From: Amoebophrya sp. A120
Taxonomy: Eukaryota; Protista; Dinoflagellata
DNA: 64,000 bases
Direction of reading: 5' to 3'
NCBI GenBank assembly: GCA_905178155.1
Contig: CAJINV010000007.1
Coordinates: forward strand, 2,895,151-2,959,150
Shown here: in pieces, positions 1 to 64,000 of the stretch
Position numbering within the stretch: the first letter of the stretch is position 1
Layout: the number at the start of each line of letters is the position of its first letter
Notes under the pieces: model-generated
What the model saw: the letters and a program-made list of their open reading frames with translations, nothing else
Database searches by the model: none
Told to the model about the DNA's origin: nothing
Position numbers and translations under genes: made by a program

Positions 1-551
1 CGAGAATGTTGCTTCGGACGACAATAGGCGGGACGGTCGCCGCCAACGATGGAGCTGCCTTGTCGGCCGGGGCAGCATAAAAGTTTACCTTTCCCGGCCA
101 TCTCCAAATCATACTCGTCAAAATGCGGCATACCGCGGCGTCACGCAGGTTGCTTGTAAGTAGTAGTCCGACAACATCGACTCGGGGACGCGAAAGGAGC
201 ACGGAGGGGCAGGGAAGTAAGTCCCCAAGCGCTTGGCCCACATTGGCAGCGAAGCGAACATCTGCGCGGAGGTCAGCAGCAGCAAACACTGTGCCAACTT
301 GCCATGTCATGCAGATTTGCACTGACAGGCACATTTGTAATGCGCATCTCCATGAGCGGAATTGCTAGTCGTGTTTTGGCATTTGTAATGCTGTAACCAG
401 GATAAGCAGATGGATTTGTGATGCGTTAGCCCATCCTAACCTGCACTACAGTACGGGCTTGTACTTGTGATGCATGAGTCCCGAAACTTCTACGTTTGTG
501 TTGCAAAATCCCCATCCTGACTCTGGTGTGGGTACGTTTTTACTCAGGATA
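1..551. mobile_element. Introner family A copy with only the right TIR in the window (long or cargo-carrying copy)
   Basis: Ends ...ACTCTGGTGTGGGTACGTTTTTACTCAGGATA at 551. ~306-551 is an inverted homologue of the 1540-1909 element, but the expected second TIR near 300 is absent. Confidence 0.7.
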
Positions 552-3500
552 GTCCCGGTCGGCCGCGTTCGCCGCGGTCCCCAAGGTATGGAAGCGTCAG
601 GTTTGAAATCGTCAAAGTTGAAATAATTTGTAATGCATAAAATGCATGACCCGCGGCACGTGTGTTGCAGAGCAGGCAAGTGCGGCCGATTGTAAGCCTG
701 TTTGGGGCTACAGCTCGAGCTGCTAAAGTAGCATGAGAGAAGCGCTCTTCTTTGCCTAAACAGCATGACAAACTGGATTTAGGGACCACCGAAATTTGTC
801 ATGCGCCACTTGGAAACTGGGTTCCAACTGGCATCCATTTTATGCATGACAAATTATCTCAACTTTGTCGATTTCAACTCTGACACATCCATACAAGGTC
901 GCGGTACCGTAGGCCGTGTAGATGTCCTCGGTCGGTTCCCCCGCGGCCCCAGCGGCCGGGCGGCTGCGCCGCCGCCGCAGCATGAAGGCCAAGCACAGGC
1001 ACAACAGCACCACCACGGCGCCGATCCCCACACCGCCCTGCCAATTGAAGCCGATCGAACCCTTGGCGTGGTCTGCTTCACCTGGTGCACGTTGAAGTTT
1101 TGTTCAACAATTTCATGAATACATGGAGCGAATGATGATTAAAGCACGCGGTTGTCCGTCGGTGGAACCAAAAAAAGAAACCGTGGCCAATATGCATACG
1201 CAAACGAGGCGCATCTGGATTTTCTGGTTGGATGTGGGTATAGATCTGATATCTTATTCTTAGATAGAATGGATAAAGGCAAATATACCCGCAGCGGACA
1301 AGTTGCCGTGGTTGTCGTTCAGGAAGGCGTCGGTGCTATTACCTGCATTTGGTGGTAGATAAGTACATTTTATTAAATAAGTCGTAGTTCGTGATCCGCG
1401 CGGTGGTTCACACAAATATCTGTCATGCTCATGCGAGAGAAGAGGAAGACGAAGCCATTATCATTAAATCAAATACTTATGACTAATTACCGTGGGGCAG
1501 CAACGCCTTGACCGCATCGACATCGGCTTTCTTGCGGATGATCCTGAGTAAAAACGTACCCACACCAGAGTCAGGATGGAGATTTTGCAACACAAACCTA
1601 GGAGTTTTGTGAGTCACGCATGACATAAACAGACTGTGCTACTGCGGGAATGGCATTGTGTTTCGGGTGAGTTGATCAACCCAAAGACGCCGCCACCCCG
1701 GTTGACACGCATGACAAGTTGCACTCTGCAGTGTAGTGCAGGTTAGCAAGTGCAGCCGCATCACAGATTCATCTGCTCATCCTTTTTACACCATCAAAAA
1801 TTCCAAAACACGATTGGAAATGGCTCTCATGGGGATGCGCATTACAAGTCTTCCTGTCTTTGCAAATCTGCATTACAACTCTGGTGTGGGGACGTTTTTA
1901 CTCAGGATACGGATGATCCCGTCATCGTCCAGGCACTCGTCAGAGTCGAGCTCACGGTCGCTATGGGGGTGTCAGGATCGAAAACGACAAAATCAAAAAA
2001 TTTGTAATGCATAAAATGTAGGGCACGTAAGGCCTGCGTTGGAGAGCAGGCAAATGGTAACGATTGCCAGGCTGTTTAGGGGAAGAGGATGTGCTGCCAG
2101 AGTACCATGACAGGAGCAATCTTCTTTGCCCAAGCACCATGACAGGCTGGATTTTGGCACTCCCGAAATTTGTCATGCGCCACTTGGACACTGAGGCTCC
2201 AACTGGTATCGATTTTATGCATCACAAACTATTTCGATTTTGTTGATTTCGATCCTGACAGTTCCATAGTCGCCCTCGCGCCCGTAACTCGCCATAGTAG
2301 AAGTAGTCGTGGTGGTGGTCGCGATGGTTTCTATGCATTACAAAAGCAAGGTCGTAGTCGTACTAGCACCACACCAGTACCAGCACATTTTGCATAAAAG
2401 TAATTTTTCCAAGTAGATGCAAAAGGCAACTTGTCACGCCAAAAGCAGCATCACATGCATGTTTCTTTGTGGTCATCACTTCGAGTACGATACTTTTGCC
2501 CCCGATAGTTCCGGTGACACTCTTGTTTTCGTCCAACAACGCATGGACGTCGTATGCATTGCAAATGTGTCTACTGGCTCTGGAAGGACGCAAGCTTGTG
2601 ATGTAGCTAGGCCTTGATTGATACAAAAAATCGTCTTGCGCAACCAGCATAACCGTGTCACTTTTTGCGGCCCCCCAAAGAAAAAGCATGGATTTCTTAG
2701 GGCTTGCACGACAGACCTTCTGTGTGATGCAAAGACGGCATGACAAAACTCTGCAATCTTCCGCTTCCAGACCCACACACATTTGCACTTGGTACGTCGG
2801 AAATCTTGCGGATAATCCCATCGTCATCCAGGCACTCGTCGTCCTCCAGTTCGCGTTCACCCTTCTCACCGTAACTCGTATCAAAAGCAAATATGTCTGG
2901 GCCTGGAAGACTGCGAGATTTGCTATGCTAGTCTGGCATAACACTGAGCTCTGTGTTGCGTGGCCAGCAAGAGCTCATCTGGCGTCATGCAAAAACGCTG
3001 TAACTCGTGCGAAATACGTAACACAAAGCCACGGAAACATTTGTCATGCTTGGCGATGCATTACAGTCATGTGCTTTCTGTTTCTATTCACTGACATGCA
3101 TCACAAGTTTCCAGACCCAGACATATTTGAAGTGGATAACTCGGCAAGTCGGAGTATTTAGTCGCGTTCTTCGCCAGGACCGTATCCTCGGACGCAAGAT
3201 CGTCGGAGGAGCCGCCGTATGCATTGCAAATGTGGTTGGGTCTGGATCTGTGATGCGAAATTTGAAGAACAGCGAGATCTGAAATGCATGAATACCAATA
3301 ATAGCCGCGTCCGCGGGGGTACTGAGGTCATGGCGGTTTTTTTGTCTTCATGCCAAAAAATGGCACGACTTCTCTGCCCACCATGCCATCGTGAGTAATG
3401 TTACGCACGACGGCACGGCGGTCGCTAAAAATGTCGGTCCAGAACAGGCCGCCACTTGGTTTCGAATCGAAAAACCTTCCCCGCATGCTATGGCCCCGCA

Positions 3501-5070
3501 AGGGCCCCCGCAAGGGTCGGCCCCTTGGGAGCCCCAAATCGGGCCCATAGCATGCGGATTGGCTTTTTCTTTTTGGCGGACTTTGTTTTTTTGTTTTCTT
3601 TTTGGCAAAATGCCGCATCTCCTGGCCTTCAGTCCGCCTCTGAAGTGGCGGATTTTGGTGGCCTCTTTTGCGAGGCCCGAATGTGGGCCAAAATGAGGCC
3701 CATACTATGCGGATTCGCTGTTTTTTTCGGAGTGCTGCTTTTTGGGCGCCCCCTTTTGGGCGCCCCAAATCGCCAGAAACTAAGGCGGTGGGCGCCTGAG
3801 AAGGGCGCCTCTTTTGCCGGCTCCCCTGCGTCGTTTTATCAAGCGGGAATCGATAGCTTTCGACCGGGCTTGTTTGATGGCAAAGCCCCGGCCGCTTGAT
3901 AATTGAAAATTTTTTATATCCAAAAACACTTCCGCCCGCTTAGTAACTGCCGGTCGTTTTGCGTGCTGCATGTCAAAAAAACCGCTAGGATAGAACGTTC
4001 GTGACCTCACTACATACGATGGGCCAGATTATTTGTCGTGCTGGAAACCAGTTTGTCATGCAAAAAGCGGTCGAACCTACTAGAACTCGCAAAAATACCA
4101 AGCGAAAATAAACTTGTCATGCGTAGACGCCACACAAAACATCATCGGTCGGCCATGCATACTCAGCAAGAAAAATTCGTTGCGTCTCTCCAGGAGACCC
4201 AGACTACACATTTGCAATTCATACGCCGCAGGAGCCCCCCGACAGCGACCCGAAACTGTTCTTCGCGGTCGTGGTGGTGGTGGTCGTGGTGTCAAGTGCG
4301 GCCGCTTCCGCCGCCTCGTTGTCCCGCAGCAGCTTCGCGGCGTTGTAAGCGTCTTTCTTCTGGATGATCCCGTCCTCATCGAGGCATTCGTCGGAGTCCA
4401 GTTCACGATCTTATTGTGGGGAAAAATCCCCCTCCCCATGTTGAAAAAGCATTTGCCTGAAAATTTGTGACGCAGATCTGAGACCACCAATCCTGTCTGT
4501 CTCGCAAAGAGGCAAACTCAGAAAGTCCGCCGCGCTTCTATGTGGGCGATTTGTGACGCTGTAAGAACGCCTACAGAGCAGACGTCTGCCATGCGAGGCG
4601 CCTACACCAAAAGGCCCCTACAGCCTAGGCTTGCAATCTGCGCGCAGTCCTCTACTGCAAGACAAATCTGATTTGTGTACACAATAAATGATCCCGCATC
4701 ACAAATTTCCGTTTTGATATGGGGAGGGGGCATTTTTCATTTTGATAGATCTCCCTCGAACTCCACATCGTGGTCTGTTTTCTTTTTGAGGCGCAGCGGA
4801 TCCACGGGCTTCACGTCCCCGGCCGTGAAGAAGTCGGTCACGTCCCGCGACTTCCCCATGCTCCCGTCATCCCCCACCGGCTCATCCGTGTGTTCCAGGT
4901 GGTGGCTCACGTCACCCTGCGCGTCCACCTCGTGCGAGGCGAGACCTATGCTGTGGAAAAAACTTTTGCACACATTCAAATCGAAATCCTTGGAAGTTGC
5001 CGAAGGTGAAGCTATAATAATTATATTTATATCATATGCCTTGTTGTTGTTCATCGCCTTTGCGGTGCAG
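552..5070 (-). CDS. Type I membrane/surface protein with three (G-D/E-RELD-DECLD-DGII-K) repeats separated by Thr-rich linkers; multi-exon; 5' end uncertain and 3' end runs off the window
   Basis: Exons ~4748-4946, 4224-4406, 3139-3212, 2795-2873, 2508-2547, 2269-2326, 1910-1956, 1491-1534, ~1289-1342, 894-~1081 and 552-581 splice into one frame: ...EFEGDRELDSDECLDEDGIIQKKDAY...TTTTTT...SYGEKGERELEDDECLDDDGIIRKISDV...TTTTTT..SYGREGDRELDSDECLDDDGIIRKKADV...GVGIGAVVVLLCLCLAFMLRRRR (TM helix plus basic stop-transfer). Confidence 0.8.
587..893. mobile_element. Introner family B (307 nt), non-canonical intron
   Basis: TIR TATGGAAGCGTCAG.../...CTGACACATCCATA; TSD CAAGG (582-586, 894-898); removal restores the frame (ATL|GTA). 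Confidence 0.92.
1540..1909. mobile_element. Introner family A (370 nt)
   Basis: ~31-bp TIR ATCCTGAGTAAAAACGT.CCCACACCAGAGT; TSD CGGAT; removal gives DGIIRKK. Confidence 0.92.
1962..2268. mobile_element. Introner family B (307 nt)
   Basis: TATGG..GTGTCAGGATCGAAA / TTTCGATCCTGACA..CCATA; TSD GTCGC; removal gives EGDRELD. Confidence 0.92.
2332..2507. mobile_element. Degenerate introner (176 nt)
   Basis: TAT...ATA ends; imperfect TSD GTTTC/GTTCC; removal restores the frame (VTGTIATTT). Confidence 0.7.
2553..2794. mobile_element. Introner family C (242 nt)
   Basis: TIR TGCAAATGTGT..TCTGGAAG / CTTCCAGACCCACACACATTTGCA; TSD CGTCG; removal gives ISDVHALL. Confidence 0.88.
2879..3138. mobile_element. 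Introner family C (260 nt)
   Basis: TATC..AAATATGTCTGGGCCTGGAA / TTCCAGACCCAGACATATTT..GATA; TSD ACTCG; removal gives LPSYGEK. Confidence 0.9.
3218..4223. mobile_element. Family C-like introner enlarged to 1006 nt by a nested insertion
   Basis: TATG.ATTGCAAATGTG / CACATTTGCAATTCATA; TSD CGCCG (3213-3217, 4224-4228); removal gives GSCGGSSD. Confidence 0.88.
3319..4013. mobile_element. Nested non-autonomous TIR element inside the introner
   Basis: GTACTGAGGTCA (3319) vs TGACCTCACTAC (4002-4013) match 11/12 as an inverted repeat; subterminal GCGGTTTTTTTG / CAAAAAAACCGC; internal GGCCCC/GGGCGCCC repeats. Confidence 0.6.
4412..4747. mobile_element. Introner family D (336 nt)
   Basis: TIR GAAAAAT.CCCCTCCCCAT / ATGGGGAGGGGGCATTTTTC; TSD GATCT; removal gives EFEGDRELD. 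Confidence 0.92.
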
Positions 5071-6043
5071 TAGATGCAAATTAAAGAATTGTAGCCGCGT
5101 TGTTGAAGAAGTTTTTGCCGAAAGCGCAGTCGGTCGAGCGTAACAAACGCAGTGGCATAATTCTTCTTGCACGGGAGCCTGCGAAGGCGAACCAACTACA
5201 CTGTTCGAAAATGCATCTCCTTGGAAGGCGCATCAAGCAATGTCTGCTTCGCTCTACTTGCAACTGCAACTGCAACTTCAACGAGTCAAAAGAGAGAAAG
5301 CTTTTTTCCACCGGATAACGTCATCACTGTGGCGCTCAAGAACATGGGCCTTCTGTTGCATCCTCATGTTTTCTTAGCCTAGTTGTACTAGTAGAGGCAC
5401 AACTTTTACTAGCGCGATGGAAAAAAGTGACAAACAAGAAACAACTTTCAGAGCGCCCAAATGAGAGCTGCTATCTTTGCTAAAGCAGGGCATTATTTCG
5501 TATATTCTTTTTGTAAGTGTAAGATCAGTAGAAAGAAAAGAAAGTGGTCTGTTGTACAACGACAAGCCCAACGTCGAGTTTATTTTTCGAGTTCCTTGCG
5601 ATGACGATTCACGACGACGATTCTTTGGTGATAGCGAGCTGTTTCCCCTTATTCACGATAAAAACCGAAGGCAAGTTCACGACATGAGACGATGCATTTT
5701 TCCTATTTGTGGCAAAAGATCTTCACAGACTTTTATTTACGATGTGCGTACTTATTGACCATGCACGTTCTGTCACTGTCTTCATTACTTTTACGAAACT
5801 CTACTGGAGAACACAGAAAGCCCGCCAGTCACTCATGTTCCGATGTAAGAGGCTTCTCGGCGCAGGAGGGCAGTACTCAGAAGTTCCTGGTTATTTTATC
5901 ATGAGTCAGAGAGTCGCTTTTTGTAATAGAATTCAGGTTTCTAATAGAAGAAGACGAAAGCTTAGCTAGCGCCAACGATTGTAGAAGTTGCCCGTATACG
6001 TATTGTTCATTCGCTTGCTAAATACACGACACACATTTTCTCT

Positions 6044-8014
6044 TCAGTTTGCGAAGAAAAACGCTGTGTGTCGCTGTTGCGTCCACAGCCTGGGTGGGTG
6101 CTGCGGGGTCCCGCCGTAGGCCTCGCAGAATTCTTCCAAGCTGTACATGTTGTCGTCTGCCGGGTCGACTCTTCGCTCCACCTTCTTGCCCCCCTTTTTT
6201 TTGTCGTCGTCCGAGTCGTTTTCGTTTCCGTCTTCGTCCTCGCTGGAGGAACTCGGCAGGTTCGCTCGCTCCTCTTCGGCCCGCAGCTTCGCGAGTTTTT
6301 TCTCGATCAGCTCTTGCTTTCTCTTCTCCTCCCGCTCCTTCTCCCGCTTCTGGATGCGCTCTTCCAGGGTCTCTTTTTCTACTTCCGAGCCGCGGGACCG
6401 GCTGTCATTTTTACGGCCGCCGCGAGCAGCGGCTCCGGCTGGCGGCGCTTTGTCGTGTTTATAATTCGCTGGCCGACCGCGCGAGTCCTCGTTGTTCCTG
6501 CGGCCTCTCGTGCGATCCTCGTTGTACGAGGCCCTGTTCGCAGCTCGGCCACGAGAATCCTCCTTCTTGCTCTTTCGAGAGTTGTAGTAGTTGTTCTCTC
6601 CTCGTCTCGCTGCGGGGGACCGCGAACGAGAATCATTCCGGGTTGTTCCACGGTTTGTGGTTGCAGCTTTGTCCCTAGTAGTTGTACCTCTCCCACCGCT
6701 GCGATTTCTACTGTCGTTTGTTTTCTTTTGCTCCTTGCGACGATCCCGGCTGCGGTCTCGGTCCCTAGTCGTCTTTTTCTTCTCCTCCTCCTTCTCCTCC
6801 TTTTTGGGGCGAATCCGGAATTTGCTGTAGTGGTCGTCCAAGGGGTGCTTCGCCGCCAGCATGCGTTTCGCCCGTTCCTCCGCCTCCTTTTGTTTCTTCG
6901 CATCGACGAGCGGTTTTTGCAGGTCCTCGTCACTGTCAGAGGGCAACCCTCTTGCTCGCCGCTCCTTCCGGATCAACCACTTGGGCTTGTCAGAGCCCTG
7001 GGGTTGCCCAAACGTATTCGGCTCGTCTTCTTCGGACGAAATCAGGTTGACGACCTGTTTTTTTTTTGTTTATTTTCGCTTCATAAGTACAAGCTGAACC
7101 CATAGTTGATTAGTTTGTACATCCAAGGTAGTTCGTGCACTTCAGGTATGGTGATTCGCTACGACAGGAAGGATTATCATCGTAGGAAGGTCATGCGCAC
7201 GACCACGCCGGTGGTATAAACCAACTAATCCCAGGAAAGAAAGCCTCTACACGAAATCAAAGCGGAGCAGGAAAAGGAAAACCAAGCGACAAAAAGTAAA
7301 CAAAAACAAAATTATACCGCATGCTCCTTGTGTATCCTGAATTTGTTGGACTGCAGAAATTTTTGCTGGTTGTAAGTGAAGTATCCTAAATTGTTCGGGT
7401 CCTGCAGCAGCTCGAACGCCTTCTTTGACTGCGCAAAGTGCCAATCGTCGCCGAAGGTCGGCGCGGCGAGGATTTCGTACACGCGGAAAATGTGCTGGTG
7501 GGTAAATCGCCCGTCCTCCATAGCCTGGAACGCTTTCTGGAGCCAGGAGAGCTTACCTGCATAATTATGCGCATTTCATCAGAGGCTACGAATAAACGAA
7601 GACAATCTTACGTAAAAACAACATGTAAAGTACGATGGATATTGTTGTTCATGCTCGTCATCGTCTTCCATCGAAACATGAATATCACTATCACATCGAG
7701 AACTGTACAAATTTGTACTATATTGAAAAATAAAATCCCAAAGGGAAGTTTGAGTAGAGCACTGTAGCAAGGCGAACTGAGCACTGTGCTATACCTTTCG
7801 CCTTCTTTCGGAGGACCACATCGCTATCCAGTGTGACGTAGGCTTCCTCCTCGCGGTTCTTTTCGATCCCGGTCTTTTTTTTCTCCCGCATCACTTGCTC
7901 TTTGTTCAGCTTTTCCACCTGGTACTTCGCCTCCATCGTCAGCTTACCGTCCGCCCCGCGCTCCCACACGAGCTTCATGGCGTCGGTATCGTCCTCCAAT
8001 CGCGCGGCCGCCAT
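6044..8014 (-). CDS. Hypothetical protein with an RS/RD-rich charged region and a C-terminal ERRVDP..YSLEEF motif; 3 or more exons
   Basis: Exons ~7794-8014, ~7318-7556 and 6044-~7054 join in frame via GT-AG introns; the start may lie further upstream. Confidence 0.7.
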
Positions 8015-8650
8015 TTTGTCCGGGGTACTGGCTTTTACTTCTTGTACCTCTGGTCCCGGGCTTGACCAAAATGAAACAGAGGATTGACTCCTGTAGTAGT
8101 CGTGTAGCTAGTTCGTGTGTGAAGATCAAGATTTATTCCTGAAGATGCGAATATTAAGCAACTCTTTATCTTTTCGAAGTAGTTACGCTTTTATATTCCA
8201 CTTATGAAGGGCCGAGTCGGTAGTTTCTTTACCTGTGTTGAAGATGTTGAGAAAATTTTGAAAAGCATGCGAATCCGAATTGTTCGCCATGTTACGATTA
8301 TTTCCTTGTTGCACTGTTCTTGCTTTGTCGCTCTATCAGTCTTGATTTAGGGACGAAGATGCTGGCATTTTTAATTTGTGAATACATGAAGCGCTTCTAC
8401 TGCAACGGGTTCATTTCAAGCGAATCGCCACCCCCGGCACAGCGCAAAACAATCAAAGATCAGCTTTTTCAAAAAAGAATGGCACCATGCGTGGTCGTGG
8501 AGATCCTTCTCAAGTCGTTGCCGTGATCTAGGAAAAGGCGAACAACGTCACAAATAAGGCGGCAAGAAACACAATGGCTTTCTGTTTCTGTCGATAATGT
8601 TTATTCGAGATGGTGCATGTTGTTGAATACAGGGAGGAGCGTTTGATCTA

Positions 8651-8670
8651 CTAGTAGTAGTAGTAGTAGT
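8651..8670. repeat. (TAG)n microsatellite
   Basis: ctagtagtagtagtagtagt. Confidence 0.8.
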
Positions 8671-9174
8671 GATTCCCAGCAAGGGGAGAGAACACTCGGC
8701 AAATATTCTACAAACAAAACATTTTGAAAAAAAAGCATGACTTTGTCTCGCTTCTGTCTACCGGCACGGCCACGGTGCATCTGAAAGTTGGATTTAGCAT
8801 TCTTCTTTTTTTTTTATATATGTTTGATAAATATTCTGCAACGTTCACGGCGTCGGCAATACTTCAAGAAATTTTACAAGAGGAAATTTTAGCACATTCA
8901 TACGTTAGTAATCGCAACAGAGGTTTCAATTGCGACTCATGCCTATCGTGAAGTGCATTGCATTGTGATTTTCGTTTACGGGAAACACGACCATTCCGGT
9001 TTTCATGTCTTTTATTTGGTGTAGATGTTGACAAATATTTGGAATCTTAACAGATTGATGAAGACAGGCTGCGTACTCGCACACGAAGAGTCTACAGCTG
9101 CCCTCCTACATACTACAAAATCTGTTCGCACTTTCCTCTCCCTATTCCGATCTCAGTCTCGACTTCGTCAGCAT

Positions 9175-12100
9175 TTACATCACCGCACAGCTCGACTTCT
9201 TTTCGTCTACTCTCGAAACCCCCGACCGCAAACCGTCCGGGAGCAGGCCCGGTTGGGTCCAGTCGTAATCGTCGAGTGGCGATCGGTAGGAGGCGTAGGG
9301 GTTTACGTAGGTTGCAAACGGATCGGTGTATTGGTAGGTAAAGGGGTCACTATCCTTCTTCGGCGCCAGGTAGTCGCCAAAGTCATATTCGTAACGCGGG
9401 CTGTGGTGAACAAGCTTGAGATCGATGTTGCTCTGATTTTTGCGTCAACCTATCTAATGTTGATTTCATGCAAATCATATATTTTGTCAATAAGGAAAGT
9501 ATCAGCAGCATGGTGCGAAGTAGATGCATGCAGGTACAACTACTAGGTGTAGTACGCACAAACAACCACGATAAAACAATACGACGAAGCCGCCTGGCTC
9601 AGCACCTCCTCTGCCTGGTCTATCGTGGCTCCAGGGTGGCTTTTGCAGCAGCCCCGCCCCGTTTGCCCGCTGCTCGCAAGTGCAGCCTCGCGCTTATCAT
9701 TTGAAGATGATGTTCCAGGATCATCTGCAAAAAAATTCTGTCCTCCGATCATGTAGCTGGAGCTACTCGCCGGTAGAAACGGATTCTCGCTGTAGGAGTA
9801 TGGTTGATAACTGTTGTAGTCAAATCCGTACTCACCCGCTGTTGAGGACGAGGAAACTTCGAGAGGGTTACTAAACGAGTCTGAAACAGTATCAGTCCCT
9901 TATCAAAAGGAAAAGTCCCCCCTTCCCCATATCAAAACGAAATTTCTGATGCTGCATTTGAGTACACAAATCAGCTTTGTATTGCAGGAAAGAATTGCAG
10001 TCAGATCCCCAGGCTAGGTAGGGGCGCACGCGTCTAGTTGTTCAGCATGGCAAGCGGCTCCCCTTTAGGCCCAACAGCATGACAAATCGCTTCCATAATG
10101 GGGCGGAAGCTTCTGCCCTAGTCTTCTTGCAAAACAAATGTGATTTGTGACCTCAAATCAGCAACACAAATTTTCGGAAACATGCCTTTTCAGTATGGGG
10201 AGGGGGGATTTTTCCTCTCAATATCCCTCCAGGAGCAGGTCGTCCTGCCGCCGTCGTACTACTGCTGCTACTGCTACTGGAGGAGGACTTACCGTGTTCG
10301 TCTTTTTTCTCCTTTTTCACTTTCGAGCAACTACCCCCGCCCCCGCTTTCGCCCGCCGGACAGCAGACTTTGCACGGCACCGTCGCGATACAGGTGACCG
10401 GCAGGCACGCCGTCTGCACGCAGCCGTAAAACTTCCGGAGCTTCCGCTGCCGCCTGGCGCGATGGATCAGGTCGGCATGGTACTTGGTGTAGGCAACCAC
10501 TTCCCCGATAACGCAGGTCGTGTCATCCGCCTTGCCACCGTAGCCGAAGGGCGTCGGTGCCAGTCTGGTGAAGATTTGTTGTAAATTATATTAAAGCGCC
10601 GATTTTTATTCATTTCTCATGCACATAATCATGATGTACCCAAGAACTGCGGGGTCAACACTCATTGCAAATGCATATCAAGCACGACGCACAGTCTTAA
10701 GTATCTCCTATCAAATCGAAAATTGTCCTCTGCGTTCGTTCTTCTATCTGCAAAAGACTTCTTGATGCACGACTCGACAGACAAGCCACCTCTCACGAAA
10801 AAAGTCATACCCCCTTCCGTCCTCGTCGCATTTTGCCATAGCTGCAGCCACGACGGCCTCGCAGGTCTTTTTCAGCGTCTCCGACGTCTGCGGGGTATAG
10901 GCAGACGAAGAGGACTATGGACTGTGCATCTGTCTGGGTCTGAGAAATGTCATGCTAGTCTTGCATGACTCTGAACTCTGTATTGCGTGCCCTCGAAGAG
11001 GAAGAGCTCTGCTTGCCTGTCATGCAATAACGCAGTTTCTTATGCGGAGTACAAAACTCTGAGCCACGGAAACACTTGTCATGCTAGAAGCGCATGACAG
11101 TGTGCTCACCATTCCCGTCCTTGCGTCACAAGTTTCCAGACCCAGACATAGTTGCAGTTGATAAGGACGAGGGTGTGACGAAATTTTCGTTGACCGCAGA
11201 CAGGATCTCCTCGGTAAAGAGGTTGTCAAACACGCCGTCTGAAGAGGTTTAGGGATGACGATGATGATGTAGTTCTTACTATACAGTTTCGGACGCTGCT
11301 GTACACAAGCCTGAAGGTGAACAAACCTTACGAACCTTCCGAAGATTCTAGAGACAGACGATCAAAGAACGAATAAAGGTGGACAAACGGAAAGCAACAG
11401 CCACAAAATGCTATGACACGCAGCAAAGACCGCAGTATGCGTGCTTCGCGAAACAAAGCAAGCAAAAACAAAAAGAAGGTGAAACGCTGTTGCTGAAGAT
11501 AGACCACGTACCACGACGTGAACTCTTCATTATATGCCGTCACACTATGAGAGAATTTCTGTCTACTATGGGTAGAACCACTACCACGTTCAAGGTTTTT
11601 ATATCATTTTTTGTTTTTTTTGCGAGTATTTAATGCAAAACTTTTCAATCAAATCTGCACACGACTGACTCTATGGAGTTCAGTTGCGAGCAGCTTGATC
11701 TTGCTTTATTTGTAGGTTTTTGAATAGCCTTTTTGCAATAGTTAGAAGTGTCTAGTGTTAGCGCAAAATGCAGGAGAAAAAATGGCGTCTAAAATGTTGA
11801 TATGAAAATTTGCGATTTTCTGCAGCGGAGTGAAAATGATCTTTTTTCTAGCGTTATCGATATTTTCTAGGTCATTATTTTTTTTTGTGATTTTTTTCTC
11901 GACTTATAATTGCGGTTAGCGCCGTTTCGACTAACTCAATTTTGATTACATCGGTAGTTGGAGAGAAGTTTAAAAATAAGTGTATCAACATACTCTACTT
12001 GCGGGAGACCACAATTACTGCATACAAAAATATGAGTCTGCTGATCACTAAATCCAATCCGGCATTCGTGTACTGGCGGTCTCCGAAAAACTGTTTTTCC

Positions 12101-15100
12101 TAAAAGAAAATCGAGAGCACCAAGGAAAAGCGTAGACAGCGAAGCAACACCGGAATCGACTGCTGCCTGTCACTGTCTTCACTGTCTTTTTCTATATCAC
12201 AAACTGCTACTGTTAAAAATGCTTTGCGTATATTGATTTCTTCGTGGTGTAGAATGTGCGACATGCAATTCCACTTGGAACGTCTCGACCAAGGTGGCAG
12301 ATGCAGTAGCTCTAGTTCCATTCATTTTTACTTTAGTACTTGTTTCTGTTTTGAGAACTTTAGTAAAGTACGATGAAAACCGAAAGAAGCGCGCGGGGTC
12401 GTCGTCGCTTTTTTTTTATTGCGGTCTTCAAAATGCAAAGGTATCAGAGAAACGATTAGGAAGAGCCTTTACTGGCTCGCGTAGAAGTGCTGGATAAGGA
12501 TTGAGTAGTAAGGTAAAAACCGGTAGTTATCTCGTAGAACTACCGTCTGCGTTGACGGTGATATGAATCTTATCGACGCCGAGACAGTGCCTTGACATTG
12601 GACGTCTGGTTCTTTTCTAAAATAATTGCGAATGAGCATGTAAATTGCTTATGGTTTAAGTAGCTTTGCTTCCTACCTCCACCACTCGCGCGCGGGAGCA
12701 GCTCCCGGTGAGGCAACGCCAACGGAACTACCAGCGAGATTGTCAGCGCTGCCAAGTGTGTTGTTCACAGTTTCAGTCACTACAGCACAGCTTTTCTCCT
12801 CGGAAAGAGCACCCGTTCCTGCACCGAACCCCGCCTGGGTCAAAGCATCGGCCAGAATGTGCTCGAGAGGAGGCACTGTGGCATGATCTTGTTTCATCTG
12901 GGCGCTACTGATATTAGGCTGCAGGTCGCTACTCGTCTGCTGCTGCTCTTCACGCTGCTCCACGTTTTGCATCGCCACGCCTGCTCCGGTGTGGTGCTGG
13001 TAGTTGTCGACTTGTTGCCGCAGAAAGCCCAAAAGTACCTCGTCAGGCTGGTTCTCCGCAACTTGGTTGTTGTAGTGTATGCAATACAAGTTTCCCGCAC
13101 GCGCACACATACAAAATGCATGACAAATTTCGCCAAGATAGAGCAGCATGCCGCTCGTCATTCTAAACAGAAGTGAAGAAGGTAAGTTTTTCCATGCAGA
13201 AAAAGAAACCGCAAACCGCATAAGTACGTCGTCGTGTACGGTAAATTTACTGTGGATATTGTACTGAGTATGCCAGTAATTATCCACATATTCGGTTTGT
13301 TGCTTCTCTCCCGAGCCTTTCCCGCCCCAAGCGCCTCCATCGCCGGCAAATTCTGCGTCTGCCCCCGGCTGCAGCTGCCCGTGGTAATCTTCATGCCCTC
13401 CGCCCTTGAAGATATTCAATTCCCCTTTGCCGCGGTTCGCCTTTCCACCTTTGTGGCGCTGCCAGTAATAGAAGTCCTCTGGCGTTCCCCTGCGGCCGGA
13501 CTGATAGTTGTTGTAGTAGTAGCCGTCATGATTACAACTGTGGTCGTAGGTGTAATTCTTCCCACCGAAAACACGGTAATGGTCCCAGTGGTCCTTGGCA
13601 TGCGCATACGGCCCTCGTCGGGGCGTCGTGGTTGGACGATAGTTACGGTGTTGATGTTCTCCCTGTTGAGCGCTATTTTTCCCTCCGTAGCCGGACGTGT
13701 TGGTAGGCTCCTGTTCTTGGTCCGTCTTTGGGGGGCCCGAGGGGCTCTTTCTCCCATAGTGAACGTTCGGGAAGTTGGCTAGTGTGGAAAAAGACTTACC
13801 TCCTTTGTAGTTGCTGCTCGGATGATGAAAATTGTTTCCCTTGTAGCTGGAATACGGCGAGTGGCCGTAGTTGTAGCCCCGTCCTCGGGATGTTGAATCA
13901 TTTTCTTCATGTTGCTTCATTCCCTTTGTTCCTTGACCACAATGAAGATAGTCGTTGTATCCGTGTTTATTGCCGCCCTTGTGGAAGTAGTAGTTGCTCT
14001 TGCTGTTTTCAACATAAGTGGTGCCGCCGCGGTGCCAATCCTGATCTCTACCGTTGTTTCTACCTTTCATGTTGAAGTGGTCCGAATTATTATAACAGGA
14101 TTTCCAGTGGTCGTTCTTGCCCTTGTTCCAGGACGGCCGATTGTGGTTCTTACTGCTAGAATTGTCCCCTTTGTTGTTTGTCTCTGAGGAGGTCTTCGGG
14201 TGGAGCTCCGCATCTTCATCTGCAGCAGCTGCATCCCGAGTAGAAGATGCCATCGTGTCGGGCAGTCTTTCTTTTTCGCCACTGGAGGTACTATCCTTCT
14301 GTAGCGGTGAGGCAGAAGATAATTGCTGGTCCTTCTCCTCCACTGCTCCACTGGTTGTAGATCGTGAAATTGCATCTGCGTTCATCTCGATACAATTTTC
14401 TGCAACTTCTGTCGCAGGAACATCTTCGCAGCTCATGATCTTACTAATACCGGTCAACAAGCTTTCATGTTCTACTTCCTGATCCTGGCCAACACCAAAA
14501 GTGAGAGCAGCAGCCTTGTCGCTACTGTCAGCTGCTGCATCAGCTTCGGTTTTATTGTTATTCACGTTGCCCTCGTCCGCGTCCATCGCACTACCACTGG
14601 CTTCGGGTTCTTGTACTCCCACAATCGAGGACGTCGATATCAAATGCAAAAATGTCTGGGTCTGGAAGATTGCGAGATTTGTGATGCTTGTCTGGGATGA
14701 CCAAAAAGTTTGTGATGCGTGTCCAAGAAGATACCCTTTTGTCTGTCATGCAAAAACGCAGTTTGTCATGCGAAAAACGCAACACAACGAAGCGCAGATA
14801 TTTCTCATGCTCGGCTGGGCATTACAGAGCATTCACTATTCCCAACGCAGCGTCACAAGTTTCCAGACCCAGACACTTTTGCATTTGATAGTCGAAGCTG
14901 ATGAAAAATCATGGCTAGCCGTCTTTTTCAACATGAGCCGCGAAACCGGAATACCTTCTTCACTTTTTTCAACCTGTATGGATGTGTCAGGATCGAAATC
15001 GTCAAAGTTGAAATAGTTTGTCACGCATAAAATGCAACGCAGAGAGTGCCTGTCTTGCAGAGTAGGCAAGCGAGGCAGATTGTAAGCCTGTTTCGGGGTA

Positions 15101-18100
15101 GAAATAGAGCTGCTAAAGTAGCATGACAAAAGGCGTACTCCTTACCCAAACAGCATTACAGACTGGATTTCGATTCTACTGAAATTTGTCATGCGCCGCT
15201 TAGAAATTGGGCTTCCAACTGGTATCCATTTTATGCATTGCAAGTTATTTCAACTTTGTCGATTTCAACTCTGACACATCCATAACCTGTTCGGAAAAAA
15301 TACTCCCGCTCGCTGCACTGAATTCCTGGTTCATCTCGTCAAAACTTTGCTTCGCCTGTTCTTGTTTTAGTATTTCTATCGCAAGAAAAAAGTGTTTCAC
15401 TGTGAACTTGTGATGCATAGAAGGGAACGCAAATGTGTTTGTTTTGCTATACATGCAAGACATTGGATTTTTCGCCGTGTTTTCCCTTAGGAAGCACGCA
15501 TGCCAAGTTTTCTTTGTCATGTGTAGCAAACTTGTGATGCAGATCCTGCAAAATCATCACAGTGAAACAGTTTTTTCGTGGGATAATTTCCACCCCGTCA
15601 ATACTAGCAGTTGTTGCATCTCCTCCTGGAGCTGCTCCTGCTTCCTGGTTGTGAAGAACAAGAGCCACCTCATGCTCCGTGTGTTTCCTTCGTTTGCGGT
15701 TAATAAACGCACACTTCGCAAGGTGTTTGTCCTGCCCGTTCAAAACCGCCTCCCGCATCGTTGTGTAGGCATTGCCGATTCGCCGCGAAGTCTTCCCCCC
15801 GTCATCATCGTCGGGGATGATCACGCGGGTGATTGCCTGGCTCGGAGCGGATTGCGACTTACGTCTCTTCTTGTGGTGCCAACTCGATGAAACACTCGAA
15901 ACATCCGCCCGCTCAGGCGTCTCTGGTAGAATTACCCGCTCGATTTTATGAAATTCCTTGACAACCACTTCTACAGACTCTTCGTCTTTCAGCAGCTTCT
16001 CCTTGTTTTCCTTTTGCTCAGCTTTCATCACAATAGAACTACTACCAGCGCAGTCATCATCACCCGTCGAACCCGGCGTGGGTCCGTCCACCTGCTGGTC
16101 CCGGGAAGCTTCTTTTTTTACGTCCGGACTGGTAGTAGTTGTACTTGTAGCGATGATACTGGTACTACTAGTAGACACAAGGCTCCTGTCGGAATTGTTT
16201 TTTTCGGCAGAAGAGACCACTGTTGCACTGGCTACACTGGCACTGTTTGTGCTGGCAACGACGTCATACATGCTCATCTCAGCGGAGGACTTGTTTTCAG
16301 CATGATCTTCTGGAGTGTTCTTGTTCCCTAATTCGACATAGCCTTGCGCAGGACGAGTTGTCGTTGTGCGTCCTCCGGAACAAAGAGTCTCGACTTCCGA
16401 CGCTGCGTCTTCAAATTTTATCTCCTTGCTGTCATCTACAGGCTCTTCCTCTTCTGGCGAACGATCGCTGGCACCGCAACTCACAAAATCGCCACTAAGG
16501 CTGGTTTCTTTCGCCGCTGGTAGAACAACCGCGGTTGCTGGCCCAGTTTCATCAGCTGCAGGGGAAGAAGAGGTCGTGGCCACGGTAGCACCACCAGCAG
16601 CTGCAGCACGACCAATATCATCTTCGACAACAGCAGGAAGACCAGGAGCCACATTCGCAAAAGTTCTCATACTGTCGGGTGCAATAGTACTGTCCTCAAC
16701 AACAAAATTTTTTGCATCATCAGGCTGTTGTACGGCTTTTTCTGTGCTGTCCAGTTGTTCCTCCTCTGCTGCTGCTTCGGGCAGTTGTTCCTCTTTTGCA
16801 GATGAAGCTGTCGTGGCAGGAGCAAAGGGTCGCTCTGCCACCTTCCCAGCAGAAACACCCTCCATCTCAACGAGACCTTGTCGTGGTCCTGCGTCCTCGC
16901 ATGCAGCTGCAATGGTACTAGACGAGTTGTGAAGATGGTCCGGGAGGACCACGACGCTCTTCTTGCCGCAAGATGACATATTATTGGTGTTGCAGCAGCT
17001 TGCCTCAGGGCTAGTGCTGCAGGGCGAATCTTGCAGCACACTCCCTATTTCATTCGTCGAGCTGTCTTGTTTTAGCTCGTGAGGACCACCAGCAGTTCCC
17101 TCCTCGTCAGCAGCTGCAGGGTTTATTTTCATAGCTGCGTCTTCTACCTCGCAAGAAGGTGTAGCAACAGCTGCAGTTGTGTTCATCACGTCGGTAGTTT
17201 CGCTGTTCTGAAGCGGCTCCACTGGCTTGTCCTGTTTCAACTCGGTGTTGCTTGGATTAATTTTCACAACATCCTCTTCACTCTCCTGCAACATGATCTC
17301 CTTGGTACTGTGGTCCTTCTCGTCAGTTTCCGGCGGCGCAGCGTTTGATGCAGTAGTAAACGCGGACTCGGTACGAGACTTCTTCTTGTTCATTTTTCTT
17401 TTGTTTCTGCCGCTGTTGTTGCTGGGCCCCTTTTTGGCGTTTGTTCCGTTCTGCTTTCCACTCGCACTCGCGTCGGCGGCCGCAGAAGTAGATCTAGATG
17501 CACACGACGATGCCATCGGCGCAAAATTGTGTCGACTGCTCTTCCGGGTATTGTTTCCATTCTTGTTTCCGCCCTTTTGATTCCGTTTATTCCGGTCATT
17601 CTTATCATTCTCCATCTCCGCAAACCAATCACTCGGCGGCCCGAAAACTTGTCGCTGGTGCGAAAGAACGTCAGAGGGCTGGTGAGGAAAATTGCCTTTG
17701 GTGTGCCCTTTATTGAAAAACGCCCAATTATTGCTGTAGTTGTTGTGCTTGTCCTTATTTTTCCCGCCCTTCAACATCATTCCAGCAGCAGGAGCCATGT
17801 AGCTGTGATAGCTCTCACTCATTCCCTTCGCAGGACCACAGCCCCAAGAATTCTTATCTTTCCCCCACGAATCGTACTGGTGATATTTGTAGTGGTCGCC
17901 GTTGTTGTAGCTCGCGGAGACAGAAGGGGACATCATCTTGCCAACTTGAAGATCCCAATGGTGACCACCCGGACTGCCGTTCGGGTAAAAAGAACCTCCG
18001 CTGGAAGTGGTAGTAGATCCAGCGCCCAGCGGCGTCGCCGCGGTGGTGATGGGCGTTGGACCATTGGTCGTGTCTGCGAGCAGGCTTTCGAGGTCGAGGT

Positions 18101-21100
18101 TAAGGTTATTCAAAAGTTGTGAACAAGATGAAGGTGAACACGAAGTAGTAGGCCCAGAAGCTTTATAATGGTGAAGATCATTGTTTTCCTCGCCGGGCGC
18201 AGATGTTGACCCCCCGATCGCAGCCAGGATGAGCTTTTCCGCCTCAGCCATGAAGTTACTAGGTCGATCATTCGCTTGATGAGCAGGAGGTGCGGACGAT
18301 GCAGGAATCACCAGCCCCTGCTCTTCGAACGTCGGCGACGAGGTGCACATCGACAAAAGCTGGGTAATTTCCTCACTTGCCGTCATGTTCTGCAGGTTTG
18401 CATTTGTATTTGCGACTACACCCTGCGACTGCAACATTGCGGCCGGGCCGTGGGAGCCTCCCCCAGTCTGCGGTACTAGACCTAGTTCGGACAGGAGGTT
18501 AGAGGTTGTACTAGCGGCTGTAGCAGCAGATAAAGCCGCTGTTGACGCACCGTCTGGCAGGGAGGACGTTGTGGCAGAGATCGCGTGGCTCTTGTGAGAA
18601 CGCACACCGCTCTGCTGTTCATTTTCTTGCCCACAGCCGCCCGCATTGGTCAGAGCACTGGCAAAGGCCGCGTTGATGAGTTTGTCCGTTTCTGTTTCCG
18701 TAGCGTTGATCCTATCCGACGTCGAGGTGGTACTACTGCTCTGCTGGGACTTTATCTTGTCAACACCTGTGAGCAGTGGACCACCATTTTTTCCGGCGGC
18801 TCCGTCTGGTGCGCCGCTGGAACTGGTAGGCATCTCTTGCAAGAAATCTGTTCCTTTGTGTTCATCATGACTCGCCCACCCAGATTCCGGACTGCTGCTC
18901 TCCGCGCCCAGCATAAACGGCGTGCAAACTACGGACGAGCCTGGGGTCGCTGATTCTTGCAGCTGCCCCGGCGAAGATGAACCTTTGGTATTCACGGAGT
19001 TCTTCATGGTCCCCGCCGCACTTTTCGGCTCATACGACGAAGAGCCATCCCCGGAGAGGGAAGTGACGGGCATTTTCGGTGTGGCGTCCCATCCCGTGGT
19101 GACGATCTCGCAGTCTTTGAAGCGGCTAACCTCGGACGGAGCGGTGGCGGTTTCGGGGATCTGCAATTGCCCGTCGTTCATGTTGCTGTTAAACTTGTTC
19201 CCGTTGTGGTAATCCTGGTAGGCGTAATTTATCATGTACCATTCCGTGAACGAGAGGCGCGGAGGCGGACCACCGGCAGCGCTGCTGTAGTCGTCTCCCT
19301 GTGCTGCGACGACAGCACCCGGAGAAATAGCTGCCTCTGGAAGCTGATCTCCTTGTGCTGCATCACCAGCCTGTAGCTGATGTGTCGTCGTGGCCGCCCC
19401 CGTAGAAGAAGACGCCGTCGCTGTACTAGAGGAACTACCACCGTTGTTCCTTTTCAACACGGGTGACGGGACCGGTAAAACGCTGCTCTTCCTCATCGAC
19501 TTTTGTTTTTTGGAAGCAGAACCTGTCTTCTTCTGCTCCTTCTTGGAGGTGGACCACGGTGCTGCATTTTTTTTACCGCATACTTCTACTCCGGTAACGA
19601 CCCCTTCCAACCCGGCACGGTAAGAGGTATTGCCCGCGATGCTTTTGCGCTTCATAGTAGGTTGTTGCATTCGATTTTCCCTGCTGCTGGGGTCTTGCTC
19701 TACTGATTTTCCCGCGACAGGCAAGGACTGTAGTTCTCCTTGCTGTAGTAGTTCCACCTCCTCGCCCTTGCCGTTATTGTTGAGTCCCTCTCGTTCGATG
19801 ACCTGCTGCAATTTCTGGAAGAGCAGCGGCTTTTCCTCACCGGTCGTGCAGTCGTCCGGGTCGTTGTTTTTTTCTGCCTTCTCTTCCTCGAGGATCTCCC
19901 TCATCACGTCCAGTACGAGTTTACGGTCCACGTCTTCGCCTGTCCGGGACCAGATCGGCCCGTCCACCTCGATGGCCAGCAAGATCGTCCGGCTGGAGGC
20001 CTGCGGGAGCTCCCGCTGGACCACGCGGGCGGCGCGCTCGGACGCGGTTTTGCAGCTTTTGTTCGCCTGCTTCATCATCTTCGTCTGGGGTCCTCGTTGG
20101 GAACAGTATTTATTCTCGGCGTCGGTAATCACGACGAAGGGCTTGCCGTTATTGCAGAGGAGGCTCTTTGTCTTCAAACACGTTTTTAAATCGCTGAAGG
20201 CGATTTGGAAAAAGTCGTTGTCGTAGTCAAACTTGATCAGGTAATCCGTGCCCGCCAGGTCGTCATCCGGGGTGACAGGAGCGTGGTTGTTTAGGATCAT
20301 CTTCCGGGGCCTCTTGTCCACGTCTCGCTTGTTGTAGTACTTGCTAGTACTTTTATTTTTGTGCTTTTTCCCCTTACCTTTATTTGTGCAGGACTCATCT
20401 TCCGGAAGATGGCTCTGATTTGTTTTTTCGTTTTTACCTTCCTCCAGCATCCAACCGCCGACCAGCGCCTGCAAAACTTCGTCCCCTAACCATGATTTGA
20501 TGCTGGCTTTGTCCACGTACGGCTTTATCCCGTTCAGTTTCAGGGTAGGGTAATTCATCATCATCTCCACCTCCTGCGCGTCGGAGTTGTCAGCTCCGCC
20601 TCGTGATTTTTCTTCTTTCAGGTTAGCGGGCTCTTGTGGTACCTCGTCCACACAAGGAAAAGTAATAGGAGCCGGCGCAGGAGAAAGAGGTGAAGCAGGA
20701 GGTTCGACTGCAGCTGCTTCTCCTTGCTCCACGTTGTTGTTCTTGAAAGGGGTAATATTTTCATCTCCGGTGGAAAGAGGTAGAACAGATTCATCGCGAT
20801 CCTCCCGCTCTTGCTGCGTCTCAACTGCAATGATATCACTGGAAGTATTGTCAGGGACGCCGCCGTCGCTATCCATCGCTACCTTTTCGCCCGACGAGTT
20901 TGTTCGGTCCAAGTGCAATTCCATCTCTGCCACCCGTTCCCCTTGCAGCGCGTCTTGAGCACCCGGAACGACAGCTGCAACTGGAACTGCCACACTGGAG
21001 ATGATTTTGTCTCTAGAAGGATCATCTTCACTTTCCTTTTCACGACCCACGGATCCAAATATCAAACCACCATCTCGCGCCCCCTCCGCACCAACACTGC

Positions 21101-24100
21101 TGTCATCTTGTGCCCCGTCGATTTTCAAGATTTTCGTTTTCCTTGCGCGCACATTTGTAGTCGTTTCCGCATCCTCAGAGAGCGGCTGGTCGAGGTCCTC
21201 GTGGTCCTGTGAAGTGCAAGTAGACAGGGCGGTGGAGAAAAAATGTTGAAACGACTCGAGTTTATTATCGTCTTCCTTGTGCAAAAGCAAAGAAGAAGAA
21301 CTGAAGTGCTCCTGTTCGCCTGGAGCAGGTTGACAGCTCCTTTTCGGCGACGAAGGTCCTCTTCCCGGAGCATCGTGACCGTCGATAGCGGGCCGCTTAT
21401 TGCCCGTCGTCGTGGCACTTGCTGCTCCCGTCCTAGCTTGCGGGTCTGAAGAATCTAACCTGCGGTCATGCGGTTCCTGGTTGATCAGAAATGTCGACGA
21501 ACTCGAACTCGCTTCCGCAACATGAAGATCATCTACTTGTTCCGCTGCAAGATGCAAAGCGCCTTCCAGCAGCCCGCTCTTCCCCTCTCGCGCGGGCTTG
21601 GTTTCGTCACCGTTGCTGGTGGGAGTCACCATGACAAATCGCTTTGGGTGTTTGGTTTCGATAAACAAAACGGAAAAAAAATATTTACATCCGAGTCGTA
21701 GATGACCCGTTCGATAGTAATGGATTATCGATACGTTGTGTACGAAAAAAAAATGAGCAATCACGATGAAAAATTTTGGAATGACGTAGGAAATAGTTTT
21801 TTGATAATTGGAGACAATTCTCAAAGGGCGATCGATTTATCATGTAATGGTTCGATATCGCGTACCGCCTGTCACGGCAATATCATACTTGATGCGACGT
21901 CGAGTGACCAGTCACTTTAGCACGTAAAAAATTGTTGCAATGATCTCCTGCACACAGAAAGCGCACAGAAAATCATGGAAGTTGGTAATGTGAAAATTGT
22001 AAAACTAAGTAATAATCATGCAAGAAAGATAGAATAAGGTTGTCTTTGACATTCAACTTTTGAGGCCTTGCCCTTGCGCGCTGGCGGAGCGAGGCGGAGC
22101 ATAAAAAAGTAGATAATTATTCTGCGTAGAATCTGGCTGACCTTGAAAGGGGTGCTGTATAGCCTCAATTTTCAGCAGCACTGTCAACTTTCTAAACCTG
22201 TAGGAGTCGCGGTTGACAACTTCGAAAGATTGAGGTTAAAGAAAATCATTTGTCGGTCGCGAAAATATTTCGTATTTCTCGAAAAATGTAATCAGAAAGT
22301 CTGAAATCCAAAAAACCACTGAAAAACACTATGGCATAAAACTTTTGCTGTCGTCGCTATACGTGGTTTTCGCCGTGCTTTAATATCTTTCGTGCTTAGT
22401 GATATACTACTGTGCGTCTTTCTTTCCACGTCCAACCCGGATACTTTTCATTTCTGAGAAGTAACAAACAAGAAAGTTAGCAACTTCTAAACTGTAACTT
22501 CTACACTACTGAAATTCATACTACAACTTAGACGAAATTTGAAGGGGTTCTTCGCACTATCCTATTTTTCTAGGTGTAAAATGGTACAAGTCGCAAAGAC
22601 GAGCAAGCGCTGTCTTTATTCAACAAAAATCGCTGTGGGTCACATTGCAGTCCCACAATATCACTTCAACGCGACTATATTGAGAATGAGAGGCTGAAGT
22701 AGGTTGAGTCAGAGCTTGTCATGCAACAGAACACATTTCATCAGTGCCAAGCAAGAAAACAATACCACTGCCCATTATCACTACGTCGCCTTCATGCGCC
22801 GTGAAGCAATGCACTGCGGATCCCTCTTGAATGACCTTTTTTTTGGCGTGATGCACCAGTTACAACTAGATCTTCTTCTTTTTCGCTGCTACTGTCGATC
22901 GGACCTGCTGTGAGGTACCGACAAAGACAAAAATGCCAGTAAGTGTAGAAAACAGAGAAGCCTGATGCGTCCGATTATGTATGGATCTTTGTCTCAACTT
23001 CATGTTGTTCGCCTCGCTTTCAAACCAACGCTGTTGAGTAAGCTGCCCTAAAAACGCATTGCATGCGCTAGGTGAGCTGATCTAAGAGAGAAGATAGATC
23101 TGATAACGCAAGGTCCAAGGCAAGAGCCCTTGTCGAGGCAGACATCAAAAATAGCGTTACGATAAAAGGCTTCTCATACTAATGTGGCGGCTACTTTTGG
23201 TAATTCAAAAACCTCTACTTTGTGCTCCTTATCGTACCTCAAGCGCTATGTCCTCGTCGAAGTCTTCGTCTATTCGTGCATCGACGCGCGCCACCTGCAA
23301 AGGCGCTTGCTTGTGCCCACCTATCCTTTGCATATCGGTGTTGAAGACCTTTTCGTTCATTTGGTTTGCGCATCATGAAGAACAAACTCCCCCAATGAAC
23401 TTGTCCTCTCTAGCCCATTGTGCATGACAGGCAGAGTCATAAAGAAGTTCGCAATCGCAACAGTTGTACAGAAGATACCCGCTCGAGTGGTGCGTTGACA
23501 GCACTCCTGCGCAGCAACAGCATGCCACAGTCTCCTATCGACAACACCGCGATCATGGGGTGGGTCTTGCCGTGCACCTTCGTCATGTTGTCCAGTGCGC
23601 ACAGCATTATCGTTGTCGAGCCCAAGGCGGAAGTTGATTCGTACGCGTCGGTGAGGAGGGAAACGGGGCCCTTGTATCTGGTACAACAGTGTCAACATCT
23701 TGATCAACTACATGCCGTCGCACTTCTATTTTTGCTTGTTGTAGGTCGGTACTAACTTCTAGGATCGCTCGCATGCTGCACACCTGCTTCACAAACTGTG
23801 CTAAAGCAAGAGGCGACCAGCAAGTTGTAAACGCATTCGCAAAATAAGCTCGTCCTGTAGGAACCAACATGACTCCGATCTGCTATAAATACATTTCCTT
23901 CGGTTTGCTGTGCAAACTTTTCTCCTCGGGCATGAGCTGCTGGTAGGCCAGCTCTTCGCAGGCCCGGCACAGGGCGTCCGGAAGGTCCATGGGGTTGTAG
24001 CCGTATTCTTCCAACTGACTCACTCCGTCCATAACTCCGGTCAGCATGGGCGTGGTGATGACCGCATCCGCGAACGTGGCCTTCATTGCCACCTTCTGCG

Positions 24101-25068
24101 GGTTATGGAAGTGTCAGAATCGAAATTGACAAAATCGAAAAACTTGTGATGCATAAAATCGATATCAGTTGGAGCCTCAGTTTCCAAGAGGCGCATGACA
24201 TGCTGTTTGGGCACCCAAAGCCAGTCTGTCATGCTGTTTGGGCAAAGAAGACTGCTCCTGTCATGCTACTTTGGCGGCGCATTGTATACCCCGAAACAGG
24301 CTTGCAATCGGTTTTATTTGCCTGCTCCCCAATGGATGCAGGCCTTCAGTGCCCTACATTTTATCATGCGTCACAATTTTTTCGATTTTGTCGATTTCGA
24401 TCCTGACACATCCATACGGGTGGATGTCCCCGTAGGACTCGGACTGGAAGCAAAGCGCCACATCCTTATCAAATGCCAAAATGTCTGGGTCTGGAAGATT
24501 TCTAGATTTTTCAGGCATATTTTCCATGACCCATGATGTCGGTGATGCATGCCGTAGCATCACAGATTTTTAGAGCGCTTTGTGATACCTCTACCGCATG
24601 AGAAACGCCATCTCCGCGTAAGTAGCACAAACTGGAGTCCTCTTGCTGGTCATGCAATACAAATTTTTTCAGAATCCAGAGACAGCATCACAAGTTTAGA
24701 AGGTTCCTTCCAGACCCAAACACATTTGCATTTGATAATCCTTCTTCCGTTGCCACGTCGCTTCCACGGTTTCCCGTTCGTCCTTTTTGAACTCGGCGAG
24801 ATTGTTATCCAAGAAAGAAACTGTGTAAGTGTAACTTTGTGTTGCAGACGTTGCAATACAGTTACACTTGTCATGCTGGATGTGCATCAGAGGCTATTTT
24901 CATACGTGTTTTCGCGTACTAGCTACGCATAACAGGTTTTCTCTGTTATGCAGAGCAAATCTGTAATGCTGTTCCTGCAAAAAAGTTACACTTACACACT
25001 TTTTTCCTTGGATAATTGTGGCGCTGCTGCTGCGTGCCGACAAGAAACGTCGACGCGCGCTGGAGCAT
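9175..25068 (-). CDS. PTC7-like PP2C (PPM) protein phosphatase; ~12 exons, including an 11.5-kb intron
   Basis: The spliced protein has the PTC7 motifs in order: IHPQK..FADA, GVMDGV, AYESTSALGSTT, SIGDCG, APLQV, EGDVVIMGS|DGVFDNL, TPFGYGGKADDTTCV. ATG at 25068; last exon and stop (9207 or 9175) uncertain. Confidence 0.85.
9901..10223. mobile_element. Introner family D (323 nt), opposite orientation to the 4412 copy
   Basis: TATC..GAAAAGTCCCCCCTTCCCCATA / TATGGGGAGGGGGGATTTTTC..ATA; TSD TCCCT; frame restored (PGGTDTV). Confidence 0.9.
10916..11163. mobile_element. Introner family C (248 nt)
   Basis: TGTCTGGGTCTG / CAGACCCAGACA TIR core; TSD AGGAC; frame restored (TPSSSSSAY). Confidence 0.88.
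12673..21632 (-). CDS. Very large (~2,700 aa) low-complexity protein with a possible degenerate RRM-like segment and N/G/K/Y-rich regions; nested in the PTC7 intron
   Basis: ORFs 15447..21824 and 12673..14649 join via exons 15285-15371 and 14891-14971 once three introners are removed (DGVEI|LKQEQ...SEQV|EKSEE...SAST|SSIVG). It may continue past a GT at ~12675. Confidence 0.8.
13078..13258. mobile_element. Old, in-frame, stop-free introner hidden inside the ORF
   Basis: TATGCAATACAAGTTTCCCGCACGCG vs reverse complement of the right end TATCCACAGTAAATTTACCGTACACG; contains GCATGACA; 181+5=186 nt, so the ORF reads through an out-of-character hydrophobic peptide. Confidence 0.6.
14638..14890. mobile_element. 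Introner family C (253 nt)
   Basis: Near-perfect 30-bp TIR TATCAAATGCAAAAATGTCTGGGTCTGGAA; TSD GTCGA. Confidence 0.93.
14977..15284. mobile_element. Introner family B (308 nt) whose TSD creates canonical GT-AG sites
   Basis: TIR TATGGATGTGTCAG; TSD ACCTG (CAGGT on the coding strand). Confidence 0.93.
15377..15585. mobile_element. Introner family E (209 nt)
   Basis: TATC.CA.GAAAAAA.TGTTTCACTGTGA inverted at both ends; TSD ATTTC. Confidence 0.9.
24104..24416. mobile_element. Introner family B (313 nt), reversed relative to the other three B copies
   Basis: TIR TATGGA.GTGTCAG; TSD CGGGT; removal gives DIHPQKVA. Confidence 0.93.
24467..24737. mobile_element. Introner family C (271 nt)
   Basis: TATCAAATGC..TGTCTGGGTCTGGAAG TIR; TSD ATCCT; removal gives RKKDVAL. 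Confidence 0.92.
24806..25014. mobile_element. Introner family E (209 nt)
   Basis: TATCCAAG..AAA.TGTGTAAGTGTAACTTT TIR; TSD ATTGT; removal gives QRHNLAEF. Confidence 0.92.
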
Positions 25069-26621
25069 CTTGATTGATTTCTGCCTCAGGGCCTGGTGAT
25101 TGACAACGATAGGGTTGTACTAGTGTCGGGTTTAATCAATCTTGTTCGTAATATTTATCGCGTGTTGCCGGTTTTCGAGTACGGATACCTACTTAATACT
25201 TCCTCCGGTCGTGCACGCAAATTGCGCCGGCGGGGTGATGCTACTTATTTACGAAAGACGGTGAATGTCAGTGAAGTCAGGACCCGAGCAAAGATAGAAG
25301 GTTCAGGTTCAGGTTTGGAAGTTGTACTCGATCTATACGTAGCAACGAATTTTGCAAGTCCAAATAGAACAAAGTAGTAATCATGATATATGCATACGAC
25401 AACAATCTATGTCAATTCCGTTTCCATTACAGACGCCAGCACAGGTTGAATTTTACCACCGACCGACCAGAAAAACCGACGTGTGATATGCACACACTGC
25501 AGAGAGGACATCGACGCGCACACAGAGACACTTTGACTTTCGCATGATACGGCGCATACCACATATATCCGAAGCATTTCCACCACAGACGTAATTCACG
25601 GGTCTTCACAATACCAGGCGCCACTTCAACGTGGAATCTCACGTAACGCGTGCTGACTGAAAGAAACAAAAACGAATACTAGTTCCCGAGGTGAACAATC
25701 AAGAAGTACTTTGCAAAGCATAGCAGGTTCAAGTTTTGGCCGCGGTCGCCGATGCCAAAGCGGAATATAATTTCCTCACTTTTTTTTCTTATCTTCATTG
25801 CGTCGCGAAAAAGCGGAAAGTCGCCAAATAAAAGGTCGCGTATTTTGTCGTCTAATGCTGCTGGGTCTTCTTCCCAATGGTCGCTGAAAGATGACAGGGT
25901 GTTGTGGGCAGCAGGAGGAAGGTTTGATTTTCTTGGTAGCCAAAAAGGGTATACAGTTCGGAAAACAGAATACTAGAAATATTAAGTCAGAACGAACTTT
26001 AGATGTGGAATTTTTAGTAGAGCGTCGACGTCATTGTCCTAAAAGCAGAACTTTTAGGGAGTAGAAGTTTTGAATGACTAAAAAAGGTCACGACGAAAAA
26101 TGTTGTCGGGTGGCCTCAAATAGTTTCAATCCTACTACTCCAGAGCAAGGTACTACCGTCACAACTTGGTGGTTATTGTCCCGGTTTCTGAAGCAACTGT
26201 GAGAGGTCAGAAAAAAATGCGATACTCTTTTTGCAACTTCCTAAAAGACGGAGAAGAAAATGCAATTCGATGGGAAATTGCATCATCTGCACAAACAGAA
26301 ACGGAAACTTCTGTGCTTAGCTTTTCGCTTTTATTGCATAAGTGACAATGGAAAATTCGCTTCCTTCAAGTCCAAAGACTCAAAGCATCATAAAAGAAGC
26401 TCAACTTGATCTGCTCAAGGGGGCCCTATATTCTTTTTGCACTTTTCATTCGTTGTTTAGGTTAGTTTGACGTGCGAGAAAGGATTAACATCATTTCTTG
26501 TCGCCATAAAATTCAACATCGAAAACAGCTGCACACATGATCAACGTGGAAGGATGGTTATGCTCATGAGCATGACAAGAGTCAGATGCTATAAAAATCT
26601 TCAGTATCGGTGTTCATTTCT

Positions 26622-29600
26622 TCATTGCGTAAACAAATACTTCAAGTCTTCCGCACTGAGTTTTCCCCAGGCGGCCCCGGATTTTCCGACCGTCGCGTCA
26701 AACACAGCCTGCTTTTTCGCCTGTAGCTCCAGAATTTTTTCCTCGATCGTGTCCTTCAATACGAACCGCTTGGCAATGACGGGCCGCGTCTGCCCGATCC
26801 GGTGCGCTCGCTGCATGGCCTGCAATTCCGCCGCCGGATTCCACCAGGGGTCCATCACGTAAATGTAGTTCGCGCGTTGCAAATTCAACCCCTCGCCGCC
26901 GGCCTTCAGGGAGACGAGCAACACCTTCGACCCGATCGGGTTGGTGTGGAAGTCCGCGATGATGTTGTTTCTCGACTGGATCGACTGCGACCCGTTCAGT
27001 TTCGCACAGGGGATGCACTCGCGCTTCAGCCGGAACTCGATCAGGTCGAGAAACCGGATGAACTGCGAAAACACCAGCGCCTTCGAGTCGGCCGGGATGT
27101 TCTGAATTTCGTGAACCAAAGCCTCAATTTTCGTACTGGATTCGAAGTTCTCGATGTTGATCTGGTCGATGAAAGTTTGCTTTTTTGCGGTTTTTTTCAC
27201 CGGTTTAGTTGGCTTCTTATTATTGTTCTCGTCGTTTGTTGCATCAGCTGGTGAAGATTTCAAGCCCGCATCTTCCGAGCTATTTTCCCCGTCGGAGGAC
27301 TCTTCCTCGCTCGGGCTCGGATTGTTGTTCTCATCGTCCTCATCGTCATCGTCGTTGCTACTTGCGGGGTTCAAATCTACCGTGAGTGGTGCGAAGCAGG
27401 CCGGACAGCCAACGCCGCCCTGCTCCATTTCCGGCGCGTCTTCGATGTATTCGGTGACGCAGTCCGTGCAGAACGCGTGCCCGCACTTCGCAATCACCTG
27501 CTTCTGGCAGATGTCTTGACAGAGCGTGCACACCATGCGACTGTCGTTTTCTTTCTTGTTCGACTTGGACGGCATGTTCGCCTGGCCGATCGACCCCATC
27601 CCGTGGATAATCAAGTACGGATGGTCGACCGCCTGCCGCAGCCGCATGATCAAATCGAACACGTGCGCGTAGTTGTGGAGCAAAGTTCCCTTATCCACGT
27701 AGGTGTTGAACTCGGTGCTGGTCTGCATGTACATCGACTGGTAGAAATCCTTTTCCGCCTTGGACATTTGATCCCTCCTGACCTGGATCGTCAACGACGG
27801 GAGGTTCAAGTCCGCCTTCCGCTCCTCTTTTGTTCTTCTCAGCACCGACCGGGCGAGCACCTCGTTCTTCAGCAACAGCATGGCCTTCTTCCCGAGTCCG
27901 ACATTGTTGCCGTATTTTTGCAACGGTAGGGTGATGTGCTGCTGGAAGTAGTTCCGGTGCTGTCCCTTCCCGTGCCCGCACTTGGTACACATGTAGTCCC
28001 CTTCCACGTTCAGCTTGAAGTCCAGCAGGCAGCAATCGCACCCCTTCTTCTGACAGAACAGGTAGGCGAAGGGTTTCAGCCGGATGAAGCGGACCAGAGA
28101 GAACAACTCCCCCACGCGGTTCTGCAACGGCGTGCCGGACACGCACCACCGCGTGTTGGATTGTAACGCAAATGCGGCTTGGCACGTGGACGTCGTGCGG
28201 GTCTTGATGCGGTGCGCTTCGTCGAGGATAACGCGCTCGAAAACCGTGTTGAACAGCGGGGACTTGGTAAAATCAAAGTCCTCCTGGGCTCCCGGAGGCC
28301 CGCGGATGGCGTCGTCATCCGCGGGCTCGCACAGCAGGGCGGCGTCCTCAATGGTGTCTTGGTTAGTTGCATTGGCCTTTGTGGTTTGTTTATTGTTCGC
28401 CGTGGCCGCGGCGGCGCCTGAGGTTGATTTGTATAGATAGTTGATCATTAAATAGGTTCACTTCTGCATTCCGAATGTACTTTATTACGGAAGGTCTACT
28501 TGTTTGTCATGCGGTTGCAGAAAATAACAAGCAAGCTGCACATGCAAAACCCCTGCTGTATCAACATATCTTTCGCTGTATCTAAAACTATCAGTCTAAT
28601 ACCTCGACTCCTCGCTGCGGTGGGCACGCCCTTCATTTTGGAGGTTTTCCCTCCCTCGTCCTCCGCGTCATCCTGATCGTCGTCTGCAACTAGGAATTCT
28701 TCCTTCACGGAAGGAACTGCAGCACCACCGGCTTTTTTACTTTTCATCGCTTTTGAAGAAGAAGTTTTCTTCGTCTCCTCGTCTTGTCTAAACTGCTCCA
28801 TCGCGTACTCGATCAGCTCGACAGAATACGTCGCTCCGGCCAGCTGCAAAGCCTCTTGTTTCTGCAATCGAGTCTCAAACAAGGGTACGTACTGCGGCTT
28901 GCTAATCAAAATCTTGGCTAAGTTGTTCCCCTGTTCGGCGAAATCCCTCTCGTATTCCTGCAACGCGTACGTGAGAAGCTCCACCGAAAAAGTCTTCGGG
29001 CCGAGTTGAATGGTCTGCTTGTTCTCCACCCGCTGTTCAAAGACTAGCTTGTACTGCGGCTTGTTCTTCAGAAGGTTGGCCAACATCTCACCGTCAACTT
29101 TTTCGGCTTTCGTGGAGAGGACAACTGTGGTTTATTGAAAAGAGTAAGATTTCTTTTACTTTGTTATCGACATGCAGGAATTTCTCGTCGCACAAGCGAC
29201 CCATAAACGAACGCACATCGAAGGATTAGGCATAGGGTCCCGCAAAAAAGAACTAGAAGCAGGAGACAAATCCGATACTTGTTTTCCTCTTTTTCGCTTT
29301 TTTCGCGGAGGGCGAGCCTTGCGTCGCTTGGCTCTGCGTGCTCTTCAATTTCGCTTGCTCCATCTCGGCCGACGTCACGTCGGACATTTCCATGATGTCG
29401 GTCTTGCCCCGTAATCTTTTCATCGGCTGGACAACCTGCAGGCTCTCCAAAGCGTTCGTGCTCTTGTCATTCTTGTCGTTATCATTCGACGAACTGGAGG
29501 ACGCGCCACCGGTGTTGGTAGACGAGGAGGAAGAATTTGGTGTTGTCCCTGTGCTAGTTTTCATCGCCTCCTTTGTTGTAGTGCCGCCACCAGTTTTCAT

Positions 29601-31781
29601 CTTCTTACTCTTTACTTTTTCCCACGCACTCATCGCTTTGTCTTCCAATTCCTTCTGGTTTGAGGATTTGCCAAGAATTTGGTTCTGCGCTTCTTTCGGC
29701 AGCGCGGAGATCGGAAACGGCAGGTAGGGCATGTTGTTATTCATCGACTTGTCTCCTGATGAAGAAGCTGCGGTAGTAGTTCCGGTCGTGCTTCCATTCA
29801 ACATCTTTTTCCCCGCGCCCTTTTTGTCCCCCGTTTTCGCAGATTTCGCTGCTGGCGCGAAGTCGATGTTGGTTTCGTAACCGCCTATCATCAACTTCCG
29901 ACCTCCATTTGCGGCTTTAGTACTACTGGAAGACGAGGACGCGGCTGCACCACCAGAGCCGACTTTTTTGTTTTTCTCGTTTTCCCGCAGATTTTTCCAC
30001 ATTTCCTTGTTCGCCTGCATGGTTGCGGTGCGCAGACTGTGGATCGGGTCAAAGTTGATGCCGGAATCCTTGCCCCCGATCTTCATCTGCTTCGCCACCG
30101 CTTCCTTGCGGCTGGTTTTCTGCTGCGCCTCGGTCATCTGCGCGTCCGGGCCGCAGAAGTAGGTCAAGTGAAACTGCAGCTTGTCGGGAAGGAAAGCCTT
30201 GCCGCAGTATTCGCACTTCACTTTGTGCTCGTTGATGACCTGTCGGTAGTCGTACTCCATAGTCTGGTAGGTGGTCAGTATTACCACGATTTTCCCGACA
30301 TCGTCCGCTGTGAAATCCAGCAACGCGGACCTCCCGCCGCCGTGGTACACCCGCACTTCGATCTCGTTCGTGAACCGATGGATCTCGTTTCGCCATTGCA
30401 ACACCGCTGCGGTCGGACAGACGACCAGTGTGGGGGACTTGCGCTGCTTCAGGATCAAGCTGATCATCTGAATCGTCTTGCCCATCCCCATCTCGTCCGA
30501 CAAGATTCCGCCCTTCGTCTTCTCGTCGTTCTCTTTTCCGACGAGCCAGTGCAGCCCTTCCTGCTGAAACTTGAGCAGCGGAACGGTCAGCCCCTGCACC
30601 TGCATCGTCGGCTTGGGGCCGGTGTCCTCCTCCTCGTCCTCGTCCTCCTGCTGTTCTTCCTTCGGTTGCAGCTCCGCAAGGGCTTTGGTTTTCTCCGCCG
30701 CAGGCAGTTCCGCGAAATTCACCATTTCCCTCGTGCACAGGTCCTTCGTCTGATAAATCGTTCACGTTGTTTCATCATATTCATCATGTTTCCGTATAAG
30801 TAGCGAAAAAGAACAAGGTCCATCTACAACTGATGCAATACAAGTCTAGAAATTCAAATTCATTCTTCCCCTCTCGGTCTGAACGACTCTGCATCACAAA
30901 ATAATTGAACGCCTAAAAAAAAAGCAAGCAGTAGCTATCTGTAGTACTATCGCCTTTTTCCCCTTGTCGAAGATCGTTTCGCACAGGCTGGGGTCCTGAA
31001 AAAAGGAGTAGCTCGCGCAGCCGAGGTGCAGCCAATGCGACAGGGCCCAGTAGTCGCCCCGTCGGTCTTTCACCGGGTACCCGACACGGTACAGCCCCTT
31101 TTCGATGAACTCACCGCATCGTCGGCAGGTGGACCGGCCGGACGGCACTTCCTGGATGACCCAGGAGGCGTCCATCACGCAGTGGTCGACCTGCTCCTCA
31201 TCCAAATCCTCTTTGGACTGCGGCGCCACCCAGTTCTTGGATTTCGGTTCCCACCAGCACTCTGCGAGGGGCGGCAGCAACTTCGTCCCCACGTGTTTCT
31301 TGCCGCCGGTTTCGGACTCGCTACCGGTCGTCGTGTCGCCTTTTTTCTTCATCGGCTTCTTCAGTGCCTTCTGCTGCTGCGCGTTCAAATCCGGAACTTC
31401 GCTTTCGTCCACAGCTTCGTCCTCCGGAATAGCCTTCAATGACTGTTGCTTATTGCTGTTGTGGTCCTTCTTCTTAGATGAAATTCCTCCGGGGTTCCCG
31501 CGCGTTCCCGGACTCGCCTGCTTTTTCATCGCGGCTTTTGTAGACGACGAGGACGACGATGATGCGGTTGTTTTTCCGGGGGACTTTGGCGGGGCGTTCT
31601 TCCTACTGGGAGACGCCTTCTCGTTTTTCTTTTTCACCGGTAATGGAGCCTTCTTCATGCTGGCGCTGCCGGGTGAAGATGAGATGGGTTTTTTGCCTTT
31701 TTTCCCACTGGCTTGAGGACTGCTGCTTCTCGACGGGGGCTTGGCAGCCGCCTTGCCCTTGACAGCCATCTTCGGCGGCAT
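26622..31781 (-). CDS. RAD16: RAD16/Rhp16-like SNF2 helicase with N-terminal PARP-type zinc finger, RING finger and HELICc; 4 exons
   Basis: SGRSTCRRC...HWLHLGC (zf-PARP); GGILSDEMGMGKT; ILDEAH; SGTPLQN; C3HC4 RING; FSQF; SLKAGGEGLNL; DPWWNP; RAHRIGQ. First intron probably GC-AG (donor ~30953). Confidence 0.9.
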
Positions 31782-32633
31782 GGTTCTTCCGATTCAAATG
31801 AAAGTACGTATCACACAGCCTTGAAGGACTTATTCTCTCCGATGAGTTGAGTGAATATCTGACTGTTACATCGTAATTCACCAATTATTCGATCGGTTCG
31901 GCTCCTCACTATTTTTGGTAGAAGAAATTCATCAAATTGGCGGTTGGGCGAAGCGTGCGTGTCTTGTTTTCGAGGTGATTTCTGAAAATTGAAAATTGGA
32001 GTTGCATTGGAGGATTTTATTACTGTCGTACTTCTACTGTCGTTCTACTCACTTCTTACTACGAAATTGAAAATGCAACTGCCTGTCTAGGTCGCTGGAC
32101 GAGAGGAAGACTATACGAGCTAAGACGTCGCATGTTGAGCAGAATGCAATGAACAAGAATAACAAATTGGGCGGGAGTGAAGTCAGGTAGACATGGGTAG
32201 CACAAGACCTTGTAACTTATCATGGGTACTATGGGAGGACACTCTGTTCTTCAGTCTTTTGTCAAAATTTGTTTCGACGAATGTTTTGGTGGGCACTCAA
32301 AACGTTTTTGCGCGTGTAGCGTTACAACAAAACTCTATCCTCCTCGACACTGAATGAATCGTGGTGCTCGCGCCTTGTTACAACTTGTGCAAATCCTATT
32401 GCGTTTCTTCCTATTTTTGTGACGATCTACGTCAGATGTTGATCATCTCGTGTTCTATTCTAGCTGGCGGTAATACGTACGATATCACGACCAGATCCTC
32501 TCTCTCTCGACTGCCGTCTCTTTGGAAAGGACTTTTGGGGCACCACACCGATAGAAATTCGAGCGATGGACACAATTTGCCTGCTCGCAGGTTGTCCTAC
32601 TTGCACTTTCAGTTTTTCCTGTTGCTTGCTTGC

Positions 32634-32712
32634 GCGGCCTCAGACTATGATCGCCGCGGTCTCAGACTATGATTGCTTTCAGTAACTCTGATCGCAGCGG
32701 TCTCAGACTATT
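32634..32712. repeat. Short tandem repeat, ~22-nt unit GCGG(T/C)CTCAGACTAT(GATCGC) x3
   Basis: Three copies visible, with a spacer before the third. Confidence 0.7.
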
Positions 32713-32879
32713 GTACTTACTCATTGTCATGCGCGCAACACGAACATCAACATTGTTCTTTCGCTCACAACTCGCTGTAGCAATAAAATCAGAGACGTCA
32801 GTAAGGAACTCTTTATTCTCAAGTTGAAATTAAAGCTTTGCTTTCGACAAGAAGCGTAAAGACAATCTTCTAGCCTAAT

Positions 32880-34997
32880 ACACCACTGGCTCCACCAATT
32901 CGACGTCTTGTTCCTTCTCGTCCGCAAACACCTTCTCGTGCGCCCAGTGCACGTCTATCCCAGAGAAAAAAGCTGGCAGGGCATCTTTGTAATGCAAAAA
33001 TAAATAGACAGAAAAATTTGTCATGTGTGGCCCCATAGCATGCTTTTCGGATACGCAATGCAGATTTTTTTACGTATTTATTTTTGCAATACAAATATGC
33101 CCTGCCCGCTTTTTTCTGTGTGATAACGTCCACAGTGCGCGGATACGCGTACAGGAGCGTGCTCGCCGGCATTTGCCAGCGCCGCTTCATCCTCCGGAGG
33201 CGCGTGAAACAGGCTTTGGTGAGCTTCATGTTTGAAAACTCAAGAATGAACCCGGAGGAGGGAAGGAATTTTTGTGCACCAGGAGCTCTTTTTTTGTTTA
33301 TCTGATCGTTCTTGAAATCCTTCATCGTGAGGCCGGAGGAGAAAGCGGGAAATAATTCCTCTGCAACGTCAACATGTGGAGAAAGAGATGAGGACTCCGC
33401 GTCTAGTGCTTGGTCTTGTGCACAACTACCAAGGGGTCTTTGCTTATTCTCCGAATGAAGATGATCTGCAGCATGGCCAACATGATGATCCTCCGAGTCG
33501 GTCATATTTTGTCTTCTTGCCAATCTCTCTTCCCCTCCCGCCAACGGGAGCACGGAATGCAGCTTCCTGACCCGTTCCGGGAAGAATTTCAAGTGGTTTA
33601 AAAAGGACGTGAATTCCTCCACCGACAGGTCTTTGTCCCAGCCCTGCGTGTACACCTGGTAACGGTTTTCCTGCTCGAAGTCGAGTTGCTCGCTGCCGTC
33701 GTTATGGATTGCAAAAGTGTCTGGGTCTGGAAGGTTAGAACTTGTCATGCTAAATCTAAATGATGCAAAAATCTGTGTTGCAAGAGTGCCAAAAGCTGTC
33801 CGCTTTTGACCAAGTAAGTTGAGAGGGAGTTTCTCATGCAGGAAAGGCATGATAGAGACCTCAAAGAACCTGTCATGCTGGGTCTCGCATTCCAGACCTC
33901 ATGGGTCATGGAAAACCTGCATCACAAATCTTGCCTTTTTCCAGACCCAGACTTTTTCACATTTGCTAGTCGTTGTTCCAGAACAAACAGCTCCGATCGG
34001 CGTACAGAAAGGAGCAGCCGAACAGCGTTTCGTACTTGGCGTGCTTGGGCACCGCCAGCTCCTGCACCGCCGCCATCACGTGCTTCGCCTGCTTTTCGCT
34101 GTCGCAGACCACGAAACACATGTCGCCCTGGATGCCGTGTTTTTTCATCTGGAAAACGATGTGCTCCGGCGGGATCTGCACACTGCAGTGCTGCAGCAAC
34201 ACCGCCGCCACGTCCTGGCGGCCGTAGGCGCGCGGAACGTTGTGGAGAGTGACCGTTCGCAACAGGTGCTCGGGGCGTGCGAGGAAGTGCAGGTCGTCGC
34301 TGTAGCGGAGGTGCGCTTCCGCCTGCTCGATGAAGAGCCGGATGTCGTGCCGATCCAGCGGGCGGTAGGAGACTTCAGGCGGTTGTGCCAGAGCGGGTGT
34401 TTGAAGGTGTCCTTCTGGTGGGCCAGAAGAACCAGAAGCATTCCGGTCGTCGAACCAGACCGAAGAGAGCATCTTTGCCACGTGCGGGATGTTCTCCTCG
34501 CACCTCACCACGGCCCGCCCGGTGCTGCGACCGAGTCGGGAGCGGGCCAGAAAGATGTCGTCCAAGGTAACACCCTCTCCCCGCAGGAGTTGGTAGAGAT
34601 CCTGTTCCGTGATGTGTGTGGGAAGTTTGGAGAGCAGAAACCCCTCCTGCCGCTCGCTCAAGCTCAGCGAGCCGATTTCGTCATGCCAGGAAAGCGAGGA
34701 AAAAGATCTTCTTGAAGTAGTAGTGGAGAAAGATTTTTTCGTCGGTGTTATCGCCGTAGTTGTGTTGATCTTTCGGCTACACGTTGACATCATCACGCTG
34801 CCAGAAGCCGCAGAAGATGCAGCGTGTCGAAGGTCGCGACAGGAACCGTTTACGTGGTCTGGTGAGCCAAGAAACTCCCGTCTGAAAAGAACCCGCCACG
34901 AAAGGTGTTTTCTGTCGGCAGTTGTAGTAGCGCCGGGAACGACGAACCGGCGAGAGCTCGAGCTAGCGCGCGACGACATAGTCGATAGCTGCTTCAT
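32880..34997 (-). CDS. Multi-RRM-like RNA-binding protein, possibly mitochondrion-targeted; 3' end uncertain
   Basis: FLLSKLP...STGRAVV, VTLHNVP...MCFVV and VYTQGW...GFILEF RRM-like segments; R/S-rich N-terminus; exons rejoin after removing introners at 33703 and 32956. Confidence 0.7.
32956..33125. mobile_element. Introner family F (170 nt)
   Basis: TATC.CA.AGAAAAAAGC.GGCAGGGCAT long TIR; TSD ACGTC; removal gives TVDVHWA. Confidence 0.92.
33703..33968. mobile_element. Introner family C (266 nt)
   Basis: GTCTGGGTCTGGAA / TTCCAGACCCAGAC; TSD GTCGT; removal gives WNNDGSEQ. Confidence 0.9.
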
Positions 34998-35387
34998 TCT
35001 GCAACGTTTTTTGGTAGCTTGCGCTCCTTGTCAAAATTCAAGCGATACGAAAGAAATCCAAATGATCCCGTGTTTTGGTTTTGCATCGGTTAGATCTAGA
35101 TGGCTTGAAAAAATCATGGCGATCCAACACTACTTTTGATTCGACCACAGATCAGGAAGAAGTCAGAACGAGATGCGTCTTTGCAAGAAATGGGATCAAA
35201 TTCCGAACATCGTGTCTTGATCGAATTAAACCAGCAACGTGCGCATGCTCGTTTCCTCAAAGCCAAAGCAGATTGGCTGCAAAAATCATTAGGTTTAGGT
35301 TTATTGTTCTTATACTCTTCGTTTTCCTACACAAAAAGTCCAAATGATCGAATCTTCCTTTCTGCAAAGTCGCGCGCTGGCTGGCAA

Positions 35388-36989
35388 TCATGCCCCGCAA
35401 CTCCGAGCGAGCGAGTTGTTTCTTGTGGAGCATTCCTGCGCTGCAGGAAACAATGCCCGCCCTGCCTCAAATTCTTCTTCCCTCGCCTGCTCCTCTCGCC
35501 GATAATACGAAGGAATTTTGAAAATGTTTCGGTCACCACTTTCCGCCCTTGCAACCATCCCTGTTCGCTTTGCCGCATCTGGCGCTTCTGCTCCCCCGTC
35601 GCAGCTCCTAGTAGGCTCATGTCGAGAAGTTGTGGCAGAACCAGATCTTCTATCGCCTTCCAGCTTTCTCTGGACCAAAGACCCCATATCGTCCAGAATC
35701 CGCGATAAATAGTCGGCCTGCTCCACCTGCTTTGCAGCCTGGGCAAGTGCTTCGGGTGATCCGATTCCGTATTCCAGGGCGTATCTGCATAATGTTCGAA
35801 ACAAAATCTAAATCATCGAGATGAGAAGCGCTTTTCTTTTTCTCTTGATTTTCCTATCTGAAAATAAAACAACAAAAGGACAGCAAAAGCTTGCTCGAGT
35901 TTGTGCGTCTTACCTTTGGTAAGGCGTCACTCCGGAAAGGTTATCGACGATCTTTTCCTTTATCTTCGTCGGATTCAGGCTGGTCGTTTTAACCCCGGAG
36001 GAAAATCCGCCAGCACTTGCACTGTAGTGCGGTGTCGACGCGGCGCGGAGAGATGACGTTGAAGTAGAGGCAGCAGCAGTACAACCAGAGCCACCTGCGG
36101 CGGCCGCGCCACCACTGCCCCTGCGCCCGCTCCACCAGGAGCTTTGGCGGGGTTGCCGCAAACTGGTTCTCGGCGGAGTCAACTGCTGCTGCGCGAAAGG
36201 TGAAATGCCTGTTCTACTAGCACCCGAAACCACAGCTCCTGCTGCACGACCGGAGCTAGGCACTTTGCAACCTGGTACGAATTCCTCCTTGCTCGCTGAG
36301 CGCGAAGAAGATCTCGGCCTCGCCTGCAAGTACTGTGGCTTAATCGTTTGATGGTGCGATACTGCGGTAAAATGTCGCTCGCTGGTCGCAACATCAGAGG
36401 AACTTCTTTCTGGTCCGCTCGATTGAGAATTTCTTTCGCGAACCGTCGGTGGCGCTGGTTCTGCGTCTGAAGGAAGTGGAGACAGTGACGGTCGTAAGGT
36501 CCCTTCCGCAACTCGCTCAGGTGGAGCAGGACCACTTTGGCCCGTGGTTGCAAGTTCCTGCACAGAGCCCGAAGCAGCAGGCCGAGATGTTATCCCCTCG
36601 ACAGTACTGAAACAAGCAGGTGCCGCTGGTATTCTGTTTCTGGAGCTGGTGTTCTCCTCGCGTTGCCCTGTACCTCCTGTGGTCTCCCCATCCTTCTTCT
36701 CCTCCGCGAGCAAATAGTCGGAAACCTCGACCCCAAGCTCCGCGGCTTTTTTGAACAACTGCACGTACTCCTGGCCGGTTTTTTTTACGGAAAAGACCGC
36801 GTTCTCCACGGTCAAGCGCTCGCGCATCCGTTTCTCCAGCTCGTCCACGGCGTCGTTAACATTGTCGCACATACTATACCACACGTCGCGCAGCCGGCTC
36901 TTGGTGCTGGTACAAGAACTTGCGGTGCGCCCATTGTTCTCTCCAGACGCAGACGACGAGCAGGCAGTTGCAGGGAACGAAGAAAACAT
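35388..36989 (-). CDS. Hypothetical protein (2 or more exons)
   Basis: The 359-aa ORF ends at CAA AG|GTAAG and joins GCAG|A TAC GCC (RYALEYG); 3' end uncertain. Confidence 0.6.
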
Positions 36990-38706
36990 GTTCTTTCTCT
37001 ACGTCGGACTTACTTTTCCTCCAAGGAAGTTACTTCAACAATCGCACCACCCTTAAAGGTTCTCATAAGATCTTCCACTGGCCTTCTTCTTCTGTTAACA
37101 GGAAAAAAGCTGATGTGCTTTTTCATCGGTGTCAGAGATCTTTATCGCAGAGGACAATGGATGGTGCCTAGACCTAGAGGCGTCCGGCTTATCCGCTGGA
37201 TGGTCAGACACACATCAACTGGAGGGGCGCGCAAAGCCAAGCCCCGTTATTGCTATTGGTATTTACTTACTCCCGTTCACTCAAAAACAACTCGACCTTT
37301 TGTGACGCCGAACACGACAATACGTATGGACATGTTGGCTTAAGAACATTGCAACGCATCGGCTCCTAAGAGTCGCAGCGAACATTCCCAAAATTCCAAG
37401 AATGCTGCCACATACTCGTGCCGTGACAAGCTTCGGCGTTTCGTTTTTTTCTTTTGGAAGTGTAAAATGCTGCTACTTCTTCTGTACCCGGGGCAGGGAT
37501 ACATTATCTGAGCTGCTCTGCTTCCTTTTTCCGATGATCCAGTGGTTTTTGTGGTTACAGTCCATAGAGCGGCCAGACGCAGATTCTTCGTGTGTAGTTC
37601 AGGTGGTTCAATAGCGGGCACACTACAACTAGAAAATAAAGTAGAAGGACACAACATGAATGATGCTCCGATTCCCGGCCGCTTTCCTGCGATTCGTACG
37701 ATATCTTTAAATTCTAAATCCTCGTGAGATGAGTAACTGAATTCCGAGAGCTTATCGTCGTCTACCTTTCAGACCGGGATTTCAAAAAGTAGCAGCCCCT
37801 TCATTTACACGAAAAAAGCAACAAGGAGTTTCGAGGCGCCTTGCTGCATTTCCCCGACATAAACTGCATACATTCCAAAACCACTCAGCAGTCCTGGTAG
37901 GGAGGTGCGGTTGATAAAGCTGGTCACCTCGGACTCCGGATACATTTTCGGTAGGGTCACAAGTGTTCAGACTTCTAAATATCTGCTGACAATGATCGCA
38001 AATTGCAGTGTGGTCGGAGACTCAATAACAACATCCTTCTACACCATCCTAAACTTGTCATAGCAAGCCACTACCACTCTTTCGCGCTTGAATCTGGCTG
38101 CTCATCGCGCTTGAGTTCGTTTTGTGTGTGGTTTGTTTCGTCTCGATTTAGTTGTAGCACAAGCACAAGTAGCAGTCTGGTTCTGAACTAGAAAACTCTG
38201 GAGCACGTCGCTGTTGAAGGCTTCTCCCCGGGTGGATCCGCAACAGGTGTTGACAGATCGAGAACTGGTCTGCAAGCGGACGACGAGTAGACATGCACCA
38301 GAATTTAACTAGCTCATTGCCCCCCTCCTCTAGTAAAAATGTGTACCAACTTCCAAATTTTTTAGAGTTTTGACTTTCTAAACGACAAAGAGTGCGTGAG
38401 AGTGAGACATCAGTGTCATTGATAAAACAAAGCGTTTATGTGAACAAGAGTTTAAATCATTTTCGAAAGAAGTCGAAAATCAAGTATCGGTGAGACAAGA
38501 ATGCTTTTTAGATCGTCGAAGATTCTAGGAAAAACGAGGGATAACTCCCGCGCTAGAAGATGGGATGGCCTCTCCTAGCGACAGGAAATCACCAAACTCA
38601 AGATCTGCAATCGGATTGTCGATCGTAGAAAGCTTTTTCTCTATGTATCGTCGGGTGAAACCAAAAATCATTTTATTTTCCGAAGCACAACAACTCCAGT
38701 TCTCAT

Positions 38707-40043
38707 CTACTCTTCCTCTGCCTCGTCGTCATTCGCGCTCTTGCTGCGCTTGCCCTTCTTTCCCTTACCCTTTCCCTTCTTTCCCTTGCCTTTGCCCTTG
38801 CTTCCCTTCTTGCCCTTACCCTTTCCCTTGCCCTTCTTGGTCTTCTTTCCCTCCTCATCGCCTTCCTCACGAGCCTTACGCGGGCCGCCACGGAGCATCT
38901 GTTGGATTTTGGGATTGGGGATAATGTTTGAGAACAGCAAGGTAACAATCTAAATTTGCCAGGGCTGCGTGTACACCTAGCGCAAATCTTTAGAATGTCT
39001 AACTACGCTCTATCGTGCATCTCTCACAAGCTCTCTACTCTCATCAAGTTCCGCTGTGCCGAGTGGTACTACAACACAAAATTTTCTATGGCTTGAGCTC
39101 GTCGATGTCGGCCCACAACAACAAGAACAACACTTTGCTCGCCTCTTATGGCCTGCGAGTAACTGTCCGACATATACAGCTAATGAATGCTGAGACAACA
39201 AAAACAAAATACCTCTTCCGGGTCGATTTCCTCAACGAGGGACTCGTCAATGGGCTCCTGGTATCCAATGTTCTTCTTGTCCAGTTCCTTTTTGGACAAC
39301 GTAATCTCGATGAAGCTGACGTTACGCGTGTTGGTAACCTGTTTTATGTTTTTGTCGTTTGCATTTCCACCTCCTGTCACAAAAACGAAAACCGCGCGGT
39401 TGGAAAACGGTGCAAAGTGGGCGACTAGGTGCGACCACCAGCAGGGTCATTTAGACTTCAGAGGCACTGCCTACTTTGGTGGTATGTATTCCTCCTCTCG
39501 TGATGCAAACAAAAAACATTCATGTCTGGAAGAAATTATTTACCGGGTCGAGTCCCTCCTCAATCGGTTCCCACTCATCGACCACCTCGACGGAGCCGAG
39601 CTTGGTGATCTGATGAAGCCCCTTAAAGCGGCGCTTCACGACCTCAGCAACGGTAACGGCCGTGGCGAGTGCGGCACCAGTAGCCTTCAGGGTGAATCTG
39701 TGATGTTGTGGAAATAGGATTTTAGTTTTTCATTCGGTCATGTTCTTGTAGTTCTGCTTCTTTGCGGAATCTAAATCGCAAGAACGACTGTTTACCAATG
39801 CGAACAACAGGTCAGATATCTTTAAGTTCAAACCAAACAGAGCAAAAATTAATTCCAAATAGTAGCAACGCCGGAAAAAAAATTCTGTCGTCAGCAAGAA
39901 TTATACTCGTCCATGTTCTTTTCGTTGAAAAGCTTGGACGCGTAGGACACGTAGGTGGCGGTGCGGCCCTTGGCGGTTACCCGGATCTCGTCATCGGCGG
40001 ATTTCTCCTCCTTGACGGGAGCTTTGCGGCGGTACTTTTCCAT
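38707..40043 (-). CDS. Alba-domain (Rpp25/Alba1-like) DNA/RNA-binding protein with a KG-rich tail; 4 exons
   Basis: EIRVTAKG..YVSYA, TLKATGAA..AVTVAEVVKRR..GLHQ, RNVSFIEITLSK..LD...GYQEP; C-terminal KGKGKG repeats. Confidence 0.9.
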
Positions 40044-40608
40044 CTTGACAAAAAAGGGGTAATGTGGTTGTCGCGATCCAAGATTTAAAGACACTTCTTT
40101 TGTCGCAAAAGAACAGCTAAAGGTTCTTTTTGAGAGGCTATGATGACCCTACCGAATTAGTCGCAGAGCTACAGGCCAACGAGATCGTTAACCTGACCAA
40201 ACTCTGGTCCTCCCTGTGGTCGATATGGCAGGTGTAGGAATTCTTTAAAAACAGGCAAAACGTGCACCTAGAATGCTGGTTGATCTTGATCGCATCCGCA
40301 AAAGAACCAAAAATAGCAGGATCGCAAGCATCAGAGCAACAGGCAGAAAGGATGAAATTTAGATTTTCGTGCTAGAGCTTCGAGAACCTGGAGCATGCTC
40401 AGAGGATCTTTGCTTGAAGGAGATCGCACTAGAATTGTATGTAAGTACTCGGTTGAGGCTTCTCGTCTTTCTAAAGGGAGCCGGAACAAAAAAAGTCGAT
40501 CTCCAATGTGTCGCACCAAACTATCGTGCGTCGGAATCTACTAAACACTTTCTCAGATCGTGACTAAGATCGATCAGCAACAAGATCCACACACCGTCGC
40601 GAGCGGGG

Positions 40609-42290
40609 TCAGCACATAGTATTTAGAATCTGCTCGACATACACATGCCTGAGGCATGTGTGTGAGACGTATCGTATTGCTCTGCAAGAACAACGTCGCC
40701 CTGGGTAGCTTTCGCGATAGTCGTGGATCTTGTCCGCGTGGGGATACGCAAATATTTTAGACGTCTGCAATTCTAAATTTCCTGATTCCTCACTTGGTTT
40801 TTCTTTTTTGTCTGACGCTCCAACAGATTGCACTACATCATCCCAAACAAGTTCTCTATCCCGCACAAATTCAGTCAGAACAGGAAAGTGGTCACTCAGT
40901 TGGATATTGGAAAGAATTTCCGCCCTGTCCACCCTCCACCCATCTAGAACCGCAAGACCCGCTTTCTCTTGCAGGACGTTCTTTGTGCCATCCGCTGCAG
41001 TAGCAACCACGGCTGAAACATCCTCGCTCGCCAAGCAGTAGTCGATCCGATACAGTGGGTGTCCGACGTGCGCCGAAAATTTCTGTGCTGCCGGCAGAGT
41101 GGACAGATCTGCTTGGTGGGCATGTTGCACGGATCCTGCCGGGGGGTGTTGGATTTGAGACCTGTGGTACGCCGCGAAGGTGTCCACCAGCTTCGGAAAT
41201 AATGCGTGCTGGCTCCCGCTTTCTTCCCCCGTCGTGCTTTGTTGTTGTTCTTTTAGAACGATGTCCAGGCACCCGGAACTCGGCGCCGCCCAGCCTTTTT
41301 CCGCGTGTCGCTCTTCCAGGGTTCTCCACTCCGCTTCACTGTAGTCCGCCTTGGTGAGCGCATTGAGGTCGCCCACCAAAATAGCGGGAGACTCGTGCGA
41401 AACTAGTTGCTCCCGAACAAATCGCAGCTGCGTTTCCCGTTCCTGCTCTGCGATGTGGTCTAGATGCGTTGCGAAGATCCGGAAAAGATTATTGGAAGTA
41501 GAGAGTGACGTCGCAGGATGCGCAGGGGAATTGGGTTTTTCGGTTGCTGTAGTTTTCTGCTGCTCGGTCTGCAGTTCATGTAGTTCCGGGCTGCTATATT
41601 CTCCGTCCCCCGGCCGTGCTGTCCCCTCTCGTCGTGGTCGACCACGAGCTGTTTCCTCACGAAAAGAAACCCACACTTCCAGCAAGCCGCGCGCAATGCG
41701 GTGCGACTCGTTCTCCTTCGCGATTTCCCCGTTCAGCTTTTTTGTGCCTGCGGGGAAGGAGAAGCAGCTGCCGCCCGGCACGTGGTGCTTCACCACTTTG
41801 GTCACAGCGAAGGTCTCCCGCGCGGTGAGCACCGCGTTCCCGTTATCCCACAGAAAAAAGCTGGCAGGGCATATCTGTAATGCAAACATAAATACACAGA
41901 AAAATCTGTCATGGGCGGCCTCATAGCATGCTGTTTACGATACGCAATTTCTTTGTGTATTTATTCTTGCATTACAAATGTGACCTGCCAGCTTTTTTCT
42001 GTGGGATATCCGTACAGCTCCTTCACGTGGCCCCAGAAGGAAATCTCGTACTGCGTTTTATTCCCCTGCAGGGTGCTCAGCTGGCTGGCCAAGGAGGTCA
42101 AACAGTCCGGGTCCTTGCGCAGATCCACCTCGTTCAAGCATACGATGTCGGGCTTTAGAGGCGCGAGCGCCGACGCGATTTGGGAAACCGTCGAGTCGCC
42201 GGCCGGGGTAAGGAAACGCCGCACATTGTACTGCACAATGCGAAATGCTTGCTGCACTGCCACAGTAGGCGAGGTCCTCAGGGACGACAT
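40609..42290 (-). CDS. Endonuclease/exonuclease/phosphatase (EEP) family protein
   Basis: VQYNV, PDIVCLNEV, YG|NAVL, ATHLDH, LVGDLN, RIDY and SDHFP motifs; 3' end approximate. Confidence 0.88.
41844..42008. mobile_element. Introner family F (165 nt)
   Basis: TATCCCACAGAAAAAAGCTGGCAGG perfect 25-bp TIR; TSD CCCGT/TCCGT; splits the YGNAVL motif. Confidence 0.93.
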
Positions 42291-43425
42291 AATTTTTTTT
42301 TTGTGCTTTACGCTGGCGAACGTGCTGTTTCTAGCAAAGCGACCTCGACTCGGAGACGTTATGTCTCAGCGAAATGGACCGACGTAAACTACCTAGCGCA
42401 GACATGCATCAACAAAAAACATAGAAGTTGCGTCGTACATCTCACGCTTCCGCACTCTCTTTTGGAAACGGCGCGAGATTGCGCAGTCAAGAACATCAAC
42501 CAGGAGTCATCTCGGATTTTTTGCATAGGTCGACTCGAAGGCCACATCATGCGCCAGTACCCCCTCTCCTTTATTCCGTTGAAGCTTTCAAAGAGTGAAA
42601 CTTTTTTAGCAGCTGCGGTTTGTCAAGTGATTCAAGTAAGAGTTCGCAGGAAGAGCGGCGAGAAGATGATGGCGCCACGGAAAATAATCACAAATGCAGG
42701 GATCGTGTGAGACGCAAATTCTGATGCGAAGATCAGAACGTGGTGTCCATGCTCCCTGCAAAAGTACTCAAGTAGCAAAAAGGAGTTCTCGTTGCAGCGA
42801 CACCGCTGATATAGACAATGAAACAATAGAGTGAGAAACCTGAAACTTGCTAACTCAAAATTGTCTTTGGTGGACATTGGCTGAAAATTCAAAGTTGAAT
42901 TTCTACACACGTTGTGGACTGGATGCTTAAATTTTAATTTTGGAACACCTCGGAAACGGAAAGGAAATACTGTCCGTGTCGGAATGATTCTAGGAAACAA
43001 AAACATAGGAAACACGGCGAACAATTTGCACGCAGAAGAAGAAGTGTTAGCTCAAATTAATCAAAACTCCTCTGGAGGTCGTGAGACACAAGAACTAGTG
43101 AATATCAAGCTCAACTACAAGCCGATTCGTTCAAGCCTATACAATCTGCCGATTCGTTGTTTCGTTCATTAAAAAGTCCGAGGGTGTAAACAGAAAAGAG
43201 GTGCCACTGTGGCATTCGGATTCGGTATAAAATCATACAAATGCTGGAATATAGACTGCAAAATGATCTGCAAAATAGTCGATTTCTTCAAGACAAAAGC
43301 ATACAACATCAGCCAACTCGACAATAGGAAACACATCACTCAAATCAAAACAAGTAGTAATCGAATGTCTTTCCAAACCCGCAACGATCCTGCCCCCTTG
43401 CCTCCCTTTCGTCTCCTCGTCCACC

Positions 43426-46400
43426 TCACGCCTTAACGAAGCCGATCCGGTCGCTGTCCCAGTCGAACCAGGTTTCCACCTGCTCAAAGAAGTCTTTGCC
43501 CATGATGAGCATGTCATCCGGAAACCCGGAGAGATCCATCACGTCCAGGTTGCAGTCCGCTCCCAGCACCAAACCCTTGCTGTGCTGCCGGCGGGTGTGG
43601 ACGAAAACGTCGATCGCGTGCTGGAAGGTGGCGGAAAAGCGGAGACTCAGTTGCGACTTGCACGGCACGAGAGACTTCACCATCTGCTGAGTGCTTTCCG
43701 TCATCATCGCCACGGACGAGCCAGAATCCAAAACAACCCGGTACACCCCCGGAATGTCGTGTTTTTCGTTGTTCGCGTCCAGGTAAGAGAGGGCGACATT
43801 CGGAACAGACCAGTACCTGGCGCAGAAAATTTTTCTTGAATTTTTTCGATTCCGCACACGGGCGCGAATAGCTTCCTCGTGTTTATTGTTAAATCCAAAG
43901 TATACGGACGCTGATTTCATTACAAAACAAATTCAAAACGAATTCAAAATGTCAAGGCTTCGTAGCGTGTACACACCCAGATGCACAACACCACATCCCT
44001 GACAAAAAACATTTCCAGCCCATTCAACACCACAGAAGCAAACACCTGTGGGCGGTCGTCCAATGCTCTTGGGGCTCAGAGCGAGGGCAACAGCGAGATG
44101 TCTGCAGGTGCCTCGGCGCGCACGCCTTTGAAGCCCAATTCCTGAAGCCCCAGGGAGTGCAGCCAGAGGCCCTGCTTACGTTGAAACACCGGGAAAAATG
44201 CATGGCCCGCGGCAAAGTGGCGCGTGGCTGCGTCTACACAGTCGCTGCAAAGAGTGCGGATTCGCCTCGCGTTGCGGGCGACCTTCTTCCCGGTTGGAAG
44301 CGCAAGCATGGCCGGCAGGCGTGGGTCCCACACGGCCCTGCCTATCTGAAACCAAACGCGCGAGCTCTCTCGATGCCGCTACCAGATAGGGAGTGGGGTC
44401 ATGGCGTGAGCCTTATGTTGTCGCCAAAACCGCCAAGCTTGGCGGCCACATTCGCAAGCAAGCTCAACACACGAGGCGCATTTCAAAACATGATTCAAAA
44501 TGTAGCACAATTTCAAAACGTATTTCAACTTTCTCGGCAATTTCAAAACGTATTTCAACTTTCTCGGCAATTTCAAAACGTCATTCAAATCTTTCCTCAA
44601 TTTCAAAACGAAATTCAAAACTCGGCTCAAAATCCGTTCAAAATGCGTTCAAACCAATAGCCTCATCGGTGGACGCATTTTAAACGGATTCTGAACGATT
44701 TTTGAACTTCTTTTGAAATCGAGAAGAAAAAGCTCTTTCCTTGAAGCTTGCTCCCGAAGTTCCAAGTACCTGACGAATACCAAAGAGAAGCGGCTCTCGA
44801 TCACTCACAACATGCACAAGGGGCAGTGTCCTAACCCCGACCCGGCGGCGAGTCATGGCGCCAGGCGCCGTCGATATCTTTGCGACTGCTCCCTGAGAGA
44901 GGGCGCGCAGAACGACGCTCCCAATCGTAGTGCGCGGAACCAAAAGCAATCCCGGCAAGGGCGCCGAGCTGCATAGGAGGGCGAGCGCTTCTGCACAGGA
45001 AGCGAGGGCTGCACCGTGCCCCCCCCCCCTTTGCCCGTCGTGTTGCGTCACAGGCATGGGCGCCAGTTATCTTTGCAACAGGTAGAGTGGACGTCGCTCT
45101 GTGCGGCCTGGAGAATTCATGACCACTACACGCGCCAGAGGGCGGGCTGATCCATGACAATGCGCCAATCCCCAAATCAATTACCCCCCGGAGGACATAC
45201 ACATAGGAGGCCGACGCGTTTGCCGTGGACAAACAGCATACCTCCACAGCGGCCCGGTCACCCAAAATAATTCATGTCGCGTAAGTACTGCCTGCGCAGG
45301 GAGCGCCTGCCTCGGAAGAGAAAAACGAAGGACACGATAGACCAATCCAACGCCTAAAAATCTTGAAAACACAAAAAGCGGTGATTTTGAATTCGTTTTG
45401 AATTTGTTTTGAATTAGTTTTAGCGTCGTGCTCTTTAGAGTTAATTTATTGTCGTCGTACACTGCAAGATATTAAGGGGTCTCCAAAACGCACACGATGC
45501 AGTAGAAATCAAAATTCTGTCGTGCTGCAAAGCCAAAGTGCAGGCATCAGTACTAAATTGTATATACCCATCGTGTTCTGCGTTCGGAATCCATTCCATC
45601 TTCGCCGCTTTTTCTGGCCCCATATCACCGAGAAACATCTTCTGCAAATTATGCACTGCAAAAGTTGTGTCGCAGTCGTTCTCTTAGTCATCGCATGACA
45701 ACGACAAAAGCTTATGATTTGCGTCAGCAACGAAAAACTGGATTCATCTAGTACACATAAGGCATTACCCTGCAAAAATTGCAAGAGAACAACGACGCAA
45801 CAACTTCTGCAGGGCCGGAGGATAGACGTTCGGGAGCAGGGAAATTCCGAGCTGGCGGTGCTTCAAATTCCCACTTTCGTACAAGGCTTCGACGAAATTC
45901 GACTTGGAAGGCGCCAGGCCGATGATTCCGTCAAAGGGCATCGATTGAAACACCGGGGATTCTATCAACTGTAAAAATGTCTGGGTCTGGAAACTTGTGA
46001 TGCTGGGTGGCGCATGATTGAAGCGCTTCCAATGGCAGTCAAGCATGGCAAGTTTTTGAGAGGCCTTCTGATGCCTAGCTCGCATGACAAATTGCGTTTT
46101 TGCATGACAAAGAAAGCTTCTCTTTTGCTGCTTATGCAACACAGATTCAGATTTTCCAGGAATGCATGACAGGTTCCACTTTTCCAGACCCAGACACTTT
46201 TACATTTGATAGATTCGCGGTCCGTGAGCCCGATCGGCAGGCGCACGGTCGTGGCCGTGGCGTTGGCGCGTTTCGCGAGACCCACGCAGGACGAAGAACC
46301 ACCTGCAGGTGGAGGAGGAGGGTGCAGTGAAGGTTTTCGAGGTAACAAGCACACATAAACTATGCTTTTCTTTCACATCATGAGAAGAGGAAGACGACTC

Positions 46401-47182
46401 AGACACCACTAGACTATTATTTCGCGTACTGGTGCAACGAATATGAGTATCCCAATAACTTGTTTTAAATTGGCGACGCTGCTTAATACACAATGGCAGA
46501 AGCATTTATGCCTGTGCAACATCCGAGTTGAACAGAAACGTACTCAAAGTAAAACAACATTTATCGACGTGCGCAAAAAAACGCTCTCCTCTTTGTTACC
46601 TTGCAAAAACGAAACTTTCCCCGTCGTCACCGCGCACGTTGTCTCTTCCCGCCGAGATCCCGCCGGACAGGTAACGTTCTCGAAAACTTCATGGTACCAG
46701 ACTTCGCCCGAGGCGTAGCCCGCGGATTTTTGCACTTCGGGAAGGTTGCCAAAAGTGGTGGAGTCTGCGGGATTGAAAAATTTACCATCCTCATCGCACT
46801 CCCGGCATTTCGGACCTGGGACCCAGACCTGTGGTAGGTTATTTTCCTGCGCAATGACAGGAGGAGGGTGCACAGCACTATAACTACCCTACGTACATTA
46901 CATCTCGTGTCCGGCTTTATGCATTTCTCTTAACCTTCGTGCTACAAATACAACATGCGTTCGTTCGCAGACGTAATAAACTAATACCTCTTCCGATCCG
47001 CTGTCGAGCAACATGGGAAAGAACTGCGGAGGCGTTCCCACGCCGATTACGGTGGAGAACTGGTTGCGTCCATTGCGAATAGGAAACTCGAACTCCGCGG
47101 CGAGGGTGAATTTCAGTAGCGCTTGGAGTTGCAGTACAACCACCAGCCAGGCCGCCAGCGGGACGGACCAGCGGAGAATCAT
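43426..47182 (-). CDS. Secreted pepsin-like (A1) aspartic protease; ~6 exons
   Basis: Signal peptide; IGVGTPPQ.F..LLDSGS; FDGIIGLA; GYW; VVLDSGSS; IMGKDFF; FDWDSDRIGF. Confidence 0.88.
43889..45444. mobile_element. ~1.56-kb foldback/TIR element inside a protease intron
   Basis: TIR core CAAAACAAATTCAAAACGAATTCAAAAT (~43923) inverted at ~45384-45411, extending imperfectly outward; flanked by TTTATTG(T) direct repeats (43882, 45445). Confidence 0.75.
44480..44720. repeat. ~10-bp-periodic TTCAAAA array (30-nt higher-order unit) converging on a central hairpin
   Basis: AATTTCAAAACGTATTTCAACTTTCTCGGC x2 plus variants; AATCCGTTCAAAATGCGT (44631) pairs with ACGCATTTTAAACGGATT (to 44690). Confidence 0.85.
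45963..46211. mobile_element. Introner family C (249 nt)
   Basis: TATCAA.TGTAAAA.TGTCTGGGTCTGGAAA TIR; TSD GATTC; removal gives TDRESPVF. Confidence 0.93.
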
Positions 47183-48068
47183 CTTATGGATTTGTGAGGT
47201 TGTTTGTGTTTCCCGAGTAGTAGGTACGTCGAGTTGGCTTCTAACTATCAATCTATCTAACGGGATACACTTCAACTTCGATGCGTTTTGGTTGGAAATA
47301 ACGACAAGTGCTCCTGCAGTTTTTCGGGGAAGAAGTCCGAGGAAACGGCTTTTCGACGTTGATAGCTATTTGTTTCGATTTGGGAGGGAATGACGCGTCG
47401 AAGCCGCGATGTTGAATACCTCCGCCCGGCGAGAGCTGCCTGCTTGTTCCTTGAAGCACTAATCTCGCTCGGGCGTCTTGCGCAGTATTTGTCGGTTGTG
47501 AATAGGATTGCGATTTGTTGTGCGAAAAAACTCGAGGGGAGATCACGACGCGAAAAAAACGAGCTTTTGAGGAAAGAAACGAAAACAAAAATTTGCCTCG
47601 TCGCTCTCGGACTATCAGAACGGCGATGTGCAGCTACGACTACGAGCACTCGGACACTCATATATCCTTTGCACCTCTACTCTCGCGAAACTTAAATTGC
47701 TTTTTCCCGCGCGAAGCGACAATTTGAATGGTAGCAGAAAATCCGACGAAAAAAACGATCAGCGAAAAAAAAAGAGAACCGAATAAAAGCTGTAACTTTT
47801 ATTTTAGGATCTTGCGTAAGAACAGCATCCAGTCTTGCGGACGGCAAAAGCCCGGCCATCAGCCAGCATTGGACCAGCTTGGGCCTGCGGCTGGTGCGCA
47901 TACAAGAATTACAACTTTCAATCACTTTATAGATGTCATACTTTTGGTTCATTTGTATGCAGCGCGACTGCGTCGAAAACAGAATACGTAAACCACTCGA
48001 ACACAACATCACAGCCACGTGAGCATTTGCGTCAACTACACGTGACGTCTTCGTTTTGTTGATCATTT

Positions 48069-50198
48069 TCACTGATATTGTACAAGATTTGTCGCGTTTT
48101 CACCACCATTTTGCCGGACCTCCTCTCGTCCAGTACTACTGCCTCCGTCTCCACCTGCTACCTGGACCCGCCACTCCACGAAATTCCCAAATTCCTTCTG
48201 CAACCACTCTGCCTTCCAGTGCCAGTAGTGCTCTCGTATCGGATCCAGTGTTTTCAAATTCTTGTAGTGCGAGAGAGACCAATTCAGCCCCTGCTGCAGT
48301 CTCAACTCGAGGCTGAGCTGTTGTTGCCCGGTGGGCGAAGCAGGGAGTACTTGCATTTCGCAGCTTTCCGCTTTAGAAGTTGAAGTAGTACTGTGGCCAT
48401 TTATTTTTCCGTTTGTCACCTCTGCGGGTGGTGGTCGCTCATTTTCCTCTACTCCCTGTCGCTTTGTTGATGTTGCTTCTTCTCCTCCACCAACTGCACC
48501 GTTTATCTTCTCTTTCTGCAGCCTTATCGCGTTCCGGGCGAGAACCAGGTACAAGTGCGCCTCGAATTTCAGTGCGAAGAGGTTTGGCGCCAGCCCACCA
48601 GGTCTCGCACTGCTCGCTGGTCCTTCGGATGTTGAATTTGATATCGTGGTCGCTCCCGGGTTACTTTTTTCCACCTCACCGCTACGATTCTTATTCTCGT
48701 TGAAAAAGTCGATGATTTCCTTGGCCAGGAACTTGCCGATCCGCGGCTCTTTGCCATCACCCGGTTCGATCAGATCCGGAAAAGAGACCTCCGTCAGCGC
48801 AGAGAGGTAATTCCAAGCCGCCTCGTTCCTGTCCGCGAGCAGCAGTTGAGACTTTACGAACCGCAACTCCTGCAAAGCTTCCGCTTCTCGGTTTAGAGGA
48901 GGTCGGGCTTCACTTTGTCCGTTCGCCGTCGAGGAAGAGGAGGATGGTGTCGCTTGCCTCGGGCAGCTGGCGAGCATCTGTCAAAAGTTGAGGTCAGTTG
49001 TCTTGTAAAATCTACAATATGGAAACAAGAACATGAAAACGAGCGTCAGTGGAAAAAAACCTTCAATCAGTACTTTCCCCTAAGCAAATGGGACGCACTG
49101 GAGACCTATTGACCCCGGCGAATGGCAAAAAGCGAGTACCTCTCTGATCGTCCAGCGGTGGTTCCACGCCGAGTTATTCCAAACGTCCTGGTCCAGCATT
49201 TCCTCGGAATACTGCAGCTCCATCTGCAACACGTCCCGGTCCTCCCGAAACCAGTTGCGCAAAATCATCAGCCGGTGGCTCCAGACGTTGTAGACCTTGT
49301 GGTCCGAAGTTTTCAATAACAAATACCGCATCAGCTTCAGCTCCTCGAGCAAGGCATTGGTTCGGAGAATGGTCGTCTTTGCGTCTTTTTGCCCGTCTTC
49401 TTGTTCTCCTGTATCTCCTCCGCGTCTCTCATCGGCGCTTGGCCGCGGTAACAAATACAACTTTTCAATCAGCCACTTCCTGTGATACCACACTTGGTAG
49501 TTTTTCGTGGACCGCTCTAGCCACTCGCGGCAAAACTCATGGAGCTCCTGCTCGTAAAGGTTTGGCTCCGCAAGAACAACTTCGTCATTTGCCGCTCCAT
49601 TGTTCGTCTTCCCAGTTCTGCTCTCGCTTTCCTTTTGCAGCTTCTCCAGGCACTTTCTGCGGTACCACCAGGCGGTGTAATTCGCGGCGTTGCACTCGAT
49701 CACCTCCGCGGAGAGGCGCAGGCCCCGGGCGGAGTACTCCTGGTTCGTGTAAAACGCGCGGAAGTACGCGTGGATTTCGGCGAAGATCGGCTCGTATCAA
49801 ATGTAAAAATGTCTGGGTCTGGAAGAATGCAACTTGTGATGCTGCATTTGGATTCGAAAAAAATCTGTATTGCGTGAGTACCAAAGGAAATGCAATTTTT
49901 GCTACGCCGAGAAGGCATTTGTCATGCGGGACACGCACCAAGAAGCCCTCAAAAAATCTGTATTGCTAGGGTATGCATCACAGACATCATGGCTCATGCA
50001 AAACGTGCATGACAAGTGTCAGAATCCAGACCCAGACATTTTTACATTTGATAGTTCGTAGTCGATCACCACGAGAGAATTCTCCGGGTCGTCCTGGGGC
50101 AGGGGCTCAACGTCGGCAAAGCGCCGCGATGGGGGGACGTACTTATTCCGGCTCGGACTAGGAGAAGACCGCGAGCCACTGCTACTGGGGGACGTCAT
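48069..50198 (-). CDS. FNTA: Protein farnesyltransferase/geranylgeranyltransferase type I alpha subunit
   Basis: DVEPLPQDD, NAANYTAWWYRR, KNYQVWYHR, YNVWSHR, DVWNNSAWNHR, NEAAWNYL and LDPIREHYW (PPTA repeats). Confidence 0.9.
49795..50053. mobile_element. Introner family C (259 nt), opposite orientation to the 24467 copy
   Basis: Perfect TIR TATCAAATGTAAAAATGTCTGGGTCTGGA; TSD GCTCG/GTTCG; removal gives IDYEPIF. Confidence 0.93.
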
Positions 50199-51035
50199 TA
50201 TTCTTGGACAGGGCTGAAAAATTGGGGAGATTTTTAAGGTGAACGTGAATAGGGATGCTTAGGGATTGCTTATAAAATACCTCACACACCACATGCCGGG
50301 TTTCACTCCTTTTTGTTTTTCGCGATTATGACGCAGACTATAATGCCGCTGCGGATGAAATGAATCGCGCTGTGACTCCGACAAATTCCGCTTCCCCACA
50401 TACTGAAGAAGTAAGAATGGAATCAGAAAGACTCAAATATAAGCATGAGTAAATAGGTTTTGCGTCGTACAATAATGAAATGAAAGTCTCGTGTCATTAA
50501 TCTGAAACCAGTAGGTCAGTGATCGGCGGCAGCAAAGACCACGGACAGAGATCTCAAACGATTATATGCCAGCATGCGCCACAAATGGCGTCCATGATTT
50601 CATTTTACTGAAGACGCAATTCCAATTTATATATTACAATTACTTCATCGAAAGTACAGATCGGTGGCGTGAAAATGAAGGGAACCTTTTCTCCTGCAGT
50701 AACAAGTGCTCTTGAGAAGGATGATCAGCTGAACCCGTGGAACACGTGCGGAACAAAGCAAGCTTCCTCATTTCTTTGATAGATTGCTCTTCGTCCTGAT
50801 AGTAAAATCAAAAGCAAAAAAACGCGCACGTCCCATTTCGCGGACACAACACATCGGCATCGACCATCCTCCATACAAAAGTAACGAAGTTGAAAAAATA
50901 AAAAAGAAAAGTGCTGTGTTGTATACGATAAATTTATTCGACTTTCCAATATCTGATTGTGATTTCGCTGACCTGGCCTGTTATTTCGCCAGTTTGGCAT
51001 TTTTTTTTATTCATCACCACTCCGGCGACAATAAT

Positions 51036-54000
51036 TCACTTTCCCTGCGGCGCTTCGTGGCCAGCGCTAGAAACGACCACAGGCAGGACGAGGAACTTGT
51101 CAGTACCATCAGGTTCACTGGGGAGGCTCGTCCACCTGAGTTCGCGAGAAGCCAAGTCAAGCTTGCATAGGTTGGTATCGCCATGGCTCGCATCCTCGTC
51201 CTCCTTCAACTTCATCCAGTTATTAATTTGCTTCAGCAAATTCTGGGAAGAAACAACGTTCGGCGCATTCTTCAGCACAAGCTCTTTCAGTTTAATAATC
51301 GCTCCGAGGATCCCAATCCCTGTAGCATCCAGCTTCTCGTCCCCGCTGTTGTCTTTCGATATGATAGTCAGAATTTCCGCGAACGCCTCCCTCTTATTCC
51401 TTTCGCTTTCATATGGACGAAGAGTGCTGCCTTCGGTCGTTAATAGCTCGTCCTCGGTCAGCTGCATCTTCATCAGCTCCTTGTGAATAGCAAGCATAAA
51501 CTGTGTAGATACGTTCACCACATCGTGCATAGCTATGTGTTTCACGGGACAGTGCGGAATCGCACTCGGGTCTCTTTCCGTCCGCGTCAAAATGTCTCGA
51601 AGGGGGCGCGCTTGTGTTTGGGAAGACGGACCAGCATGTTCCTTTGCTTCTTTTTCTACAGCTGCTCGAAACAATTGATCTGGTGCGTATTGGGTGTTTG
51701 AGAATGCCAATCCAACAATGAGTGCGACCTCGTATTCGCCAGGTTGCGTCACGATTCCCGTACAATGCAGTTTAGCACGATCACTTTCTGCTCCATGAAA
51801 AACACCAATATCGAAAATGGCAACCGGTTTCGCTTGGAGTCCGAGAGCGTCCGCCCACGCCCGGCCGCGTTCAGCTTCCCCCCGCTGGTTGTCCTCGTCC
51901 TTTGTGCCAATCTCTGTCGTACTAATCGTGGTGACTTGAAGTTCGTTTTCCGCAACGGCAGCGCGGAGATTTGCAGATTCGTCAAAATTTTGCACGCGCG
52001 TGTTGTCGGCGAGAAGGGTCCAAAATCGTTCGCGAACGCTGGGCCGAGGAGTTCCTGTTGCAACCGGCCCAAAAAGCAAAAATGAGGCCAGATCCCTCTT
52101 GCCGCCGTCCTCCACTAGGTAAGTGCATCTCGTCCCGCTGTATAATGGGACGAGGGCTTTAACAATCTTGTCGATATCCCTTCCTCCTACAATCGCGCCA
52201 CCGCTGGTGGTGGTGGGGCCTTCTTCTTGCTCGTGTGTTGTTGGCAATACCTGATTTACGGCTGCTTTTATTTCCTCTTCCATATGTTGCCCCCACCACT
52301 TTGCCGCACCAGTGCCAGCGCGTCCCTGTCCGTAGATGTTGTCCAAGTACTTAGCAACGACGCCTTGATAAGCTCGCAGGGCTGCGCGTGCTGCCTCAAT
52401 AACAGACTGCCAATCCCGATCGTCCACAGTTGGAGTAGAAGGTGATGCTTTCATCAAAGCTAGCAACTGATGGTCGGTTGCTAGCTTTCGAAGCATCGCC
52501 TTCTCCCACGGTGTCAGGTTGGCCTGTAGGTACGTCTTCAAGTCCTCAGACGGTGGCTGGCCGACGCGCTGCTTCTCAGGTTGATATGAACTGATGAAGC
52601 GCCGAACAAGTTCGCCTTCGGAGGGTGTGCTACTGCTCCCGCTCTGGTCCCCCTTTGAGATGTCAGTTGATTTCATAGATTCAAAAAATTCCTCATTGCA
52701 GCCAGCACCTGGGATTTTGAAGTCGGTATCGGGATCGGGAAACGTGGGGGAGGATGATGAATAGAGCTGATCCATTACAACCGCGAAGCTTTTTGGACTG
52801 GCATTCGATGACTCGACGCCAGAGTTTGAGTCAACAATAGGAACGTCTTTGTGCACAAAAGATGGCAGCATCGTCGAGTGTTCCTGTGCAGGATCGCTGC
52901 TAGAATCTTGGCTCACCACGCCGCCATCCGTCCACAGTTTCAACTCACCGACCAACGAACCCGAATTTGGCGCACCAGAACCTCCATGTTCCCGCACCGT
53001 CAACTGCACGAACAGTCGTCTCGCGTCAGGATCATCCAGGCTGTTGTTTTCTCCTGAGGGCTCCATCCAAACACGGGCGGCGAAGAACGAGGTATCGTCA
53101 CCAGTAGCTCCGCCGAAGTCAAAGTCCACGCTGAGGTGGAGACTAGAAGTTTCTTGCGGCTTCGACAAAAACAGATCGCTACGTTTAAGATGAAAACGAA
53201 GAGGCCAGGATTCCACCTGAACGCCCGCATGTCCATCGTTCTTCTCGTCACGCTTCTTGTGCCACGTAACAAAATACTTGCCGATCAGATCGCGCAACGT
53301 TGTCCTTTCAGGCAAACCCGTTGCCTTGACTCCGTCATTGGTTTCGGAGTTTCCCGCGGCGTTGGGATCAGTCCAAAAGAAATCTGTGCCGCCCCAATCC
53401 CAAGAATCTGTTTCCGGCGAGGGTGTGCCCCTACCCATCGTGAACTTGTGCGCATGGTTCCAGACAATCTCCCACACCGATAAAGGGGAAGCGTGAACGG
53501 TCAAGCTCAAGGCGTTACCCTCGATGGGGTACCTTCCGAAATCAATGGCGCAAATATTCGCGTCTTCGATCGGGATCGGTGTCGTGTCGGAGCGCTTTTC
53601 TTTGTCCATAATTTGATTTTGTTGCTTTTCTATCTCTGCGATGACCTGGTCTTTTGTCCACGCGTTCACTTGATCTAGGAATAGTTCGGTATCTGAGACA
53701 CTGCGCAAGTTTCGCAATACCAAGGTTTGGATTTGTCGTTTGATGGCAGTTCGCTGCCGTTGGTGGAGTTTTTCTTATTATTCTTCGACAGACAGTGGGA
53801 GTCTCCTTCCCCACCTGTTTAGTCGTGGTGTCCTCCGGGCAATCAGCAACTTCTGCCGACATCATCTGAGCGGTGGCGGGCACCACGAGCGGAGACGTCC
53901 GAGTCGCGATGGCATTGCCCCAGAACAAGTATTCGGCGCGGTCGCTTGCGACTAGCATTTCCCAGAAACTTGTGAAGGAAATGAGCGCAGTTTCGGATCG

Positions 54001-55644
54001 TTGTCGTAGCTCTTGGTCGTTACGATCAAGAATATGCCCTTCCACAAAGAACCCTCCGGCTTTTAGCAGAAATTCTGCCATTTCCTGAGGACCAACCTCC
54101 TCACTACACACTCTTGTACTGGGCTTTTCTAACTCTTGCAAAACGCGGCTAACAGAGAGAGAAGATGAAGCAGCTGGCTCGGGATATCTCATTCGCCTCG
54201 CCTCTCGTACGCAAGCCACCACTCTCATGATGTCATCAATACCGGTCCACGGGCTTATCTGCGTCAGCGACAGTGACGGTGGGGCATCAGGATCTGGCCC
54301 CTCCAGAGAGCTTTCTGAGGTCGCGGATAGCTTTCTCCGCGTCCCCTCCGTGTCCGATACGGACTCACTGTTTGTGTTTGTCTCTGTGCCTGTATCGTGA
54401 TTTTTTTCTATGAAAGTTCCCGGCTTTGGCATCACGCGCCTCCGCTTCTGATCTTCGAGCACGTTTGGAATGTCTTCGTCGTTGTCCACACCTCGTTGTT
54501 CTCCTTGCCGTGCATCACGTTGCGTTGCTGCCTCGATACGCCCGAAGTTTCCCGAGGCCACCGCAGAGGAAGCTTTTTCCGTGAAGGTAGACTCTGATGC
54601 GGCAGGGAGCAAGACATCTTCTGTCACCGGCACATCCGCACCACCAACACAACTGGCCCCCTCGACGCCCTCTTGTTCTGCTCCGTCGGGACAACCATAC
54701 TCCGAAAAGAACCACTTGTGCAGCAAGGAATCATTCGGGTCCTCCAAAGCAAGAAACTGGTGTCGTTTGCGCTCTTCCTTCTCCTCCGGGGTCTCCACGA
54801 TCACTTTCAATTTCCTCGACTTTTCACCTCCGAAACCAGCAGGATTTTTCATCCACGAAGCCGCAAAGGTAAACGTGCGCTGCATGTCTTGCACGAAGGA
54901 AAAAGCCTGTGCGCCATCGTTGTTGCTTGCAAAGTTCGTGGCAGTCGTAGCTAAAGCTCCGACGGAGTGACCTCCACTGCCCACCCCCGTGGCCTCCTCC
55001 TCGCCCGGATCGGGTGGCAGGATGGAGGGCGCAAGCGGGGTTTGCCTCATCGCAATCGCCTCCCCAGGGGCTTGGTCGTCAAACTCCGTGCGTGACGGGT
55101 ACCGCTGAAAAGGGGGATCCGGGTTCCTGTCGCGTGGCATCCCAGCCACGTGTCCCGGCGGAGGCGCTTTTTGTCCATCCGGCTCCGGCGAAAGATCCGC
55201 TTCCGTTTCTCGATCCGCGGGAATTGCATTTCGGTTGCGAGCAACATCGACAGCAACTGCGAGAAAAGGAGGCGGATGATCCAAGTGCGCGATCATGAAA
55301 AGATGATTCGAAAAGAGGGCAATAGCGGGGGGGCGAGCTCCGTAGCTGCCTGACCCTGCACGACGTGTCTTCCACACGATTTTCGCCATTTGCGGTAGTG
55401 ATGAGCTACTCCTGCTTCGATGGTTCTGCCGGGGGCGGGCACAGATAACGCTATGCCGTGCTTTTTGTTTGTGTGACGAGTGGTGTGGACCCAGAGTGGT
55501 CTTCCGAAGGAGCCAGTTCGCAGTCCAGTTCGTTGTATCGATCGGATCCCAAAGGTTACAGAGAAGCGGACTTCTCGGGCGGGACGACAACGGATGATGT
55601 CGACACAAGCGGTTCGTTGCAGTGACTGGCGTATGTTGTGACAA
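51036..55644 (-). CDS. Large hypothetical protein (two overlapping ORFs probably joined by an intron near 53700-53810)
   Basis: 895-aa and 700-aa ORFs on the same strand with coding-like composition; start and splice sites unresolved. Confidence 0.6.
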
Positions 55645-56285
55645 AAATATACGTGTGAGTCAGGAAAAAGAGTGATAAATTGCAGTGTGCGGGTTAGAAC
55701 AAAGAAGGAATCGCGGGGTCTCAGCAAACGCTCAATGAAGGCGCAGGGAACTGAAATCTGCAAAACGGCAGTATGTAAAGTGATGCACGTTGGATATGTG
55801 GTGTTGAAGACGTAAATCATCAGTATGTTCACGAAAGAAGAAAAAGAACGAAGTGGATGGAGATGAACGAACAGCTACCGAAAACAATACGAGGGCACGA
55901 ATACGAGACGCACGAGGTCAGAGAAAGCGCCACCTTTTGGATGCAAGTGCTACGAGAAACACGACGAGACATTTTTTTTCTGCTCCTAAAAACCGACATT
56001 AAACTGATTGTCTGATCAACAACCGACGCGACTCCGGACTTCCCTTTATTAGACTGACAGGTAGACTGATGATTTTTGAAGTTAAGGGCCGAGCGAACGT
56101 TCTGAAGTACACAAGAAAAATCTCCCTTTCATACTGCTGGATTCCAATCTTCAGACGCTTTATACTTTTGCACACATCGATCTTTCCTTTGGAGCCAGTC
56201 TTTTCGGCCCTGCGATGAGAACTCAAGGTAGGAAGACAATGTAACGAATTCCGGGCAAATACAGTAGGGTCGTCGAAGGTAAGAA

Positions 56286-58257
56286 TCATAAATCTTGCGC
56301 TCTGTCTAATTCCGCCGCGTTCTCCTCTTTCGGGTATTCGACATTTTTTTCTCCCGGCTTCTCCGTCGCCGCTCTTCGTCTTCGTGCATGGCCGTCTCCA
56401 GCAGACGCTGTCGCATCAAACTCGCCGTTTCCCGTTCCTTCACGCCGGAAAATTGCCTGTCCAGGCCGCAATGCGGGCCGAGTTGGGGCATGAATATGCC
56501 GCAAAACAGGTCCTTGAAGGTGTATACCACCTCCTGTCCGTTGATGGTCGTTGCGCCATCCTCTAAAATCTGCTCCACAAAATCGTAGTCCAGCCAGGAG
56601 TATCGGCGGAAATCGTGTCAGAAACCAAACTGAAGGTGTGAAAGGATCTGATACGATGTGTGATGCTGAAAACGAAAACACGTTCATGCCATACCAGTCT
56701 GCTTTACATTCGCTAGTGCAAAAGTTGGCATCGGACCAAGAGAGCTGCGCCGGTACGATGTGACAGAAAAGGGCTTCACCGTCTTCGGGCGTGCTATGCG
56801 TTGCGGCCCACGTCTACCTCTGCCCAGTACAATCACATACAACTCGTGGATTCTTTCTGACACAATTCCATCACATACGGCCTCGCCCTGATTTTTCCGC
56901 GCATCCTGGATCATTTCCAAAACCGTGGACCGCGCTAGCACGTGCGTCTGGCGGTACCGGTTTCGCAAGTCCAGGACAAACTCCTGGTAGACAAAGCAAA
57001 CCGCCCAGGCAAGATCCAACTCTGAAAACCGGAAACTGGAGGGAACATGAATGGTGTTTCTGTCTATGATGATCGAGAAGAAATACCGCACTGCAGGAGA
57101 TCACTTGAACAATGAAATCTGCATCTGCACCAAAACTATCATCCAAAGAACAAACTATTTTTCCCAGCATACCTTCGGACAGGCGCCCGTAAACACGCAT
57201 CACCGGAGCACTGCTTCCAGGCTTCCAGCGCCGCGCCCTTTGAGGGCAGAGTTTCCGGCGCGGTCGAAAACTTTCCTTCACCGATGCGCGAAAGAGGATC
57301 TCCACATGTTGCACCACCTCCAGCCTCGTGATCTGCTCCTTCCGTGCCGTCCGCAACTTCGTCAAGCAGCAACTCCAGCACATCGCGCCACATTGCATCC
57401 GCGGGGTAATCCGCACAAACCGCTTGCAACAACGCGTGAAAATCCGCCATCGTGCACTGAAAATCAACCAGCTCGGGTTCTTGTTGCTCTCCCGCTGCGG
57501 AAGTGGTATTCCCAACAGCTTGCGGACCTTCATTGCCTTTCGCCGTACCAACGACAGCCGCAACACCGGCCTTTGCTGCAGGGTCCTGATTTATTGTGTT
57601 GGCTTCTGGCAAATCGTCGGAACCCTCGTCCGGAGCAGCGGCAGCGGGGTCAGCAGACGATGGTGCAACATCCGCCGCTGTAGATTCGTCGTCCTCATTG
57701 TTGTCTATGTCTTCTGCGTGCTCTTCACGCCCGGTCATTTCCCCAAGGTTTTGGTCTTCTAATTCCCGTGGCTGTTCTACTTCTTCCGCTTCCATCACCG
57801 CGGAAGATGGTGGACTTTTGTTCACGACAGCACCCTTGTCCCGCCGCAGCCGCGCGAACACCGTACTCCTAACGTGACTCACAAAGGCGCGGCGGTTCCA
57901 CGGCGTGGCCTCCAGGTAGGCGATAGTGTGGTGTTCGTGGCTGATGGTTTTCCCGTCCAGCACGTTTCCAAAGTAGTCGGCGAGCGTCTGCAGCTGCTGC
58001 TCCAGCTGCAATGCCGAGCTGTGGGCTAGCGGGTTTCCGGCGCCGGCGAAAGCCTCGAAGTGGTCAGTTGAAGCATTTGCGGCTGCGGAGGTGGATGATG
58101 CTGTAGCAGCTCCCCCAGCAGCTCCGGCGGCGTTGTTTACATTTGTGGCTACGCGCGACAGAGCGTCTTCTAGGTAGAAACCCACGTTGAAACGGTCAAG
58201 GTAAATGCCACCCGGAACGTCATGGCGAGAAGCGAAGGACGTGCTGCCACTGGTCAT
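56286..58257 (-). CDS. CSTPP1/C11orf49-like (tubulin polyglutamylase complex regulator) protein; multi-exon
   Basis: YL....V.FYLEDA, ADYF..V..G, EATPWNR.AF, TMADFHALLQAVCADYP and FSE...A....FVYQEF resemble the C11orf49 N-terminal domain (recalled, not searched). Confidence 0.65.
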
Positions 58258-58782
58258 GATGGTTCAATAAATTTTTGTAGGTTGCTCACATTCACTTGCG
58301 CGTGCTTTGATGTTGCTCCGCGTGCACGAAAAACAATGGCTCGGGAGCCGCCCGGTAATTGCAAACACTGTCAACATAACAAACCAGGATTTATTTTCTT
58401 AGATCAAATCAGAGCAGCGCAAGCAGAAGCATCGGTTCTAATCAGACAGGTTCTTCTTTTGACAAGAGAAGCACAAAAAAAGTCTTCAATGATGTGAAGG
58501 TGTAAGCAAAATGCATTTCTCGGAACAAGTAGAAAATAGAACATACTGATGCTGTCAAATACGGCATCCGCGTCCTTGTCGTCCGCGGACAATTTGATCC
58601 GTAGCGAAGGGAGCCCCGAGGGGCTGCAACAAGAATCAGCCTAAGTAGCTTCATCAAAATCTTAAAACAGAAACATCCAAAACTTGTGTGCAACCTTGAT
58701 GGTCGACGAGAAAGCCGAAGAGGTCGTGACGTCAACACAGTTGTAGAAGTTGTTGACATACACATTCTCGAAACTTTATGAG

Positions 58783-61700
58783 TCATCGATTCGTATCGAG
58801 GTTCTGATCCAGAAATACATCTTGGATCTCGGGTAGGAAGCTGCCCCACACCAGCTCCCGCCAGTTGTCGGCAAAGCAGTCGCTCAAAGGTGCGAGAACG
58901 TAGTCGTTGTCGTGACCCTTCCCCGCACAACGATCGGCCTCGCCCCTTGGTCTCCCGCAATCGTAGTCGTACGAGCCAGTAGCATGGAAGCGGTGGACGG
59001 ACTGAAACAGCAGTGCAGCCTCCGCTTTGAGGTACTCGTGGATGTTGAAGGGAGGGGGGGATGATTGATGTTTGTCTGGACAAGCAGAGCTACTTCTGCC
59101 AGTGTCTGTTTCTGTTTGCTGTTGTTCGTCTTGCAAGTCGTCCTGAAACAGGAACTCTTGATCTTGGCGCAGCGACGAGGACAAATTTCTGGACGGTATG
59201 CCCAGCAGACTCGACAAGCGGTCCACGTTTTCCTGGCGGGTGGCGAGGAAAAGGTCGTGGTCCTCGTTGCATTCGTTGGCGGATCGCGAAAACACTGGAG
59301 TCGTTTGGTAGTACATATCCGTGCCACTTCCGAAACTGCCCCGGTGGAGATAGTAAACACGGTCCGCAGCTCGGTCTTCGCCAAGATCACCGTGCGTCAC
59401 CTGCTTTTCATCACCCCGTGCGGGTTGTACCCGCTCGTGCCAAGAATCTTGATGCTCACCGGTGCTCCCGCTTCTACTTGTAGGTGTGAACATTTTTTCA
59501 AGGTCCTCTCTCGTCACTTTGAGTTCCGTCGGTTGACCCCGCTTCGGAGACACCGCATAGAGCTTCACCGTCGCCATTTTTTTATTTTCCGGGGAAACTT
59601 CGTTCTGCCACACAATAGGCGCAGACAAAGATGCGAGCTGATTGCCGGTGAACTGCCTCGCGTCACCGGCTTTGATGCTGGTGTTTTCTGCTCTTCGTTT
59701 CGGCGAGCATGTTAAGCTGCTCCGGTGAATCAGCTCGGAGACGGAATAGAGTACGGGTTTGGAAATTTCCGCACTACAACTTGTATCTCTAGCAGCTGTT
59801 TTTGCGGTCGCGCCAAAATCCGCATCTTTCGTTTCGCTATGCCATCCTGGGGCCGAGGAGAAAGCTGCGGTTGATAAAAAAACACTGCCTGAGGTGGACG
59901 GCGCACGAGTCGTGCGGCTTCTTGCCGGACTTCCTGCAATATTCAGACTCAAGGCCTTCTCGTTCTCTCCCCCAGCACTGTTGGCTGAATCGTCGTCATG
60001 ATAATCATCACCTTCCACTTTTGCACCTTCCGTAGAAGTCCGTCTTCGCCTGCTGCTCTGGAAGTAGTTCCGCACAGGACTTCTATTACTAGCCGCGTTG
60101 GACGACGGCAAGGTGTCCAGCACCACAGAATTCGTCGGACTGTCCTCCCCTTCAATGCCGATTGATTTGTATGGCGAAGATGACAGCGCCCCTTGATGTT
60201 GCTTCCGGTTGGGCGATAGAATCCCCAGCCGTTCTTTTTGCTGCTCCCCTTCTCGCATCATCTCAGAAGCAAAGGGAGCCGCCTCTTTCCTACGACTTCC
60301 AGGCGACTTTCCCTCAAAGATCTTTCCGGTTTTTCCGTAATTCTGCCTTGCAAGAAACGAAGGATCGCGCACCGCCCGTGCTAGATCTCTCGCACGGATC
60401 CGGCTACCGCGCTCTCGCCGGAGACAGGACACCAGGTTGACGGCTGAGGTCAAGAAGCCACTGCTGCCTCCAGATGTCGACTCAGCTTCAACATCTGCCT
60501 CTCCGTAGTCGTCAGCACAGAAATTCTTTCTGTCCACACAGAGCAGATACACCGCCCGGAGCCAGGGTAAGTATACGTCAAAGGAGAGGCCGACGAATTT
60601 CGGCCGGTCGCGCGGTGCGTACGCATCCTGGTGGACGAAGTCCGCCCACGGCTCAAAAAGCCGCCGAAACTCGAGGTGCGGATGACGCTGCAACCGGTCG
60701 CGCCAGGTGAACTCAGGCGTGCCGAGCGTCGGGAGGGGTGTGCCGGTCAAGGAGAGGTAGCGGGCGCCCGACTGGGTCGGTGCTGTGGGTGTTTGATATT
60801 CTTCATCTTCTTGTTCTGTTTTTGAAGGCAGCAAAATATCAAGCAGAGTGCTGCAACCACCAAGGTGACTGTGACTTCTCCCACTCGTGCCGTACAAGAC
60901 GTCATAAACGCCGAGGGTCACCAGTTGTGCAACCTGGGGCGTCGATGAACTAAATCCACTGTTAATATCGTCCCGCGCTCCTACTGAGCTGCCTCCGAAA
61001 CTCGCGACGACGTCCACCAGCCCGGTGCGGTACAGCCAGGCCAGCTGCGCGTCCACGCGGTTCTCCGGGGACAAGTGCCAGGGGACGCGCTTCTCGTCCA
61101 AAATTTCGAAAATTTGCTCGGCCAGATCGCGGAGGTCCAAAACGGGGAGGAAGTTGGCCAAGTCGCGCGTCGATTGTCTCTTCTCCGCCTCGTCGCCCTG
61201 GGCGTCGAAGAGGCGAAAGTACAGGTCGTCGAGGCACTCTTGCAAGCGGTTCCGTGCGGACTCCACGCGTGTCCGCCGCCGCTCGGTTTCCTCCTCCTCC
61301 CACTGCGCCACGATCGTGTTCAGCACCAGGGCGAGTTCCAGATCATTTCCCGACTCGGTATCCACGCTGGCAAGGAGGTTCTCACGAAGCCTTCGACGGC
61401 GGTCCGGAGACAGGGAAGGCGTTTTTGTTGAACGATAGTGGTCCGGTGCGCGGCTCTGTACGAGTTCAGTGGTGTCACCTTCAAAATTCGGTGTACCATT
61501 TTTCCATCTCTTCTCGGGAGAAGCAAAAGAGCTCCCCTTCCTCGGCAGCTTTCCCTCCAAGCGTCTGCTCCGGCTCCAGACGGGCGTGGGAAAGACGAAA
61601 ACGAGGTCGATTTCCCCTTCCAACAGCCGAGCAACTGCTGTTGAGAACTCCGCCGCGAGGTGCCGAAGCAAATCTGGTAGCGCGGTTGAATTTTGATGCA

Positions 61701-61962
61701 GCGCCTTCGCGAGCTGGAGCAGTAAAGAGGGGCTTTTAGGTAGCACTGACGAAGCGGGATCTCGTCCCCCCGCTTCTCCTGCAAGGATCGCCCGCAGAAA
61801 TCCTTCGCCATCAATGCCAACACGGAGGTGGGACAACTGCGACGGTTTCACAACCGGGACGGACAAGGGGTCAAGCAGCTGTGCTGTGAACCTCGCCGCG
61901 CTAGCCGCTTCCGCAGTACTGAGAGTGGGGGCAGTGTGTAGCAACGAGGCGACGTGAGCCAT
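58783..61962 (-). CDS. XPG/Mkt1-like PIN-domain protein with a long disordered C-terminus
   Basis: LRVGIDG..FL, IDLVFVF and V.W.LSP...DAQLAWL...GLVDVV match the XPG-N/XPG-I pattern; several acidic residues appear lost. Confidence 0.6.
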   Translation of the reverse strand: MAHVASLLHTAPTLSTAEAASAARFTAQLLDPLSVPVVKPSQLSHLRVGIDGEGFLRAILAGEAGGRDPASSVLPKSPSLLLQLAKALHQNSTALPDLLRHLAAEFSTAVARLLEGEIDLVFVFPTPVWSRSRRLEGKLPRKGSSFASPEKRWKNGTPNFEGDTTELVQSRAPDHYRSTKTPSLSPDRRRRLRENLLASVDTESGNDLELALVLNTIVAQWEEEETERRRTRVESARNRLQECLDDLYFRLFDAQGDEAEKRQSTRDLANFLPVLDLRDLAEQIFEILDEKRVPWHLSPENRVDAQLAWLYRTGLVDVVASFGGSSVGARDDINSGFSSSTPQVAQLVTLGVYDVLYGTSGRSHSHLGGCSTLLDILLPSKTEQEDEEYQTPTAPTQSGARYLSLTGTPLPTLGTPEFTWRDRLQRHPHLEFRRLFEPWADFVHQDAYAPRDRPKFVGLSFDVYLPWLRAVYLLCVDRKNFCADDYGEADVEAESTSGGSSGFLTSAVNLVSCLRRERGSRIRARDLARAVRDPSFLARQNYGKTGKIFEGKSPGSRRKEAAPFASEMMREGEQQKERLGILSPNRKQHQGALSSSPYKSIGIEGEDSPTNSVVLDTLPSSNAASNRSPVRNYFQSSRRRRTSTEGAKVEGDDYHDDDSANSAGGENEKALSLNIAGSPARSRTTRAPSTSGSVFLSTAAFSSAPGWHSETKDADFGATAKTAARDTSCSAEISKPVLYSVSELIHRSSLTCSPKRRAENTSIKAGDARQFTGNQLASLSAPIVWQNEVSPENKKMATVKLYAVSPKRGQPTELKVTREDLEKMFTPTSRSGSTGEHQDSWHERVQPARGDEKQVTHGDLGEDRAADRVYYLHRGSFGSGTDMYYQTTPVFSRSANECNEDHDLFLATRQENVDRLSSLLGIPSRNLSSSLRQDQEFLFQDDLQDEQQQTETDTGRSSSACPDKHQSSPPPFNIHEYLKAEAALLFQSVHRFHATGSYDYDCGRPRGEADRCAGKGHDNDYVLAPLSDCFADNWRELVWGSFLPEIQDVFLDQNLDTNR

Positions 61963-62499
61963 CTTGATCAATGCGATGCCGCCTTAGGCGGGAAGTAGAT
62001 GTAGAAACTCCAGTATTACAAATCTTGATTTCTTCTGTGCATCGACACGACAAAAAAAACGCGGGGTCTCTCGTTGGTGGGTTTCGAAAACACCAGTATG
62101 TCCCAAAAGTAGGCTTTGGCTTGTTGCACGTAGAATCGAATTTCAATTTGTTCCAGTGCATCAGGAAAATCCGAACACGGCACAGCAAAACAAGTAGATG
62201 CTGGATCCCATCGCAGTAGAAGGACAGGAGCAGTTTATTTACGTAAGCGTTTCGGGCACTTTCGCCGCAACACCAATTGCGCAGCACGGTAAAGCCAGTG
62301 CGTGCTCGGCAACTTGTTTTATTTTCGAAAGGTTCAACATGAGTCGGACTTCAAATTCAACAAAACTGAAACTTGCGGCACATCTACAAATTGATTCGAC
62401 AACAGGCTCATGAAACGGGATGAACAGCAACGGAATCGGCATGCTGCGCATCAAAGGAAAGATGAACATGGTGGCGCCCGCGCCCCCAGTGTCGTCGTT

Positions 62500-63961
62500 T
62501 CATTTTTCCCGGTCGTCTGTCGTGGATGTGCAGAAGAAACAGTCCTTGCCAAATTGTTTCTATCCCATGAAAAAGTGTATCAGTGTAACTTTTTTGGATG
62601 AGCAACATCACACAGTTCTTTCGAATGGCAGAGAAAAATTGCGCGCAAGAAGCACGTGAAATCTAGCCTGTGAAGATGCACATCCAGCATGACAAGTTCA
62701 GCTGTGGTACATTGCCCGCAACGCAAAGTTACACAAACACGGTTTTTTTCTTGCATAGTTCAATCATTTTTTGGCAGCATTTTGCCAAATTGCGGCAATC
62801 GTCGATCCCCGAGTGGTGCTCCCTGTCGTCTGCAAAAATGTCGCACTCGCACTTAGTGTCTGGCATGACAGATCCTCCTTTTAAACTGCAGCGCGACACA
62901 AGTCTTTTTTTCCATCTTCTTCGGAAAACTTGTCAATCATGCGATTTAGACCAAGCAAGTGCGATGCTTTTGCAATGCATACTTCCCCACGAGCGGCAAT
63001 TTCAGTTGGTCTAGCAGCTCTGTCATGCCCTTGGCCTTGCGCCCCGACGCGAGCTGGTATATGCTGCAGAAAAGTCACTCACCGCAGTCGTACAAGAAAA
63101 AATGTGCTGCGGTTTGCAATTTCAAAAGCTAAGCTCATTGTCATTGCGGCCGTTCAGTATGACAGGCTTTTTTGTTGCGAGTCTCGAACCGAAGGCTAGC
63201 ACTTTGGACGCATCAGATTCAAAAACTGCATTCTGCAAGACAGCAGGCTGTCTCTTGTCTAATGACGCAAATAGTAGAGCCACACAAATTTATATGAACT
63301 TGTCTTCTGGTATCAGAGCCAGTGCACTACTTTTCTGCAGGGCCGTACGATAGGCTTCTTTCACGTTGCACCAGTGTGTGATCACCTTCCGCGCTCTGTT
63401 TTTCGACGGAAACTGGCCTGCCGCCGCGAGGGCCAACTGTGACGGGAGGCAGGATCGGAAATCCCAGTCGCCGCAGGTGAGGAGCAAGCAGTTCGGAAAC
63501 CGGGGCATGAATTCCGCGAGCCAGCGGTTGGCCACTCGCAAAAAGGGGTCCGCGGCGTCGACCTGCGTTTGCGAGATTCCGGTCAGATGCGTGCAAAAGG
63601 GGGTTATCACCGGAAACCGGGTGGGCCTGACGTATTCGTGAAACTCCGCGACGGGCTCCAAAATGTCTCGCGTTTTTCCCTCCGGAGATAAAACTTCAGC
63701 TGAATCTGCTCCACATTCCGATGTCGTTGATGTGCGCTCAAACACGATATAATCATCCTCGCAATCTTCGTTCTCATGCTGCGCTTTCGTCGCAGCGACC
63801 TGCTTCCTTCGCAGTACCACCGTTGGAAACTCAATCACCTCGTTTACGAAGCCCGGAATCTGCCACTTCGGATCTGCCCAGGCCGGGTCTCGGTTGCCGT
63901 TCGGGATGCAGTTGCACTCGAAATCGACCACGGCTATGTATTCATAAGTTGGCACGGCCAA
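62500..63961 (-). CDS. ERI1-family DEDDh 3'-5' exoribonuclease (start probably beyond the window end)
   Basis: VVDFECNC, EVIEFP, FHEYVRP, FCTHLTGI.Q..VD.A, TCGDWD, then exons GMTELLDQLKLPLVG|KHHSGIDDCRN. Confidence 0.88.
62561..62757. mobile_element. Degenerate introner family E (197 nt)
   Basis: TATC..GAAAAAGTGTA..GTGTAACTTT / AAAGTTACAC..TTTTTC..ATA; decayed TSD GTTTC/GTTCA. Confidence 0.7.
62824..62981. mobile_element. Degenerate introner (158 nt)
   Basis: TGCAAAA...TCGCACT inverted at both ends; TSD CTCCC/CTTCC; removal restores VGKHHSG. Confidence 0.75.
63057..63347. mobile_element. Probable old introner
   Basis: CTGCAGAAAAGT / ACTTTTCTGCAG subterminal inverted repeat separating ERI1 exons; no recognisable TSD. 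Confidence 0.5.
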
Positions 63962-64000
63962 GTCGGGTTTCTCGTTTGGCTCTGCGCCTGTACAACTAGT

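Follow-up and report, generated by a model that had tools for sequence, protein, structure and literature searches.

In Amoebophrya sp. A120 an 11.5-kb intron of a phosphatase gene contains a complete second gene on the same strand, and this layout is real. The host is a PTC7-like PP2C gene of 12 exons on the minus strand (25068-9178 of the window, i.e. of the whole 64-kb stretch of DNA that was analysed) and the codon for its Asp250 is split by the 11,527-nt intron 7 (22765-11239). Quite probably there is one functional PTC7-like PP2C gene here, with intron 7 an ordinary GT-AG spliceosomal intron that carries an independently expressed orphan gene. As an arrangement it is an ordinary case of gene nesting within a long intron. 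A preliminary description of this DNA had proposed a whole same-strand gene of ~2,700 amino acids inside an 11.5-kb intron cutting a catalytic Asp codon, and that proposal is borne out by mapping and by colinear homology (Table 1). Novelty is limited in that both gene models are already present in the public NCBI annotation.

Table 1. Features of the host and nested genes, with coordinates in the 64-kb window
Feature	Coordinates	Strand	Basis
Host PP2C exons 1-7, N-terminal half, aa 1-249 of P0191	25068..22767	-	P0191 exact mapping, homologue tblastn
Exon blocks 1-7 (full codons)	25068-25015, 24800-24738, 24461-24417, 24098-23895, 23676-23476, 23345-23235, 22832-22767	-	
Host intron 7, 11,527 nt, GT...AG, phase 1 in Asp250 codon	22765..11239	-	Sequence ends, single-copy flanks
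AT-rich spacer, host donor to inner-gene start codon, GC 0.39	22765..21633	-	
Nested orphan gene, 5 exons, ~2,662 aa	21632..12673	-	ORF, P0221 mapping, X1 contigs
AT-rich spacer, inner-gene stop codon to host acceptor, GC 0.40	12672..11239	-	
Host PP2C exons 8-12, C-terminal half, aa 250-600	11238..9175	-	P0191 mapping, homologues, A25 orthologue
Exon blocks 8-12	11238-11165, 10911-10810, 10563-10225, 9896-9582, 9399-9178	-	

The splice junction and intron 7

Exact mapping of the public host model P0191 places the borders of exons 7 and 8 at 22766 and 11238. Exon 7 ends ...GTG ATA ATG GGC AGT G/GTATTG at 22766 (the slash marks the border) and exon 8 starts ...CTCTTCAG/AC GGC GTG TTT GAC AAC at 11238; the Asp250 codon begins at 22766, and G plus AC restores GAC (Asp), a phase-1 match that confirms what had been said earlier of the phases at this junction. 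The intron runs G/GTATTGTTTT ... CCTCTTCAG/AC, with the canonical ends G/GTATTG...TTCAG/AC, and its donor, GTATTGTTTT, recurs unchanged in host intron 11; introns 4, 5 and 9 likewise have donors of the GTAT type. The match of GT, AG and phase at the break is far more than chance would give, because a random gene break would lack an exact GT/AG and the correct phase.

The length of intron 7 is due to the complete gene that sits in it. The remaining ten host introns measure 130-402 nt and the four introns of the inner gene 186-313 nt, so that the other introns of the locus are indeed as short as had been supposed, and introns in the A120 genome are normally <1 kb. Introner features, namely TIR and TSD, are present in host introns 1, 2, 3, 8 and 10, but a check of terminal repeats and end sequences found neither in intron 7, both flanks of which are single copy in the genome. 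An introner origin of intron 7 was rejected on the grounds of its canonical ends, the lack of terminal repeats and its single-copy flanks. No RNA genes were found within the intron.

The host phosphatase

In tblastn searches the full-length homologues P0010, P0014, P0005 and P0001 match residues up to ...GS at 22835-22767 and continue with DGVFDNLF from 11242 onward. All four run colinearly over the break, in agreement with the earlier observation that no motif is duplicated or missing, and colinearity with zero residues lost or duplicated holds there for homologues from dinoflagellates as it does for the orthologue in Amoebophrya A25. A second copy of either half was not found within the 64-kb window by tblastn, and elsewhere in the 115-Mb genome PP2C-like sequence is limited to a compact paralogue on C11 and one weak match on C1. 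For the case in which each half joins a different paralogous partner, which had been considered at the outset, the genome offers no alternative partner for either half.

When 22 members of the family were combined into a profile, it matched PDB 6ae9 ("Probable protein phosphatase 2C 1") with an E of 3e-15 (profile 81-342, chain residues 33-257 of 260), and did so as a single stretch that passes through the junction. In this the A120 protein resembles PTC7/PPTC7-type PP2C (PPM) enzymes, but it differs from them in belonging to a divergent dinoflagellate/syndinean subfamily that lies below the Pfam cut-offs and in having a long, poorly conserved C-terminal tail with a CaaX-like box, the protein ending in CAVM followed by the stop codon. 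The Pfam gathering score was missed both by P0191 (13.8 bits on SpoIIE, cut-off 25) and by P0193 (14.2 bits on PP2C, cut-off 20.3), and single host exons had no Pfam matches. Neither the Pfam search of single exons nor a genome-wide search with PF07228 gave a signal strong enough to identify the family, which was settled by the homologues and the profile. The conserved motifs of the family are GVxDGVSQ, GSTT, GSDGVFDN and GGKxDD. In alignment A3, D78, D250, D321 and D322 of P0191 show little or no variation, and from knowledge of the family we take them to be the metal-binding aspartates of DG motif 2, DG motif 8 and the DD/DN motif 11. The metal-binding set is complete in neither host half alone.

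Identity to A25 in the catalytic core is 73% for the N-terminal half and 61% for the C-terminal half, against an average of 48-51% for A120/A25 orthologues (PMC7789003), and the exons are intact throughout (five of five in the C-terminal half, 12 of 12 in the whole gene). A core identity above the orthologue average, combined with intact C-terminal exons, argues that purifying selection acts on both halves, although a very recent disruption would likewise leave both intact.

The nested gene

The inner ORF comprises five exons (21632-15585, 15370-15284, 14970-14890, 14631-13258 and 13071-12676) and a TAG stop at 12675-12673, and, with the ATG at 21632 as start codon, the protein would be 2,662 aa long. 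Together with P0221 it lies at 21632-12676, wholly within one host intron and with zero exons in common with the host. Three of its four introns bear terminal inverted repeats and are introners, and the preliminary description was therefore right to see a gene running from 21632 to ~12673 with introners of its own. It was right, too, about AT-rich flanks, the GC content being 0.51-0.53 in the ORF against 0.39 and 0.40 in the intronic sequence on its two sides.

The inner protein is rich in Ser, Ala, Glu, Gly and Thr and is mostly disordered. It contains no Pfam family, and no homologue was found outside A120 in a search that was saturated by low-complexity words. Comparison with the atlas turned up nothing beyond weak RRM-like leads, with a score of 0.84 that is below the level that counts, and an AlphaFold single-sequence model (pLDDT 36.6) was uninformative. 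The gene is single copy in the genome, as judged from its flanks and one possibly folded inner segment. When it was searched for a transposase, RT or integrase domain, for TIR/TSD, for multiple copies and for a DinoSL relic, none of these was found. Transposon cargo was rejected in view of the single-copy flanks and inner segment and the lack of TIR/TSD and of a transposase domain, and a retroposed cDNA was rejected in view of the missing DinoSL relic and the presence of introns.

Public annotation and read evidence

The public NCBI model CAD7955917.1 (= P0191) reads ...VIMGSDGVFDNLF... over the host junction. CAD7955919.1, also a public NCBI model, is the nested gene and is annotated as 5'-truncated; the public model P0221 begins with the Met at 17393 and comprises no more than the C-terminal 1,249 aa of the inner protein, and the public inner-gene model thus appears to be ~1,400 N-terminal residues short. 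The gene identifiers were absent from the supplementary expression tables of the published papers searched. The public annotation of A120 is transcriptome-guided, and P0191 has non-GT-AG introner borders on both sides of intron 7, so that transcript alignments are the sole possible source of those borders. The annotation pipeline also supplied the model builder with Genewise protein alignments that use canonical sites, and the 22766/11238 junction in the public model may have such an alignment, and not a transcript, as its source. Intron validation in the genome paper was limited to 10 kb (PMC7789003); an 11.5-kb intron therefore cannot have been confirmed there, and it is a limit of the resource that A120 introns >10 kb escaped this validation.

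No reads or contigs spanning 22766/11238 were obtained: the RNA runs X9-X11 had not a single read in this region, and X1 lacked unique coverage of host exons. A scan of metagenome contigs did not find the exon-7 pattern. The contigs of X1, which are presumed to be RNA, cover 20995-21375 and 21442-21680 of the inner gene, with no spacer beyond 21680 and no host exons, and the contig end at 21680 carries no spliced-leader overhang. X1 holds about half of the words of 15450-25100, whereas X5 and X6, presumed to be DNA, hold 0.93 of them. If X1 is RNA as presumed, its pattern fits an independently expressed inner gene. Because the mature junction was not seen in reads, we infer rather than observe the cis-splicing over 11.5 kb, which is likely.

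Alternative explanations

The same read evidence bears on the suggestion that the phosphatase gene is recently broken, i.e. that orphan-bearing DNA landed in a short intron, that splicing over 11.5 kb fails and leaves the halves unjoined, and that the public model bridges them by protein homology only. Junction reads were not obtained, X1 has the inner gene without host exons, Genewise protein alignments with canonical sites did enter the model builder and local introns are normally <1 kb, all of which would be in keeping with a break. We nevertheless regard it as unlikely: the 12 exons are all intact and both halves lie well above the genome-wide orthologue identity, the splice sites of intron 7 are of the normal local type and no TSD, TIR, other copy or DinoSL relic is present that would mark an insertion. 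The inner gene, moreover, carries four introns that it has gained and is therefore not brand new at the locus.

Split genes are joined by trans-splicing in the case of Giardia Hsp90 and dynein, where the intron halves are brought together by pairing. The A120 locus is similar in that a conserved protein has its two halves encoded at a distance from each other and the break is bordered by splice-site-like sequence, but here the halves are on the same strand, in the correct order, 11.5 kb apart and without intron-half complementarity, so that cis-splicing is sufficient. It is quite unlikely that the halves come from separate precursors and are joined in trans, or that DinoSL addition and polyadenylation cut the inner mRNA out of a long precursor whose host exons are still joined. 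DinoSL trans-splicing affects at least 37.8% of A120 transcripts, the genes lie in long co-oriented blocks within which expression profiles differ from gene to gene, and X1 has the inner gene without the spacer; these points would suit such a scheme. However, the two ends of the intron (22765-21700 and 12675-11239) share no inverted repeat of ≥18 nt through which they could pair, the X1 contig ending at 21680 shows no spliced-leader overhang and cis-splicing accounts for everything with fewer assumptions. A relic search found no DinoSL relic, and the trans-joining and spliced-leader options raised in the preliminary description thus gained no positive support. That the phosphatase mRNA arises other than by simple cis-splicing, be it by joining of the halves in trans or by excision of the inner mRNA through DinoSL and polyadenylation with ligation of the host exons, is considered very unlikely; if true, same-strand nested genes in Amoebophrya would show a spliced-leader-specific way to resolve overlapping transcription units.

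An assembly error, with an 11.5-kb block misplaced into a short phosphatase intron, is highly improbable, as both breakpoints would need to fall in one short intron, the borders are free of repeats on which an assembler could go astray and each flank is unique, 0.93 of the words of 15450-25100 are found in X5 and X6 (presumed DNA) and the assembly was built with Nanopore long reads (PMC7789003).

Expression and comparison with other nested genes

For one functional gene with an ordinary intron 7 the following sequence of events may be envisaged. RNA polymerase II would transcribe the host from ~25.1 kb via the inner gene to ~9.1 kb, the spliceosome would join 22766 to 11238 in cis, restoring the catalytic Asp codon, and the inner gene would leave with the lariat. 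The inner mRNA might start at a 5' end of its own near 21680 or be processed from a fraction of the read-through RNA, so that any one precursor molecule could give one product or the other. Both the cis-splicing across 11.5 kb and the manner in which the two genes share transcription are what we infer.

Nested intronic protein-coding genes are well known in eukaryotes (Kumar 2009, Eukaryot Cell, as cited in PMC12584245). The A120 locus conforms in that one host intron encloses an entire gene, exons and introns included, and in that the host exons on either side would make up one protein; it departs from the typical case in its setting, a compact syndinean genome with introns normally <1 kb and near-total co-orientation, and in that the host junction is predicted by a gene model. 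In a related lineage, the dinoflagellate Amphidinium carterae, genes likewise lie within host introns: nested genes are common there, amounting to 25% of genes, and long introns are the rule in a 1.25-Gb genome (PMC12584245, 2025), whereas an intron of 11.5 kb is an outlier in the 115-Mb genome of A120. The nested genes of A. carterae are on average expressed above their hosts (PMC12584245), which matches the contigs of X1, presumed to be RNA, in which the inner gene but not the host is seen. The A120 genome paper makes no mention of nesting, with 0 occurrences of 'nested' (PMC7789003). [quoted passage not shown]

What the locus provides is a clean same-strand nested gene in an organism that has spliced-leader trans-splicing and in which nearly all genes are co-oriented, and it could serve for asking how the splicing of a host intron competes with the formation of the 5' and 3' ends of the gene within it.

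The host phosphatase gene and its interrupted codon

The preliminary description proposed that one PP2C gene is split by an 11.5-kb intron within an Asp codon, with matching phase and nothing doubled or missing, and the sequence of the window, positions 2895151-2959150 of contig C7, agrees on each point. On the minus strand exon 7 ends GTG ATA ATG GGC AGT G, followed by GTATTGTTTTC, at 22766 and exon 8 begins, after CCTAAACCTCTTCAG, with AC GGC GTG TTT GAC AAC at 11238; the intron has GT-AG ends and the G of exon 7 and the AC of exon 8 re-form GAC (Asp). A phmmer search with a single-exon query gathered 72 relatives, and four full-length ones were colinear with the window by tblastn (24104-22767, then 11242-11141, then 10572-10420), with no residue lost or duplicated across the break and no second copy of either half within the window. 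Nor does either half have another paralogous partner, as the only other loci in the 115.5-Mb assembly (401 contigs) that resemble the host protein are a weak match on contig C1 and a compact paralogue on contig C11 with both halves inside 2.7 kb. The split arrangement at 22766/11238 is far beyond chance. In the C11 paralogue (G000:C11:3358815-3361551) the GSDG region is unbroken and forms part of a 561-aa open frame.

Pfam found no family in single host exons, and the full proteins fell under its cut-offs (SpoIIE 13.8 bits, PP2C 14.2 bits). A profile of 22 family members, however, matched the solved PP2C structure 6ae9 (E 3e-15) in a single stretch, profile positions 81-342, that passes through the exon 7/8 junction, and several relatives carry the JGI name "protein phosphatase PTC7". 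Three motifs, GVMDGVSQ, GSDGVFDN and GGKADD, carry Asp residues that are invariant or nearly so in the family alignment. We take these Asp residues to be metal ligands of PPM enzymes, and since these putative ligands are distributed across both halves neither half should be able to function alone. The catalytic core is 73% (140/193) identical to that of the strain A25 orthologue in the N-terminal half and 61% (57/94) in the C-terminal half, compared with a mean of 48 - 51% for A120/A25 orthologues (PMC7789003). Such identity, together with five open exons out of five and a retained CaaX-like C-terminal box (CAVM in A120, CSIM in A25), argues that the C-terminal half is kept under selection as part of one protein with the N-terminal half. 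The box lies at 9178-9189 (minus) and the dinoflagellate family consensus likewise ends CxIx; a CaaX-like terminus in both strains and the consensus suggests that the phosphatase may be prenylated and membrane-anchored.

Public annotation and intron classes

A profile made of one homologue and the host exons as separate, unjoined rows retrieved the A120 protein CAD7955917.1 (GSA120T00007975001; 600 aa; "unnamed protein product [Amoebophrya sp. A120]") and its A25 orthologue. The former reads EGDVVIMGSDGVFDNLFTEEIL across the exon 7/8 junction and maps onto the window with 100% identity as 12 exons between 25068 and 9178. A host model spanning the junction and a model of the inner gene, each an exact match to the window, are thus both already in the public annotation. 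Apart from intron 7 the host introns measure 130-402 nt. Introns 1, 2, 3, 8 and 10 are introners, each with inverted repeats at its termini, a target duplication and borders other than GT-AG, whereas 4, 5, 6, 9 and 11 are canonical GT-AG introns, with a GTAT donor in 4, 5, 9 and 11 and GTAC in 6; intron 7 is also canonical and its donor, GTATTGTTTT, is that of intron 11. Introners of the same three families occur in both host and inner gene: the first introns of the two genes resemble each other, inner intron 2 corresponds to host intron 3, and inner intron 3 has counterparts in host introns 2 and 8 (79% over 72 nt).

Coordinates of host intron 7 and of the introners compared; every introner shown has terminal inverted repeats and a target duplication, and none has GT-AG borders
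Feature	Position	Strand	Remark
Host intron 7	22765-11239	minus	11,527 nt; from mapping of CAD7955917.1
Host introner	25014-24801	minus
Host introner	24737-24462	minus
Host introner	24416-24099	minus
Host introner	11164-10912	minus
Inner-gene introner	15584-15371	minus
Inner-gene introner	15283-14971	minus
Inner-gene introner	14889-14632	minus

The A120 annotation drew on BLAT-aligned assembled transcripts and Genewise-refined protein alignments (PMC7789003). Non-canonical borders on either side of intron 7 are derivable from transcripts only, so both halves must be transcribed and spliced, but the intron 7 edge itself could derive from either source. A recently broken gene, its halves bridged in the annotation by homology only, is nevertheless unlikely, given that both halves are intact and conserved and the splice sites normal. 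RNA-seq validation of introns had a maximum length of 10 kb, with analysis limited to 40-1000 bp (PMC7789003, Methods); intron 7 was therefore never covered by it, and for neither A120 nor A25 did it survey long introns or nested genes.

The inner gene and its expression

The inner gene had been placed from 21632 to about 12673, with its own introners and AT-rich flanks, and this holds: an ATG at 21632 opens a frame that runs to 15585 and then via four introns (three introners and one other short intron) to 12676, followed by a TAG stop and giving 2,662 aa from that ATG, between spacers of GC 0.39 and 0.40, each unique in the genome. Ser, Ala, Glu, Gly and Thr are abundant in its product, which contains no Pfam family; no homologue was found outside A120 in a search saturated by low-complexity words, an atlas search gave weak RRM-like leads only, a single-sequence fold gave no usable structure, and the single possibly folded segment has one copy in the genome. 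The public model, CAD7955919.1 (GSA120T00007976001), comprises the final 1,249 aa only, from an internal Met at 17393 (minus).

The data under the same species label comprised three raw RNA runs, four contig sets presumed to be RNA, and four probable DNA sets. RNA runs among these were compared with 20800-25200, the donor side, because spliced-leader addition cannot account for a used donor. One of the presumed RNA contig sets covers 20995-21375 and 21442-21680, the 5' part of the inner gene plus 48 nt of leader, and on this basis the gene seems to be expressed, with its 5' end well upstream of the public start. As the frame is also open through 17394-21632 (minus), the real product probably extends some 1,400 aa beyond the N-terminus of the public model. 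This set had no contig on the spacer 21682-22765, no unique match on host exons, and otherwise only short introner-repeat pieces. The 2026 raw runs gave zero reads on 20800-25200, even over the contig-covered inner gene, and may come from another strain or be poor in parasite RNA. The exact exon 7 pattern matched no metagenome contig, and the gene identifiers matched nothing in the supplementary tables of published papers searched.

Origin and processing of the nested arrangement

No sign was found that the intron 7 block is a transposon, introner or retrocopy: its spacers are unique, its ends lack terminal inverted repeats, target duplication and long complementarity, and it contains no DinoSL relic, Rfam family or tRNA. 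Joining of the halves in trans, or processing of the inner mRNA out of the intron, is a little less likely even than a broken gene, although DinoSL trans-splicing affects at least 37.8% of A120 transcripts (PMC7789003); against both stand intron ends without complementarity and the absence of an insertion signature. An assembly error, with borders unique in the genome, is very improbable.

Genes nested in introns have long been known. In Amphidinium carterae 25% of genes lie in host introns, with a mean expression about twice that of their hosts (PMC12584245, 2025), and the A120 inner gene likewise sits in the intron of a host gene. Nesting is not mentioned in the genome paper of Amoebophrya, a syndinean parasite of dinoflagellates whose introns are short, many of them non-canonical introners (PMC7789003). 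The A120 pair is a further example of a known arrangement, but its 11.5-kb intron is unusual for this genome. Co-oriented blocks hold 98.5% of A120 genes (PMC7789003), so the same strand is expected for any nested gene. On the simplest account transcription of the host pre-mRNA would continue across the inner gene and cis-splicing would join 22766 to 11238, while the inner gene would produce its own mRNA. A precursor cleaved and polyadenylated at the inner 3' end would be lost to the host, and the two products would therefore compete for it.
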